Shown: piece by piece, positions 1-64,000 of the stretch
Layout: every line of letters begins with the position of its first letter
How positions within the stretch are numbered: position 1 is the stretch's first letter
DNA from: Octopus sinensis
Lineage: Eukaryota
Reading direction: 5' to 3'
Length of the DNA: 64,000 nucleotides
Assembly: GCF_006345805.1 (NCBI RefSeq)
Contig: NC_043015.1
Location: 41,230,001 to 41,294,000, forward strand
Made by a program: the position numbers and the translations under genes
Notes under the pieces: generated by a model
The model's input: the letters and a program-made list of their open reading frames with translations, nothing else
What the model was told of the DNA's origin: nothing
The model's database searches: none

Positions 1-82
1 CTATATAATAAATTAATTTTACTCTGCTATGTATTGAGTACCTTATTTACTGTGGTTAACCCCGAATCAACCCGGGACCTAC

Positions 83-322
83 ATATATATATATATATAT
101 ATATATTCATGTATATGTGTGTGTGTGTATATATATATATTATATTAATCAGCCGAAATTGCTAGGATGATCCGGTTCTTGACTGAAGATTGAAGGCTTC
201 GAATGTCCCGTCCGTGTTTTTTGTATCGTCTTCTAAATGTTTCACGTTCTTGTCCCAGTGTGTATTTTTTTACATTTACATATATATTATATTATATATA
301 TATATGTATGTATTCATGCATA

Positions 323-357
<35 letters not shown>

Positions 358-614
358 GTATTCATGTATATGTGTGTATGTATGTATGTATTCATATATG
401 TGTGTATATATGTACGTATTCATGTATATGTGTGTATATATATACGTATTCATGTATATGTGTGTATATATGTACGTATTCATGTATATGTGTGTATATA
501 TGTATGTATGTATTCATATATATATGTGTGTATATATGTATGTATTCATGTATATGTGTGTTTATATATATATATGTATGTATGTATGTATTCATGTATA
601 TGTGTGTTTATATA

Positions 615-647
<33 letters not shown>

Positions 648-867
648 TCATGTATTCATGTATGTGTGTGTGTATGTATGAATGTATATATTCATGTATA
701 TGAGTGTATATATACACACATATACAGGAATACATATATGTATATATTCATGTCTGTGTATCTGTGTGTATATGTGCATTAAGTACAGCATTAGAGTGGT
801 TTAGCTCTTATTTCTAGCAATGTAGGTGCTTCCTAACACCCCACTCACATTTAGTAACATATATTAG

Positions 868-905
<38 letters not shown>
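83..905. repeat. Compound (TA)/(TG)/(TATG) microsatellite with recurring TATTCATG
   Basis: Direct reading; explains the Y/V/C/M/I ORFs at 190-782. Confidence 0.95.
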
Positions 906-907
<2 letters not shown>

Positions 908-1149
908 AAAAACATTACAAATAAATGATGCAAGGGAAAAAAACTCAAGAAGTTTAAAAAATGAATTGTGGTTCAATCCCATGTCTCTGCTGGTTTTTCT
1001 AACTTATTACTATTATATAAGTGTTGACACTCGGAAGTGTATGCAGCCCCCCACCCTACCTCCCTCCCTCTCTCCTCTGTCCACCTTCCCCCTCAAATGC
1101 ATCATTGCTCTTGCTGCCACCTCCCACACACACATATACATATATATGT

Positions 1150-1380
1150 TTTCTTATTGCCCACAAGGGGCTAAACATAGAGGGGACAAACAAAGACAGA
1201 CAAACGAATTAAGTCGATTAATATCGACCCCAGTGTGTAACTGGTACTTAATTTATCGACTCCGAAAGGATGAAAGGCAAAGTCAACCTCGGCGGAATTT
1301 GAACTCAGAACGCAGCGGCGGACGAAATACCGCAACGCATTTCGCCCGGCGTGCTAACGATTCTGCCAGTTCGCCGCCTT
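1150..1380 (-). mobile_element. tRNA-derived SINE family B (Nin/Deu-like central domain)
   Basis: GGCGGCGAACTGGCAGAA head, GAGTTCAAATTCC B-box, GCCTTTCATCCTTTCGGAGTCGATAAATTAAGTACCAG core. The domain name is from recall. Confidence 0.75.
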
Positions 1381-4300
1381 ATACATATATATATATGCCC
1401 ATGTTCACCACTCACTGCATTCCACTTCCTCTCCCCTTGTTTTACACTGTTGTGACCCACCCACTTGTTGTGACCTCACTCTGTTCAGTCCCCTGCGTCA
1501 CCTCGCGTTCCCTTGTATCCCGAGGGTATCCCCTGGTACATCTTCCCCCACCATCTTCTCTCCCTTTCCGGTTGGGGTCGCCATGTATCTTCTCCACAGC
1601 AAGACTCCCGTTTCTGCCTTGCTACCGTCAATTAACCTCTCATCGCCTGGCGCAAGGCCACCTCTCTCGATACCACTCCCCCCCCCTATCAGGTGAAGGG
1701 TCTTCGTCTTCCAAGTTCCTTGGTGATCCTGCTAGTGTTGGTGCCATGTAAAAAGCACCCAGTACACATTGTAAAGTGGTTGGCATTAGAAAGGGCATAC
1801 AGCAATAGAACCCTTGTCAAAGCGAACGGTAGAGCTTGGCTTTGTCCTCTCACTCCCCAGCTCTTGTCTAACTGTCCGACAGAAGTCAGCCTGGAAAGCA
1901 GATATGAAATTCTGATTGTCTTTAGGAATTGTAGCTGCCAATGGGAGACAACTCTGATTGTAATGACCCACCTAACTCATGCTAGCATGGAAACTAGATG
2001 TAAAATGATGATAATTACTAGTTTGCCACAAAGCCCTTAATTTGTAAGGGAGTGATTGAATTAACACAAGCGCATATCTGGTATTAGTATTTTATAGATC
2101 CTGGAAGAGTTGGTGATGTAAAAAAATTTTTGTCATGTTTCCCAACTACATACGACATACCGTATGACACCTTAACTCTTTCATTACTGTATTTATTTTG
2201 AGATGCTCTGTGTTTCTTTCAATTACTCGACTGAGCATTGGCAACAAGAAGAGCATCTGGCCATAGAAAACCCGCTTCAACAGATTATATCCGATTTATG
2301 GAATCTTTGGAAAAGTAGACATAAAAGAAACAAATTTTTTATTCAGAGGGCGAGGCAGTGCCTGTGATCCTTCACTGGGCCTCTGGGACTGGTGGGAGAG
2401 GAATGAAGGAGGGTAGTCCCTTCAAGTCTGCTAAAGGCACCCCAGAGTTGTGGGTGGGTGGGCAGTGGTGTAAAACTGAAAGGTGGGGTAAGTCTCCCAG
2501 CCATTGAAACCCTGGTCAGCATTTGAACTCAGAATGCAAAGAGCTGAAATAAATATTATGGGCTACCTGGTCCTTTCATTGTTACAGAACCACTCATCCA
2601 CTGCCCTAGGTTTTTTGCTGGGTTTTTTTACCCTAGGAGGTTGGAAAGCAAAGTTGACTTTGGTGGGAACCCACAACATCCAGATAAATAAACTAAAACC
2701 CTCTCTATTACTAGACTCACCACTTAATTAATTGGAAGACTTGATAATATGGCAGCTGATGTGTTTTGTTGTAATTAATTACATCCTGTTACTTCAGTTT
2801 TTGAGTTCAAATCCTGCTAGGGTTGAGTGTCCTTTTCATCCTGTTTGGGGTTAATGGAAAAAAAATTTTTAAAAAAGGAGCCAGTAAGAAACTGAAGTTC
2901 GTCTTAATCCCTTAAACCCTGCCTTCTTAAATTCAAGACCTGGTACCTTTGTATTATATTACCCCTGCAGTTAAGGATTGAACTTAGAGCACTGACTTCC
3001 ATACTATTTGGAAGTTATCCAGTATTTTTAACATTTCTTTCATTTTCCCACCTTTAAATTAATGTTTAATTAATGTTTTCACAATTGGAAAGTTTAATAA
3101 ATATTTTTTCTAAGATAAATTCACAGATAAAATACCTCAGTCAAGCCAAACATTAAATTGTTGAAAATTAATCAAATAAATAAATAAACAACAACAACAA
3201 CAACAACAATAATTGCTGTTTCTTTGGCACAAGTTTTCAAGAGAGCTGGGTGGTGGTGGTGGTGGTGGTGTCCCAGAATAAAGCAACTGCAGTACTAGCT
3301 TACTACATATTGTATAACACTGCTGGAGGTCCCAGAATCAAGGTTAACTACAACATGATTTGAACTCCTTCTCTTCTTAATCCTTTTTGGCCCCTTCTGG
3401 AGCATAGGGCCTCAACAGTTGTTTTCCACTTTTTGCAGTCATTGGCGTGTTTCTTGGCTGCTTACCGTATACAGTTATACAAACCAAGGACATTATATAG
3501 ACATCCTTGACTCAAGTTAAGGAGCGCATATTATACACAAGGTTTAGGTTTTTCAGAGGTAAGGCCCCCTAAAAAAAACCTGCGTATTATACTCAAGGGC
3601 GGACTATACTTGATTTATGGTATATATCAATCATGACTGATCTTCCCAGTCGGTCTTGTACATCATATATATGTTGGACTTCTTTCACTTTCCATCTACC
3701 AAATCTACTTGCAAGGTTTGGCCCAGGTCTTTGGTAGAAGACACTTGCCCTAGATGCCACACAATGAGACTGAACCTGGAACCACATGGTTGGGTAACAA
3801 GCTCCTTAACCATACAGCCATGCTTGCACTTATGTAAATAAATACCACAAACCATTTTGTCTGCCTCCCGACCATTTTCCTGCCAATAAGAATGACAACA
3901 ATAATAATATTAATAAAGATGATGATGATAATGATTCAAATTATTAATTAATGCAATTATTTTTGCTTATTGTAAATAATTTGTAGGTTAATTTAGAGAA
4001 TAAGTTTTTGGCTGTGTTTAAGGAAATAGTTTTGTGGAATGTTACAATATCTAGATTGATAATAAAGATTATATTGGTAATGTTGTGCTAGGATGGCGTC
4101 AAAATGATCGTTATCTTAAAATATTTATTTATTACGTAGTTTCGATATAAACTTTATATTGTTTTATTTATTATTATTATTATCATTATTATTATACTGT
4201 GGTATGTTTTCTGTCATGCATATGCACGTACTCACACGAATATACATATCCAGATACAGGTGAATATGTACTTAAACACATACTTTGATTTATCTTTGAC

Positions 4301-4453
4301 ATACACACACACATATATATACACACACCAGTTTGACTCACTATCACACACAGTTTTGTAGATATGCAGTTACATTCATATATATGTATGTATACATGAT
4401 TTATATACATAGGTATATTGGCTTACTTTTGACTCATATACACACACAGTGTA

Positions 4454-4498
<45 letters not shown>

Positions 4499-4541
4499 AT
4501 AGGTGCATATGTGTGTGTGTATATATATATGTATATATATG

Positions 4542-4890
4542 CAGAGGTCAGACAAAATAATGGAAACCCCTTAAAATTTCAAACAATTTTATTTTAACAT
4601 GGGGTAGGACCGCCTTTGGCAGTAATTACAGCTTGAATTGTATGAGGTATGGACTCGTACAAAGTTTGCATTGTTTCCAAAGGAATTTTTGTCCATTCTT
4701 CAGTTAAAACAGTCTCCAGTTCTTGTAGTTATGATGGTGGAGGATATCAACTCCTTACTTGTTTTTCTAAAATGCACCATAAATGTTCAATAATGTTGAG
4801 ATCTGGGGAATGTGGTGACCAGATAAGATGTTCAACTTCACTAGAATGTTTCTCATGCCATTCAGTAACAACTTTAGCTGTAAGAATTGT
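4542..4890 (-). mobile_element. Tc1/mariner DNA transposon relic (transposase C-terminus + terminal repeat)
   Basis: Minus strand reads ILTAKVVTEWHEKHSSEVEHLIWSPHSPDLNIIEHLWCILEKQVRS*YPPPS*LQELETVLTEEWTKIPLETMQTLYESIPHTIQAVITAKGGPTPC*. It has the SPDLN.IE.LW motif and two internal stops, and ends in a CAG-starting TIR-like sequence beside a TA run. Confidence 0.9.
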
Positions 4891-5307
4891 TTGTTATGTC
4901 ATTTGGGCAGTGCCTGAAGATTGAACTAGGCTCCCAGACATGTTAAAAAAATAATTTCTGGCATGCTCTCATCACATGGAACTAACAGCAGCACATAAAA
5001 ACATATTGCGTCTATTAAATAATATTTGGAGTACTTTTTATTGTTAGTTCGTTGAGGAGTACACTATATAGGAAAAGATAGGGGACAGTGTTTTTGGCTG
5101 TTGCCGATCAGGCCAATATGAACTCAGAAGAAGATTTTGCCATGGGTCAGATGCTGTTGTCTGCTGAGAATATAGCCAAGGAGTTGACCCTGGGCTTGTG
5201 CAACTCACATTTGTTTGTGTGCGTAGATAGATATTTGTGTGTCATAATCTCACCTCTATTTGTATCTCATCTCATAATAATTCTTTTTTTTTTCTTGCTG
5301 TTATTAG

Positions 5308-5371
5308 TGTATCAGAGTATCTGATGGGAGACGTTGAACCCCTTTACACAGGTGATATTGCAAAATCAAAG
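5308..5371 (+). CDS. ARHGAP45: Internal exon of ARHGAP45/ARHGAP29/GMIP-family F-BAR RhoGAP (pre-F-BAR segment)
   Basis: T-rich tract + TAG acceptor, AAG|GTAAGT donor. Encodes VSEYLMGDVEPLYTGDIAKSK, resembling the 'VSEFLMGEV'/'FLMGDV' segment I recall from ARHGAP45/29. Phase 2 to 0; joins 33568 in frame. The paralog cannot be resolved, so the symbol denotes the family. Confidence 0.8.
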
Positions 5372-5580
5372 GTAAGTAAAGCCTTCTCTGGTCTGAATCG
5401 CTTTTATGTTGGACTTTGAGTTCAATACAGATTCCTTCATCTTCACCATTTCATCTTCATTGTTTTAATGTCCACTTCATGTTTGCATGGGGCATATTAC
5501 ATTCATTGAGGAAGATTTGCTGTGTCTGGGTGCCCTTCCTGTCACCTACTCTTGTTTGCAAACAAATGATATTTTCCCAA

Positions 5581-5811
5581 GGCGGCGAGTTGGCAGAAAC
5601 GTTAGCCCGCTGGGCGAAATGCGTAGCCGTATTTCGTCTGCCGTTACGTTTTGAGTTCAAATTCCGCTGAGGTCCACTTTGCCTTTCATCCTTTCAGGGT
5701 CGATAAATTAAGTACCAGTTACGCACTGGGGTCGATGTAATCGACTTAATTCATTTGTCTGTCCTTGTTTGTACCCTCTGTGTTTAGCCCCTTGTGGGTA
5801 GTAAAGAAATA
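5581..5811 (+). mobile_element. SINE family B with target-site duplication
   Basis: Flanked by GATATTTTCC(C)AA on both sides. Confidence 0.85.
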
Positions 5812-6534
5812 GATATTTTCCAATGGCCGGACATGTTTTCTTGGAAGATTGGAAAGGAATGATATTGCTTGTGTAATGGTGATGCTTATGTTGTATCTAT
5901 TGTGTGATCTCAAGACGAGGGCACACACATCATCGTCATCATTTAACTTCCTTGTTCTATGTTGGCAAGGTGGCTCAAAATAGTGACAGTTGCAGAAAAG
6001 GGGTGATTGACTTGATTACGGAGGATAGCTCCAACCAGAGCCATCCCTTGAAGTGGGCTTTTTGAAATTCCATGATGATCTATTTACATCAATGGACCCT
6101 GTGTTTAACAACCCTCGAGGATGCCATCATTCATAGTGTGTATCGCCCTGAAAAAGGGCCAAGACAAAGCAGCTCATATTCCAGGTCGAACCCCAGACTT
6201 TTGGTGGTGATAGATGACACACCTGTGGAAGGACCAATTTGGCATGGTTGCACCTACCCAACATAGCTCCGACCACAGTGTATTATCTTTACTACAACAG
6301 TATCACACCTGTTAAGTGTCTTTTATGACAGATCTAAGCCAACCAATTCCTCGGGTGGAATTGGTAAACAAAAACTGTTGCAGTCCATTGAATATTTGTG
6401 TTTAGGTGTAACTGAACGGTTTGGCAAAAAGAGATCAATAAAGTGCAAGACTTTAAATAAATATGTTGAGGGTCACTGTAGTCAACAAATTCTTTGAAGG
6501 TGGTGCCCTAAGACCAAAATAAGTAAAAGAACAT

Positions 6535-6913
6535 ACCCTTTTACTTGTTTCCGTCATTTGACTGTGGCCATGCTGGAGCACTGCCTTTAGTTGAGCAAAT
6601 CGACCCCAGGACTTATTCTTTGTAAGCCTAATATTTATTCTATCGGTCTTTTTTGCTGAACTGCTAAGTTACAGGGATGTAAGTACTCCAGCATTGCTTG
6701 TCAAGCAATGTTGTGGGGGTGACAAACACACACACACACATACATATATACGACTGGCTTCTTTCAGTTTCCGTCTACCAAATCCACTCACAAGGCGTTT
6801 GGACAGCCCAAGACTATAGTAGAAGACACTTGCCCAAGGTGCCACGCAGTGGGACTGAACCCGGAACCATGTGGTTGGTAAGCAAGCTACTTACCACAGA
6901 GCCACTCCGCGCC
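6535..6913 (-). mobile_element. tRNA-derived SINE family A (CORE-like, internal TA/TG microsatellite)
   Basis: Head with A/B-box-like TGGCTCTGTGG / GGTTCAGTCCC, CCTTGGGCAAGT core, AAGTAAAA-type tail; at least 15 related copies in the window. Confidence 0.85.
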
Positions 6914-7168
6914 TAAACTAAGAAAATTTCAGTAAAATATTGGCAGCCAGCAACTCGGTGAAACAAATTCCTGTACATATTATATCCAGGGTATGTACAA
7001 GATTTTTGGTGACAATTGGATGAGGAATCAATTGAAATATAGTGTAAATAATAAATACAGGAATTACCATCATCATCATCAGTATTGTTTAATGTCTGCT
7101 TTCCATGCTGGCATGGGTTGGACCAATACAGGAATACCACTTCAGGGATATGTGGAAATCTCTATCTC

Positions 7169-7533
7169 TCTATATATAAACGGCAAACTGTCTGTGTGTG
7201 TGTGTGTCCTTTATACAAATCCACAATTTTTCAGTTAGAGGGCTCGCACTTTCTATGGTCATTCAAAACCGTCCAAGGGTGGTCGTGCACATCTTTACAT
7301 TTCTCCAGTCACCCAGCAAAGTCATTAAAAAAATCAATAGAAGTGACTTTTTTGTGAATTTTCTATCCAAAACCCAATCAAAATGCCTGAATCTTGATAC
7401 ACCAATTGAATGCCAGCTAGCTGTATGTGATTGGTCGGAGATTTGGACAGTACTTGCGTGTATGTGCATATGCACGCAGCTGTATATGCATGCACTAGCA
7501 CTATGACCCGGTGTTGCCGGGTCATAGTGCTTG
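7169..7533 (+). mobile_element. Non-autonomous Helitron-like element
   Basis: 5' TCTATATATAAACGGC, same start as the 51535-51909 element. 3' GC-rich hairpin GCACTATGACCCGG/CCGGGTCATAGTGC ending in CTTG (degenerate CTAG) followed by T. Confidence 0.7.
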
Positions 7534-7794
7534 TTTGTTAATAAAATTTTGCTGTATCGTGGGTTTCTGTGACATGAAAATGAAGCCCATGTTACATGGA
7601 GTCAAGAGGAAAATAAGGCTTCAAGTTATGGGAAATTCATGTTACAGAAAAAATTTTCAAGAATACAATGTGGTCTGGGGTCATCTGTGAGATGAGGGCT
7701 GCCTCTATTATGAAGGTACTGGACTACTCTGACCATAAACTAACCACTTCAGACCTAACTACTGTGGAGTTAAGAAACTGGACTGTACCGACAA

Positions 7795-7986
7795 AGTAGT
7801 AGTAGTAGTGGTGGCGGCGGTAGTGGTTGCAGTGGTGGTGGCGGCAGCGGTGGTGGTGGCGGCAGTGGTGGTTGTGGTGATGGTGGTGACAGTGGTGGTT
7901 GTGGTGGTGGTAGTGGTCACGGTAGTGGTGGTGGTGGCGGTGGTGGTTGTGGTGGTGGTAGTGGTGGCAGTGTCAGTTGTAGTAGT
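7795..7986. repeat. (GTG/GTA/GCG)n trinucleotide repeat
   Basis: Direct reading; source of the poly-V and poly-T ORFs. Confidence 0.95.
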
Positions 7987-8181
7987 AACACAAACACCTG
8001 AGAAAAACTTTGTCTCGCTTTCCTCTCTTTCTGTTTTCTTCATTCCTAGTCTCTTTTTCTTTTTTTCTTCTTCCACCCCCCTCACTTTTTCTTTCTCTCT
8101 TTTGAAAGAAAGTGTCATCACGCATCAATGTTTACGTTGTAAATATTAAATTGCTGATTATATAGTTGTGTGTGTGTGTGT

Positions 8182-8260
<79 letters not shown>

Positions 8261-8589
8261 TGAAGCGTGTAAAGGTTCTATTCTTATTTTACCTGTCTAT
8301 ATATGTATTCCGTACATGTATGTTTGTGTGTGTAAATATACATACATATATGTATGTGTGTGTCTGTACATGTGTGCATAGATATTTATACACACACACA
8401 CACACATACATATATATACACACACACATCTATATACACATGTATCTAGACGTATTTCTTTATGCAAATTTTTATGTATGAGTATGCATGCGTTTTCAAC
8501 TCCGCAATCTTATATAAACATATTGTTACATATACATGTGTGTTGACTTAAACAGCATATATATATACACACACACATATATATTATAT

Positions 8590-8690
<101 letters not shown>

Positions 8691-10144
8691 ATATATATAC
8701 ACACACACTCTCATACATACACACACACTACGACCCAGATATGCCAAGACAAGAAGACATGCAAATCCTAGATTTTTGAGTGACATCCAAAAACGAGTCG
8801 CACAAAAATAATCTGTTTATATTAAAACTCTGAGTAGAGACTGAAAGTTTAAATGGATGATTGAACAGAAAACACTCATATATATATATATATTAGTAAA
8901 AATGGTAAGATAACGAAAGAAAGAAAGAGTCCTCAATATTATGTAAATAGAGGAAATTTATCTATAAAATAATGTTACATTTACTCAGAGTTTTATCTTG
9001 ACTATTGAGTAACTGTAACATATTATTTTATATATATGTATATATATATCATCATAATCATATATTTGTGCACACTTTTGTATAACCACTCACCTGTACA
9101 TATCACATTTTCTTTAACTAAACATACACACACACACACACACACATATAATATATATTTATGTATATTAAAGTTGTGTAAGTCCATACACACACATATA
9201 CACATCAATAGATTGATAGATACAGAATTAGATTTCGACAGTCTGTGAAGTGTAGAGTAAAATAAGATTTGAAAGAGGAAAGATAAGAAAAGTCTTCTCG
9301 CATGGATCAATAGTTTGAAGTGTGTGTGTGTGTTTGTGTGTATGTGTGTGCGTGGGCCAGGAGAAGAGTATAAGTGAATATGTTTTTTGGTCTGTCCTTT
9401 ATTATAAAGTAGGCGTTTACCGAGGTGGTATCACCTTCAGAAACCTGCGGCTGTTAAAATAGTGTCTGTCTCTTGCTCTCTCTCTCCCACTTTCTCTTGA
9501 AATCATACCTTTACCTTTATGGACTTAGCATGCGAACTACTAAAGGTAGGTGTTTGTTTGGATGTGTGTATATATGTATGTGTGTACAATTGTGTACATG
9601 TCTCGAACTTTGTGTGTGTGTGTATATAATTGTCATGATTCATGTCATACCAGAGTATTGCATTTATGTTTGAATAGATGTATGTATGTGTATATATTTA
9701 TATATATATACTTATATAATCATCATTATCCAATGTTTTAAATCTGGGTTTTGTCCCCATTAATGGGGGTGGCTGGATTTATCTCAATGCCATAGCAACC
9801 AAGGTAAGCAGGTGCAGCCCACCCCAACCTTTGGGCTGGTTGGTGCCCATTCTCCTTTACTATTATGAGGCTTTTTTGGAGCTGGATTTTCTACAGGGAG
9901 CATGCCCTTGCTTACCCCCAATCTCAGTTTCTAGACATGAGTGGTCCCAAAACCTAGGCCTCTGCCACAATTTTAAAGAAATGTGGTGGAAAACTAGCTC
10001 AGGAAGGCAGGGACGATACGCACTGAGACCCCTTTCAGAGCCCCCTCTCCACCTATATAAAAAACATAAAAATATATATAATATGCATTGGTGCCCCAGC
10101 ATGGCTGCTGTCCAATGACTGAAACAAGTACAGCAATATATATA

Positions 10145-10540
10145 TACTCTTTTAGTTGTTTCAGTCATTTGACTGCGGCCATGCTGGAGCACCGCCTTTA
10201 ATCGAGCAACTCGACCCCGGGACTTATTCTTTTGTAAGCCCAGTACTTATTCTATCGGTCTCTTTTGCCGAACCGCTAAGTAACGGGGACATAAACACAC
10301 CAGCATCGGTTGTCGAGCAATGCTAGGGGGACAAACACACACACACACGCATATATATATATATATATATATACACATACATATATACGACGGGCTTCTT
10401 TCAGTTTCCGTCTACCAAATCCACTCACAAGGCTTTGGTCGGCCCGAGGCTATAGTAGAAGACGCTAGCCCAAGGTGCCACGCAGTGGGACTGAACCCGG
10501 AACCATGTGGTTGGTAAGCAAGCTACTTACCACACAGCCA
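10145..10540 (-). mobile_element. SINE family A, full length
   Basis: Closely similar to the 49949-50355 copy in reverse orientation. Confidence 0.85.
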
Positions 10541-10964
10541 CATAAATAAAACTTATCCTTGTAATTTCCATATCGGAAAAAGGGTGTAGCTTTCAGTGCC
10601 AACAAATTGTTACCGTTCCTTATCGTACACTGTTCGCTTTTTGACTGTACCTGCCATGGATCGTTTGAAGCATACAAGCTTCCTACACTTGGATCCTTGG
10701 ATCTTACCCTTATATAGCAATACACACACACACACACACACTGTATGTGTGTGTGTGTTTGTGTTTGTCTGCTACCACTGTTTGACAACTGGAGTTGGTT
10801 TGTTTACATCCCTGTAACTTAGTTGTTCAGCAAAAAACGATAGAATAAGTACCAAGAGACGCTGTTTCCCTAGATCTCCAGATACACCTGTGTTCAAGTT
10901 GATGGGATATTAGGGGGCAATATGGGTGGGGGAAGGGGCATGCGTGTGTTTTTGTATGCTGGCA

Positions 10965-11001
<37 letters not shown>

Positions 11002-11003
<2 letters not shown>

Positions 11004-11520
11004 AGGCATGGCTGTGTGGTAAGAATCTTGCTTCCCAACCCCATGGTTCCGGGTTCAGTCCCACTGCATAACATGCGACACCTTGGGCAAGTGTCTTCTA
11101 TTATAGCCTCAGGCCAACCAAAGCCTTGTGAATGGATTTGGTAGATGGAAACTGAAAGAAGCCCATCATGTGTATTATATATATATATGTGTGTGTGTGT
11201 GTATGTTTATGCATGTATGTATATGTATGTATGTGTGTGTATATATATGTGTATGTACGTACGTATAAATATATGTGTGTGTGTATGTATTTGTGTGTGT
11301 TTGTCCACTCCCCCTCACCATCACTTGACAACCAGTGTTGGTGTGTTTATGTCCCTGTTACTTAGCGGTTCGGTAAAAGAGACCCATAGAATAAGTACTA
11401 GGCTTACAAAGGAATAAGTCCTGGAGTTGATTTCTTTGACTAAAAAAAAAAAAGAAATGAAAACTCTTGAAGGCTCCAGTATGGCTGCAGTCAAATGACT
11501 GAAACCACTAAAAGAATAAA
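11002..11520 (+). mobile_element. SINE family A with expanded internal microsatellite
   Basis: Same head, core and tail as the other copies. Confidence 0.8.
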
Positions 11521-11594
11521 AAATAAAAGAATACAGGGCGGGACAAAAGTCAGGTACCATCGTTAAAACTCATTTAATATGTATTGCACACAAG

Positions 11595-12181
11595 GTGCAA
11601 GCTGGCAGAATCGTTAGCATGCCGGGTTAAATGCTTAGCGGTATTTCGTCTGCCGCTACGTTCTGAGTTCAAATTCCGCCGAAGTCGACTTTGCCTTTCA
11701 TCCTTTTGGAGTCGATTAAATAACTACCAGTTACGCACTGGGGTTGATATAATCAACTTAATCCCTTTGTCTGTCCTTGTTTGTCCTCTCTGTGTTTAGC
11801 CTCTTGTGGGTAGTAAAGAAATAGGCCTTTCATCTGTCTTTACATTCTGGGTTCAAATTCTGCCGAAGTTGACTTTGCCTTTCTTCCTTTTGGGGTTGAT
11901 AAATTAAGTACCAGTTATGCACTGGGGTCGATATAATCAACTTAATCCGTTTGTCTGTCCTTGTTTGTCCTCTCTGTGTTTAGCCCCTTGTGGGTAATAA
12001 AGAAATAGGCCTTTCATCTGTCTTTACGTTCTGGGTTCAAATTCTGTCGAGGTCGATTTTTGCTGTTCATCCTTTTGGGGGGTCGATAAATTAAGTACCA
12101 GTTGCATATTGGGGTTGATTTAATCGACTGGCTCCCTCCCCAAAAATTCCAGTCCTTGTGCCTATAGTAGAAAAGAGTATA
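11595..12181 (+). mobile_element. Trimeric SINE family B insertion
   Basis: One full and two 5'-truncated units head-to-tail between TATTGCACACAAG direct repeats (11582-11594, 12182-12194). Confidence 0.8.
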
Positions 12182-12330
12182 TATTGCACACAAGCACTTC
12201 TGTTTTTCTGAAATTGAATAAAATAAATAAAATAATGATGACTATATAATTAACAAAGTTAATAACAACAACAACAACAACAACATAATTAAATAAAATG
12301 CCAAGTTCCTTGGTGCATGACTTTCGGCCA

Positions 12331-12368
<38 letters not shown>

Positions 12369-12819
12369 TTTGTTTCAGTCATTTGACTGTGGCCATGCTG
12401 GAGCACTGCTTTTAGGACTTTATTTTTTTGTAAGCCTAGTACTTATTCTATCGATACGTCTTTTATTTACGTCCCTGTAACTTAGCGGTTTGGCAAAAGA
12501 GACCGATAGAATAAGTTCTAGGCTTACAAAAAATAAGTCCTGGGGTTGATTTGCTCAACTAATGGCGGTGCTCCAGCATGGCCGCAGTCAAATGACTGAA
12601 ACAAGTAAAAGTAAAATTTAAAAACAAAAATTTTTTTTTAATTTCAGAAAATTAAAACAATTTTTTTTTATGGTCATATGAATTCCTGTGGGTAGAATAC
12701 AAATTTACAAAACTTTTCTGAAAATACCCCCAAATAAATGATGAGGGTTTTTTTTCAGGGATTCTCAACATGGGGCTTATGAGCATAGGAAAACTGTGGT
12801 GGGGCATAGTACCCTAGAC

Positions 12820-13390
12820 ACCAGACACCAGATTCACATTGAAGTGATTTGCACTTTTTTCTTCTTAGTCAATAATGTACTTTATTTGTACGCTGTACTT
12901 AACGAGAGTTACTGGTAGATTCTTTTGTGTTAGATAATTGGGTTAAAATACTAAAAATAAAATCATTTTATCCCGACCACTTGTGGGGCATGCATTTTTC
13001 TGGAAAGTTATTATAGTGGGTACTTGTGGGAAAATAGGTTGAGAAACACTGGTTTCTATGGATTACTCAAAGCAAAATCTCACTTAATGATAATCAATGT
13101 GGATCACCAGACACAAGATTCACATTGAAGTGATTTGCACTTTTTCCTTCTTAGTCAATAATGTACTTTATTTGTACGCTGTACTTAACGAGAGTTACTG
13201 GTAGATTCTTTTGTGTTAGATAATTGGGGTAAAATACTAAAAATAAAATTGTTTTATCCTGACCACTTGTGGGGCATGCATTTTTCTGGAAAGTTATTAT
13301 AGTGGGGCTTGTGGGAAAATAGGTTGAGAAACACTGGTTTCTATGGATTACTCAAAGCAAAATCTCACTTAATGATAATCAATGTGGATC
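12820..13390. repeat. Direct tandem duplication, 2 x ~285 bp
   Basis: 12820-13105 and 13106-13390 are near identical (ACCAGACAC...AATGTGGATC). Confidence 0.95.
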
Positions 13391-13959
13391 TCTAAGCTTG
13401 CACAGTGGTTGTCATACATTTAAGTAACCTCACACAATCATATGATAGTCAGACAATTCTCGTTAAGAATCTGTGATCAGAAGTATCGGCTGACAGGTGG
13501 CCACCCCTATCGATTTCCACTGTAGTGGGGTGGGGGATTGTGTGTCACTAGTAGAGTATGTGAAACGGCAGCCATGGAGTAGACATTTCAATCTGGTTCT
13601 TGTTCATGGGTCTGTCTCGGTCCTGTTGCTGTTGTTGTTGTTGTTGTTGTTGGGCACCAAGTCAACCATGAATAAGTAGATCAACCGTGATCAAAGGCAT
13701 TCCAGCTGTGACCATCTGATAAAGTGTAACTAGGGCGGCATTATCAAAAATGGGGTCTTGAAGGTACGGTTTGATGCCACTGGGATTCAGCTGCTATTTT
13801 TAGCTGGTTGACTGACTCGGAACCCTTCATTGGCTCCTGCTATGGTATGTGCATGCGTGCATGCATGTGTATTTATATTTATTTGTGTGTTTAAGTGTGT
13901 ATGTGATTCTGTGTGTGAGTGTAAGTTTGTGACTGTATGTTTACATTTGTTACTTGCAT

Positions 13960-14445
13960 ATGTGTGTGTGTGTATAAGTTTTTATGTATAGGTGTTGTGT
14001 GTTTACATACATTGTTTGTATGTTTTAGTACATATAGGACTATCGATATGTGTATAAGTATGTGTATTTGTGTATATATATCTGTGTAAGTAAGTGTGTA
14101 TGTGTATATATATATATATATCTGTGTAAGTATATATGCGTTTGTGTATTTGTGTATATATATCTGTGTAAGTATATGTGTGTGTGTGTGTAATTATATA
14201 TATCTGTATATGTATGTGTGTGTATTTGTCTATATTTATATACATACACATATATATATATATCTGTGTATATATATGTGTGTGTGTAAGTATATGTGCG
14301 TGTAAGTATCTGTGTGTAAGTATATGTGTGTGTATATGTGTAAGTATATATGTATGTATATAAGTATGTGTGTGTGTGTGTATATATCTGTAAGTATGTG
14401 TGTGTATATTTATATCTGTGTGAGTGTGTGTGTGTGTAAGTATGC
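13960..14445. repeat. TG/TA-rich satellite with recurring TGTAAGTAT
   Basis: Direct reading. Confidence 0.9.
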
Positions 14446-15292
14446 GTTGCTGCATGTCTGCGAAGGGTGACATTTTCATGAAACTTCACCGTCCTCTCCA
14501 GGATAATGTTGCATTCATGGTATATGGTGGTTGTTATTGTGGTAGTACTGACAGGTGGTGGTGGTATTTGCAGTAGCGTTGGTTTGTGGTGGTGTCAGCA
14601 TTCAGGGTCTTTTGGTGTTGGCGGTAGTTTTTCCGGTAATGTTACGGGTTGCAGAGATACTGTATAACCCTTAGCCATTCCTGATCCACCAATCCTATGG
14701 TACACAGAGTGTGGGATCAGTAGTGGGGTGGGGTTGCTATTATCTATATGAATGTGTGTAGGAGATACAGTGTAGACATAGGACCTTTAATATGGGTGTA
14801 TATATGTGTAATACCCCCACCCCTAATTATTTTGTGTGTGGGTGGCTGGAATTATAAGTGTAGATGTGGTTCAGTAAGGGTGTGTATACAAGTACCCATA
14901 TCTCAATCCTTGACTTTTTTTCTAAACACTGTATGACTCTACATTTCCGCTCACCTTGTTGGAATTTCAACGAGGAGTAATTGGGTATCAGCCATACCTT
15001 ATTCCAGGGCAGGAGTGCATGCAGGGGTGTGTAGTGTGTAGTGTCGTTTATTGGTTAAAGAAGTTTGTTTCACAACCATGATGTCTCCGGTTCAAACTCA
15101 CTGCATAGCATCTTGGGTAGTTGTTTTTTTTTTTTATTATAGCCTTGGTCAGCCCAAGCCTTGTGGGTAGAATTAGGTGGATAGAAACTGTTCTGAAGCT
15201 TGCATCCGATGGGTTTTGCCAGTAATTCAAAGATCCAGCTTTGACACAATGTCACACAGGTTCTACTTGATTTCATTATCATCATCATCAAA

Positions 15293-15525
15293 CCTTATTT
15301 CTTTATTGCCCACAAGGGGCTAAACACAGAGAGGACAAACAAGGACAGACAAAGGGATTAAGTTGATTACATCGACCCCAGTGCATAACTGGTACTTAAT
15401 TTATTGACCCCGAAAGGATGAAAGGCAAAGTTGACTTTGGTGAAATTTGAACTCAGAAAGTAACGTCAGACGAAATACCGCTAAGCATTTTGCCTGGTGT
15501 GCTAACATTTCTGCCAGCTTCCACG
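15293..15525 (-). mobile_element. SINE family B
   Basis: Reverse match to 5581-5811. Further copies near 21150-21520, 29460-29690, 31345-31490, 33295-33510 and 37765-37950. Confidence 0.8.
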
Positions 15526-16860
15526 CTGGTGTGGGTTGAATGGTTTGATCAGAGCAGGAGAGCTGCACCAGGGTCTAGTCCGATCTGGCTTGGTTTCTAT
15601 GGCTGGATGCCTTTCCTAATGCCAACCACTATTACATTGTGTGTTGGGTGGTTCCTTTTACGTGTCGCCAGCACAAGTGCTTTTTATATGGCACTAGCTC
15701 TGGAGTCTTGCAGGCTAATCCTTCTCACCAGGGGGAGCAGATACATTAAGTATGCATGTCCTGTGGAATACACAGCCACTTATATGCTAATTCAAAGAGT
15801 TTTGAAAGTTCATTTGATCGAAGGATTGAATTTTCCACTGTTTGAATTGACAGAGATTTTTTTAGTTTATTTACTCAGGAATCCAGGAAGTTTGTTTTAG
15901 TATCATCACCAGCATTGCCAACTATATCAGTTACAACTAAACAACAACAACCACAACTTCGATAACTACAACAACAACAATGCTACTACAATGATAACAA
16001 CTATATCGGTTACTGGAACATCGGAAACGGCAACAAACTACCTCAACTACACCTGCCACCACCACTACCACAAACAATAACAACAACAACAACAACAGCA
16101 TGTTCACAATGAAGTTTAGGGAACAAAATTCTTGAAAAAAAAAAGGTTGTAAGGTCATGCTTGGAATGTCTTTGATCAGTGTTGATCTTGATAAGCATCC
16201 TTGATATTCCTTCTTCATAAACACACTTTATATACACGCTTGATAAACAGACTTGATTCTTTCTTATCTTTCAGGAATTCACTCCTCACAATAAAAGGTG
16301 TGTGTGTGTGTGTATGCATGATATCATCGTCATCGTTTAACATCCGCTTTCCATGCTAGCATGGGTTGGACCATTTAACTGAGGATTGGCGAACCAGATG
16401 GCTGCACCAGGCTTCAATCTTGAGTTTCTACAGCTGGATGCCCTTCCTAATGCCAACCACTCCCAGAGTGTAGCGGGTGCTTTTACGTGCCACTGGCACG
16501 AGGGTTAGCCCAGCGGTACTGGCAATGGCCATGCTCAAATGGTGCTTTTTATGTGCCACCTGCACAGGAGCCAGTCCAGTGGCACTGGCAACGACCTCGC
16601 TTGAATGTTTTGTTCACGTGCCACCAGCACGAGTGCCGATAAGGCAACGCAGGTAACGATCATGCTCGAATGGTGTTTTTTTCGTGCCATCAGCACGATG
16701 GTAGCAGTATAGTAGTTATGGTTGCTGTTGGTGATGATGGTGCTGAATGTTGTTGGTTAGCACTTGGTCAACGCTCTTCATAGCAGACCCGTGGTTAAAG
16801 AAACAGTTCTGGTCATGATCATACCATCTGTCACACTTTTTGTTACCATACTTATAGATA

Positions 16861-17415
16861 CAGACATGGCTATGTGGTAAGTAGCTTGCTTACGAACCAC
16901 ATGGTTCCGGGTTCAGTCCCACTGCATAGCACCTTGGGCAAATGTCTTCTACCATAGCCTCGGGCCTACCAAAGCCTTGTGAGTGGATTTGGTAGACAGA
17001 AACTGAAAGAAGCCATCGTATATATATATATATATATATGTGTGTGTCTGTGTTTGTCCTCCCCCCCCCCAACATCGCTTGACAACCAATGCTGGTGTGT
17101 TTACATCCTTGTAACTTAGTGGTTTGGCAAAAGAGACTGATAGAATAAGTACTAGGCTTACAAAGAATAAGTCCTGGGGTCAATTTGCAAAGTTGGTGCT
17201 CCAGCATGGCCACAGTCAAATGACTGAAACAAGTAAAAGAGTATACTTATAGACATAGGCATGGCTGTGTGGTAAGAAGTTTGCTTCCCAGCCACATGGA
17301 TCTGGGTTCAGTCCCACTGCTTGGTACCTTGGGCAAGTGTCTTCTACTGTAGCCTCAATCTGACCAAAGCCTGGTGAGTGGATTTGGAAGATGGAAACTG
17401 TATGAAACCTGTCAT
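16861..17415 (+). mobile_element. SINE family A full copy followed by a 5' half copy
   Basis: ATACTTATAGA precedes both copies, resembling a target-site duplication. Confidence 0.8.
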
Positions 17416-17955
17416 CTGTGTCTGTATTTGTCTCCCACCACTAAAGTTTATATTTACAAAGTTATTTTGTGTTAAAGTTCTCATATTTCAGTAATTTCAA
17501 CCAATCAGAGAATTCTGAAAAATAATGAAGAATTTAGTGAAATAACTTTGTTGTTATTAAGTTGGTGTTTGGAACAAATTTACATGAATTTTTGGTGTTG
17601 AGTTTTTGATGATTCTAAAACGGAAAGTTTGTATCTTAGAAGCAGAGACAGTCTCTGGCAGGTTGGAATCAAAAGGGTTAGACAGCAACAACAACAACAA
17701 CAACAACAATAACAACAATGTTATGAATAGAAAAAATTCTTTAAGGTTCGAATGAGTAATATTGTCTGAGTTAGCTGGGGTGGAATTAGATCTTGATCCA
17801 TCAGGACAGTGAAGTGATAGAATCATTAGAGCATTAGATAGAGGTACCTTGTAGTATTTGTTCTATATCTCTACATTCTGAGTTCAAATCCCACCCTAGA
17901 CTGCCTTTGCCTTTCATCTTTTTGTAAAGTTATCAGTACTGAAGTTGACCCACCC

Positions 17956-18022
<67 letters not shown>

Positions 18023-18730
18023 ATGTATGTATATATATCTCACTCCTTCCCTCTGTTTTTACTTTCTCTCACTCTTCTCCCTCTTTTTCTCTCTCTGAGA
18101 GACTTTCTCAGTCTCTCTGTCCCCTCTCTCTTTCTCAGTTTCTCTCTCTCTCTCTGTCTCTCCCTTTCTTAGCCTCTCTCTCCTTTATGACTCTACCAGT
18201 CAAAACTCCCACATTGTCCCACAGTGTCAAAGCCGATTTGGATGAGAATTCTCATAAGAGTACACATGCCTGAGAAGCACTCAGCCACCTACACATTAAT
18301 TCCACCAGTAGACATTTCATCACTCTCTTCCTCCAGGTTGCAGTCATGGGCAAACTGCAAACTCAAGGACTTCCAGAATGGCTCACCCAAGCAAAAAAAT
18401 CATCTTGAATTTCTTTTAGTCACGCAACTCACCTAGGGATGAGCCATGGCTAATGAGGTCTTCCTCTCAAAAAACAAGTTGCCCAGGTTTCTTCTAGACC
18501 AGTGGTTTCGGCTGAGGCCCACAAGACCCTTGCGTAAGGAGTGAGGGCCATATAAGATTTTTTTGGTAAACTTAATGTGCAATAAATGGGTTATACTTCT
18601 TCTATACAAAAAAAAATGTTTTAACAATTTTCTTTAAACAATTCCTAATAATATTTAATTAATGGAGGGATTTTTAAGCATCAAATGGCTATAAGGGTCC
18701 ACCCGAGCGAAATAGGAATCAAAGGGGTCT

Positions 18731-19043
18731 ATGTGGAGGCACATGCCCTAGTGGTTAGAGCAGCGGACTCACGGTTGAGGGATCGCAGGTTCGAATCCCA
18801 GACCGGGTGATGTGTGTATTTATGAGCTAAACACCTAAGCTCCACGTGACTCTGGCAGAAGGTAATGGCGAAACTTCTGCTGACTCTTTCGCCACAACTT
18901 TCTCTCAGTCTTTCCTCCTGCATCTTGCAGCTCACCTGCGATGGACCGGCGTCCCATCCAGGTGGGAAACCTATACACCAAGGAAACCAGGAAACCGGCC
19001 CTTATGAGCCAGGCATGGCTCGAGAAGGCACAGACAACAACAT
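18731..19043 (+). mobile_element. tRNA-derived SINE family C (MetaSINE-like domain)
   Basis: AGTGGTTAGAGC A-box, GGTTCGAATCCC B-box, CCTGCGATGGACCGGCGTCCCATCCAG domain. Reverse copies at 39385-39686 and 41130-41432. Confidence 0.75.
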
Positions 19044-20647
19044 ATGTAAAAACTGGTTGAGGGCCACTGTTTCTGAACCAACTGACCAGCTGACTGATAA
19101 GCTAGCCCCTATTATAATCTTGTGATAAATTATCTCTAGTAGTTTGTTGTGATATTCAACCTGGATAAACCCACTCCATCCTTGCCTGTTCAACACATCC
19201 ACTCCCAGCAGTTAAGGTATGTTCAATGTTGTTGTAGTCACAGTTTTGTTTACTGGAGGTGGTAGTAGGGGTGACAGAGGTAGTGGTGAAGGGTTGTTGT
19301 TGTGGTGTTGGTGGTAGTTGTAGTACTGTTTGCAGTAGTGGTGAGTGTTGTTGAGGCAATAGTTTTTAGTGTTACATTGATGCTGGTTTTTATTGCTGTG
19401 GTGGTGGTAGTCTTTAGTATTGTTTGTGATGTAGTAGTAAATTTTAGCATTTTTGTGAGGTGGCTGGCTGAGTGGTTAGGGTGTTTGGTTCACGATTGTA
19501 AAGTCATGAGTTCAAATCCAGGCAGCACATTTATGTTCTTGAGCAAAACTCTTTATTTCACCTCACTCCAGTCCACTCAGCTATCGAAAACTAGTGTTAC
19601 CTGTATTTCGAAGGGCCAGCCTTGTTACATTCTTATTCCTTTATTGCCCACAAGGGGCTAAACATAGAGGGGGCAAACAAAGGTATTAAGTCAATTACCA
19701 GTCAAAAAAAAAAAAAAAATGTGGTGTTCCAGCCCTGGCCATCCCATTTAGTTTTTCTTTTCTCAGACACATAAATATATCCAGGAAATACATTATCCAA
19801 TGTCTGTCCCGCAGTTTGACTGCTATTTCTGGCAAGCCAAAAAACCATGTAGTGCCTCTCTTTCTCTCTCTTTTTGGACTTGTAGTGGTAGGTGGTTTTG
19901 TACAGGTAGTAGTGGTAGTCATGTTGTGTGGTGGTAGTGTTCCTGGAAAGATGCTAGGGTACTAGTAGTAGTAGTAGTAGTGAGTTTGCTAATTGTTTCC
20001 CCTCCTTTTAGCTGTCACCCCCACCTCACCCCTGACCTCTTTTCCACCTCTCATTTCATTGACTGCTATCACTACCTCCTCCAATATCTTGGTTAAAAAC
20101 ACACACACACAGCTATGCACTTTTGTAGCTCTTTTCGCCCACCCCGTTAACTCCTTCCTTCTCTCCACCCCCCATTACCTCCATTAATCATAAGACATAC
20201 CTGTGCTTCATTCATGAATACCTGGGTTAGTTTCCTTTCTGCTTCCTGTTTACAAAATTCAGTCCCCACTAACAAACAACAACAACACTACCCCCAACAC
20301 AGGTACAACAACAACAACAACAACAGCAACAACAACAGTTTCTTTCTTCTTTGTGTTCCTTTGCCTCTGTCATGGTCAGGTAGTTAAGAGAGTCAACTGA
20401 ATAATAAGATGGTGGGGATGGAGAAGAGGACAGCCAGGATGAGGGTACAGGATGGATGGATGTCTGGATGGCAGGCTGGATGGATGGATAAGTAGGGAGA
20501 TAGATAGGAAGGTAGACAAGGAGATAGATTACAGACAGACAGGTAGATATAGGTTTGTCTGTCCTTGTTTGTCCCCTCTGTGTTTTTAGCCCCTTGTGGC
20601 TAGTAAAGAAATAGGTAGATATAGGTAGGTTCAGGTACAAAGGTGTT

Positions 20648-20865
20648 CCTTTATTCCTTTATTTGTTTGTCCTTTGACTGTGGCCATGCTGGAGCACCGC
20701 CTTTAGTTGAAGAAATCAACCCCAGGACTTATTCTTTGTAAGTCTTAGTACTTATTTTATCGGTCTCTTTTGCTGAGCCACCAAGTTGTAGGCATGTAAA
20801 CACACCAACATAAGTTGTCAAGCGATAGTAGGAGGGGGGACAAACACAGACACACAAACATACAT

Positions 20866-20911
<46 letters not shown>

Positions 20912-21070
20912 TATACGACGGGCTTCTTTCAGTTTCCGTCTACCAAATCCACTCACAAGGCTTTGGTCAGCCCGAGGCTATAGTAGAAGACACTTGCCCA
21001 AGGTGCCACGCAGTGGGACTGACTCCAGAACCATGTGGTTGGTAAGCAAGCTACTTACTACACAGCCATA
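20648..21070 (-). mobile_element. SINE family A
   Basis: Family head, core and tail in reverse orientation. Confidence 0.85.
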
Positions 21071-21544
21071 CCTCGGGTGATTAAGCTGTGCTAATTAGCT
21101 AGATAGATACCTATTAATGTTTGTTTTAATGTTGAGTTCTGATTCTTTCAAATTTTGGCACAAGGCCAGCAGTTGTAAGGGAGAAAAGGGGTTAGTTAAT
21201 TACAACCCCAGTACGTAACTGGTACTTATTTCTTCAACTCCTGAAAGGACGAAAAGCAAAGTTGACCATGGCAGAATTTGAACCTGAAGCCGGACGAAAT
21301 GCTGCCAAGTATTTTATCTGGCAAGTTAAAGGTTCTGTTAGCTGGCCACCTTCAGTGTTGAGTCATAATAATAATAACAACAACAATAATATAATCCTTT
21401 CTATTATAGGCACAAGACACAACTTTTGGGGAGGAGGATAGTCGATTACATCGACCCCAGTGTATAACTGGTACTATTTCATCAACCCCGAAAAGATAAA
21501 AGACAAAATCAACCTCGGCAGAATAATAATAATAAACAATTTAT

Positions 21545-21942
21545 AGACGTAGGAGTGGCTCTGTGGTAAGTAGCTTGCTTACCAACCACATGGTTCCAGG
21601 TTCAGTCCCACTGTGTGGCACCACGGGGCAAGTGTCTTCTACTATAGCCTCAGGTTGACCAAAGCCTTGTGAGTGGATCTGGTAGACGGAAACTGAAAGA
21701 AGCCCGTCGTATATATGTATGTATGTATGTGTATGTATACGTTTGCGTGTCTGTGTTTGTCCCCCCCCCCCAGCATCGCTTGACAACCGATGCTGGTGTG
21801 TTTACATCCCCGTAACTTAGCTGTTCGGCAAAAGAGATCGATAGAATAAGTACTAGGCTTACAAAGAATAAGTCGATTTGCTCGACTAAAGGTGGTGCTC
21901 CAGCATGGCCACAATCAAATGACTGAAACAAGTAAAAGAGTA
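21545..21942 (+). mobile_element. SINE family A
   Basis: Family head, core and tail; inverted relative to 20648-21070. Confidence 0.85.
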
Positions 21943-22289
21943 ATTTAACATTAAACTGAAGAATTAATATTATTTTGTAGGGTGCCTATTTGTTATAGAG
22001 TCATGATGTTGGACAGTCTAGTGAAGGCCACCCAGTTGAAACTTTGTCATTGTCTCCATTCTTCCAAAAAGTAAAATAGGGGCATAGTTAGGCAGGTAAA
22101 TATAGATAGGTAGACAGGTAAGAAGCAGCCAGTAGCTTGATAGATACACCTGTAGTAGGTAGGTAATGTCAGGTGTATAGATATAGGTTGATAGGTAGAG
22201 GTTGGTAGCTGGAGAAGTAGGTACGTTTGTAGGTCAGTATTTAGATATATATATATGTGGTTAGATAGTTAGGGATGTATATAGATAGG

Positions 22290-22890
22290 TACTTGTGTAC
22301 ATATGTATTTATTTGCATGGGTAGGTAGATAGATATGTAGATATATACGTGTGTTACATAGATAGGTTGTAGATAGATACAATGGTATGTATGCTGATAT
22401 AGAGATAGAGAGAGAGAGAGATTTATAGATTGATAGATGGTTGGATGGATGGAGGGAGGGAGAGATAGATAGGTAGATGGAGGGAGGGAGAGATAGATAG
22501 ATAGATGGGAGGGAGGGAGAGATAGATAGATGGAAGGGAGGGAGAGATAGATAGATAGATGGAGGGAGGGAGAGATAGATAGATAGATGGAGAGAGAGAG
22601 AGAGAGATGGAGGGAGGGAGGGAGAGATAGATAGATAGATAGATAGATGGAGGGAGGGAGAGATAGACAGAGAGAAGGATGGATGGATGGATATGTAGAT
22701 AAATATATAGATATGTAGAGAGATGGATATGTGAATAGATGGGTGTGTAGATAGAAGGATAGATAGAAATACACAGATGGATGATGGATAGACAGATAGG
22801 TAGATGGATGAATACACACACTCACACATAGGCAGGCACACAGGTAGATAGACTGATACATAAACTCTTAGACAGACAGACAGACAGCTA
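22290..22890. repeat. (GATA)/(GGAG)/(GGAT) purine-rich compound repeat
   Basis: Direct reading. Confidence 0.92.
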
Positions 22891-23555
22891 TGTGAGTAGT
22901 TTGGTAGGTGTTAAGAAAGGGTGCGGAGAGGGAGGTAAAATGTGTTATCTGAGGAAAGTGTTGATGGCCTCTATTGGCAAGATAATTAGGTAAGTTATTG
23001 TATTACAAAAAATAATGGAAAGGGAAGAAGAAAAGTATTTTCTAACACAAACCCAAGTCTACAGAATATTTTGGGTGAACAGAGTTTATTCAACCCTCTC
23101 TGCTAAAAAAAAATATACCAGTACTTTACCTAATCCATCAATGAAGGCTACACTTTCATAGATAAGTTTAAGTCCCTTGGTTACTGGAGGTAAGACAATA
23201 GCCATGCTAATGACAGTTATTGAGGCAGAAACATGCCCACCACTGTCCTCTTACCTCCAGGCAATAAGCCTGCCCTTTTCTTTAAATGGCAAAAGAACAA
23301 ATCTGATATATTTGACATTTTAGACTGCATTTGTGTGTGGGATCTAGGCTAATACTTTTTTTGAAATAATTTTTAAAAAATTGTCAGTAACAAAACAAAT
23401 ATATTGTTATTTTATGCTTCTTTGATGGAAAAGAATTTTAAAAATACCAAAACTTTGAGACTGCAAAGGATTTCCATATTTATTATACAATAGGGGTAGA
23501 ATTCTGTTGATGCAAGCAAAATGTGTATTCAATAATGAAAGTATTAGAAAATCAT

Positions 23556-23957
23556 CACTCTTTACTCTTTTACTTGTTTCAGTCATTTGACTGCTGCCAT
23601 GTTGGAGCACCGCCTTTAGTCGAGCAAATTGACCCCGGGACTTATTCTTTGTAAGCCTAGAACTTATGCTATTGGTCTCTTTTGCTGAACCTCTAAGTTA
23701 TGGGGACATAAACACACCAGCATCTGTTGTCAGGCGATGTTGGGGGGACAAATACAGACACACAAACATATACACACACACACATACATATATATATCCA
23801 TACATACAACAGGCTTCTTTCGGTTTCTGTCTACCAAATCCACTCACAAGGCTTTGGTCAGCCCGAGGCTATAGTTGAAGATACTTGCCCAAGGTGCCAT
23901 GCAGTGGGACTGCACTCGGAACCATGTGGTTGGTAAGCAAGCTACTTACCACACACC
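23556..23957 (-). mobile_element. SINE family A
   Basis: Family head, core and tail in reverse orientation. Confidence 0.85.
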
Positions 23958-24417
23958 ATTCGAAATGATTTTGTTTTCAACATTTTAAAGATGAAAATAC
24001 AATTACAATTGTAAAAATGTCTTTATATACATATATCTGTGTGTGAATGGTCATCATTTGAATTATAAATGATGTCAGAAAATGAGTATTTACACTTTAT
24101 TTTTGTTTTCACCCTTTTTTCTTTTTTCTCCCACACTGTCTTTTTCTCTTTTTTTTGTTTGTTTTTTTTGCACTTTTCTCCCTCTTTCTCAGCCATTCAA
24201 CCATGCTCATTCGAAGAGGTGGAGAAAGAGGAAATAAGTATGTCACACTGACTTAGTTTATAATGAATAGAAAAGTGGCAAGGATTAGAGATCAAAAACA
24301 ATCTAATGAGAGATGAGTTCTTCAGCATGCATTAGTGACATTACAATTGTTATAGGAGATCTTTATATATATGTGTATATATATATATTAGAAGGTTTGG
24401 AGATGATGTACAGGTAT

Positions 24418-24619
24418 TATATATTAGAAGAAATGAGGTACTCAGAAATCCGGATGGTTTTATATTTACAGATATTTATTAGTATGTTAGATGTTTTTAT
24501 AAATCATATACCATATGTAGAGTCTTCAAATCATATGATATATGATATATAAAAACATGTAACATACTAATAAATATCTGTAAATATAAAACTATCCGGA
24601 TTTCTGAGTACCTCATTTC

Positions 24620-24630
<11 letters not shown>
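24418..24630. repeat. Inverted repeat, ~100-bp arms
   Basis: 24418-24517 pairs with 24532-24630; a solo arm lies near 30160-30240. Confidence 0.9.
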
Positions 24631-24658
<28 letters not shown>

Positions 24659-24724
24659 GAGTAAACACAAATGTGAACCAAGGTGGAAAAAAGAGTACTC
24701 AAATACCAGAGGTAGAGTAATAAG

Positions 24725-24842
24725 CTTTATTTAAAAGTAGCAGAAATTTAATAAAAGCTGTTACTCGGAGTTTCACGTTCCGAACGGGAATGTGAAACTC
24801 TGAGTAACAGCTTTTGTTAAATTTCTGCTGCTTTTAAATAAA

Positions 24843-24843
<1 letters not shown>
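24725..24843. repeat. Inverted repeat, ~57-bp arms, 5-nt loop
   Basis: CTTTATTTAAAAG...CACGTTCC / GGAATGTG...CTTTTAAATAAAG. Confidence 0.9.
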
Positions 24844-24920
<77 letters not shown>

Positions 24921-25688
24921 AAAATTCACAAAAAATCAAAAGACGAATACAGGTGATGTAAACAACAAACAGATATATATATCTTTTAAATTTGTTTATG
25001 GTGACGTTTTGAATATGCAAATAAAGCTCCTATTCCATTATGTTGACCACTGTCTAATGATGTTGACCAATGAACCAGCTTTTCAGGGTTGCATCAAGTT
25101 ATACCAACGTAATGTAGGATAAATATAATGATAATAATAATAATAATCCCGGGATGGAATTTGTAAGCATCTAATGCATCGTTATGATCTGAAAAGTCAT
25201 GCAATTTGTGGAAACACGTGTAGTGATGCATTAAATGATTATAAATTCCATCCTAGGATTATTGTTATCATTTTATATATACACTCTCTCCTATCAAATA
25301 CTGTCTATAAATGCTTTCTGTATATATGCTTTTATACAATCATGATATATATATATATATATATATAATAATATTAGGGAGTATAACTCCAAACTTACAG
25401 GGAAAAATTCAATTTAGTATTAAATCAAATTTCACAATATAAATATATAATATATATAAATTAGAGAAAAGCCACTATTATGCAATTCAAACAATGATAG
25501 ACATAAACAGACAGAAACAAGGAAAATGCCACTTATATTTGAACACTATACAAATATTCTTTTAAAAACACATTTCTTTTAATTTTTCTAAATTTAATTA
25601 TTTAATTGTTACAGTTGAAAAAGCCTCAACAAGTGGAACCGGTCCTGAAATATTTTTTATTAAATTATTTTAGCATTTTCTATCATGA

Positions 25689-25738
<50 letters not shown>

Positions 25739-25896
25739 GAGTTTTAATAATGGAACTCAGAGTGGGTAAAGCTGTAAATAATAGTGTATAAAGAATGTTA
25801 TGGGTAATCTATTGACAGCTCTATGCAAGCTTATATACACATGTAGAGCCTATCTGTTGACAGCTAGGTGTGTGTATGTGTATATATGGGCATGTA

Positions 25897-25977
<81 letters not shown>

Positions 25978-26208
25978 ATATATATATATATATATCCCTC
26001 TCTCTCTCTTTGGGAGAGGCACAAGCACCTACACGCACATATACACACACAGCAGTAACTTCCACCTACCGAATTCAATCACAAAGCTCCGGTCAGCTCG
26101 GGGCTATAGTGGAAGACACCTACCCAAAGTGCCACGCAGTGGGACTGAACCCGAAACCATGTAGCTAGGAAGCGAGCTCCCTAACCACACAGCCATGCCC
26201 ACGCCTAC

Positions 26209-26291
<83 letters not shown>

Positions 26292-26639
26292 GCGTGTGTG
26301 TATGTGTATATATGCCGCATGTGGTGTAAGTGTATATATATGTGTGTGTGTGTGTATGTATTTGTATGTATGGGAAGATTGTTTGCATTTGGAGAATAAG
26401 CCCACATGTGGGGGGTTTTCTTTGCTCTCACTTTCTCTCTTGTCACTTGTACAAACTTCTTAACAACACAGCCATGCCTCTTTGCTACCATATAAGGACA
26501 TTGTGAACGGCACTGTTTCAATTAATTAGTTACAGCAATTACCCCTTGGAAGTAAAATTGAAATTTAAGCCTGCATCGATTTGAAGGACATAACAAATGT
26601 TTTTTTTTTTCTATTTTTAAAATTTGTGTATCTTTATGT

Positions 26640-26673
<34 letters not shown>

Positions 26674-26842
26674 ATGTATAGGTGTGCCAGTTTGAATGTT
26701 TATGTATTGTGCAGGTATGACGTAGGTAATACGCTGTTGTCATTGTTATTATTATTCCTAGATCAGCTTTGATAATGTATAACAAAAAGGTTACCTCAAC
26801 CATGACCACGCAGTCAATTTTTGTCCAAGTATCTCCTCTCTG

Positions 26843-27605
26843 TTGTGGAGGCACATGGCTTAGTGGTTAGGGTGTCAGCAGCATGATTGTAAGATTGTGG
26901 TTTCGATTCCTGGACTGGGCGACGCGTTGTGTTCTTGAGCAAAACACTTCATTTCACATTGCTCCAGTCCACTCAGCTGGCAAAAACAAGTAACACTGCG
27001 ATGGACTGGCGTCCCGTCCAGCTGGGGAACACATACGCCATAGAAACTGGGAAACTGGGCCCATGAGCCTGGCTAGGCTTTAAAAGGGAGCATTTATTTG
27101 TGGAGGTGCGTGGCTTAGTGGTTAGGGTGTCAGCATCATGATTGTAAGGTTTTGGTTTCGATTCCTAGACCAGGTGACGCGTTGTGTTCTTGAGCAAAAC
27201 ACTTCATTTTTGTCATTGCTCCAGTCCACTCAGCTGGAAAAAATGAGTAACGCTGCGATGGACTGGTGTCCTGTCCAGCTGGGGAACACATACGCCATAG
27301 AAACTGGGAAACTGGGCCCATGAGCCTGGCTAGGCTTTAAAAGGGAGCATTTATTTGTGGAGGTGCGTGGCTTAGTGGTTAGGGTGTCAGCATCATGATT
27401 GTAAGGTTTTGGTTTCGACTCCTAGACCGGGTGACGCGTTGTGTTCTTGAGCAAAACACTTCATTTTCTCATTGCTCCAGTCCACTCAGCTGGAAAAAAT
27501 GAGTAACGCTGCGATGGACTGGTGTCCTGTCCAGCTGGGGAACATGTACGCCATGGAAGCCGGGACCATGACCCTGGCTAGGCTTTAAAAGGGCACATTT
27601 ATTTT
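26843..27605 (+). mobile_element. Three head-to-tail ~255-bp tRNA-SINE copies (related to family C)
   Basis: Units start at about 26843, 27098 and 27355, each TTGTGGAGG...TAGTGGTTAGG...GGCTTTAAAAGGG. Confidence 0.85.
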
Positions 27606-27889
27606 TATTTTATCTCATCTGTGTGAATGCACATGTGTGTTTAGGATATTTCACTCGTGGTCTTCAGTTCAATTTCCTGACAGAAATTGCGTGTTGTATT
27701 CTTGAGCAAAACACTTCGTTTCACGTTACCCCCAGTTCACTCAGCTGTAAGTCAATACCCCTGTGATGAACTGCTCTTCCAATCAAGCAAAATGTTGGCC
27801 TGCTTGCCTATCCACCTGTGTGGTACCATTTGAAAGCTAAAATAACGCAAAGTGCATTGTGACCAGGGATGTATAACAACATCCGATAG

Positions 27890-29237
27890 TCTGGTCAATC
27901 AAAGTACCTTGGATCGCAAGGCGGCCCGCTGTGCTTACCTTGGATCGTAGGGCGACCTGCTGTGCTTGAGGAGACCTGTTGAGTCAAGTACATCAACGTC
28001 AAAATAAAAATCAAATGGAAATTGTAGTTGTGATCCCCATACCAGTGGCACGTAAAAAGCACCATCTGATCGTGGCCGATGTCGGCGCAGCCTTGACTGG
28101 CTTCCATGCCGGTGGCATGTAAAAAGCACCATCTGATCGTGGCCAATGCCAGCGCAGCCTTGACTGGCTTCCATGCCGGTGGCACATAAAAAGCACCATC
28201 TGATCGTGGCCGATGCCAGCGCAGCCTTGACTGGCTTCCATGCCGGTGGCACATAAAAAGCACCATCTGATCGTGGCCGATGCCAGCGCAGCCTTGACTA
28301 GCTTCCATGCCAGTGGCACATAAAAAGCACCATCTGATCGTAGCCGATGCCAGCGCAGCCTTGACTGGCTTCCATGCCGGTGGCACATAAAAAGCACCAT
28401 CTGATCGTGGCCAATGCCAGCGCAGTCTTGACTGGCTTCCATGCCGGTGGCACATAAAAAGCACCATCTGATCGTGGCCAATGCCAGCGCAGCCTTGACT
28501 GGCTTCCATGCCGGTGGCACATAAAAAGCACCATCTGATCGTGGCCGATGCCAGCGCAGCCTTGACTGGCTTCCATGCCGGTGGCACATAAAAAGCACCA
28601 TCTGATCGTAGCCGATGCCAGCGCAGCCTTGACTGGCTTCCATGCCGGTGGCACATAAAAAGCACCATCTGATCGTGGCCAATGCCAGCGCAGCCTTGAC
28701 TGGCTTCCATGCCTGTGGCACATAAAAAGCACCATCTGATCGTGGCCAATGCCAGCGCAGCCTTGACTGGCTTCCATGCCGGTGGCACATAAAAAGCACC
28801 ATCTGATCGTGGCCGATGCCAGCGCAGCCTTGAGTAGCTTCCATGCCAGTGGCACATAAAAAGCACCATCTGATCGTAGCTGATGCCGGTGGCACGTAAA
28901 AAGCACCATCTGATCGTGGCCGATGCCAGCGCAGCCTTGACTGGCTTCCATCCCGGTGGCACGTAAAAAGCACCATCTGATCGTGGCCGATGCCAGCGCA
29001 GCCTTGACTGACTTCCATGCCGGTGGTATGTAAAAAGCACCATCTGATTGTGGCTGTTGTCAGTCTATTCTGGCCCCTGTGCCGGTGGCTCGGAGAAAGC
29101 ACCCACTACACTCTCGGAGTGGTTGGCGTTAGGAAGGGCATCCAACTGTAGAAACACTGCCAGATCAGACTGGAGCCTGGTGCAGCCTCCAACCCATGCT
29201 AGCATGGAAAACGGACGTTAAATGATAATGATGATGA
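27890..29237 (+). mobile_element. Non-autonomous retroelement with RTE-like 3' tail and internal tandem array
   Basis: 3' part GTTGGCGTTAGGAAGGGCATCC...CCCATGCTAGCATGGAAAACGGACGTTAAA(TGA)n is shared with 16325-16700 (-), 34665-35092 (+) and 41556-41905 (-). RTE affinity is an inference. Confidence 0.65.
28041..29105. repeat. 67-bp tandem array (about 16 units)
   Basis: Unit GCCGGTGGCACATAAAAAGCACCATCTGATCGTGGCCGATGCCAGCGCAGCCTTGACTGGCTTCCAT. GCACC recurs at 28059, 28126, 28193 ... 28863, 28903, 28970, 29037, 29099. Confidence 0.97.
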
Positions 29238-31145
29238 TATATATACACACACACATACATACATACATATATGGTTTGGTTGTTGTCTCATATATATGCG
29301 TGTAATCTTTGTGTATATTTAGCCTGACTGTTGTTTGCATTGACAATGGTGACAGTCGTACGAGTGTGTATATACACACCTGTTTGTATTGATCTGTTGC
29401 AATCAATGTGGTTTGCATTCTTCTATCCCTGTCTGTCCTACATACTGATGGTCAAACGACAATAGTAATAATAATCCTTTCTATTATAGGCACAAGGCCT
29501 GAAATTTGTGGGGAGGGTTAAGTTGATTAGATTGACTCCAGTATGCAACTGGTACTTAAATTTATCAACCCTGAAAGGATGAAAGACAAAGTCAACCCTG
29601 GCGGAATTTGAACTCAGAACGTAAAGACAGACAAAATGCTGCTAAATATTTTGCCCAACGTGCTAACAGTTCTGCCAGCTCACAGCCTTTCAAACAACAA
29701 TAATAAACAACCACTAACTAACAGGGATGTAAACACACCAACATTGGTTGTCAAGCAATGGTGGGGGAACAAACACAGACACACAAACATATATATACAT
29801 GATAGATCGTTAGCCACTACACACATTTTGTTCTCTCCTTGTTTCTCACCTTGTTTCTCTCCTTGTTTTTTCTGTGTCCCTTTCTGTAGAAGAGCATAGG
29901 CTCGAAACGTAAAAGACTTTTTCTATTCCTGAGCGTTATACTAATACATCTGTTTGTTTTGTACACCACCTGTCTTCGTCTTTTGTTTTTTTTTCGTAAA
30001 CTCTCCCTATATATATATAATATATATATATATTCCTCCTCACCACTACAAACTCAATACCACTATAAAATGGTCAAAACTCCTCACACAGGAACTTAGT
30101 TTGATTTGAAAACCCCACTAGAATGGGAGAAAGCGCTAATACATGATCTAAGTTATATGATGTATAAAAAATGTAATATACAAATAAATATCTGTAAATA
30201 TAAACCATCCAATTTTCTGAGTACCTCATTTCTTCTAATATATATATATATATATACACACACATATGATAGGCTTCTTTCAGTTTCCGTCTGCCAAATC
30301 CACTCACAAGGCTTTGGTCAGCCGAAGGCTACAGTAGACGACACTTGCCCAAGGTGCCACGCAGTGGGACTGAACCCAGAACCATGTGGTTGGTAAGCAA
30401 GCTACTCCTGTGCCTTAATAATTCTATCATAGACACAGGGCCTAACATTTTATGGGGAAACAGGCTTGTTGATTACATCACCGGCAGTACCCGACTGGTC
30501 CTTATTTTTTTTACCTCTGAATGGATGAACAGCAATATTGACCCCAGTGGAATTCAAACTTAGAACGTAAAAAACAGACACAATGTTGCTGTTAAAGGTT
30601 TTGTCCTGTGTACTCATGGTCCTACCTGCTCACCACATCAGTAATAGCAACAATAATAACAACAACAACAACAATAAGGAGAAGAAGAACAAAAAAAAGA
30701 AATGATGATAAAAATAGTAATAATGATAAAGGTGGAAGTTGAAAGCAGGGGAGCAGTTCAGGTGGGGTGCTTGTCTTTGAAAACCAATCACATCTTGCCT
30801 CTGCCTGCACCCATCTAGAATCATTAGGAGTCACACCTTTTGCTGGTGGCTCACCTCCTCATTTGTTCACCTGGACATCTGCTGCTCACCTGGTCTACCG
30901 CTGTCATGGTCGCTCAAATTGTATGTATTGGATATTTTGTACAAACACAACACATACATAGACATACATGTAATCATAAGTATATACACTCTTACACACA
31001 CACACATAAACACACTCATCATAGGGCTGGAACATCTTTTATTTGTATAAAAATATTATCAAGTTTCTATTTTTACTAGACATGTGTATGTTTGTATATA
31101 AATATTATATATATATATATATACATACATACACGTACACACATA

Positions 31146-31181
<36 letters not shown>

Positions 31182-31949
31182 CATATATACACGTACACTC
31201 ATATACACAAATATATATATACATACATATATATATATATACTCTCATACATAAATACATACACATAAACATATACACTCACATATATATATATGTGTGT
31301 ATATATAAATATATGTACATATACACACATAATATTTATATATACATATTGAGTTCAAATTCCGCCGAGGTCAACCTTACTTTCATCCTTTTGGGGTCAA
31401 TAAAATGTCAGTTGAGCAATGAGGGTCAATGTAATCGACTTACTCCCCTCCCACAAAATTGCTGGCCTTGTGCCAAAACTTGAAACTAATATTTGTATAT
31501 ACCCCCCACCCACATATATATGTTTTAATAGATATATACCCATACATACAGTACAAAATAATATATAATCTACATTGTACAGATCTTTCATTTGTTTCTG
31601 TCAGTAGACTGTGGCCATGCTAGAGCACCATTTTGAAGAGTTTATTGGTCAAAAGAATCCACCCCAGTATTCTTTTTTTTTTAAGCCTTGTACTTATTCT
31701 ATCGGTCTCTTTTGCTGAACCACTAGGTCACAGGAATGTAAACACACACACACACGATGGGCTTCCTTCAGTTTCCATCTACCAAATCCACTGACGAGGC
31801 TTTGGTCGGCCTGAGGCATTGGTAGAAGATGCTTACCCAAGGTGCCACGCAATGGGATTGAACCCGGAACCATGCAAACCTCTTCCCACACATCCGCACC
31901 ATTCATTTCAATGTTGATATGGGCGTGTACTACGGGGCTTATCACCACT

Positions 31950-32266
31950 CACACACCTGTACACACACCCACACAAAATGTTCACACACATGTGTACACA
32001 CACACACACACACATGTATACACACACACACAAAATGTTCACACACATGTATAAACACACACACACACACATGTATACACACACACACAAAATGTTCACA
32101 CACATGTATAAACACACACACACACAATGTTCACACACATGTATACACACACACACACACACACAAAATGTTCACACATGTATACACACACACAAATTGT
32201 TCACATGTATACACACACACACAAAATGTTTACACACATGTATACACATGCACACACACACACACA
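31950..32266. repeat. (CA)n minisatellite with AAAATGTTCA/CATGTAT interruptions
   Basis: Direct reading. Confidence 0.9.
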
Positions 32267-32793
32267 GTTAATGACTTGAATGACAGTATCTGCTCTGCTT
32301 GTTTACTCTTTTCTTTACCTGTAAACACACCTGAGTAGTCTTTAATTCCTTCTCTCTCTCTCTCTCTCCCACCTGTATATGTATTGTGTCTTCATGTTAG
32401 TTTTTTTTCCCCTTTTTTTTTTAAACTTGACTGGGTTTTTTTTAATGTTGTTTTCATTCCCTTTCCACATACATTCCATCACAATTGTTAAAGATGCTGG
32501 ACTGAGGACTATTGTAGAATGTAGCTTCATCTCTTTTACCTTTTTGTTCTTGTGTGTGGTGTGTGTGTGTGTGTGTGGTGTGTGTAGATACACAAATCCC
32601 CTCCATCTTTCTTTTTTTCCAGCTAGGACAACCATGTGTCCCCTTTACAGCAAGGCATCCTTTTCTGTCCCTCTGTCATATTTTAACCTCGTCAACACCT
32701 GGCACAAGGCCCCCCCCCTCAGTCCTCTACACCCATTCAGTCAAGCACCCTGTACACTCTGTAAATAGTTTGGCATTAGGAAGGACATCTAGG

Positions 32794-33158
32794 TGTAGGA
32801 GTGGCTGTGTGATAAGTAGCTTGCTTACCAACCACATGGTTCTGGGTTCAGTCCCACCGTGTGACACCTTGGGCAAGTGTGTCTTATACTATAGCCTCGG
32901 GCTGACCAAAGCCTTGTGAGTTGATTTGGTAGACGGAAACTGAAAGAAGCCCGTCATATATATGTGTGTGTATAAGTTTGTGTGTCTGTGTTTGTCCCCC
33001 CCAACATCGTTTGACAACCGATGGTGGTGTGTTTATGTCCTCGTAACTTAGCAGTTTGGCAAAAGAGACCAATAGAATAAGTACTAGGCTTACAAAGAAT
33101 AAGTTCTGGGATCGATTTGCTCGACTAAAGTTGGTGCTCCAGCATGGCCACAGTCAAA
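32794..33158 (+). mobile_element. SINE family A
   Basis: Family head and core; tail truncated. Confidence 0.8.
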
Positions 33159-33567
33159 TTGGAGGCGCTTGCTCTTAGTGTTCAGACGGCAGGGTTCCTT
33201 GATTTGCCCTAAAAGTCCCCTTGTATCAAGAGAAACATATCACCATAAGTTTTTCTTTTTTTTTTTACGCTGTACACCATATATTAATTGCATAGAAAAG
33301 TTAACACACTGGGCGAAATGCTTAGCGGTACTTTGTCTGCCGTTACGTTCTCAGTTCAAATTCCGCCAAGATTGACTTCGCTTTTCATTTCTTTCGGGGT
33401 CGATAAATTAAGTACCAGTAAAACCCTAGGATTGATGTAATCGAGGAGTTCCCTCCCTCCAAAATTCCAGGCCTTGTGCCTTTAGTAGAAAGGATTATTA
33501 TTATTATTATTTTTATTATTATTATTTTTTGTTATTATTATTATTATTATTTTTATTTATATTGCAG

Positions 33568-33631
33568 TCTTACGAAGTCATTGCCAGTACTGTCAATGTT
33601 CACACTCCAATGGATGAAACCAAAACAATAA
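33568..33631 (+). CDS. ARHGAP45: Internal exon of F-BAR RhoGAP (linker before F-BAR)
   Basis: TTGCAG acceptor, A|GTAAGT donor. SYEVIASTVNVHTPMDETKTI; phase 0 to 1 fits both neighbours. K|SYE parallels K-SFE of ARHGAP29 (from recall). Confidence 0.75.
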
Positions 33632-34426
33632 GTAAGTCCCACTTCACCATTTTGTGTCCCTTTTTATTGCTGCTCAAACCTTCTTTTGGGGCTTTTTCCT
33701 CGCTTGTAATTATTTATCTGTTGCTTTTGTTGATTTCACCTTATTTTACTCAATCGCTTGCATCCCCCTTTTTTTTTTTTTGTATTTTACCCTTCTACTG
33801 TCCCCTAGACCTTTGGGCCCTTGGAGGTTAATAAAAGTAATCGTTATTGATAGGACATATAATACCTCATGCTATGTCCAGTCCCTGAAATGCACAAGAA
33901 CCTCTCGGCTTATCAAATTTTATAACAAGCAATGATACGTTGGGAGAGGTGATAGGGGGCAAACAAATCGCACGAGGAAGGAAGGAAGGAGGGAGGGACC
34001 CTCTTCACCCTACTTTCACTGTTCTTTACCAAACAAAAGTAAAATCTCAAAGAACAGACAAATCCTAAGAACGTCACTTTTCGGGTGGAATTCTTTCTGT
34101 ATTATCATCAATTTCTGCATCCTTCTCTCTAATTTCTTGTGTTCTTCCTTATTTCATTTGCATATTTCTGCTCCATATCTCATTTCCTGATAGTCTTTTT
34201 GGAATTTATTGCTAATACCACACCCCTCTTCTCCTTATGCCACCTGCTCTTAAGTACCCCACCTCTCTTTATAAGTCTTTGCTATTCCTGTATTCTTTCT
34301 CTTATGATCCATATTACTTCGCACCTTCTGGTTTCCTCGCTGCTTTTTGCTCCCACCTAATCCAGCCCTACTGTTACTACTACCACTACTACTACTACAC
34401 ACCTTCTCTCTCTTTGTCTATCATAG

Positions 34427-34564
34427 ATGTTATGGGACCTGATGAGGTGAACGAAATTCTACGGCAACATGACAGTGGCATGGATGTAGCTTTACAGAGA
34501 GCCAAAGTTTGGTCAAAGTACCTCAAAGACATAATTTATTACATTGATAAGAAGGCACAGCTGG
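34427..34564 (+). CDS. ARHGAP45: F-BAR (FCH) domain start, ARHGAP45/29/GMIP family
   Basis: CATAG acceptor, G|GTAAGT donor. VMGPDEVNEILRQHDSGMDVALQRAKVWSKYLKDIIYYIDKKAQL matches the family pattern EEVD.LL....G.D.AL..AK.WSKY.KD.I.Y.EK...LE. Confidence 0.92.
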
Positions 34565-36101
34565 GTAAGTATATTATTTTCTTTCTTTCTTTCTATCTTC
34601 ACAGGTGTGGCTGTAGAATTAAGAAGTAGAAAACCTCTCAGAATTTTATTTGCCATTTTAACAAGCAGTGTGTGATCGTTACCAGCATCGCCTTACTGGC
34701 ACTTGTGCTCGTGCTAGTAGGGTGCCAAGAGCACCATCTGAGCGTGATCATTGCCAGAGTGGCTAACTGGCTTCCGTGCTGGTGGCACGTAAAAGGGCAC
34801 CATTTGAGCGTGAACTTTACCAGTGTCGCCTTACTGGTACCTGTGCCGGTGGCATGTGTAAAAAGATTCAAGCAAGGTCATTGCTAGTACTGCCTGACTG
34901 GCCCCATGCCGGTGGCACATAAAAAGCACCCACTACACTCTCAGAGGGGTTGGCATTAGGAAGGACATCCAGCTATAGAAACTCTGCCAGATCAGATTGG
35001 AGCCTGGTGCAGCCTTCTGGCTCGCCAGTCCTCAGTCAAACTGTCCAACCCATGCTAGCATGGAAAACGGACATTAAACGATAATGATGATGGGGCATTG
35101 GAGGAGGCGATCTTGTATCAGATGATAAAAATTTAGTTATAATTGTGTGTAGCCTGTAGATCATATAGCTATAAAACCTAAAAATATCACACTTATCTAT
35201 AATATAAATTGGACATGGGCAATAGTTGAATTCTTTCTTGTCTTGAGGTTCACAGTCAAATGGCTGGGTGGATTCAAGTGAAAAATGGCACACATGTGGA
35301 GATGGGTGCATAGATTGGAATGCAGTTTGTATTTTTTTCCTAGCACCCATTCTTACCAAGAAAATCGATTAAAACCTTTTCTAATGGAATTTCCGTTTGT
35401 TCCGCCATTAAAACAACCAGTTGCTCACACAGCCGGCATATACCATTTCGCTAGCAACAAGGAGAGTACAGGATGACAGTCAGCCAAAACTTTCACTCTC
35501 TTCTTTCACCTCTTTGTGGGGTTAATAATCTTAGTCTTTAGTTACAGTTTCTCAATCAAGCTACATAATAGGCAGAAATGTTGGATTAAGACAGTAGAGT
35601 GTTTTGAGGGAGATTTGCTTGCTATTTCTACCAGGTCTAGCATCCATGTACAGGTCTGAACTTAATTTTCATTCACATATGCTTAACCGGAAACGATCAC
35701 AGCCACATCATCCAAACAGGCCGGGTGAATAGTAGATATCTATGTAGGTTTTGGATTTCTTTTTAAACCTGTGTGTGCAGTGTTCAGTTAGATTTATAAG
35801 TGTGTGTGGCTGTGCCTCCTAAAGAAATAAGTGTGCATAGCCTGTAGGTTTTTATAGATATGTGTATGACTAAGCTGCCCCGTGGAAGAACTATTGCCTT
35901 GCTCCGAGGTAGGTTTGTGGTTGAATGGTTAATGCTATTGAGAACCGTAAAAAAACTTGCTTCAGCACAGAGCGTTATTGTGTTTCATTTGAAAGAGTCT
36001 CTTGATCCAATCATGTATGAAAGTGTATTCACGAAACGCGTCCCACTTGTGTTGGCTGGCAGGGCATGTGTATGCACACGTGTGTGTCTGTGAGCACGTC
36101 T

Positions 36102-36826
36102 CTGTGTGTGTGTATTTGAATGAATGTGTGTGTGTGTATTTGAATGAATGTGTGCATGTGTATTTGAATGAATCTGTGTGTGTGTGTGTGTGTGTGTATT
36201 TGAATGAATGTGTGTGTGTGTGTATTTGAATGAATGTGTGTGTGTGTATTGAATAAATGTGTGTATGTGTATTTGAATAAATGTGTGCGTGTGTATTTGA
36301 ATGAATGTGTGTGTGTATTTGAATAAATGTGTGCATGTGTATTTGAATGTGTGTGTGTGTGTGTGTGTTTGAATGAATGTGTGTATATGAATAAGTGTGT
36401 GTGTATTTGAATAAATGTGTGTGTGTGTATTTGAATAAATGTGTGTGTGTGTATTTGAATAAATGTGTGTGTGTGTATTTGAATAAATGTGTGCGTGTGT
36501 ATTTGAATGTGTGTGTGTGTTGTGTTTGAATGAATGTGTGTGCATTTGAATGAATGTGTGTGTGTGTATTTGAATGAGTGTGTGTGTGTGTGTGTCTATT
36601 TGAATAAATGTGTGTGTGTGTATTTGAATAAATGTGTGTGTATTTAAATGTGTGTGTATTTAAATGTGTGTGTTTGTTTTGAATAAATGTGTGCGTGTGT
36701 TTGAATAAATGTGTGTATGTGTGTGTGTATTTGAATGTGTGTGTGTGTGTGTGTGTGTATTTGAATAAATGTGTGTGTATTTGAAAGAATGACTCTGTGT
36801 GTATTTGAATAAATGTGTGTGTGTGT
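36102..36826. repeat. Minisatellite (TG)n-TATTTGAATRAA
   Basis: Many variable-length units; explains the HT-rich ORFs. Confidence 0.95.
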
Positions 36827-37196
36827 ACAACAGCTAAGATTTTTACGAATAAAAATTCCAATGGTAATGTGTATGACTGTTTGGTTCCAGGTCAGCCCAG
36901 ATTAAGCTGAACTCTGATCAAAGACAATCTAGCCATGACCATCTCCTCTTTAATGTAGATATAATGTATCCAGGACAGTATTACCCTAAATACAGAAATA
37001 ACTTTTTATCTTTTTAATTTTTTCGTAGACAGCCATGTTTTGGGGAGGATTTGACTGCTATTGTTAGCAGATCAAGACACCACATAGAGCACCTTTTCAA
37101 TAAATGTTTGCTCGTTAAATGACTCAGTTTAGTTCCGGCCGTGGGTGGTACTTCTTACTTTCAAGGCTAAAATAAAACTTTTGAGTTAAAAATGTT

Positions 37197-37245
37197 TTAT
37201 TATTATTATTATTATTATCATTATTATTATTATTATTATTATTAC

Positions 37246-37299
<54 letters not shown>

Positions 37300-37300
37300 C
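37197..37300. repeat. (TAT)n microsatellite
   Basis: Direct reading; source of the poly-Y ORF. Confidence 0.97.
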
Positions 37301-38851
37301 ATGGTGTAAAGCAAGAAGAATGGGCCATGCCCCTGTCTTTCAGAGACTGCCCATTAAAGGTGACACCAAAACGATCCATGACGTCAAACGGGGTGGAGCA
37401 GGGGTGGGAAGGTGAAGACACACCTAAACTTCTGGGGCAAAGATTTTTCTTTTCACCTTTTCTTTGTATTTAATGACTTAACGAGAGGAATAAGAGGCAG
37501 CTTTTGTTTGTGTGTGTGTGTTTTTTTTTTGTTGGACATTCTGGGGAGGAAGGATTGGGTAAGGTAAAAAAATATGGTCAGTACAAGAGTGGCGGGGAGG
37601 GGGAACTTGGGAGTGTACGAAGAGGGACTTCGAATGGATGCTGGGGGTCTGCCGTGTCTGGATGCAGATTGTGTGTAATTAAATGGTTTGCCATATCGTG
37701 TCTGTGGTAGTGGGCCTGGATGGAAGTGGTATGTAACCAGATGGTATACCATCTGAAGTATACTATGTCTTTTCTACTCTAGGCACAAGGCCCCAAATTT
37801 GGGGGGGGGGGTGAGGGGGGGGGGCAGTCGATTAGATTGACCCCAGTATGCAACTGGTACTTAATTTATCGACCCCGAAAGGAAAGGTAAAGTCGACCTA
37901 GGCGGATTTTGAACTCAGAATGTAAAGACCGACGAAATAGCGCTAAGCATTGTCTGATATATATATGTGTGTGTAGGTATGTATATATGTGTATATGTAT
38001 GTATATATATGTGTGTGTGGTGGGAGATGGTGTACAGCTAGATTGTATGTAATGTATATGCAGGTATGGATATTAAAGAAGGGAAGAACAACTAGGATTT
38101 CAGTGTTGTGTTTAAAGGTTGACTCTTTACAGCAAGATGAACTGGCTGGAAGATCTCTCCCTCCCTCCGTCCCTCCCTCTCTCTCACACACACTGTACAC
38201 TCGTACATTTGTCATTGTTGTTTTTTTAACATCTGCTTTCTATGCTGGTATGGGTTAGATGGATCATTGCTACTCTTCCAGATGGGTCCCAGTACTGGAT
38301 GGATGGATGGACGGATGGGCGGGCCGGTGGGCAAACAGAAACTGTAGCTATCAATAGCAGGGACCTTCTACATGGTCTCCAGAATTGCAAGAAATAGCTG
38401 TCAAATTCCTTCAAATCACACCCAACTGCATTGAAAGAGGGAAGGGCATTGCATTTTTAAAATGATGGGATGGCCATGACTGGAAGGCTTTTGATCATAG
38501 ATCTGCACAATCAGGGTTCACCTGAGCTCAACAACAACAGTATATATTTTTCCTCAATATATGGCACAAGTATGGCCATCCCAACCATGTGGTCTTCAGT
38601 TCAGTCTCATGCTGTGCCACCTTGGACAAGTGTCTTTTACTACAGCCCTAGGCTGATGAAAGCCTTGTGAGTGGAAACTGAAAGAAGCCTATTGTGTGTG
38701 TGTGTTCACATGCTTGTCTTGTTCATTTTCTAGTCCTCCATGAAAAACATGGAGGAATGTTAGCTTGCTTGGAAACAGGTATGGGTTGGTGACAGGAAGG
38801 GCATCCATCTGTAGAAAATTGATCCCAATTAATCCCATCTGACCCATGGAT

Positions 38852-39096
38852 GTTAACCCTTTTGCATTTAAACCAGGCACATCCAGCCAAAGTAGTCCAT
38901 TTGTTTTATGTTCAAAATGACCAGATTCAGCCTCTCAGACTTACCCTACAATGTCGTACAAAAAGTATACACTCCTTTAATCTAAATCTCAAAGCTACAA
39001 GATAATACATGATTAACTCCAAACAATGTGAATAAATAAATTAAATAAATAAATAAGCATTAATTTTGACGGAGTAGTCTGAAGGCTAAAGGGTTA
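38852..39096. mobile_element. Second piggyBac-type MITE family (intact copy of the element split at 45855-46696)
   Basis: TTAACCCTTTTGCATT...GGCTAAAGGGTTAT; the interior aligns by eye with 46491-46696. Confidence 0.6.
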
Positions 39097-39197
39097 TTCA
39101 ATTATGAAAACCCCTAAATGTTGGAATCTTTTGAAACTTCTGTTCTTCATGCAGTAATCCTAAAATAAAATGTCTTTGTGTTCTTCCATTTCCACAG

Positions 39198-39262
39198 AAA
39201 CGGATTACTCCAAGAATCTCATACGTCTCGCTCAGACAACCAAATCAACAATTGTTGAAGAT
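39198..39262 (+). CDS. ARHGAP45: F-BAR exon
   Basis: TTTCCACAG acceptor, GTGAGT donor. (E)TDYSKNLIRLAQTTKSTIVED; phase 1 to 0. Confidence 0.88.
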
Positions 39263-40437
39263 GTGAGTTACTGTTTCTTGCTTCATCCATTCTGTTGACT
39301 GTAAAGAGAAAAAACTGTTTTTTATGATTGTCTTAAAACAGAGAGAGAGAGAGAGAGAGAAAGTGTGTGTGTATATAAAACAATAAACATCGCCCTTTTC
39401 AAGCCTAGCCAGGCTCATGGGCCCAGTTTCTGTGCCGTATCTGTTCCCCCCAGCTGGACGGGACACCAGTCCATCGCAGCATTACTCAAGAAACAGGAAG
39501 AGAGGGTGAGAGAAAGTTGTGGCGAAAGAGTACAACAGGGGTTGCCACCACCCACTGCTGGAGCCTCGTGGAGCTTTTTGGTGTTTTCGCTGAATAAACA
39601 CACACAACGCCTGATCTGGGAATCGAAACCGTGATCCTCTGACCGCGAGCCCACTGCCCTAACCACTGGACCATTGCGCCTCCACATGTGTGTGTGTGTG
39701 TATATATATATATGTATATATATCTATGCATGTATACATAAAAATTGATCAAATAATAAAAGTGAAGTGAGAGAAGAGGTGTATGTTCATTCCATTAGTC
39801 GACAGCTGTGTCATAGTTCATGTTAGTTACATGATCAATAGTACACCATCCTTTCATATATGTAACTATATATGTACATCCTTATATACAAATATGTTGT
39901 AATACAACTGAGTCGAAAATTCAGCTTTTCCGACACAGTCCTTCTTTTGAGGAAAAGTTGAAAGGGGAGGAATTTAAGGAGAGACAGCAGAATTTCACAT
40001 TCTCTAAGTTAAAAACACACACACACTCTGTTGTCTCTCATTCATTTCTCTCCTTTCAACTTTTTTCCCTGCAGAAGGACGTGTATCTGAAACATTGGGT
40101 TTTTCACTCTTCATTACAAATTCACTGTACATTTTTTTTATTAGTTTATGTATATATATGGTTAAAATGCATGGAAAACAAAAGATAGAGACACAAATGA
40201 GAATACAACAGGCAGGTGTATTAGTTTAATGCTTGAGAAAACTGGAAGAGTCTTTGACATTTCGAGCCTGTGCTCTTTGTCTGAAAGGGATGAGAGGTTA
40301 AAAAATGGCGAGAGAGAGATAGAGAAAATGTGTCAGACTTAATAGGTTCTACATGTTGAAATGTATGTGTGTGTGTATGTATGTATATATCTCTCCATGG
40401 GCCTTGTATCTTAAGCATACATTTTCTTATTTCACAG

Positions 40438-40482
40438 GCACTCCTACCTTTACAATCAGTGTATTGCCTTCTCTTTAATATG
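40438..40482 (+). CDS. ARHGAP45: 45-nt F-BAR exon
   Basis: TTTCACAG acceptor, G|GTGAGT donor. ALLPLQSVYCLLFNM matches the family 'MPLQS(L/I)(F/Y)' motif; phase 0 to 0. Confidence 0.88.
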
Positions 40483-40792
40483 GTGAGTACAACATAACTT
40501 AAATACAGTGTGTGTGTGTGTGTATGTGATTGATTCTGTGCGTAACGGACTAACTGCATGCATCTGTGGTAGCGCACAAATCTATGTGCATCTGGGCGTG
40601 TGAATGTGCATGGGTCTGACTGACTGCATGGGTTCATGCGTCTGTGAGTCACTGTGTTAATAATGTGCACACAAGCCCTTGTATACATACAGGAGTGTGA
40701 ATATTTATCACAGTTCACTGCAGTATTCATTATTGTGACAGCTATAAATATACACAATAGATATTACACTGTCATTGTAACATGTACACTCA

Positions 40793-40834
<42 letters not shown>

Positions 40835-41428
40835 TTAGAAGAATAAAAGAAAATAGAGACTTCAGTAAAATTTCTCAAGTTCTGCAGTTGTTTTGAATGT
40901 TTGAAATGTGAAATGTCGTCATCTGCAATACTCATTGCATACAGGCGTGGCTGTGTGGTAAGATGTTAGCTTCCCAACCACATGGTTCCGGGTTCAGTCC
41001 CACTGTGTGTCACTTTTGGCAAGTGTCTTTTACTATAGCCTTGGGCTGACTAAAGCCATGTGAGTGAATTTGGTAGATGGAAACTGAAAGAAGCCCATTG
41101 TCTGTGTGTGTGTGTATATATATATATAGTTTGTTACTTCTTGAGCCATGCCTGGCTCATAAGGGCCGGTTTCCCAGTTTCCTTGTTGTATAGGTTCCCC
41201 ACCTGGACGGGACGTCAGTCCATCACAGGTGAGCTGCAAGATGCAGGAGGAAAGAGTGAGAGAAAGTTGTGGCGAAAGAGTCACCAGAAGTTCGCCATTA
41301 CCTTCTGCCGGAGCCGCGTGGAGCTTAAGGTGTTTCACTCATAAACACACACATCGCCCAGTCTGAGATTTGAATTCGCGATCCCTCGACTGCGAGTTCG
41401 CTGCTCTAACCACTAGGCCTTGTGCCTC

Positions 41429-41468
<40 letters not shown>

Positions 41469-42404
41469 CACACACACAAACATATATATATATATCATCA
41501 TTTAACGTCCGCCTTCCTTCATGCTGGCATGGCTGGGACTATGTACATATATATATCATCATCGTTTAACATCCGTTTTCCATGCTGGCATGAGTTGGAC
41601 GGTTTGGCTAAGGTCTAGAAAGCCAGCAGCTGCACCAGGGTCCAGTCCAGTCTGATTTGGCAAGGTTTCTATAGCTGGATGCCCTTCCTCACGCCAATCA
41701 CTCTGAGAGTGGATGGGTGCTTTTTACATGCCACCGGCACAGGAGTCAGTCATGTGGGCCTGGCATTGATTATGTTTGGATAGTGCTTTTTACGTGCCAG
41801 CAGCATGGGAACTAGTCAGGGAGTACTGGCATTGGCCACGTTCAAACGGTGCTTTTTACGTGCCACTGGCACAGGAGCTAGTCAGGTGGACCTGGCATCA
41901 ACCATGTACGTATATATATATAGGCACAGGTATGGATACACACACGCACACACACACTATACAAACATTTCACTATTACTGTGTCATATAGGTAACTTAA
42001 GTGGCTTAGTGGTTAGGGCATTCAGCTCAAGATCGTAAGGTCATGAGTTCAATTCCCAATGATGCATCGTGTCCTTGAGCAAGACATTTTACTTCACGTT
42101 GCTCCAGTCCATTCAGCTGGCAAAAATGAATTGTACCTGTATTTCAAAAAGCCTGTCTTGTCACACTCTGTGTCACACTGAAACTCCCTGAGAACTACGT
42201 TAAGGGTACACGTGTCTGTGGAGTGCTCAGCCACTTGCATGTTAATTTCACAAGCAAGCTGTTCCGTTGATCGTATCAGATGGGACCCTCGTCGTGCTGC
42301 TTTATGTAACCTACTATCATCTAACAGTTTCCCTAACTTCAATCCCAATATCTCAACTGACATTGTTTCATTAAAAATATTCCATTTCTTCTTTGTTTCT
42401 CAAG

Positions 42405-42470
42405 GACATGGATTATGCCGCTTCTTGCCAGAAAACTCAAACACAATTACAGACAGACAAGTTCATTCGG
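42405..42470 (+). CDS. ARHGAP45: F-BAR exon
   Basis: Pyrimidine tract + AAG acceptor, G|GTTAGT donor. DMDYAASCQKTQTQLQTDKFIR matches 'D.E.......T...LQ..KF.Q'; phase 0 to 0. Confidence 0.85.
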
Positions 42471-43665
42471 GTTAGTCAGTTTTGGAATTAGTTTATCATT
42501 TACCATATTTGTAGAACTTTGCTTATTCTGCAAGAAATAATTGTGATTAAGTTCATATTTTTCTTTCTTTCAGTTTGAAATTTTGAATCAATAAAATCGT
42601 TATTTGTATAATTAATAATTATTTTGTTCTCTTCATAAATTATAAGGTTGTTAGTTGGCAGAAAACAAGATTGTGTTTAAAAGAAAAGTTAGACCAAAAG
42701 CATTCACTGGCGGGAGATTTGGCTACTATTTCTTGTAGTCTGAGCTATTGTATAAAGGTTCCTAAGAATTGTAAAAAAAAAATGTGAAACCAAAGGGGAT
42801 TATTTGAGGAATATGTGGCTACTATTTTTTGTAGTTCCAGTTATGTAAAGGTTTTTAAGAATAGTAAAACCAAGAAATTGCAAAACTAAAAGAGTCTGAT
42901 GAAGATTTGGCTACTATTTCTTGCAACTTGAGCTACTGTGTAAAGGTTTCTATGAAAGTTCACTTGAAGGAGAGTCAGCTGTTTCTTTTAAATTGAGCTA
43001 TTGTTTAGAGGTTCCTGAGAAATGTGAAACCAAAGACTTTGGTTAGCCTGGGGCTATATTGGAAAATGCTTGCCCAAAATGTCACGCAGTGGGACTGAAC
43101 CTGAAACCATGTGGTTGGGAGTATGCTGCTACCCTGAGAAGAGCTAAGTACCCGTTTCCAGCTGGGTACACTAGCGAGTGCTCAGACAGCCCAAGTGTGA
43201 GGGTTCTTTTTTCTCGCGGTCCCAGTAGGATTTGAACCTGGATTGCTGGCTCTAGAGGCGCAGGCCTACATGACTACACCAATCTGGCAGTGCTTGAAAC
43301 CAGAGAAACCATTCCTACTTAAGGCATACTAAAACGGACAGCAGGTGGACACCCAGGAGTCATGACTCAGATGTGGCCCTCCCCCACTAGAGTGTCAGGA
43401 GTTAAGGGCCAAAACAGTTGACTAAAGGGGGTTTCTCCTCTGAGGACCACCTACTGTTATGCTCTTCCCAAGATTCTTTTCATCTAGATGGCGTAAATAT
43501 TGTAATAAATGGAAATGTTCTCTCTCTAGGTACAATTGTTAATCAGAAAACTTTAAACCTAAATTGCTCTGAATTTTTTCCTTTAACAAGAAATCTGTGA
43601 ACAAGTTACAATTTGACTGTTCAGTGAAGTCCTTCTTATTGTCTGTCTGTTGCTGCTATTTCTAG

Positions 43666-43746
43666 CCACTTGCTACACGACGAGCTGAACATGATAAAAT
43701 AAGGAAAAATATTAAAGAGTCTTGGAACCGAGAAGTGAAGAAAATG
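43666..43746 (+). CDS. ARHGAP45: F-BAR exon
   Basis: TTTCTAG acceptor, G|GTAAGT donor. PLATRRAEHDKIRKNIKESWNREVKKM matches 'PL..RR.EHEK.RKEIKE.W'; phase 0 to 0. Confidence 0.93.
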
Positions 43747-43797
43747 GTAAGTTCTTCTTGATTGTTTTTTGTATTTTGGAATTCTGTTTGAAGGTAA

Positions 43798-45165
43798 CAG
43801 GCGTGGCTGTGTGGTAAGAAGTTTACTTCCCAAATTCATGGACTTTGGGTTCAATCCCACTGCAATGCACCTTGGGCAAGTGACATCTACTATAGCCTTG
43901 GACCAACCAAAGCCTTGTGGGTGGATTTGGTAGATAGAAACTGAAAGAAGCCTCTGTGTGTGTGTGTGTGTGTGTGTGTTCCACCACTGCTTGACAATCG
44001 TTGTTGGTTTGTTTGTGTCCCTGTAACTTTGCGGTACAGTGAAAGGGACTGATAGAATAAGGAGCAGGCTTTAAAAAGATTTTAGTCTTGGGGTTGATTT
44101 CTTCAATTAAAACCCTTCAAGGCAGTGCCCCAGCATGGTCGCAGTTCAATGCCTGAAACAAGTGAAAAATAAAAGATATGGGCACAGACATGGCTGTATG
44201 GGTATGAAATCTACTTGACAATCAGGTGGTTGTGTGTTCAAGCCCTTTGAGTGGTACCTTGTGTAAAAGGTCTTCTCTCGTGGTATCAAGTCAAAAAAGT
44301 GAAAACAAACCCATGTGAATGAAATTTGGTAAACAGGAATGGTGTAGAAGCCTATTAGAAATGGGTGTGTAATAGGTGTGGGCATGGGTGTCTAGTTAAA
44401 GTGCTTACTTTGCACCCACATGATTCTGGGTTCAATCCCACCGTACTGCTTTTCAGCCAGTGTCTTCTACTATTGTCCTTGGCTGACCCCAACCCCTTGC
44501 GAGTGAACTTGGTCAGTAGAAACTTTGTGGAAGCCCATTGTGTGTTTGCGTTTGTCATCGCCCTCGTGCCCCTCACCCCACCCCACCCCACTCCCCATCG
44601 TATCACAACTTGACAGTCAGTGTTGGTTTTTGTCTGTGTAGCTTGTTCGGCAAAAGTGACCAATTAAAAAGGAACCAAATAATAATAATAAAATTCTGGG
44701 GTTAATTTGTTTGACTAAAGGAGTGGCTGTGTGGTAAGTAACTTGCCTACCAACCACATGGTTCTGGGTTCAGTCCCACTGCGTGGCACCTTGGGCAAGT
44801 GTCTTCTGCTATAGCCTCAGGCCGTCCAAAGCCTGGTGAGTGGATTTGGTAGACGGAAACTGAAGGAAGCCATATAGGTATGTGTGTGTATATGTTTGTG
44901 TGTCTGTGTTTGTCTCCCCAACATTGCTTGACAACCGATGCTGGTGTGTTTACATCCCGTAACTTAGCGGTTTGGCAAAAGAGACCGATAGAATAAGTAC
45001 TAGGCTTCCAAAGAATAAGTCCCGGGGTCGATCTGTTTGACTAAAGGCGGTGCTCCAGCATGGCCGCAATCAAATGACTGAAACAAGTAAAAGGGTAAAA
45101 GAGTAAACCCTTCAAGGCAGTGCCCCAGCTTGGCCACAGCCTAATGACCGGAACAAGTAAAAGAT
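43798..45165 (+). mobile_element. Stack of nested/tandem SINE family A copies filling the intron between exons 43666 and 45201
   Basis: Heads at about 43798, 44180, 44375 and 44719. The well-preserved copy 44719-45105 interrupts an older tail. Confidence 0.75.
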
Positions 45166-45200
45166 GAAAGCCTGTTTATTGCTGTTTATTCCCCTTTCAG

Positions 45201-45383
45201 CAAGAATCCATCTCCAACTTGCGCAAGGCTCAGTCGTTGTTCTACAAAAGCAAACAAGAAAACGAAAAGGCTCGGGAAATGGCAAACAAGGCAGAGACAG
45301 AGATGAACATCCAAGGCAGCAGCAGCACGATTTCCACCAAAGTGGACAAGCGCAAGAAAATAGTGGAAGACACCATGAATCGG
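45201..45383 (+). CDS. ARHGAP45: F-BAR coiled-coil exon; last exon of this gene that I can identify in the window
   Basis: CCCCTTTCAG acceptor, G|GTAAGT donor. QESISNLRKAQSLFYKSKQENEKAREMANKAETE...TKVDKRKKIVEDTMNR matches 'QEAESNLRKAK....EKAR....KAE.E...K.LDKRRR'; phase 0 to 0. Confidence 0.93.
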
Positions 45384-45870
45384 GTAAGTGCTACGTTGTT
45401 TACCATTTTCGTTTGTTGTCCATGTTTTAGACTTGCTTCAGCAGAATCCTTCTTCACACGTGTTCCGCTCCGCTCCGCTCATGACCATCCTATCTGAGTT
45501 TTTATTTTCAGACCCTAATATTGAATTGCTTTCTTCAGTATGTCCTTCTTTTGTCTGTGATTTGAGGGAGATTTGGTTGTTGGTGTTCATTTTGGTTGTC
45601 ATAGTAGTAGTAGTAATAGTAGTATCGGTGGTGGTGGTGGTGCAGAATGAGACAGTTTGGCTCAGCTGTTTTGAAGCTGAATTTTTGGCATGGCTCACTG
45701 GTGTTTCAGCTCGTTTTGCTGACCACAGTTTGGTACTGGAAGCAAACACACACACACTTGCATGTATATTTTTGCACACATGCATGTGTGTATACACACA
45801 TAAATATATACATACAGACAGAATGAGAGAGAGAGGGTGAGATGGTCCAATTTATTAACCCCTTTAGCAT

Positions 45871-46100
45871 TTAACCCTTTCGTTACTGTATTTCTGTTGT
45901 GATGCTCTGTGTTTCTTTCAATTAATTTTAAATATAAACAAAGAATTTAGTAAAATAACTCAGTTATCATTAAGCTAGTGTTAAGAACATAAATTGTGAC
46001 TAAGATTTGGAGGAAGATTTTAATTCAAAACTTATGAAAACAAGACATTTGTACTCAGAGCCAGAACCGGTTTCAGCCGTTTTGGTAATGAAAGGGTTAA
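45871..46100. mobile_element. piggyBac-type MITE (variant A)
   Basis: TTAA-CCCTTTCGTTAC...GTAATGAAAGGG-TTAA: TIRs with TTAA target sites, no ORF. Confidence 0.8.
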
Positions 46101-46266
46101 ATAATTCCTAATAATATTTAATTAATGGAAGATTTTTTAAACCTCAAATGGCTATAAGGGTCCACCCGAGCAAAATAGGAATCAAAGGGGTCTATATGTA
46201 AAAACTGACTGATAAATTAGCCCCTATTATCTTGTGATAAATTATCTCTAGTATTTTGTTGTGATA

Positions 46267-46490
46267 TTAACCCTTTCATTACCGTATTTATTTTGAGATG
46301 TTCTGTATTTCTTTCTATTAAGTTTAGATATAACAAAGAATTTAATAAAAATAACTTTGTTACCATTCAGCTAGTGTTGGGAACATAAATTGTGACTAAG
46401 GTTTGGTGGAAGATTTCAATTCAAAACTTATGAAAACAAGACATTTGGACTCAGAGCTAGTTTCAGCCGGGTTGGTAACAGAAAGGTTAA
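46267..46490. mobile_element. piggyBac-type MITE (variant B)
   Basis: TTAA-CCCTTTCATTACC...GGTAACAGAAAGG-TTAA; same family as 45871. Confidence 0.78.
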
Positions 46491-46766
46491 ATTGGTCATA
46501 TTCATCCCAAATATTCTACCTATTTTACATTGAAACCAGCCAGCCCTGACATCTCACACCTACGCTAAAATGTCATTCTAAAAATAAACAATCTCCACAT
46601 TGAATTTGTGAAGCCATAATATAATGCAGGATAAATTTAAAACAATTTGAATAAATAAGCATTGAATTTGACAAAATAATCTGAATAACAAAGGTTCCAA
46701 TTGAATCTGTTTGACAAACACTTTCTCTCTCCTGATACACATAAAGAAAAATTAATTCACACACAT

Positions 46767-46836
<70 letters not shown>

Positions 46837-48589
46837 CATTAAAATGCCTGTGAATTAAATAGCTGAATCAGGAGTGCCAAATAGGCGGCACCACAACAGC
46901 TGAGCCAAAACGTCCCATAGTGGTGGTGGTGGTGGTGGTGATGAGGTCATATAACCCCGGGTCATACTTCTTCAGCAGACCTATAGTCCAAAACCAAAGG
47001 TGATTCAGCTGTGACTGTCCCATCTTTTTTTTCTTTTTTTTTTATTCTGTCACAGTGTACCACGGACTACATTATCTAATGAATCTTTTTACTGCTTTAA
47101 ACATAAAACGTGATTCCAAAGATTTCAGTTGCTATGTCTAGCTAGTGGAGTGACTCCACAGAAGCAACATCCCATTGGCACGTTCAATGTCTGTCTTGTT
47201 TGTCTGTGTCCCTCGCGTTTGTTCAACATTTAAATTCTGCATCTATTTTTTTTTGCTTTCACATAATTATTAAAAAAAAAAATTTAATTTTTTTTTGAAA
47301 AATATTTTCTTTATGAATCGTGTGTCAACTGAGATACATCCTTGCGTGTTGTTGTGAATTATTTTTGGTTTATTATGACATATGACACTGATGGAATGTA
47401 GGTTGGAAATGTTTCCACCACCCCAACACACACCCCCACCCCACCCCTCCTTCCTCTCCCAACCACATCACAGTTTCTGATTTTTTCCGACCAATCACAT
47501 TTGAGTATTTTTACTGCTGGTGCTGGAGACAAGATTAAACAACACAAATAACCAAAAAAAAAAAACAAAAAAACAACACAAATAACAAAAAAAAAACAAA
47601 AAAAAATTAACAAAAAAAAGCAAACAGCAACAATATGGTATTGTTGGCTATAGGCGGAAATTGTTGCTTTCGTCTATTTAGTGATATTTTATACTCATCA
47701 TCATCATCATCACCACCAGCAGCCACCGTTTGTACAATGTAGGTTGTTGAAAATAGATGAGTGAGGGCACGACAACAAGGAATGCTTTTTATGCAGATAT
47801 TTTGCTCTTTTTTTTTTTTTTTTAAAGTATGGAGATTAAATTCTAATCTGGTCAGTTCCCACCCACTTTCCCTTTCCCCTCCTGGGCCCCACAGTTTTAA
47901 TCTTTGCCTCTTTCAACTTCACCCTCTGCAACAACACAACTCTTCTATTCATCTGCAATCCGTAAAAGACAAGAAAAAAAACAAGAGAAAACAGTTTTTT
48001 TTTTCTCTTTTAAGTTAAAATAAGTAAATAAATATATACATTTTACACATCTGTGTATGCGTATATTCTAAACAATAGAGGGTGTATATATTTTATTTCA
48101 CTAAGCTGTTTCAAACAATTCTTTCTGTTGCAACTTTATTTTTTTTTAATGCTTTATATGTTTGTGTGTGTGTGTGTGACTTAGATTTCTGTATAATCTA
48201 CTCCCAGGTTTCTTATTAACCAAACTTAATCCTTAATTCTTTAATTGTGGGGAGCAGAAGACCAAACAAGCTTTTTTTATGTATTTGTATTTTTGCCTCA
48301 TTCACACTTCTCTCTCTCTCTCTCTCTCTCTCGCTCACCCCTTTCTTCCCCTCCTGTCTTCTTTCACCTTTATTTGTGAAATAACTGATGTCTTTTAGAG
48401 AATAAATATTTCTGGTCTTTAGCTTACTAACTTTTATGACAATCTTTTATCAGGGTAGAACTTCAGTCAAAATAAGTACCGGTAATATACGGTGGTTGAT
48501 TCAATTCAGATGATGCCTCTTCACCAAAACTTTTGTCTGTGTGTCCAGCTGAACCATTATTAAATACCTCTCTGTTGTTAGCACCTATT

Positions 48590-48958
48590 GATAAACACCT
48601 CACCGTCATTAACGCCTCACCATCATTAACGCCTCACCATCATTAACGCCTTACCGTCATTGATGTACTGCTGTCTTTAACACACTTCCGTTGTTAATGA
48701 CTTTCTGTTGGAAAACACTTCACCGTCATTAACACTTCACTGTCGTTGACATACTGCCGTCATTTATACATTGCTGCTGTTAATGCCTCACTATTGTCAA
48801 ACACCTCACTGTCGTCACGTGCCTCCCTGTCATTTAACATCTCACTGTCGTTAAATACCTCACACCGTCATTAATGCTTTGCCATCATTAACACACCGTC
48901 GTTCTTAATGTCTCACTGTTGTTAAATGCTTCACAGTCATTTAACATCTTGTTGTTAA
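48590..48958. repeat. Degenerate 17-19-bp minisatellite (CCTCACCGTCATTAACG-like)
   Basis: Near-perfect units at 48598-48660 decaying downstream. Confidence 0.8.
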
Positions 48959-49368
48959 AAAAAGTCCTTCCCCACAGACTAATGTTCAATGTTTGTAATA
49001 GCAGTCAAATCTCACTTTTATCATATCTTACCATCTGAAAAATGGAAGGACAGATAGGATAATGTAATTCTATATAGACTAAAAAAGCAAATGCCATGGA
49101 ATGCCTTTGGTAATTATCGGATCATTCAGTAATGACCAAACAACACATCTTCCTTACATCTGGTCTGAAATGAAAACCTGTATCCTATTAGTAGTTGTTG
49201 GGTTAACCAACAAAGGTTTTTTATCTTTTTATTGCTTGGTGAGGGCTTGTTATCCTAGCAGGGTTTGTTCCTTCTCTGGCCTGGCAGAATCCATGCCTTA
49301 TTCTGATTTTTTTCCCTTTTTTTTTTTAACTTCTAAGTTGCTGGGATATAAACAAACCAACACCAGTT

Positions 49369-49886
49369 CTATATTTAAGAGATGAGGAATTATATACATT
49401 ATTTACAATTAATATATATTTGTTCTCATCTTGTTTGTTGTTAACACAACATTTCGGCTGATATACCCTCCAGCCTTCATCAAGTGTCTTGGGGAAATTT
49501 CGAACCTGGGTTCTCATTCCTAAGGTATTTTTTGATGTTATCATCATCATCATCATTATTATGCAAGTCACTGCTTGGAACTGAACTTGGAATCTTGGGG
49601 TTAGTAGCCTGCACTTTTAACCGCTACACCATATGCTCACAGGCATATGGTGTAGCGGTTAAAAGTGCAGGCTACTAACCCCAAGATTCCAAGTTCAGTT
49701 CCAAGCAGTGACCTGAATAATAATGATGATGATGATGATGATGATATTGAAAAATACCTTAGAAATGAGAACCCAGGTTCGAAATTTCCCCAAGACACCT
49801 GATGAAGGTTGGAGGGTATATCAGCTGAAATATTGTGTTAACAACAAACAAAATAAGGACAAATATCCGTCAAATGTAAATAATAT
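49369..49886. mobile_element. Palindromic element with ~245-bp arms, each a tRNA-like head + Penelope-type hammerhead motif; 15-bp TSD
   Basis: Arms ~49395-49636 and 49643-49886 around loop TCACAG; flanked by AAACCAACACCAGTT at 49354-49368 and 49887-49901. Confidence 0.8.
49794..49839 (+). ncRNA. Degenerate minimal hammerhead-ribozyme-like motif
   Basis: GACAC-CTGATGA-A-GGTTG...CAGCT-GAAA-TATT-GTGTT. The mirror copy on - has a perfect GGCTG/CAGCC stem II but a TTGATGA core. Confidence 0.5.
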
Positions 49887-49948
49887 AAACCAACACCAGT
49901 TTTCAAGTAATGGGATACACACTCATCATATATTTATGTATGTATAAT

Positions 49949-50355
49949 AGGCGCAGGAGTGGCTGTGTGGTAAGTAGCTTGTTTACCAACCACATGGTTC
50001 CGGGTTCAGTCCCACTGTGTGGCACCTTGGGCAAGTGGCTTGTACTATAGCTTCAGGCCGACCAAAGCCTTGTGAGTGGATTTGAAAGACAGAAACTGAA
50101 AGAAGCCCGTCGTATATATGTATATATATGCGTGTGTGTGTTTGTGTGTCTGTGTTTGTCCCCCTAGCATTGCTTGACAACCGATGCTGGTGTGTTTATG
50201 TCCCCGTTACTTAGCGGTTCGGCAAAAGAGACCGATAGAATAAAGTACTGGGCTTACAAAAGAATAAGTCCTGGGGTCGAGTTGCTCGATTAAAGGCGGT
50301 GCTCCTGCATGGCCGCAGTCAAATGACTGAAACAAATAAAAGAGTAAAAAAAGAG
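49949..50355 (+). mobile_element. SINE family A, full length
   Basis: AGGCGCAGGAGTGGCTGTGTGG head to AAAAGAGTAAAA tail. Confidence 0.85.
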
Positions 50356-50694
50356 TATACTAGAGCTTCTTTCAGTTTCTGTCTATCAAATCCACAAGGC
50401 CTTATTTAGCCTGGGGCTTTAGTAAAAGACGCTTGCCAAAAGCACCACCCCGGGGGATTGAGCATAAAGCCATGAAGTTAGGAAGAAAGCCTTGTAACTT
50501 ATTCACTAAACCATGCTCTGGGTTTGAAAGTCATCTGAGATATTTGAAACTCAATCTCACCTGACAAATCTCTGCATATACAGGTGAAGGCTTTGTACAG
50601 GTATGAGCTGTATGGTAATACAGTCGTATCACAGGTAACATTATTTTGTGGCGAAGTCAAATGTTGCTTCAGTGGTCAGGTTTGATTCTGAGCT

Positions 50695-50770
50695 TGACGT
50701 CATTTGAATATTTGTTTACAATGTCGACAGCGTTTGCATAAAATGGCGCAGTGACTTTAGTAACCCGCCC
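50695..50770. promoter_or_regulatory. Candidate intronic enhancer/promoter motif cluster
   Basis: TGACGTCA (CRE, 50695), TGTTTAC (forkhead, 50713), TTTGCAT (POU-like, 50733), AAAATGGCG (YY1, 50740) and CCCGCCC (GC box, 50764) within 76 bp. Motif evidence only. Confidence 0.35.
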
Positions 50771-50791
50771 TACATGCTCACTCATTTGTTT

Positions 50792-51263
50792 CTGTGTGTG
50801 TGTATGTGTGTATGTATGTATTTGTGTGTATGTATGTATTTGTGTGTACGTATGTATGTATGTATGTGTGTGTATGTATGTGTGTGTGTGCATGTATGTA
50901 TGTATATATGTGTGTATGAGTGTATGTATGCATGCATGTATGTATGCATGTATGCATGTATGCATGTGTGTATGTATGTATGTGTGTATGTATGTATGGA
51001 TGCTTGTATGTATGTATGTGTGTATGTATGTGTGTATGTATATGTGTGTGTATGTATGCATGTGTGTGTGTATGTATGTGTGTGTGTATGTATGCATGTG
51101 TGTGTGTATGTATGCATGTGTGTGTGTATGTATGTGTGTGTGTGTATGTATGTATGTGTGTGTGTATGTATGTATGTATGTGTATGTATGTATGTATATG
51201 TGTGTGTGTATGTATGTATATGTGTGTATGTATACTATGTATGTATGTATGTATGTATGTATG
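50792..51263. repeat. (TATG)/(TG)/(CATG) microsatellite
   Basis: Direct reading. Confidence 0.95.
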
Positions 51264-51502
51264 TGGAATGGTAGGATCAAAAATGTATAAATAAAAACAC
51301 TTAAAAAAAAATAAATAATGCCAAAACCACAAAAGCATGAAACAGCTCGTCAGATGCAGCAGAAACCAGGGTTGTTGATTATTCACAAAAAACATGCATC
51401 TTGCATTTGGGTCAAAGGCTGAAGCCAGAATATTAAATTCATTGAGGGTGTGACAGTAATATGAATACAAAAACAGTTGATATGATATTCAGTGTAACCA
51501 AC

Positions 51503-51534
<32 letters not shown>

Positions 51535-51906
51535 CTAGCAGTATCGCCCGGCGTTGCTCAGGTTTGTAAGGGAAATAACTATAAAGCATTTTTAGAGAGT
51601 ATAGCCAAAAAATAGCAAAAAAATGGGAAAAAAATGATGGTAAATTTTTTTTAGTTAAAAAAGGTGGAGTTGCGTCCCCTAGACGGTCTGTGGTTTGTGT
51701 TTCTGATTCTCGACCCCATGTCGAATTATCGATTTTTTCAGAACTGGGGGAACTTTTCAAAATTTTCGCTGCGTTAGTTTTGAATTATGACATTGGGCTA
51801 TGTGTGTGTCAAGTTTCATCAGAATCGGTTGAAAGCCGTGGTCAGGGTGAGGGTACAAGCAAACAGACACACAGAAACACGCACAGACAAACTGCCGTTT
51901 ATATAT

Positions 51907-51909
<3 letters not shown>
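51535..51909 (-). mobile_element. Non-autonomous Helitron-like element
   Basis: Minus strand A|TCTATATATAAACGGC...CCTGAGCAACGCCGGGCGATACTGCTAG|T: 5' TC, subterminal hairpin, 3' CTAG, inserted between A and T in a (TA)n tract. Confidence 0.8.
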
Positions 51910-51974
<65 letters not shown>

Positions 51975-53804
51975 GATATATATATATATATATATATATA
52001 CTGACATATGGTTCTACATGTTTATATTTAGTTGTTTTGACTGAACCGTCTACTTCTCACCCACCATGTTATTTTTAGTTAACTCTTTTAATGCTCCATA
52101 CTTCAGATATTTTGTCATAACAATTCCTCATACCATGTTTTTAACACTTCATTCATCATGTCTTCGCTAACTTATCTGTCTCGCACATCACATGTAGACA
52201 TTAGTTGGGGTTTTTAATTCTCTGTGCTTTACAGATGTCAGCACTAACTTATCTGTGTGTTGTGCATGCCACATGTTTATTTTTTTTAGCCGACTGTTTA
52301 ACCACATGGTGTTACTTGGTGGCCAGTGGCCAGTTAGTGTAAGGGAGATAATCATGTCTACATAATATTTGGTGGGATTATAAGTTAGAAATTTAAAATC
52401 AAAGAACAAGGAAGAATAAAATATGGAGTTTGCAGTTTTATTTAATTTATTTATTTTGCTTACTTCTTACGATGACTTTGTAATTTCTAGTCTTTGGGAA
52501 TCCAGTATAGATCCATTTCATTCTTATTTGAAACCATCAGCATGACATAACCTGAGTTAAATAAATTAAACCTAATTAAACATTTTACAAATTGAGACAT
52601 TTATTCCATGCATTATTAAACATGTGGACACTAACTCAACCTGTTTGTTTGTCCCACTACATGTTTTAATTCAATTTTTTTTCTTTTATGCTTCATGCTT
52701 TAAATATTCTAACATTAATTAATCTAATTTAAACTTTCAATTGATCAATCAGATCTGAAAATGTAGAATTTTTTTTTAAAAATCTCCCTTATTTATTTAT
52801 TTATTTATTTATTTTTTCCCAATCTTTCATATTTTTCTGTGAGAAAATTCTTACATCACAAACTAATAAACGCTGGGCAATTTAATTGGATTGGCTAATG
52901 AGGAAGCAGCAGAGACGGTGACATGATGCTTCTTGGCATTTAGAAAATATTTACATCGGTGTTCCTTAACCGTTTTTGTTCCATGCCCCAATCTGATTCT
53001 CCCCTAAAAATGTTCACACACCCCCCCAATACCCCCACCACCATGAATGGCCAGAGTGTATAGTACACACGTGTGTGTGTAAACTTTCATTTAATCAAGA
53101 TATCCTCAGCCTGAAGAGTACCCTGTGGTATACACCTTACCTGGATATTTACCACTTCTGAGGTTCTGCTCGCTCTGAAACATATGTAGCCCAGGTCTTA
53201 TCCACTCCATTCCGTAACTCTTGTATTCTTATTCGCACACCCAGAAACCCTGGTTGCCTACCGTGAGATATAAAACAAACTTTTTTCAGTTTATCGTACT
53301 TCAGTATGAAAAAAATCCGCAACCTTCCGTCTCAATAAACCACTATTATCTCTGAAAGTTGGGGTTTTTTTTATATTCATTATGGATTACTTGAAGCTGA
53401 CTTCCTTCCTACACCTTGATCCTCAGATCTTACATTCATTTATAACCCCACACACACACACACAAGAAGTTTTAATTAAAACTTACCTGTCAGTTTTATT
53501 CACCTCATTCTAAAGTAACCTAGACCTCACCCAAATATTGCCATGCCCCACCAGTAAGGGTCGGTGGGTTTCATACCCCCCACATCTTTAAATATTGCTC
53601 TACATGTTATGTATTCTATTCTGTATTCACATTGGAACATCCAACCATATTTCTTTCTATGTTTTTATTTATTTATTGTTGCATTTTTGTTAATTTTTCT
53701 CTTCTTTTTCTGCTACATTTGTTTTTTTTTTTGTGGGGTTTTTTTTTTGATTAAACTTCAAATTCTGTTCTGTCTTCGTTTATTGTTCATCTTGCGGAAA
53801 CCCC

Positions 53805-54100
53805 ACTGTTCAACTTTAATGCTGGTACCCCCCTCCCGACTGTGATGGGGGTACCTCCACTGAACTGTGAAGGTGGTACCTCCACTATTCTTTAACAACA
53901 GTGCCCCAACTCAACTGTAACAGGGGTACCACCATGAGTCAAATGGAGGTACCCCTGTCACAGTTGAGTTGGGGTACTGCTGTTAAAGAAGAGTGAACAC
54001 CATGAATCAAATGGGGGGGGGGTACCCCAACTCAACTGTGACAGAGGTACCCCCTCTTGACTGATGGTGGTGCCCCTACTCAACTGTGATGGAGGTACTT
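53805..54100. repeat. GGTACC-centred minisatellite containing a 113-nt hairpin
   Basis: Recurring GGTACC..CAACTGTGA units; 53883-53935 pairs with 53943-53995. Confidence 0.8.
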
Positions 54101-55559
54101 CCAAAATTTAAAGACAGGGAGATATTATTGACACGTTGTCACAATATGTTACTTTGTTTCTTTACATTACCTTCGTTAAACCTAATTATAACATCTTCTA
54201 TAATTAATTAACTGATGTTGTTGTTACTGTTATTATGTTTCTATGATTTCTGTTTTTTGTTTTTTTCGTTTATTCTTTCAGTTTTTATTTTATTTTATTT
54301 TATTTTTATTCATTCCTCTTTTGAAATCAGATTCTTTCAATGACCGACCCCTATTCTTTACCCACCAAATTCAAGTCATTTATTTAATTTTGTTTGTAAA
54401 CAAAAATACCCAAAAAACCCTCAACAAAAACACCTTCTTTTGGACATAAAAGTTCTCATTTCTTCTAAGAATACGGTTACTTCTTAAGCCATTGAGGGAG
54501 CATCTGCATGACCATTTCACCTATTAGAAAAAGCAGCTATATATCCCTTCAAATCATACCTTCCCTCTTAAATACAGGAAGGACATGTTAAGTAATGTGG
54601 TTTTTAGATATTCAAAATCTCTGGTTGGTTGTTGCTGGAATGATTTGATCTCAGAGGTCTTCTCATTCAAGCTGACCTGGGGTTAAACTACAACAATGAT
54701 CATCATTTTAACATTTGTTGTTTAGCCCTTGGTTAGATCTGGTCTGGTAATGCTCTGATCAAAAACATTACAGCCATGACCGTCTAGTCTCTTACTCAGA
54801 CATCATGCACAGAGAACTACATTATCAGACGTGTGTGAATGTGTCCTCCTTTAGTGGTTTGGGGGAGATTTGACTGCTGTTTCTAACAGGTTCATTCACA
54901 GATGAGAAGCTCCCTGAGAAGTGCAAACAATTTTTTTTTTTTTACTTTTTAAAATCTTGCTATCATGGATTTGAGGGAGATTTGGCTGCTGTTTCTAACA
55001 GGCTTATTCACAAATTATATAGGTTCGATAAGTCTATTCTACAAACACGTCATCATTTGTCTGACCTCTTCTGTGGGACTTGGCATTCTGAGATCCAACC
55101 TCACCATTCCTTTCCACAATTTCCTCACTTTCTATTTTCCACTCCTCAACACCCCCTCCCCTCAAAAAACACCCACAAACAACACAAAGCACTTTGTTAT
55201 CATCTAGTCCTCAGATTAACTCTAATCCTACAGACCTTATCATAAAAAATGTTCCAGCCTTGACCATCCCATCTTATTCATTAAATTTTCATCCAAAATG
55301 TTTCTAAAGGTATATTACCCTATCTATCTTTTCATCTGTTACTTGTTTGGGGCTGTGGCCAGGCTAAGGCACTGCTTGGAAGGATTTAGCCCAGCGGTTC
55401 TCAACCACTGTTTATCTATCTTTGGACCCCTTTGATTATCTTATTTTGGTGCCCACCCCCCATGACTATTCGATGTTTAAAAACTAGTTTTATAGAAGCT
55501 TCTAAGTTCCTGTATTGTTTTCCACACATTCCCTGGTGTAGGTTGAACTATGTGAAATG

Positions 55560-56463
55560 TTAACCCTTTCGTTGCTGTATTTCTGTTGCGATGCTCTGTG
55601 TTTCTTTCAATTACTTTAAATATAACAAAGAATTTAGTAAAATTACCTAGTTACAATTCGGCTAGTGTTAGGAACATAAATTGTGACTAAGGTTTGGTGG
55701 AAGATTTTAATTCAAAACTTGTGAAAACAGGACATTTGTACTCAGAGCCAGAACCAGTTTCAGGCAGGTTGGTAACATAAGGTTTAAACAATTCCTAATA
55801 ATATTTAATTAATGGAGGAGTTTTTAAACCTCAAATGGCTATAAGGGTCCACCCGAGTAAAATAGGAATCAAAGGGGTCTATATGTAAAAACTGGTTGAC
55901 GGCCACTGCTTCTGGATGAACTGACTGATAAACTAGCCCCTATTATCTTGTGATAAATTATCTCTAGTAGTTTGTTGTGGTATTAACCCTTTCGTTACTG
56001 TATTTATTTTGAGATGCTCTGTGTTTCTTTCAATTACTTCAAATATAACAAAGAATTTAGTAAAATAACTTAGTTATCATTCAGTTAGTGTTAGGAACAT
56101 AAATTGTGACTAAGGTTTGGTGGAAGATTTTAATTCAAAACTTGTGAAAACAGGACATTTGTACTCAGAGCCAGAACCGGTTTCAGCCGGGTTGGTATCG
56201 AAAGGGTTAAGCTAGTGTTAGGAACATGAATTGTGACTAAAGTTTGGAGGAAGATTTTAATTCAAAACTTGTGAAAACAGGACATTTGTACTCAGAGCCA
56301 GAACCGGTTTCAGCCGGGTTGATATCGAAAGGGTTAAGCTAGTGTTAGGAACATGAATTGTGACTAAAGTTTGGAGGAAGATTTTAATTCAAAACTTGTG
56401 AAAACAGGACATTTGTACTCAGAGCCAGAACTGGTTTCAGCTGGGTTGGTAACAAAAGGGTTA
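55560..56463. mobile_element. piggyBac-type MITE cluster: A (55560-55787), spacer, B (55983-56210), two tandem 3' halves
   Basis: TTAA-CCC...GGG-TTAA ends; ~127-bp 3' halves repeated at 56211-56337 and 56338-56463. Confidence 0.8.
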
Positions 56464-57431
56464 TATTTGTAACCTTACAAGAGTGGTTTAGTCAGTGCTG
56501 CAGTTTGTACTGGGTTACAGGGTACCAGCTCTAGGTACAATGGAACTTGACCTGACTAGAACCAGCGGTGAGACAGTAATGAAAGTAGTAGCACTAAACT
56601 ACAACTTAGTCATTGCTAAGCTGCTATTTGGAATGCAAATTAACATGTAATTCTGACTTAAAGTTTTAATTTAGATTTCTTTAAAACGGAATGTTTGTAT
56701 CATAAAACCAAGGAGGCCTGTCTCAGGCAGACTAGTATTGGAAAAGTCAACAATTTTGGTACCTTTTTTCTGTCGAAATACACTGATTTGTCACAATTAA
56801 TTTTGAAAATAATGAATCTAATAAATTTAATTTTGTTCAGCTAGTTACTATTATTTGGGTAATGGTTGGAACATAACACAAAGTTTGGATGGAAAATTTA
56901 ATTTAGATCACTTAAAAACAAGATGTTTGCATCATAGAACCTGGAACAGTCTCAGACAAAGTGGTATCAAAATTATTAAATAATTTAAAGGTATTTTAAT
57001 CTTGCCCCTTCATGTGTCTTCTGAGTTCAAATCTCACCCATGGTAATATTTGTATTCCATTTCTTATGGTTATTGGTGATTCCTAGTTGTGAAGATTCAC
57101 TGGTATTTATCCTACCAAAGTGTAGCCGCAATATTCTTAGAAAATTTACTGAAATTTTATGCCCAATGAAGGTTTATTCAATATTATTTCTTCACTGCTT
57201 GCTATATTTTCCTTCTTTGTTTGAAGTTTATCTTCTGCTGGATCAATGGGTTACGGGCTGTATAACATATCGGCTTCATCTTAATGTATATAGGATGTAT
57301 GGCTGTATATATATATATACATGTATGTGTATATACATAAGTATATACCACATGCATATACATGTATGCTCAGATATGTATGATGGTATGCACTTCATGC
57401 AGGCACATGCATTTATATGCATGAACATATA

Positions 57432-57484
<53 letters not shown>

Positions 57485-57489
57485 GAGAT

Positions 57490-57855
57490 GAATTAGAAAA
57501 AAAACACCTTTTATCAATTCAATAATGAAAAATTAAATTACACCATCTAGAAAAATTACATATTATAGAAAGATTAAATATAAGATAAAACATATAACGA
57601 TGATTAAGTAATATGCAAAATAATAAATAAAACATATATATTTGGTATATATATATATATTTATATATGTTTTATATATATTTTATAAACCAAATATATT
57701 CGTTATATTTATTTTTTATCTATTATTTTGCACATTACTTAATCATCGTTATATGTTTTATCTTATATTCAATCTTTCTATATGTAATTTTTCTAGATGG
57801 TATAATTTAATTTTTCATTATTGAATTGATAAAAGGTGTTTTTTTTTCTAATTTA
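57490..57855. repeat. AT-rich inverted repeat, ~160-bp arms
   Basis: AATTAGAAAAAAAACACCTTTTATCAATTC... mirrored by ...GAATTGATAAAAGGTGTTTTTTTTTCTAATT. Confidence 0.9.
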
Positions 57856-57946
57856 TATATTTATATATATTATATTTTGTGAAATTTGATTTAGTATTTC
57901 TAAATTGAAAGTTTGGAATAATATTCCCTCATATTATTATATATAA

Positions 57947-57986
<40 letters not shown>

Positions 57987-60497
57987 ATACAAACAAACAT
58001 GCATGTGTATGTGTGCATACATACATGCATACATATGTGTGTATGTACTGTGTATGTATTTAACACTTTTGTGTAATTCTGGAGGTTTTGAGTCATACGT
58101 AACTCTTTACACACACACACACTCTCTCTCTCTTCTCATAGCCACAATTTTCAATCATGGCCAGAACAGAATTAATAGAATGCAGCAGCTGTTGATTGTC
58201 ACAGAACATATATTGAATGTGTGTGTGCAACCTGGGTGTGGAATTCAAATCTCTGCCATTCAACAAATATTTATATATATAAAACCAGATTTTACACACT
58301 TTCCGCGTGTGTAATTTATACGTTTTCCTTTATGATGCATAAACACTGTGTGTGTGTGTATGTGTGTGTGTGTGTATATAAGCACACACACATTTATTTA
58401 CAACTATATGTACATACACACTCATGTGTGTGTATATATGTTTATATATGTACATGTGTATATGTATGCATACACAAAAAAAATACATAACAGCTGACAA
58501 TTGTGTCAGCTGTTATTTTTCTTGTTGTAAGTCTGTCGGTGAATTGGATTTTATATAATGTAGCTGTTTACTGTAAAGAATGCTCGTGTGTGTGTGCGTG
58601 TGTGTGTGTGCTTGTGTGAGTGTGTGTGTGTGTGTGCGTGTGTGTATGTGTTGGTTCACTTAGGAGCAATAATTTGCAGAACTTGATACACAGGTATAGG
58701 GTATTCTTTAATAGATTACAAACGAAACGTTCATATTTCCAATGTTCTTGGGTTACACGTTTGTTGCATGTGTGTGTGTGTGTGTGTGTACAGGAAGAGG
58801 GGGGAGAAAGAGAAACAGAGGCTTAGCAAAACAAACAGGAAACATAGAACACAATACATGGTTATATAAATTTTTACTTGGCTATAGGTTACCAAATTGA
58901 CTCAAAAGGCCAACAGGTTTTTGTATGCCATAGGTATCTGTCTATCTTCATACACACACACACTCACTCACAAAGTCTCCCCTTTTGTGCATGCATATTG
59001 AGGACAGAATAACCTCCGCAGTGCTGGGACCATAATAAAATGTGCAAATGTTTGGAGGTAAGAAGGATACCCGGCCATAGAACCCATGGCAAGAATGGAA
59101 TGTAGAGAGTGTTATGTGATCTGTGACCTCTCTAGAAGGCAGGGGAGTTTCTCTGAATAAGAACTGACTTGGCCCATGATTGCTTGTCCAAACTGTCTCA
59201 GCATGGCAGAGTAGACATAGAATGTCTGCTCTGCCATTCTATGATCAGTATACCTTTACATACACTTTTTATTTAAGTATGCACTTTCACCCATAATGCA
59301 CTTCACACACACACACTTTACATTCTTGCAAGCAAACATTAACGTGGAATTAATCAAAGACTTTTTTAGTCACGCTATTTTCGGTGGACGTATGGTTAGC
59401 ACCATTCATCCAGCACACACAAAAATTCCTGCTTTTTAACATTGATTTGGAAGATAAAAGAGAAAGGACCAAAGAAAGAGAGAAAGAAAGAAATAAAGCA
59501 AGCAAGAATTTATTGACTGTTATTTTGTTTTTATTCAGTATTCTGCTATGGGTTTTGATATCTAAATTCCCAAGACCGTTCTTAGGTGTGTCCCTTGGCG
59601 GAAGAGCTTGTTTTGCCATTTTTCTTTTGGTTTGCCTTTTTTTTTACCTTTAAGGGGTGCAATAACCTGGGTTTATGATTTATTTAAACAGGTTGTGAAG
59701 CGATGGCGCCTCGACTGCCATTGCTGTTCGTGCGCCTTACATTTGCATCGCATTTTCAAGCACATTCCTCCATCTCAAACTTGTACAAACCAGTTAGAAC
59801 TGGGCATTGAAAATGACCCTGACCAGTTCTTGCCGGTGTTGTTGGTAAGTATGGCACCCTAAAATCCCATACAAGTCAAGAAGCACGATGTATATAATAA
59901 TAATATATATTTACAAATATAGATATATAGATAAATACATACACACACATATACATATATATAGAAATGCGTATGTATGTGTATGTGTGCATACATGTAT
60001 GTATGTGTGCATGCATGTATGTATTTTAATTTTGCTGTCCGTCTGCAAGCTGTGCAATCAATTATTGCAATTTGCACAATTAGTCTTTGATGCTTCTTTT
60101 AATGCAAAACGCTAGATTTGGAATTGGTGTTGCATCCTACTGCATTTGTCTTAAAATAAAAAACGGGTTTTCACAAAGCTGGGAAGGAGGAATGTATGTG
60201 TAAATGCGTGTGAAAAATATGGCCAACGTTGTTCTAGATCGTTGCAGGGGTGGCTTGCTTTGAAGGGAGCAGGAGGGTGGGAATAAGGGTTGAAACGGTG
60301 ACCGCTTATTCTTTAACCCCCGGTTGCCAAGCAACAGTTTGAAGTTTCTCTCTTGTGCATTATGTACTCACACTAACATGCATGTTTATGGATGCACTCT
60401 CACACTTGCATTTACTCGTAATAATACTTTCACACATGCATGCATCGTCATACGTGGACACGTGCAGGCATGTGCTCACTTGAAGAAATTTGCACGA

Positions 60498-60525
<28 letters not shown>

Positions 60526-60528
<3 letters not shown>

Positions 60529-60918
60529 CAATTGCAGTGTGGAAGGTGTTTATAAGCCATTTAAAAAACACACAAAATCCGTTAGATTCACTTCAACATT
60601 TAAATTTAATTTGGCAAAATATTTTCGTCGCTTTGAGACCGCGACCTGTTCACTGAGATGCAGCACGGATTTCTGTTGTGATGCTCTGTGTTTCTTTCAA
60701 TTAATTTAAATATAACAAAGAATTTAGTAGGAGGGAGAGTTAGCTGCTATTTGTAGCATGTGGAGTAATCACGTAGAGATGCTCTCTCTCAGTGAACAGT
60801 TCGTGGTCTGAAAGTGACGAAAATATTTTGCCAAATTAAATTTAAATGTTGAAGTGACTCTAACTGTTTTGTGTGTTTCTTAAATGGCTTATAAACACCT
60901 TCCACGCTACAATTGTTT
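60526..60918. repeat. Inverted repeat, ~132-bp arms around a 128-bp spacer
   Basis: 60526-60658 pairs with 60787-60918. Confidence 0.9.
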
Positions 60919-63900
60919 TCGTTCCAACACAGTCTCAGATCAGGTCACTTGTTATGCATGTACAGCAAGAAGCCCAGTATTAGGAGTATTCAAGCAGGGT
61001 GTATATTTGAAGACCTGGCAAATTCATAGGATATTTTCTGTCAGTCTATGTCATGTCTTAAGCATGTGTGTGTTGTGTTTTATGTGATGTATTTTGTGTG
61101 TATGTGTTTTCTGTTTTTGTATAAATGTTTTTTTGTCTTGTGTGTGTAATAAATGTTTTTATGGTCTGTGTATGTTTTATCTTGTGTATATAGTTTGTCT
61201 ATATAATGTATTTTGTGTGTATATATGGCTGAAATAATATCTTCCAACACCAATGGTACATATTAAAATTCCGTTATCAACCTCCACATTCATCTCCTCG
61301 GAATAGTGTGTTTCACATTCAAAATAATTTTACAAGCGTCGACCTGTTTTACCTATAATTTGTGAGTTTTACCTTAAAGTGAACATGTTTTGCATGTGGC
61401 AGTCCAGTTTTTCCATCCAGGAGGAAATTGCTCTCTCATCATCTTGACATATTGATCATATTTATCTTTGGGGTTTTTTTCTTTTTTTTATCTGCTGAAG
61501 ATCAGATAATTCTTCCTTTCACAGAATGGTCCAATTCTAATTTAATTGGGATTTCGGTGCACCAGCTTGTTTAGAAATATAAGGTATTTTAGAGTTATTT
61601 CCATTCGTACCTGTATTAAGGTGAGGCAAACACTGTTAAACAATGCTTTCATCAACCAAATAACATCGCTCTTCATTAATCAGCATTATCATAGAGATGA
61701 GGTGGGATTGCGGTCAAGAAACTGTAGTTGTAATTGTTGTTGTTTAGTCCTGGGTTAGCCCTGATCAAGCAAACCTATAACCAAGGGCATTCCAACTGTG
61801 ACCAACCCTTCTTTTTTTTTTTCATTTTTCACACATAGTATAAACGGGGCTACATTATTCAGTATGCCCTTCCTTTTGTTTTAGGATGCGATAGGAGGGA
61901 GAGTTGGCTGCTATTTGTAGCATGAGGAGCAGTCACATAGAGATGCTCTTTCTCTCTCTTTCTGTGGATGTTTCTGATGTCACACTCAACCAGTTCTGAC
62001 CATTTTTGATGCAGAAACAAAATATTGTTTGTTTTTATTTTATTTTTTACTTATTTTTATTTATTAAATTTATTTTCTCTCTTTCATTTAAATATTTTAT
62101 CTCCATCACAAACTCCCACAAGTGTTTAGGCATCATTTTAATTAACGACCCACAAGACTGACTCATTCACATTTTCACTTTATTATCATCTAATTCTAGA
62201 TTTGGTTCCATTGTTCAGCACCTTTGTCCCATATCTTCTACTGAGAATGACCGATGCTTTTTTCTGAAAATCGGTCAATAGAACCAGTAGAGTTGTTTGA
62301 GCATTAACTGTAATACCTTGCAAAATCTGTTTTGCCCTTGTTCTCTCTGAGTTCAAATCCCACCTCCTGCCACTGGAAGTTCCTCAGCAAGAGCTCAAGG
62401 ACTTGAGCTGGTTGTTATCAATGCCATTGCGTACTAGCTTGCCGGGGATAATGCCAAAGGATTTTGGAAGTTCCTCAGCAACTAACGAATGTGTTCTGTA
62501 AGTGCATTCATCATCATCATCATTTACCATCCCTCATTCATGCTGGTATGGGTTGGATTCTTTCTGGTGAGCCAGAGGACTGTGCCAAGTTCTAGTGTCT
62601 TCTTTGGCATGGTATCTATTGCTCGATGCCCTTCCTAGCACCGGCCACTTTACAGGGTGTACTCGGTGCTTTGTATATTGCACTAGTGAGTCCCCAAGTA
62701 ACTTACAAGGCAATGGTGTGGGACAAGGATTTGTATGAAGGGAAGTGGCTTGCATGTGTGTGTATATTGGTAGTGGACCACTGTCCGAAGTCAGGTCGCC
62801 ATGATAGATCGTTAGCTCCTACACGCATTTTTTTCTCTCATTTTTTTCTGTGTATCTTTCTGTTGAAGAGCGTAGGCTCGAAACATAAAAGACTTTTTCT
62901 ATTCCTGAACGCTATACTAATACATTTGTTTGTTTGTACTCCACCTGCCTTCGTCTTTTGTTTATTTTCGTAAACTTTCCCGTTATATATATATACACAT
63001 ATATACATTGGTACAATGGAGTAGAATTGGTATAGTGCTGAACAGGAGGAATTTCAATGGTGTTTCGTGGTCTGCCACCACAACAGCTCCTTTATAGGAT
63101 CCAGTTAGCTCAAGACATCATCAGGAGGAACCACGTCCGGTTTCGGCCCCTACTCCTCTACCGATTTGACGCGGCGGGGGGGCCCTACTTTCGTAGGTGT
63201 CTTCAGCTCTGGTGTTGAGTGCAGGCTTTCTTTCTTCTTCTTCTCTCTTCTGTTCCATAGCCTCTTTGATGTGGATAATAATTCGCAGCATTTTGTTTCA
63301 TGCCATTTTACACCAGTGGTTGGGTCCCTTTATACCCAGGTTGATTTTGCCATTCGATCCCTATAAAGACAATAACAGCGAATTTCCAGAAAAAGGAAAA
63401 AAGACAACACAAATGCCACTACCACCATGACCACCACCACTTCAACCAATACCACAAAGACACAAAGACACCTTCCTCATCATCATAAAAGATAAATTGC
63501 AAACTAAACTAACAGCTTGAAATTATGATGTTGATGTTGTTGTCAATGTCGTAGTCAAACTGCATGAATGCCACAGCTTTTTTTTTCTTTTTTTTTTCTC
63601 TGCTATTCCCACCAAAGAACGTGCTAGAGCAATCTTAATTAGTCTTATGTGTACTTATTGCTAATTACACAAATCAAACTGGCATCGTATTGTAATAAGG
63701 ATTTCATCTTTAATTCTTGATGCTTATTAACGATAGTCATCTTCTTCGTTATCGTCATTGCTTTAATCATCTTACTAACAAAAGTATTACTGACATCATT
63801 CTGTGTTGTTGTTGTCGTTGTCGTCATGGTTATCATTGTAATTATCTCGTTAACAAAAATATCAATCATCATCTTTGTAATCATTGTTGTCTTTGCTTTA

Positions 63901-64000
63901 ATCATCATCATCGTCATCGTTTTCACTTCCACTTTTCCATGCTTGCATGGGTTGGTTGGAATTTGTTGAGGTAGATTTTTCCGTGGTTGGACGCTCTTCC

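What the first reader, a model, noticed from the sequence alone, without database searches (positions are those of the whole stretch)
49354..49901. TSD-flanked palindromic element: back-to-back tRNA-like heads, each ending in a Penelope-type hammerhead motif
Seen: ~245-bp inverted arms around a 6-nt loop, inserted into a SINE-A remnant with a 15-bp direct repeat. Reading outward from the centre, each arm has a tRNA-like head (TGGTGTAGCGG A-box, GTTCAGTTCC B-box-like), then (ATG)n, then GACAC-CTGATGA-A-stem II-GAAA-..-GTGTT. GAAATGTT and GAAATATT in the two arms look like CpG decay of GAAACGTT. Known: Penelope-like elements carry minimal hammerheads in their terminal repeats and often form inverted arrangements. 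Inference: a Pol III-headed, ribozyme-tailed non-autonomous element mobilised by Penelope machinery, which is not a textbook SINE class. This copy is probably decayed.
Basis: partly seen in the sequence, partly recalled or inferred. Interest (0 to 1): 0.72.

Follow-up and report, generated by a model that had tools for sequence, protein, structure and literature searches.

The report
Penelope retrotransposon with tRNA-derived promoter head
This mirror-image repeat is two back-to-back end pieces of an abundant protein-coding jumping gene (a Penelope-like element) whose end repeat starts with a worn tRNA copy; most short copies begin exactly there, so that tRNA copy likely served as the element's RNA polymerase III promoter, which is untested.

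Summary
The palindrome, its 15-bp duplication, tRNA-like heads and minimal hammerheads are real. But the arm is not a separate SINE: it is the terminal repeat (pLTR) of a ~2.7-kb autonomous Penelope/Poseidon-type element (RT + GIY-YIG), following the ORF stop in 25 of 30 ORF-selected loci. Inversion, a ~31-bp tail on one arm only (41 of 44) and 10-14-bp duplications are textbook Penelope. Short and long copies share the same alleles, so no separate non-autonomous master is evident. The unusual part: the pLTR opens with a tRNA-derived segment, and 5' ends pile up 0-9 nt before it (36 of 89 insertions, none in the next 30 nt; roughly 15,000 versus 1,700 arms), as expected for a fixed, likely Pol III, transcript start. 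The 2.7-kb sense strand has no T4 terminator (P 0.035-0.07, weak). This copy is decayed in both hammerheads and B boxes. No report found in five paper searches; Dfam/Repbase and the 1994 octopus SINE paper could not be checked. This scan already noted the same family many times on other DNA.

The parts
49318..49368 (-). older host SINE remnant, left part (continues at 49902)
   Evidence: in-silico empty site aligns across the junction to 10 SINE copies of the window
49354..49368 (.). left target-site duplication, 15 bp; its last 5 nt also match the end of the tail
   Evidence: family boundary at 49364 in reads and contigs of other copies
49364..49394 (-). Penelope 'tail' (~31 nt = first bases of the element body), on the left arm only
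   Evidence: same sequence follows the 5' pLTR of full-length copies; on exactly one arm in 41 of 44 two-armed insertions
49395..49636 (-). left arm = pLTR copy
49443..49488 (-). left minimal hammerhead, core C3 changed to U and 15.2 CpG-decayed; fails the descriptor
49564..49638 (-). left tRNA-derived head (A box, decayed B box)
49637..49642 (.). fold-back centre; derives from the six bases upstream of the head in the long element
   Evidence: 606 genomic loci share this junction, control 0; commonest spacer equals the element's upstream sequence, 21 of 50
49641..49715 (+). right tRNA-derived head; A box 49648-49658, B-box-like 49692-49702 (decayed in this copy)
49716..49745 (+). (AAT)n/(ATG)n tract (left arm: about 49538-49563)
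49643..49887 (+). right arm = pLTR copy without tail
49794..49839 (+). right minimal type I hammerhead; core intact, stem II weakened (G10.1-C11.1 lost); predicted cut after 49834
49887..49901 (.). right target-site duplication
49902..49925 (-). older host SINE remnant, right part

Best explanation
The element is a decayed two-armed insertion of the terminal repeat of a 2.7-kb protein-coding Penelope-like retrotransposon, and the tRNA-derived head at the start of that repeat likely acted as an RNA polymerase III promoter that fixed where the element's RNA began. Shown: pLTR identity, ORF, tail, duplication, fold-back junction, pile-up of 5' ends at the head. Inferred: RNA starts 7-9 nt before tRNA position 1 in a 5' pLTR and reads into the ORF; the element's protein nicks the target and starts reverse transcription at one of two sites just inside the ORF (with or without tail, as shown in vitro for Anolis PAc); copying back to the RNA 5' end gives the ~250-280-nt SINE-like unit; the cDNA end folds back on a small inverted repeat at the head, or meets a second cDNA, giving the head-to-head pair. 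Long copies would come from priming at a second, downstream pLTR-ORF junction. The hammerhead is the ordinary pLTR ribozyme, predicted to work only as a dimer or with protein.
For: Head follows the ORF end in 25 of 30 EN-selected loci; pLTR precedes the body in 8 of 10 loci reaching the 5' end, single 798-codon frame with DKG, GSP, YVDD motifs, RVT_1 hit, GIY-YIG look-alikes at 0.96. 5' reach: 36 of 89 hammerhead-anchored insertions stop at -9..+15, 0 at -39..-10, 17 go further over 650 nt; 41 of 50 head-started ends lie at -10..+3, on the far side of the small hairpin, not at its 3' foot. Exact 21-mers: 7752 hammerhead, 3847 head, 952 just upstream, about 21,000 / 15,000 / 1,700 arms after correcting for match rate. 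Head-tRNA similarity. No T4 run on the sense strand of the 2702-nt consensus versus 31 A4 runs. No diagnostic allele between 31 long and 69 short arms. Two RT start sites and tail: PMC11167929.
Against: No direct evidence of Pol III: three RNA-seq runs of a coded organism show reads in both directions and no start or end pile-up. T4 absence is weak (P 0.035 synonymous shuffle, 0.07 Markov, 0.004 mononucleotide) and had no Pol II Penelope control. A fixed start does not name the polymerase; D. virilis Penelope starts in its pLTR from a LINE-like TATA-less promoter (PMC2377424). A hairpin sits at the same place and 9 of 50 head-started ends are fold-backs on it. An uncapped Pol III RNA would need cap-independent translation, untested. 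The upstream match rate is partly inflated by how loci were chosen.
Confidence: 0.6

Rival explanations
1. Ordinary Pol II-transcribed Penelope; the tRNA-like segment is a passive relic of a captured SINE, and copies end at the head because reverse transcriptase stalls or snaps back at the hairpin there (or because a Pol II start happens to lie there).
For: Imperfect ~10-bp hairpin spans the head start in the long element; 606 exact fold-back junctions; head is no cloverleaf and (AAT)n behind it looks like a SINE tail; no RNA start pile-up; known Penelope promoter is LINE-like (PMC2377424).
Against: Ends form a wall at -10 and tail off downstream, whereas a structural block should stop RT at the 3' foot of the stem (+9 to +17); 41 of 50 head-started ends are not exact fold-backs; the wall lies where a tRNA leader would begin; A and B boxes are intact in the consensus.
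Confidence: 0.3
2. One reading: an independent non-autonomous, Pol III-headed, hammerhead-tailed SINE with its own master copies, mobilised in trans by Penelope.
For: Head-started arms outnumber ORF-linked arms about ninefold; tandem head-to-tail units exist (L007, L018) and could act as sources.
Against: The same head is part of the autonomous element; variants at +62, +154 and +239 occur in both classes at like frequencies and divergence is alike, 0.047 vs 0.045-0.053; most copies carry the ORF-derived tail or its boundary; no head-only SINE among 30 head-anchored loci.
Confidence: 0.08
3. A DNA-transposon MITE with long terminal inverted repeats.
For: Long inverted arms with a flanking duplication.
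Against: Duplications vary, mostly 10-14 bp; arms unequal (tail on one); only 3 of 50 such junctions have two full heads; arm is linked to an RT ORF.
Confidence: 0.01

Closest known systems
Penelope/Poseidon-type EN+ PLEs: PAc of Anolis (PMC11167929, parts 1-2 of 4 read), D. virilis Penelope (PMC2377424, passages), architecture in PMC8557442 (passages)
   Same: Single RT + C-terminal GIY-YIG ORF, pLTRs in partial tandem, inverted 5'-truncated partner, 30-40-bp tail on one end, hammerhead in the pLTR overlapping the ORF start.
   Different: pLTR opens with a tRNA-derived A/B-box segment plus (AAT)n, and copies start there; the passages read describe no such head (D. virilis promoter is LINE-like).
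Minimal hammerheads of metazoan PLEs (PMC4209133, parts 1-2 of 4 read)
   Same: Type I, 5-bp helix I, 6-bp helix II, extra nucleotide between 9 and 10.1, G10.1-C11.1, palindromic 15.2-16.2.
   Different: None seen; cleavage untested here.
Sm-alpha / Sj-alpha of schistosomes (PMC6765202, PMC2770079, passages; original papers not held)
   Same: tRNA-related Pol III head joined to a hammerhead in a short high-copy repeat, so the pairing itself is known.
   Different: Described as non-coding tandem SINE-like units; here the unit is the terminal repeat of a coding element.
TRIMp3: Cassandra, Helenus, Ajax (PMC10886601, abstract and passages)
   Same: Small-RNA-derived Pol III promoter placed in a retroelement's terminal repeat, probably by SINE capture.
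   Different: Non-autonomous LTR elements with PBS/PPT and 4-5-bp duplications; no hammerhead, no ORF.
Metazoan non-LTR retrozymes (PMC7229834 passages; bioRxiv 10.64898/2026.07.22.740005 part 1 of 5 and passages)
   Same: Short hammerhead units related to PLE pLTRs.
   Different: Defined as head-to-tail tandem arrays; 'tRNA' and 'Pol III' do not occur in the preprint's main text; here mostly solo or inverted copies.

Membership tests
EN+ Penelope-like element (parent family) | One ORF with RT and C-terminal GIY-YIG endonuclease | tested here: met
   798-codon frame; DKG/GSP/YVDD; RVT_1 E 1e-7; GIY-YIG clusters at 0.96, Pfam on 15-32% of members. Pfam itself gave no GIY-YIG hit.
EN+ Penelope-like element (parent family) | pLTRs: 3' end repeated upstream of the ORF | tested here: met
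   8 of 10 loci reaching the 5' end; 25 of 30 at the 3' end
EN+ Penelope-like element (parent family) | Inverted 5'-truncated partner and 30-40-bp tail on one end | tested here: met
   inverted partner in 52 of 89; tail on one arm in 41 of 44
EN+ Penelope-like element (parent family) | Placement in the Penelope/Poseidon clade by phylogeny | not tested
   clade name rests on domain order and recalled motifs; no tree with named references
Minimal type I hammerhead | CUGANGA and GAAA cores, helices I and II, NUH site, palindromic helix III stub | tested here: met
   consensus fits, 1 in 100,000 by chance; 36 of 136 arms intact; N7 is the only non-CpG core position with a common second letter. Window: right arm fits loosely, left fails.
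Minimal type I hammerhead | Self-cleavage | not testable with these tools
   needs in vitro assay; no read ends at the site
tRNA-derived SINE | tRNA-related head with A and B boxes | tested here: met
   score 64 vs 34.6 +- 3.7 against 43 tRNA sequences of 7 amino acids; best tRNA-Arg(TCT), parent not settled
tRNA-derived SINE | Non-autonomous family with its own masters, distinct from the partner element | tested here: not met
   unit is the autonomous pLTR; no diagnostic alleles
tRNA-derived SINE | Transcribed by Pol III | not testable with these tools
   indirect only: 5'-end wall, no T4
Non-LTR retrozyme | Head-to-tail tandem units each with a hammerhead | tested here: not met
   this locus is head-to-head; tandem pairs are a small minority
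MITE / TIR DNA transposon | Fixed-length duplication and symmetric TIRs | tested here: not met
   duplications of 10-14 bp and asymmetric arms

The most novel reading that the evidence does not exclude
A protein-coding retrotransposon transcribed end to end by RNA polymerase III: a Penelope element that captured a tRNA promoter into its terminal repeat, purged T4 terminators from its 2.7-kb sense strand, translates an uncapped (possibly hammerhead-trimmed) RNA, and acts as its own SINE, spawning some 15,000 head-started copies and long hairpin insertions.
Probability: 0.3. Interest if true: 0.8.

Novelty: new variant of a known kind. Interest (0 to 1): 0.5.

Why it matters
It blurs the SINE/partner divide: one element supplies both the enzyme and SINE-like offspring, and shows a route from an autonomous Penelope to Pol III + hammerhead repeats of the Sm-alpha type. 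The 5'-end wall also maps a PLE transcript start in vivo and fits the two internal RT start sites found in vitro. If the coding RNA is a Pol III product, it would be a rare natural case of translation from a Pol III transcript. As a single locus it is an ordinary decayed insertion, and repeat annotators would mislabel it as a SINE or MITE.

Tried and rejected
Rfam: only hairpin-shaped miRNA models below gathering score, no tRNA or hammerhead hit, in the window or in the best copy. ARAGORN on the window: none. Second B-box-like word at +127 is not tRNA-like (score 29 vs 26.6 +- 3.1). Pfam found nothing in the EN part. Metagenome scan for relatives gave one weak 18-residue hit, not used. A protein search for sister Penelope families without the head returned only this family, 30 of 30 loci, so no control for the T4 test and no covariation test of the hammerhead. 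Sequencing runs: no RNA holder listed on record; 20 rows under five coded organisms hold the word set. Raw RNA reads: both directions alike, no start/end pile-up, library type unfit for short or 5'-OH RNAs. No contig or read showed the empty site. Monomer folding is not better than shuffles (z -1.5 to 0.4), as expected for a minimal hammerhead. My early doubt about the host SINE remnant was wrong. Ten loci seen twice or in segmental duplicates were dropped before the counts; samples are the first listed places on contigs C1-C2, not a genome-wide draw. Papers not held: Ohshima and Okada 1994, Lunse et al., Ferbeyre et al. 1998. No supplements were read; the repeat library behind PMC13282606 may already hold this family.

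Full report
Observation. The window holds inverted arms at 49395-49636 and 49643-49887 (91% alike over 245 nt), a 6-nt spacer and a 15-bp direct repeat at 49354 and 49887. Joining the flanks in silico restores a piece of the window's abundant SINE across the junction, so the host remnant and the duplication are real. The window lies on contig C19 of a 2.72-Gb animal genome; that it is an octopus is my inference from recalled repeat content and an earlier AI note, not a call result. Positions below count from the first G of the right arm (49643 = +1); tRNA position 1 is -1.

What the arm is. The arm is a high-copy repeat. In several copies the head is preceded by the end of a reading frame. Searching with that upstream piece gave 30 loci, of which 25 have the head right behind the ORF end and 27 some part of the arm. 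Aligning 52 longer loci gave a 2702-nt element with one 798-codon frame holding DKG, GSP and YVDD motifs, an RVT_1 match and a C-terminal domain whose nearest Atlas clusters are GIY-YIG proteins (0.96); seven database relatives at 52-68% identity carry RVT_1 and/or PF26215. In 8 of the 10 loci printed as reaching the 5' end, the same arm sits directly before the body. The arm is therefore the pseudo-LTR of an autonomous Penelope-like element. The 31 nt that extend only the left arm (49364-49394) are the first bases of the body, the 'tail' described for PLEs (PMC8557442, passages). It is on exactly one arm in 41 of 44 two-armed insertions, and 52 of 89 insertions have an inverted partner. Exact duplications of 10 bp or more flank 24 of those 44, against 1 of 43 shifted controls, mostly 10-14 bp, which excludes a fixed-length DNA-transposon duplication.

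Hammerhead. The consensus fits a strict minimal type I descriptor that 1 of 100,000 random sequences fits; 36 of 136 arms are intact, and N7 is the only non-CpG core position with a common second letter. All features listed for PLE minimal hammerheads in PMC4209133 are present. In the window the left motif has C3 changed to U and the right has lost the G10.1-C11.1 pair, so both are likely weak or dead. A frame from an ATG at +116 runs through the ribozyme into the ORF; the Anolis PAc ORF also starts inside its hammerhead (PMC11167929), so this is not new. Rfam does not detect the motif.

Head. Against 43 tRNA sequences of this genome (7 amino acids only) the consensus head scores 64, shuffles 34.6 +- 3.7 (max 50 of 1000), an ORF control 29; best is tRNA-Arg(TCT), but the parent is not settled. 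A and B boxes are intact in the consensus and the B box is damaged in both window arms. It no longer folds as a tRNA. None of 30 head-anchored loci is a head-only SINE: each has other Penelope sequence in one arm.

Where copies begin. Among 89 insertions picked by a hammerhead word, blind to their 5' end, 30 stop at or after the (AAT)n tract, 6 inside the head, 36 at -9..+15, none at -39..-10, and 17 further upstream over 650 nt; among 21 head-anchored ones 14 stop at the head. At base resolution 41 of 50 head-started ends lie at -10..+3 (+-2-3 nt). Genome-wide exact 21-mers number 7752 (hammerhead), 3847 (head) and 952 (just upstream); corrected by match rates of 34/91, 19/75 and 41/74 this is about 21,000, 15,000 and 1,700 arms (the last rate is somewhat inflated by locus choice). 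A wall with ends tailing off downstream is what run-off at a fixed RNA start gives; it lies 7-9 nt before tRNA position 1, where a tRNA leader would start (recalled). A hairpin spans the same place and 606 loci carry the exact fold-back junction, so stalling or snap-back is a real rival, but a block should stop the enzyme at the 3' foot of the stem.

Separate SINE? Comparing 31 ORF-linked with 69 head-started arms, no column is diagnostic (lowest P 0.004, at a CpG next to the junction, among about 260 columns); the variants at +62, +154 and +239 occur in both, and non-CpG divergence is alike. PMC11167929 shows that a PLE protein starts reverse transcription at two internal sites just inside the ORF; applied here (inference), an RNA beginning at the head of a 5' pLTR yields the short unit with or without tail directly from the coding transcript, which explains the shared alleles. 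It also makes the wall a mark of the autonomous element's start.

Pol III for the whole element? The sense strand has no T4 run in 2702 nt against 31 A4 runs; P is 0.035 by synonymous-codon shuffle, 0.07 by Markov, 0.004 by base shuffle. This is weak, the strand is A-rich, and no sister family was found as control. RNA-seq reads of a coded organism cover the element in both directions with no start or end pile-up, which neither supports nor tests the idea well. The one mapped Penelope promoter is LINE-like (PMC2377424, passages). I put Pol III initiation at the head at about 0.6 and a Pol III-made coding RNA at about 0.3.

This locus. Only 3 of 50 fold-back junctions have two full heads; most fold back for 8-24 nt and jump. 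The window's arms share 8 of 9 derived changes in the head but 1 of 17 further out (Fisher P 5e-5), so the 98% inner symmetry likely reflects later arm-to-arm correction, not youth.

What is known. Pol III head plus hammerhead is known from Sm-alpha (PMC6765202, PMC2770079, passages); small-RNA promoters in terminal repeats from TRIMp3 (PMC10886601); pLTR-derived non-autonomous units from retrozymes. Paper searches for a tRNA or Pol III promoter in a Penelope pLTR listed nothing that describes it, judged from listings and the passages read. Dfam, Repbase, supplements and Ohshima and Okada 1994 were not available, so the family may already be catalogued. Earlier AI notes of this scan reached the same reading on other DNA (17 findings in at least 4 genomes hold the search words); they are not independent support. 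I formed the pLTR reading and ran the T4 test before seeing them, and took PMC11167929 and the cut-site deletion lead from them.

Verdict. A real, decayed Penelope pLTR palindrome; the family is a new variant of a known kind because of its tRNA-derived head. Interest 0.5.

Noticed in passing
window 49540-49739: Inner 97 bp of the two arms share 8 derived changes (1 private) while outer parts share 1 (16 private): likely arm-to-arm conversion; the 3 other full palindromes sampled show 2-3 shared changes each.
   Followed up: partly
family positions +182 to +187 (window equivalent 49831-49836): Small, mostly 3-nt, deletions at the predicted hammerhead cut site in about 42 of 326 arms versus a median 1.5% elsewhere: slippage in a GT-rich repeat, a source variant, or a record of cutting and rejoining; not separated.
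   Followed up: partly
family positions -22 to +17 (e.g. L058, L060): The long element keeps a degenerate inverted repeat across the ORF-end/head junction, resembling the ~20-nt fold-backs common in short copies; the head may have been captured by fold-back and jump.
   Followed up: partly
L061-L184 sample: About 17 of 89 insertions begin in or next to long (AAT)n tracts: template jumps at the internal tract or insertion into microsatellites.
   Followed up: no
L058:1550-1820: RNA reads of the coded organism include a diverged endonuclease-region variant with a shared loose end at 1819, perhaps a sister element or an expressed chimera.
   Followed up: no
window 49947-50350 and at least 8 other places: Full copy of the window's dominant SINE with a central dinucleotide tract; part of it recurs inverted at 50365-50395.
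   Followed up: no
window 28037-29056: 67-bp tandem array, about 13 copies at 96%, with open frames of 250-390 codons on the minus strand.
   Followed up: no
window 48601-48949: Degenerate 17-18-bp minisatellite 400 bp left of the element.
   Followed up: no
L206, L207, L209, L210; L248-L250: Identical insertions repeated in segmental duplicates; one near-full-length copy recurs at 97-98% on three small contigs.
   Followed up: no
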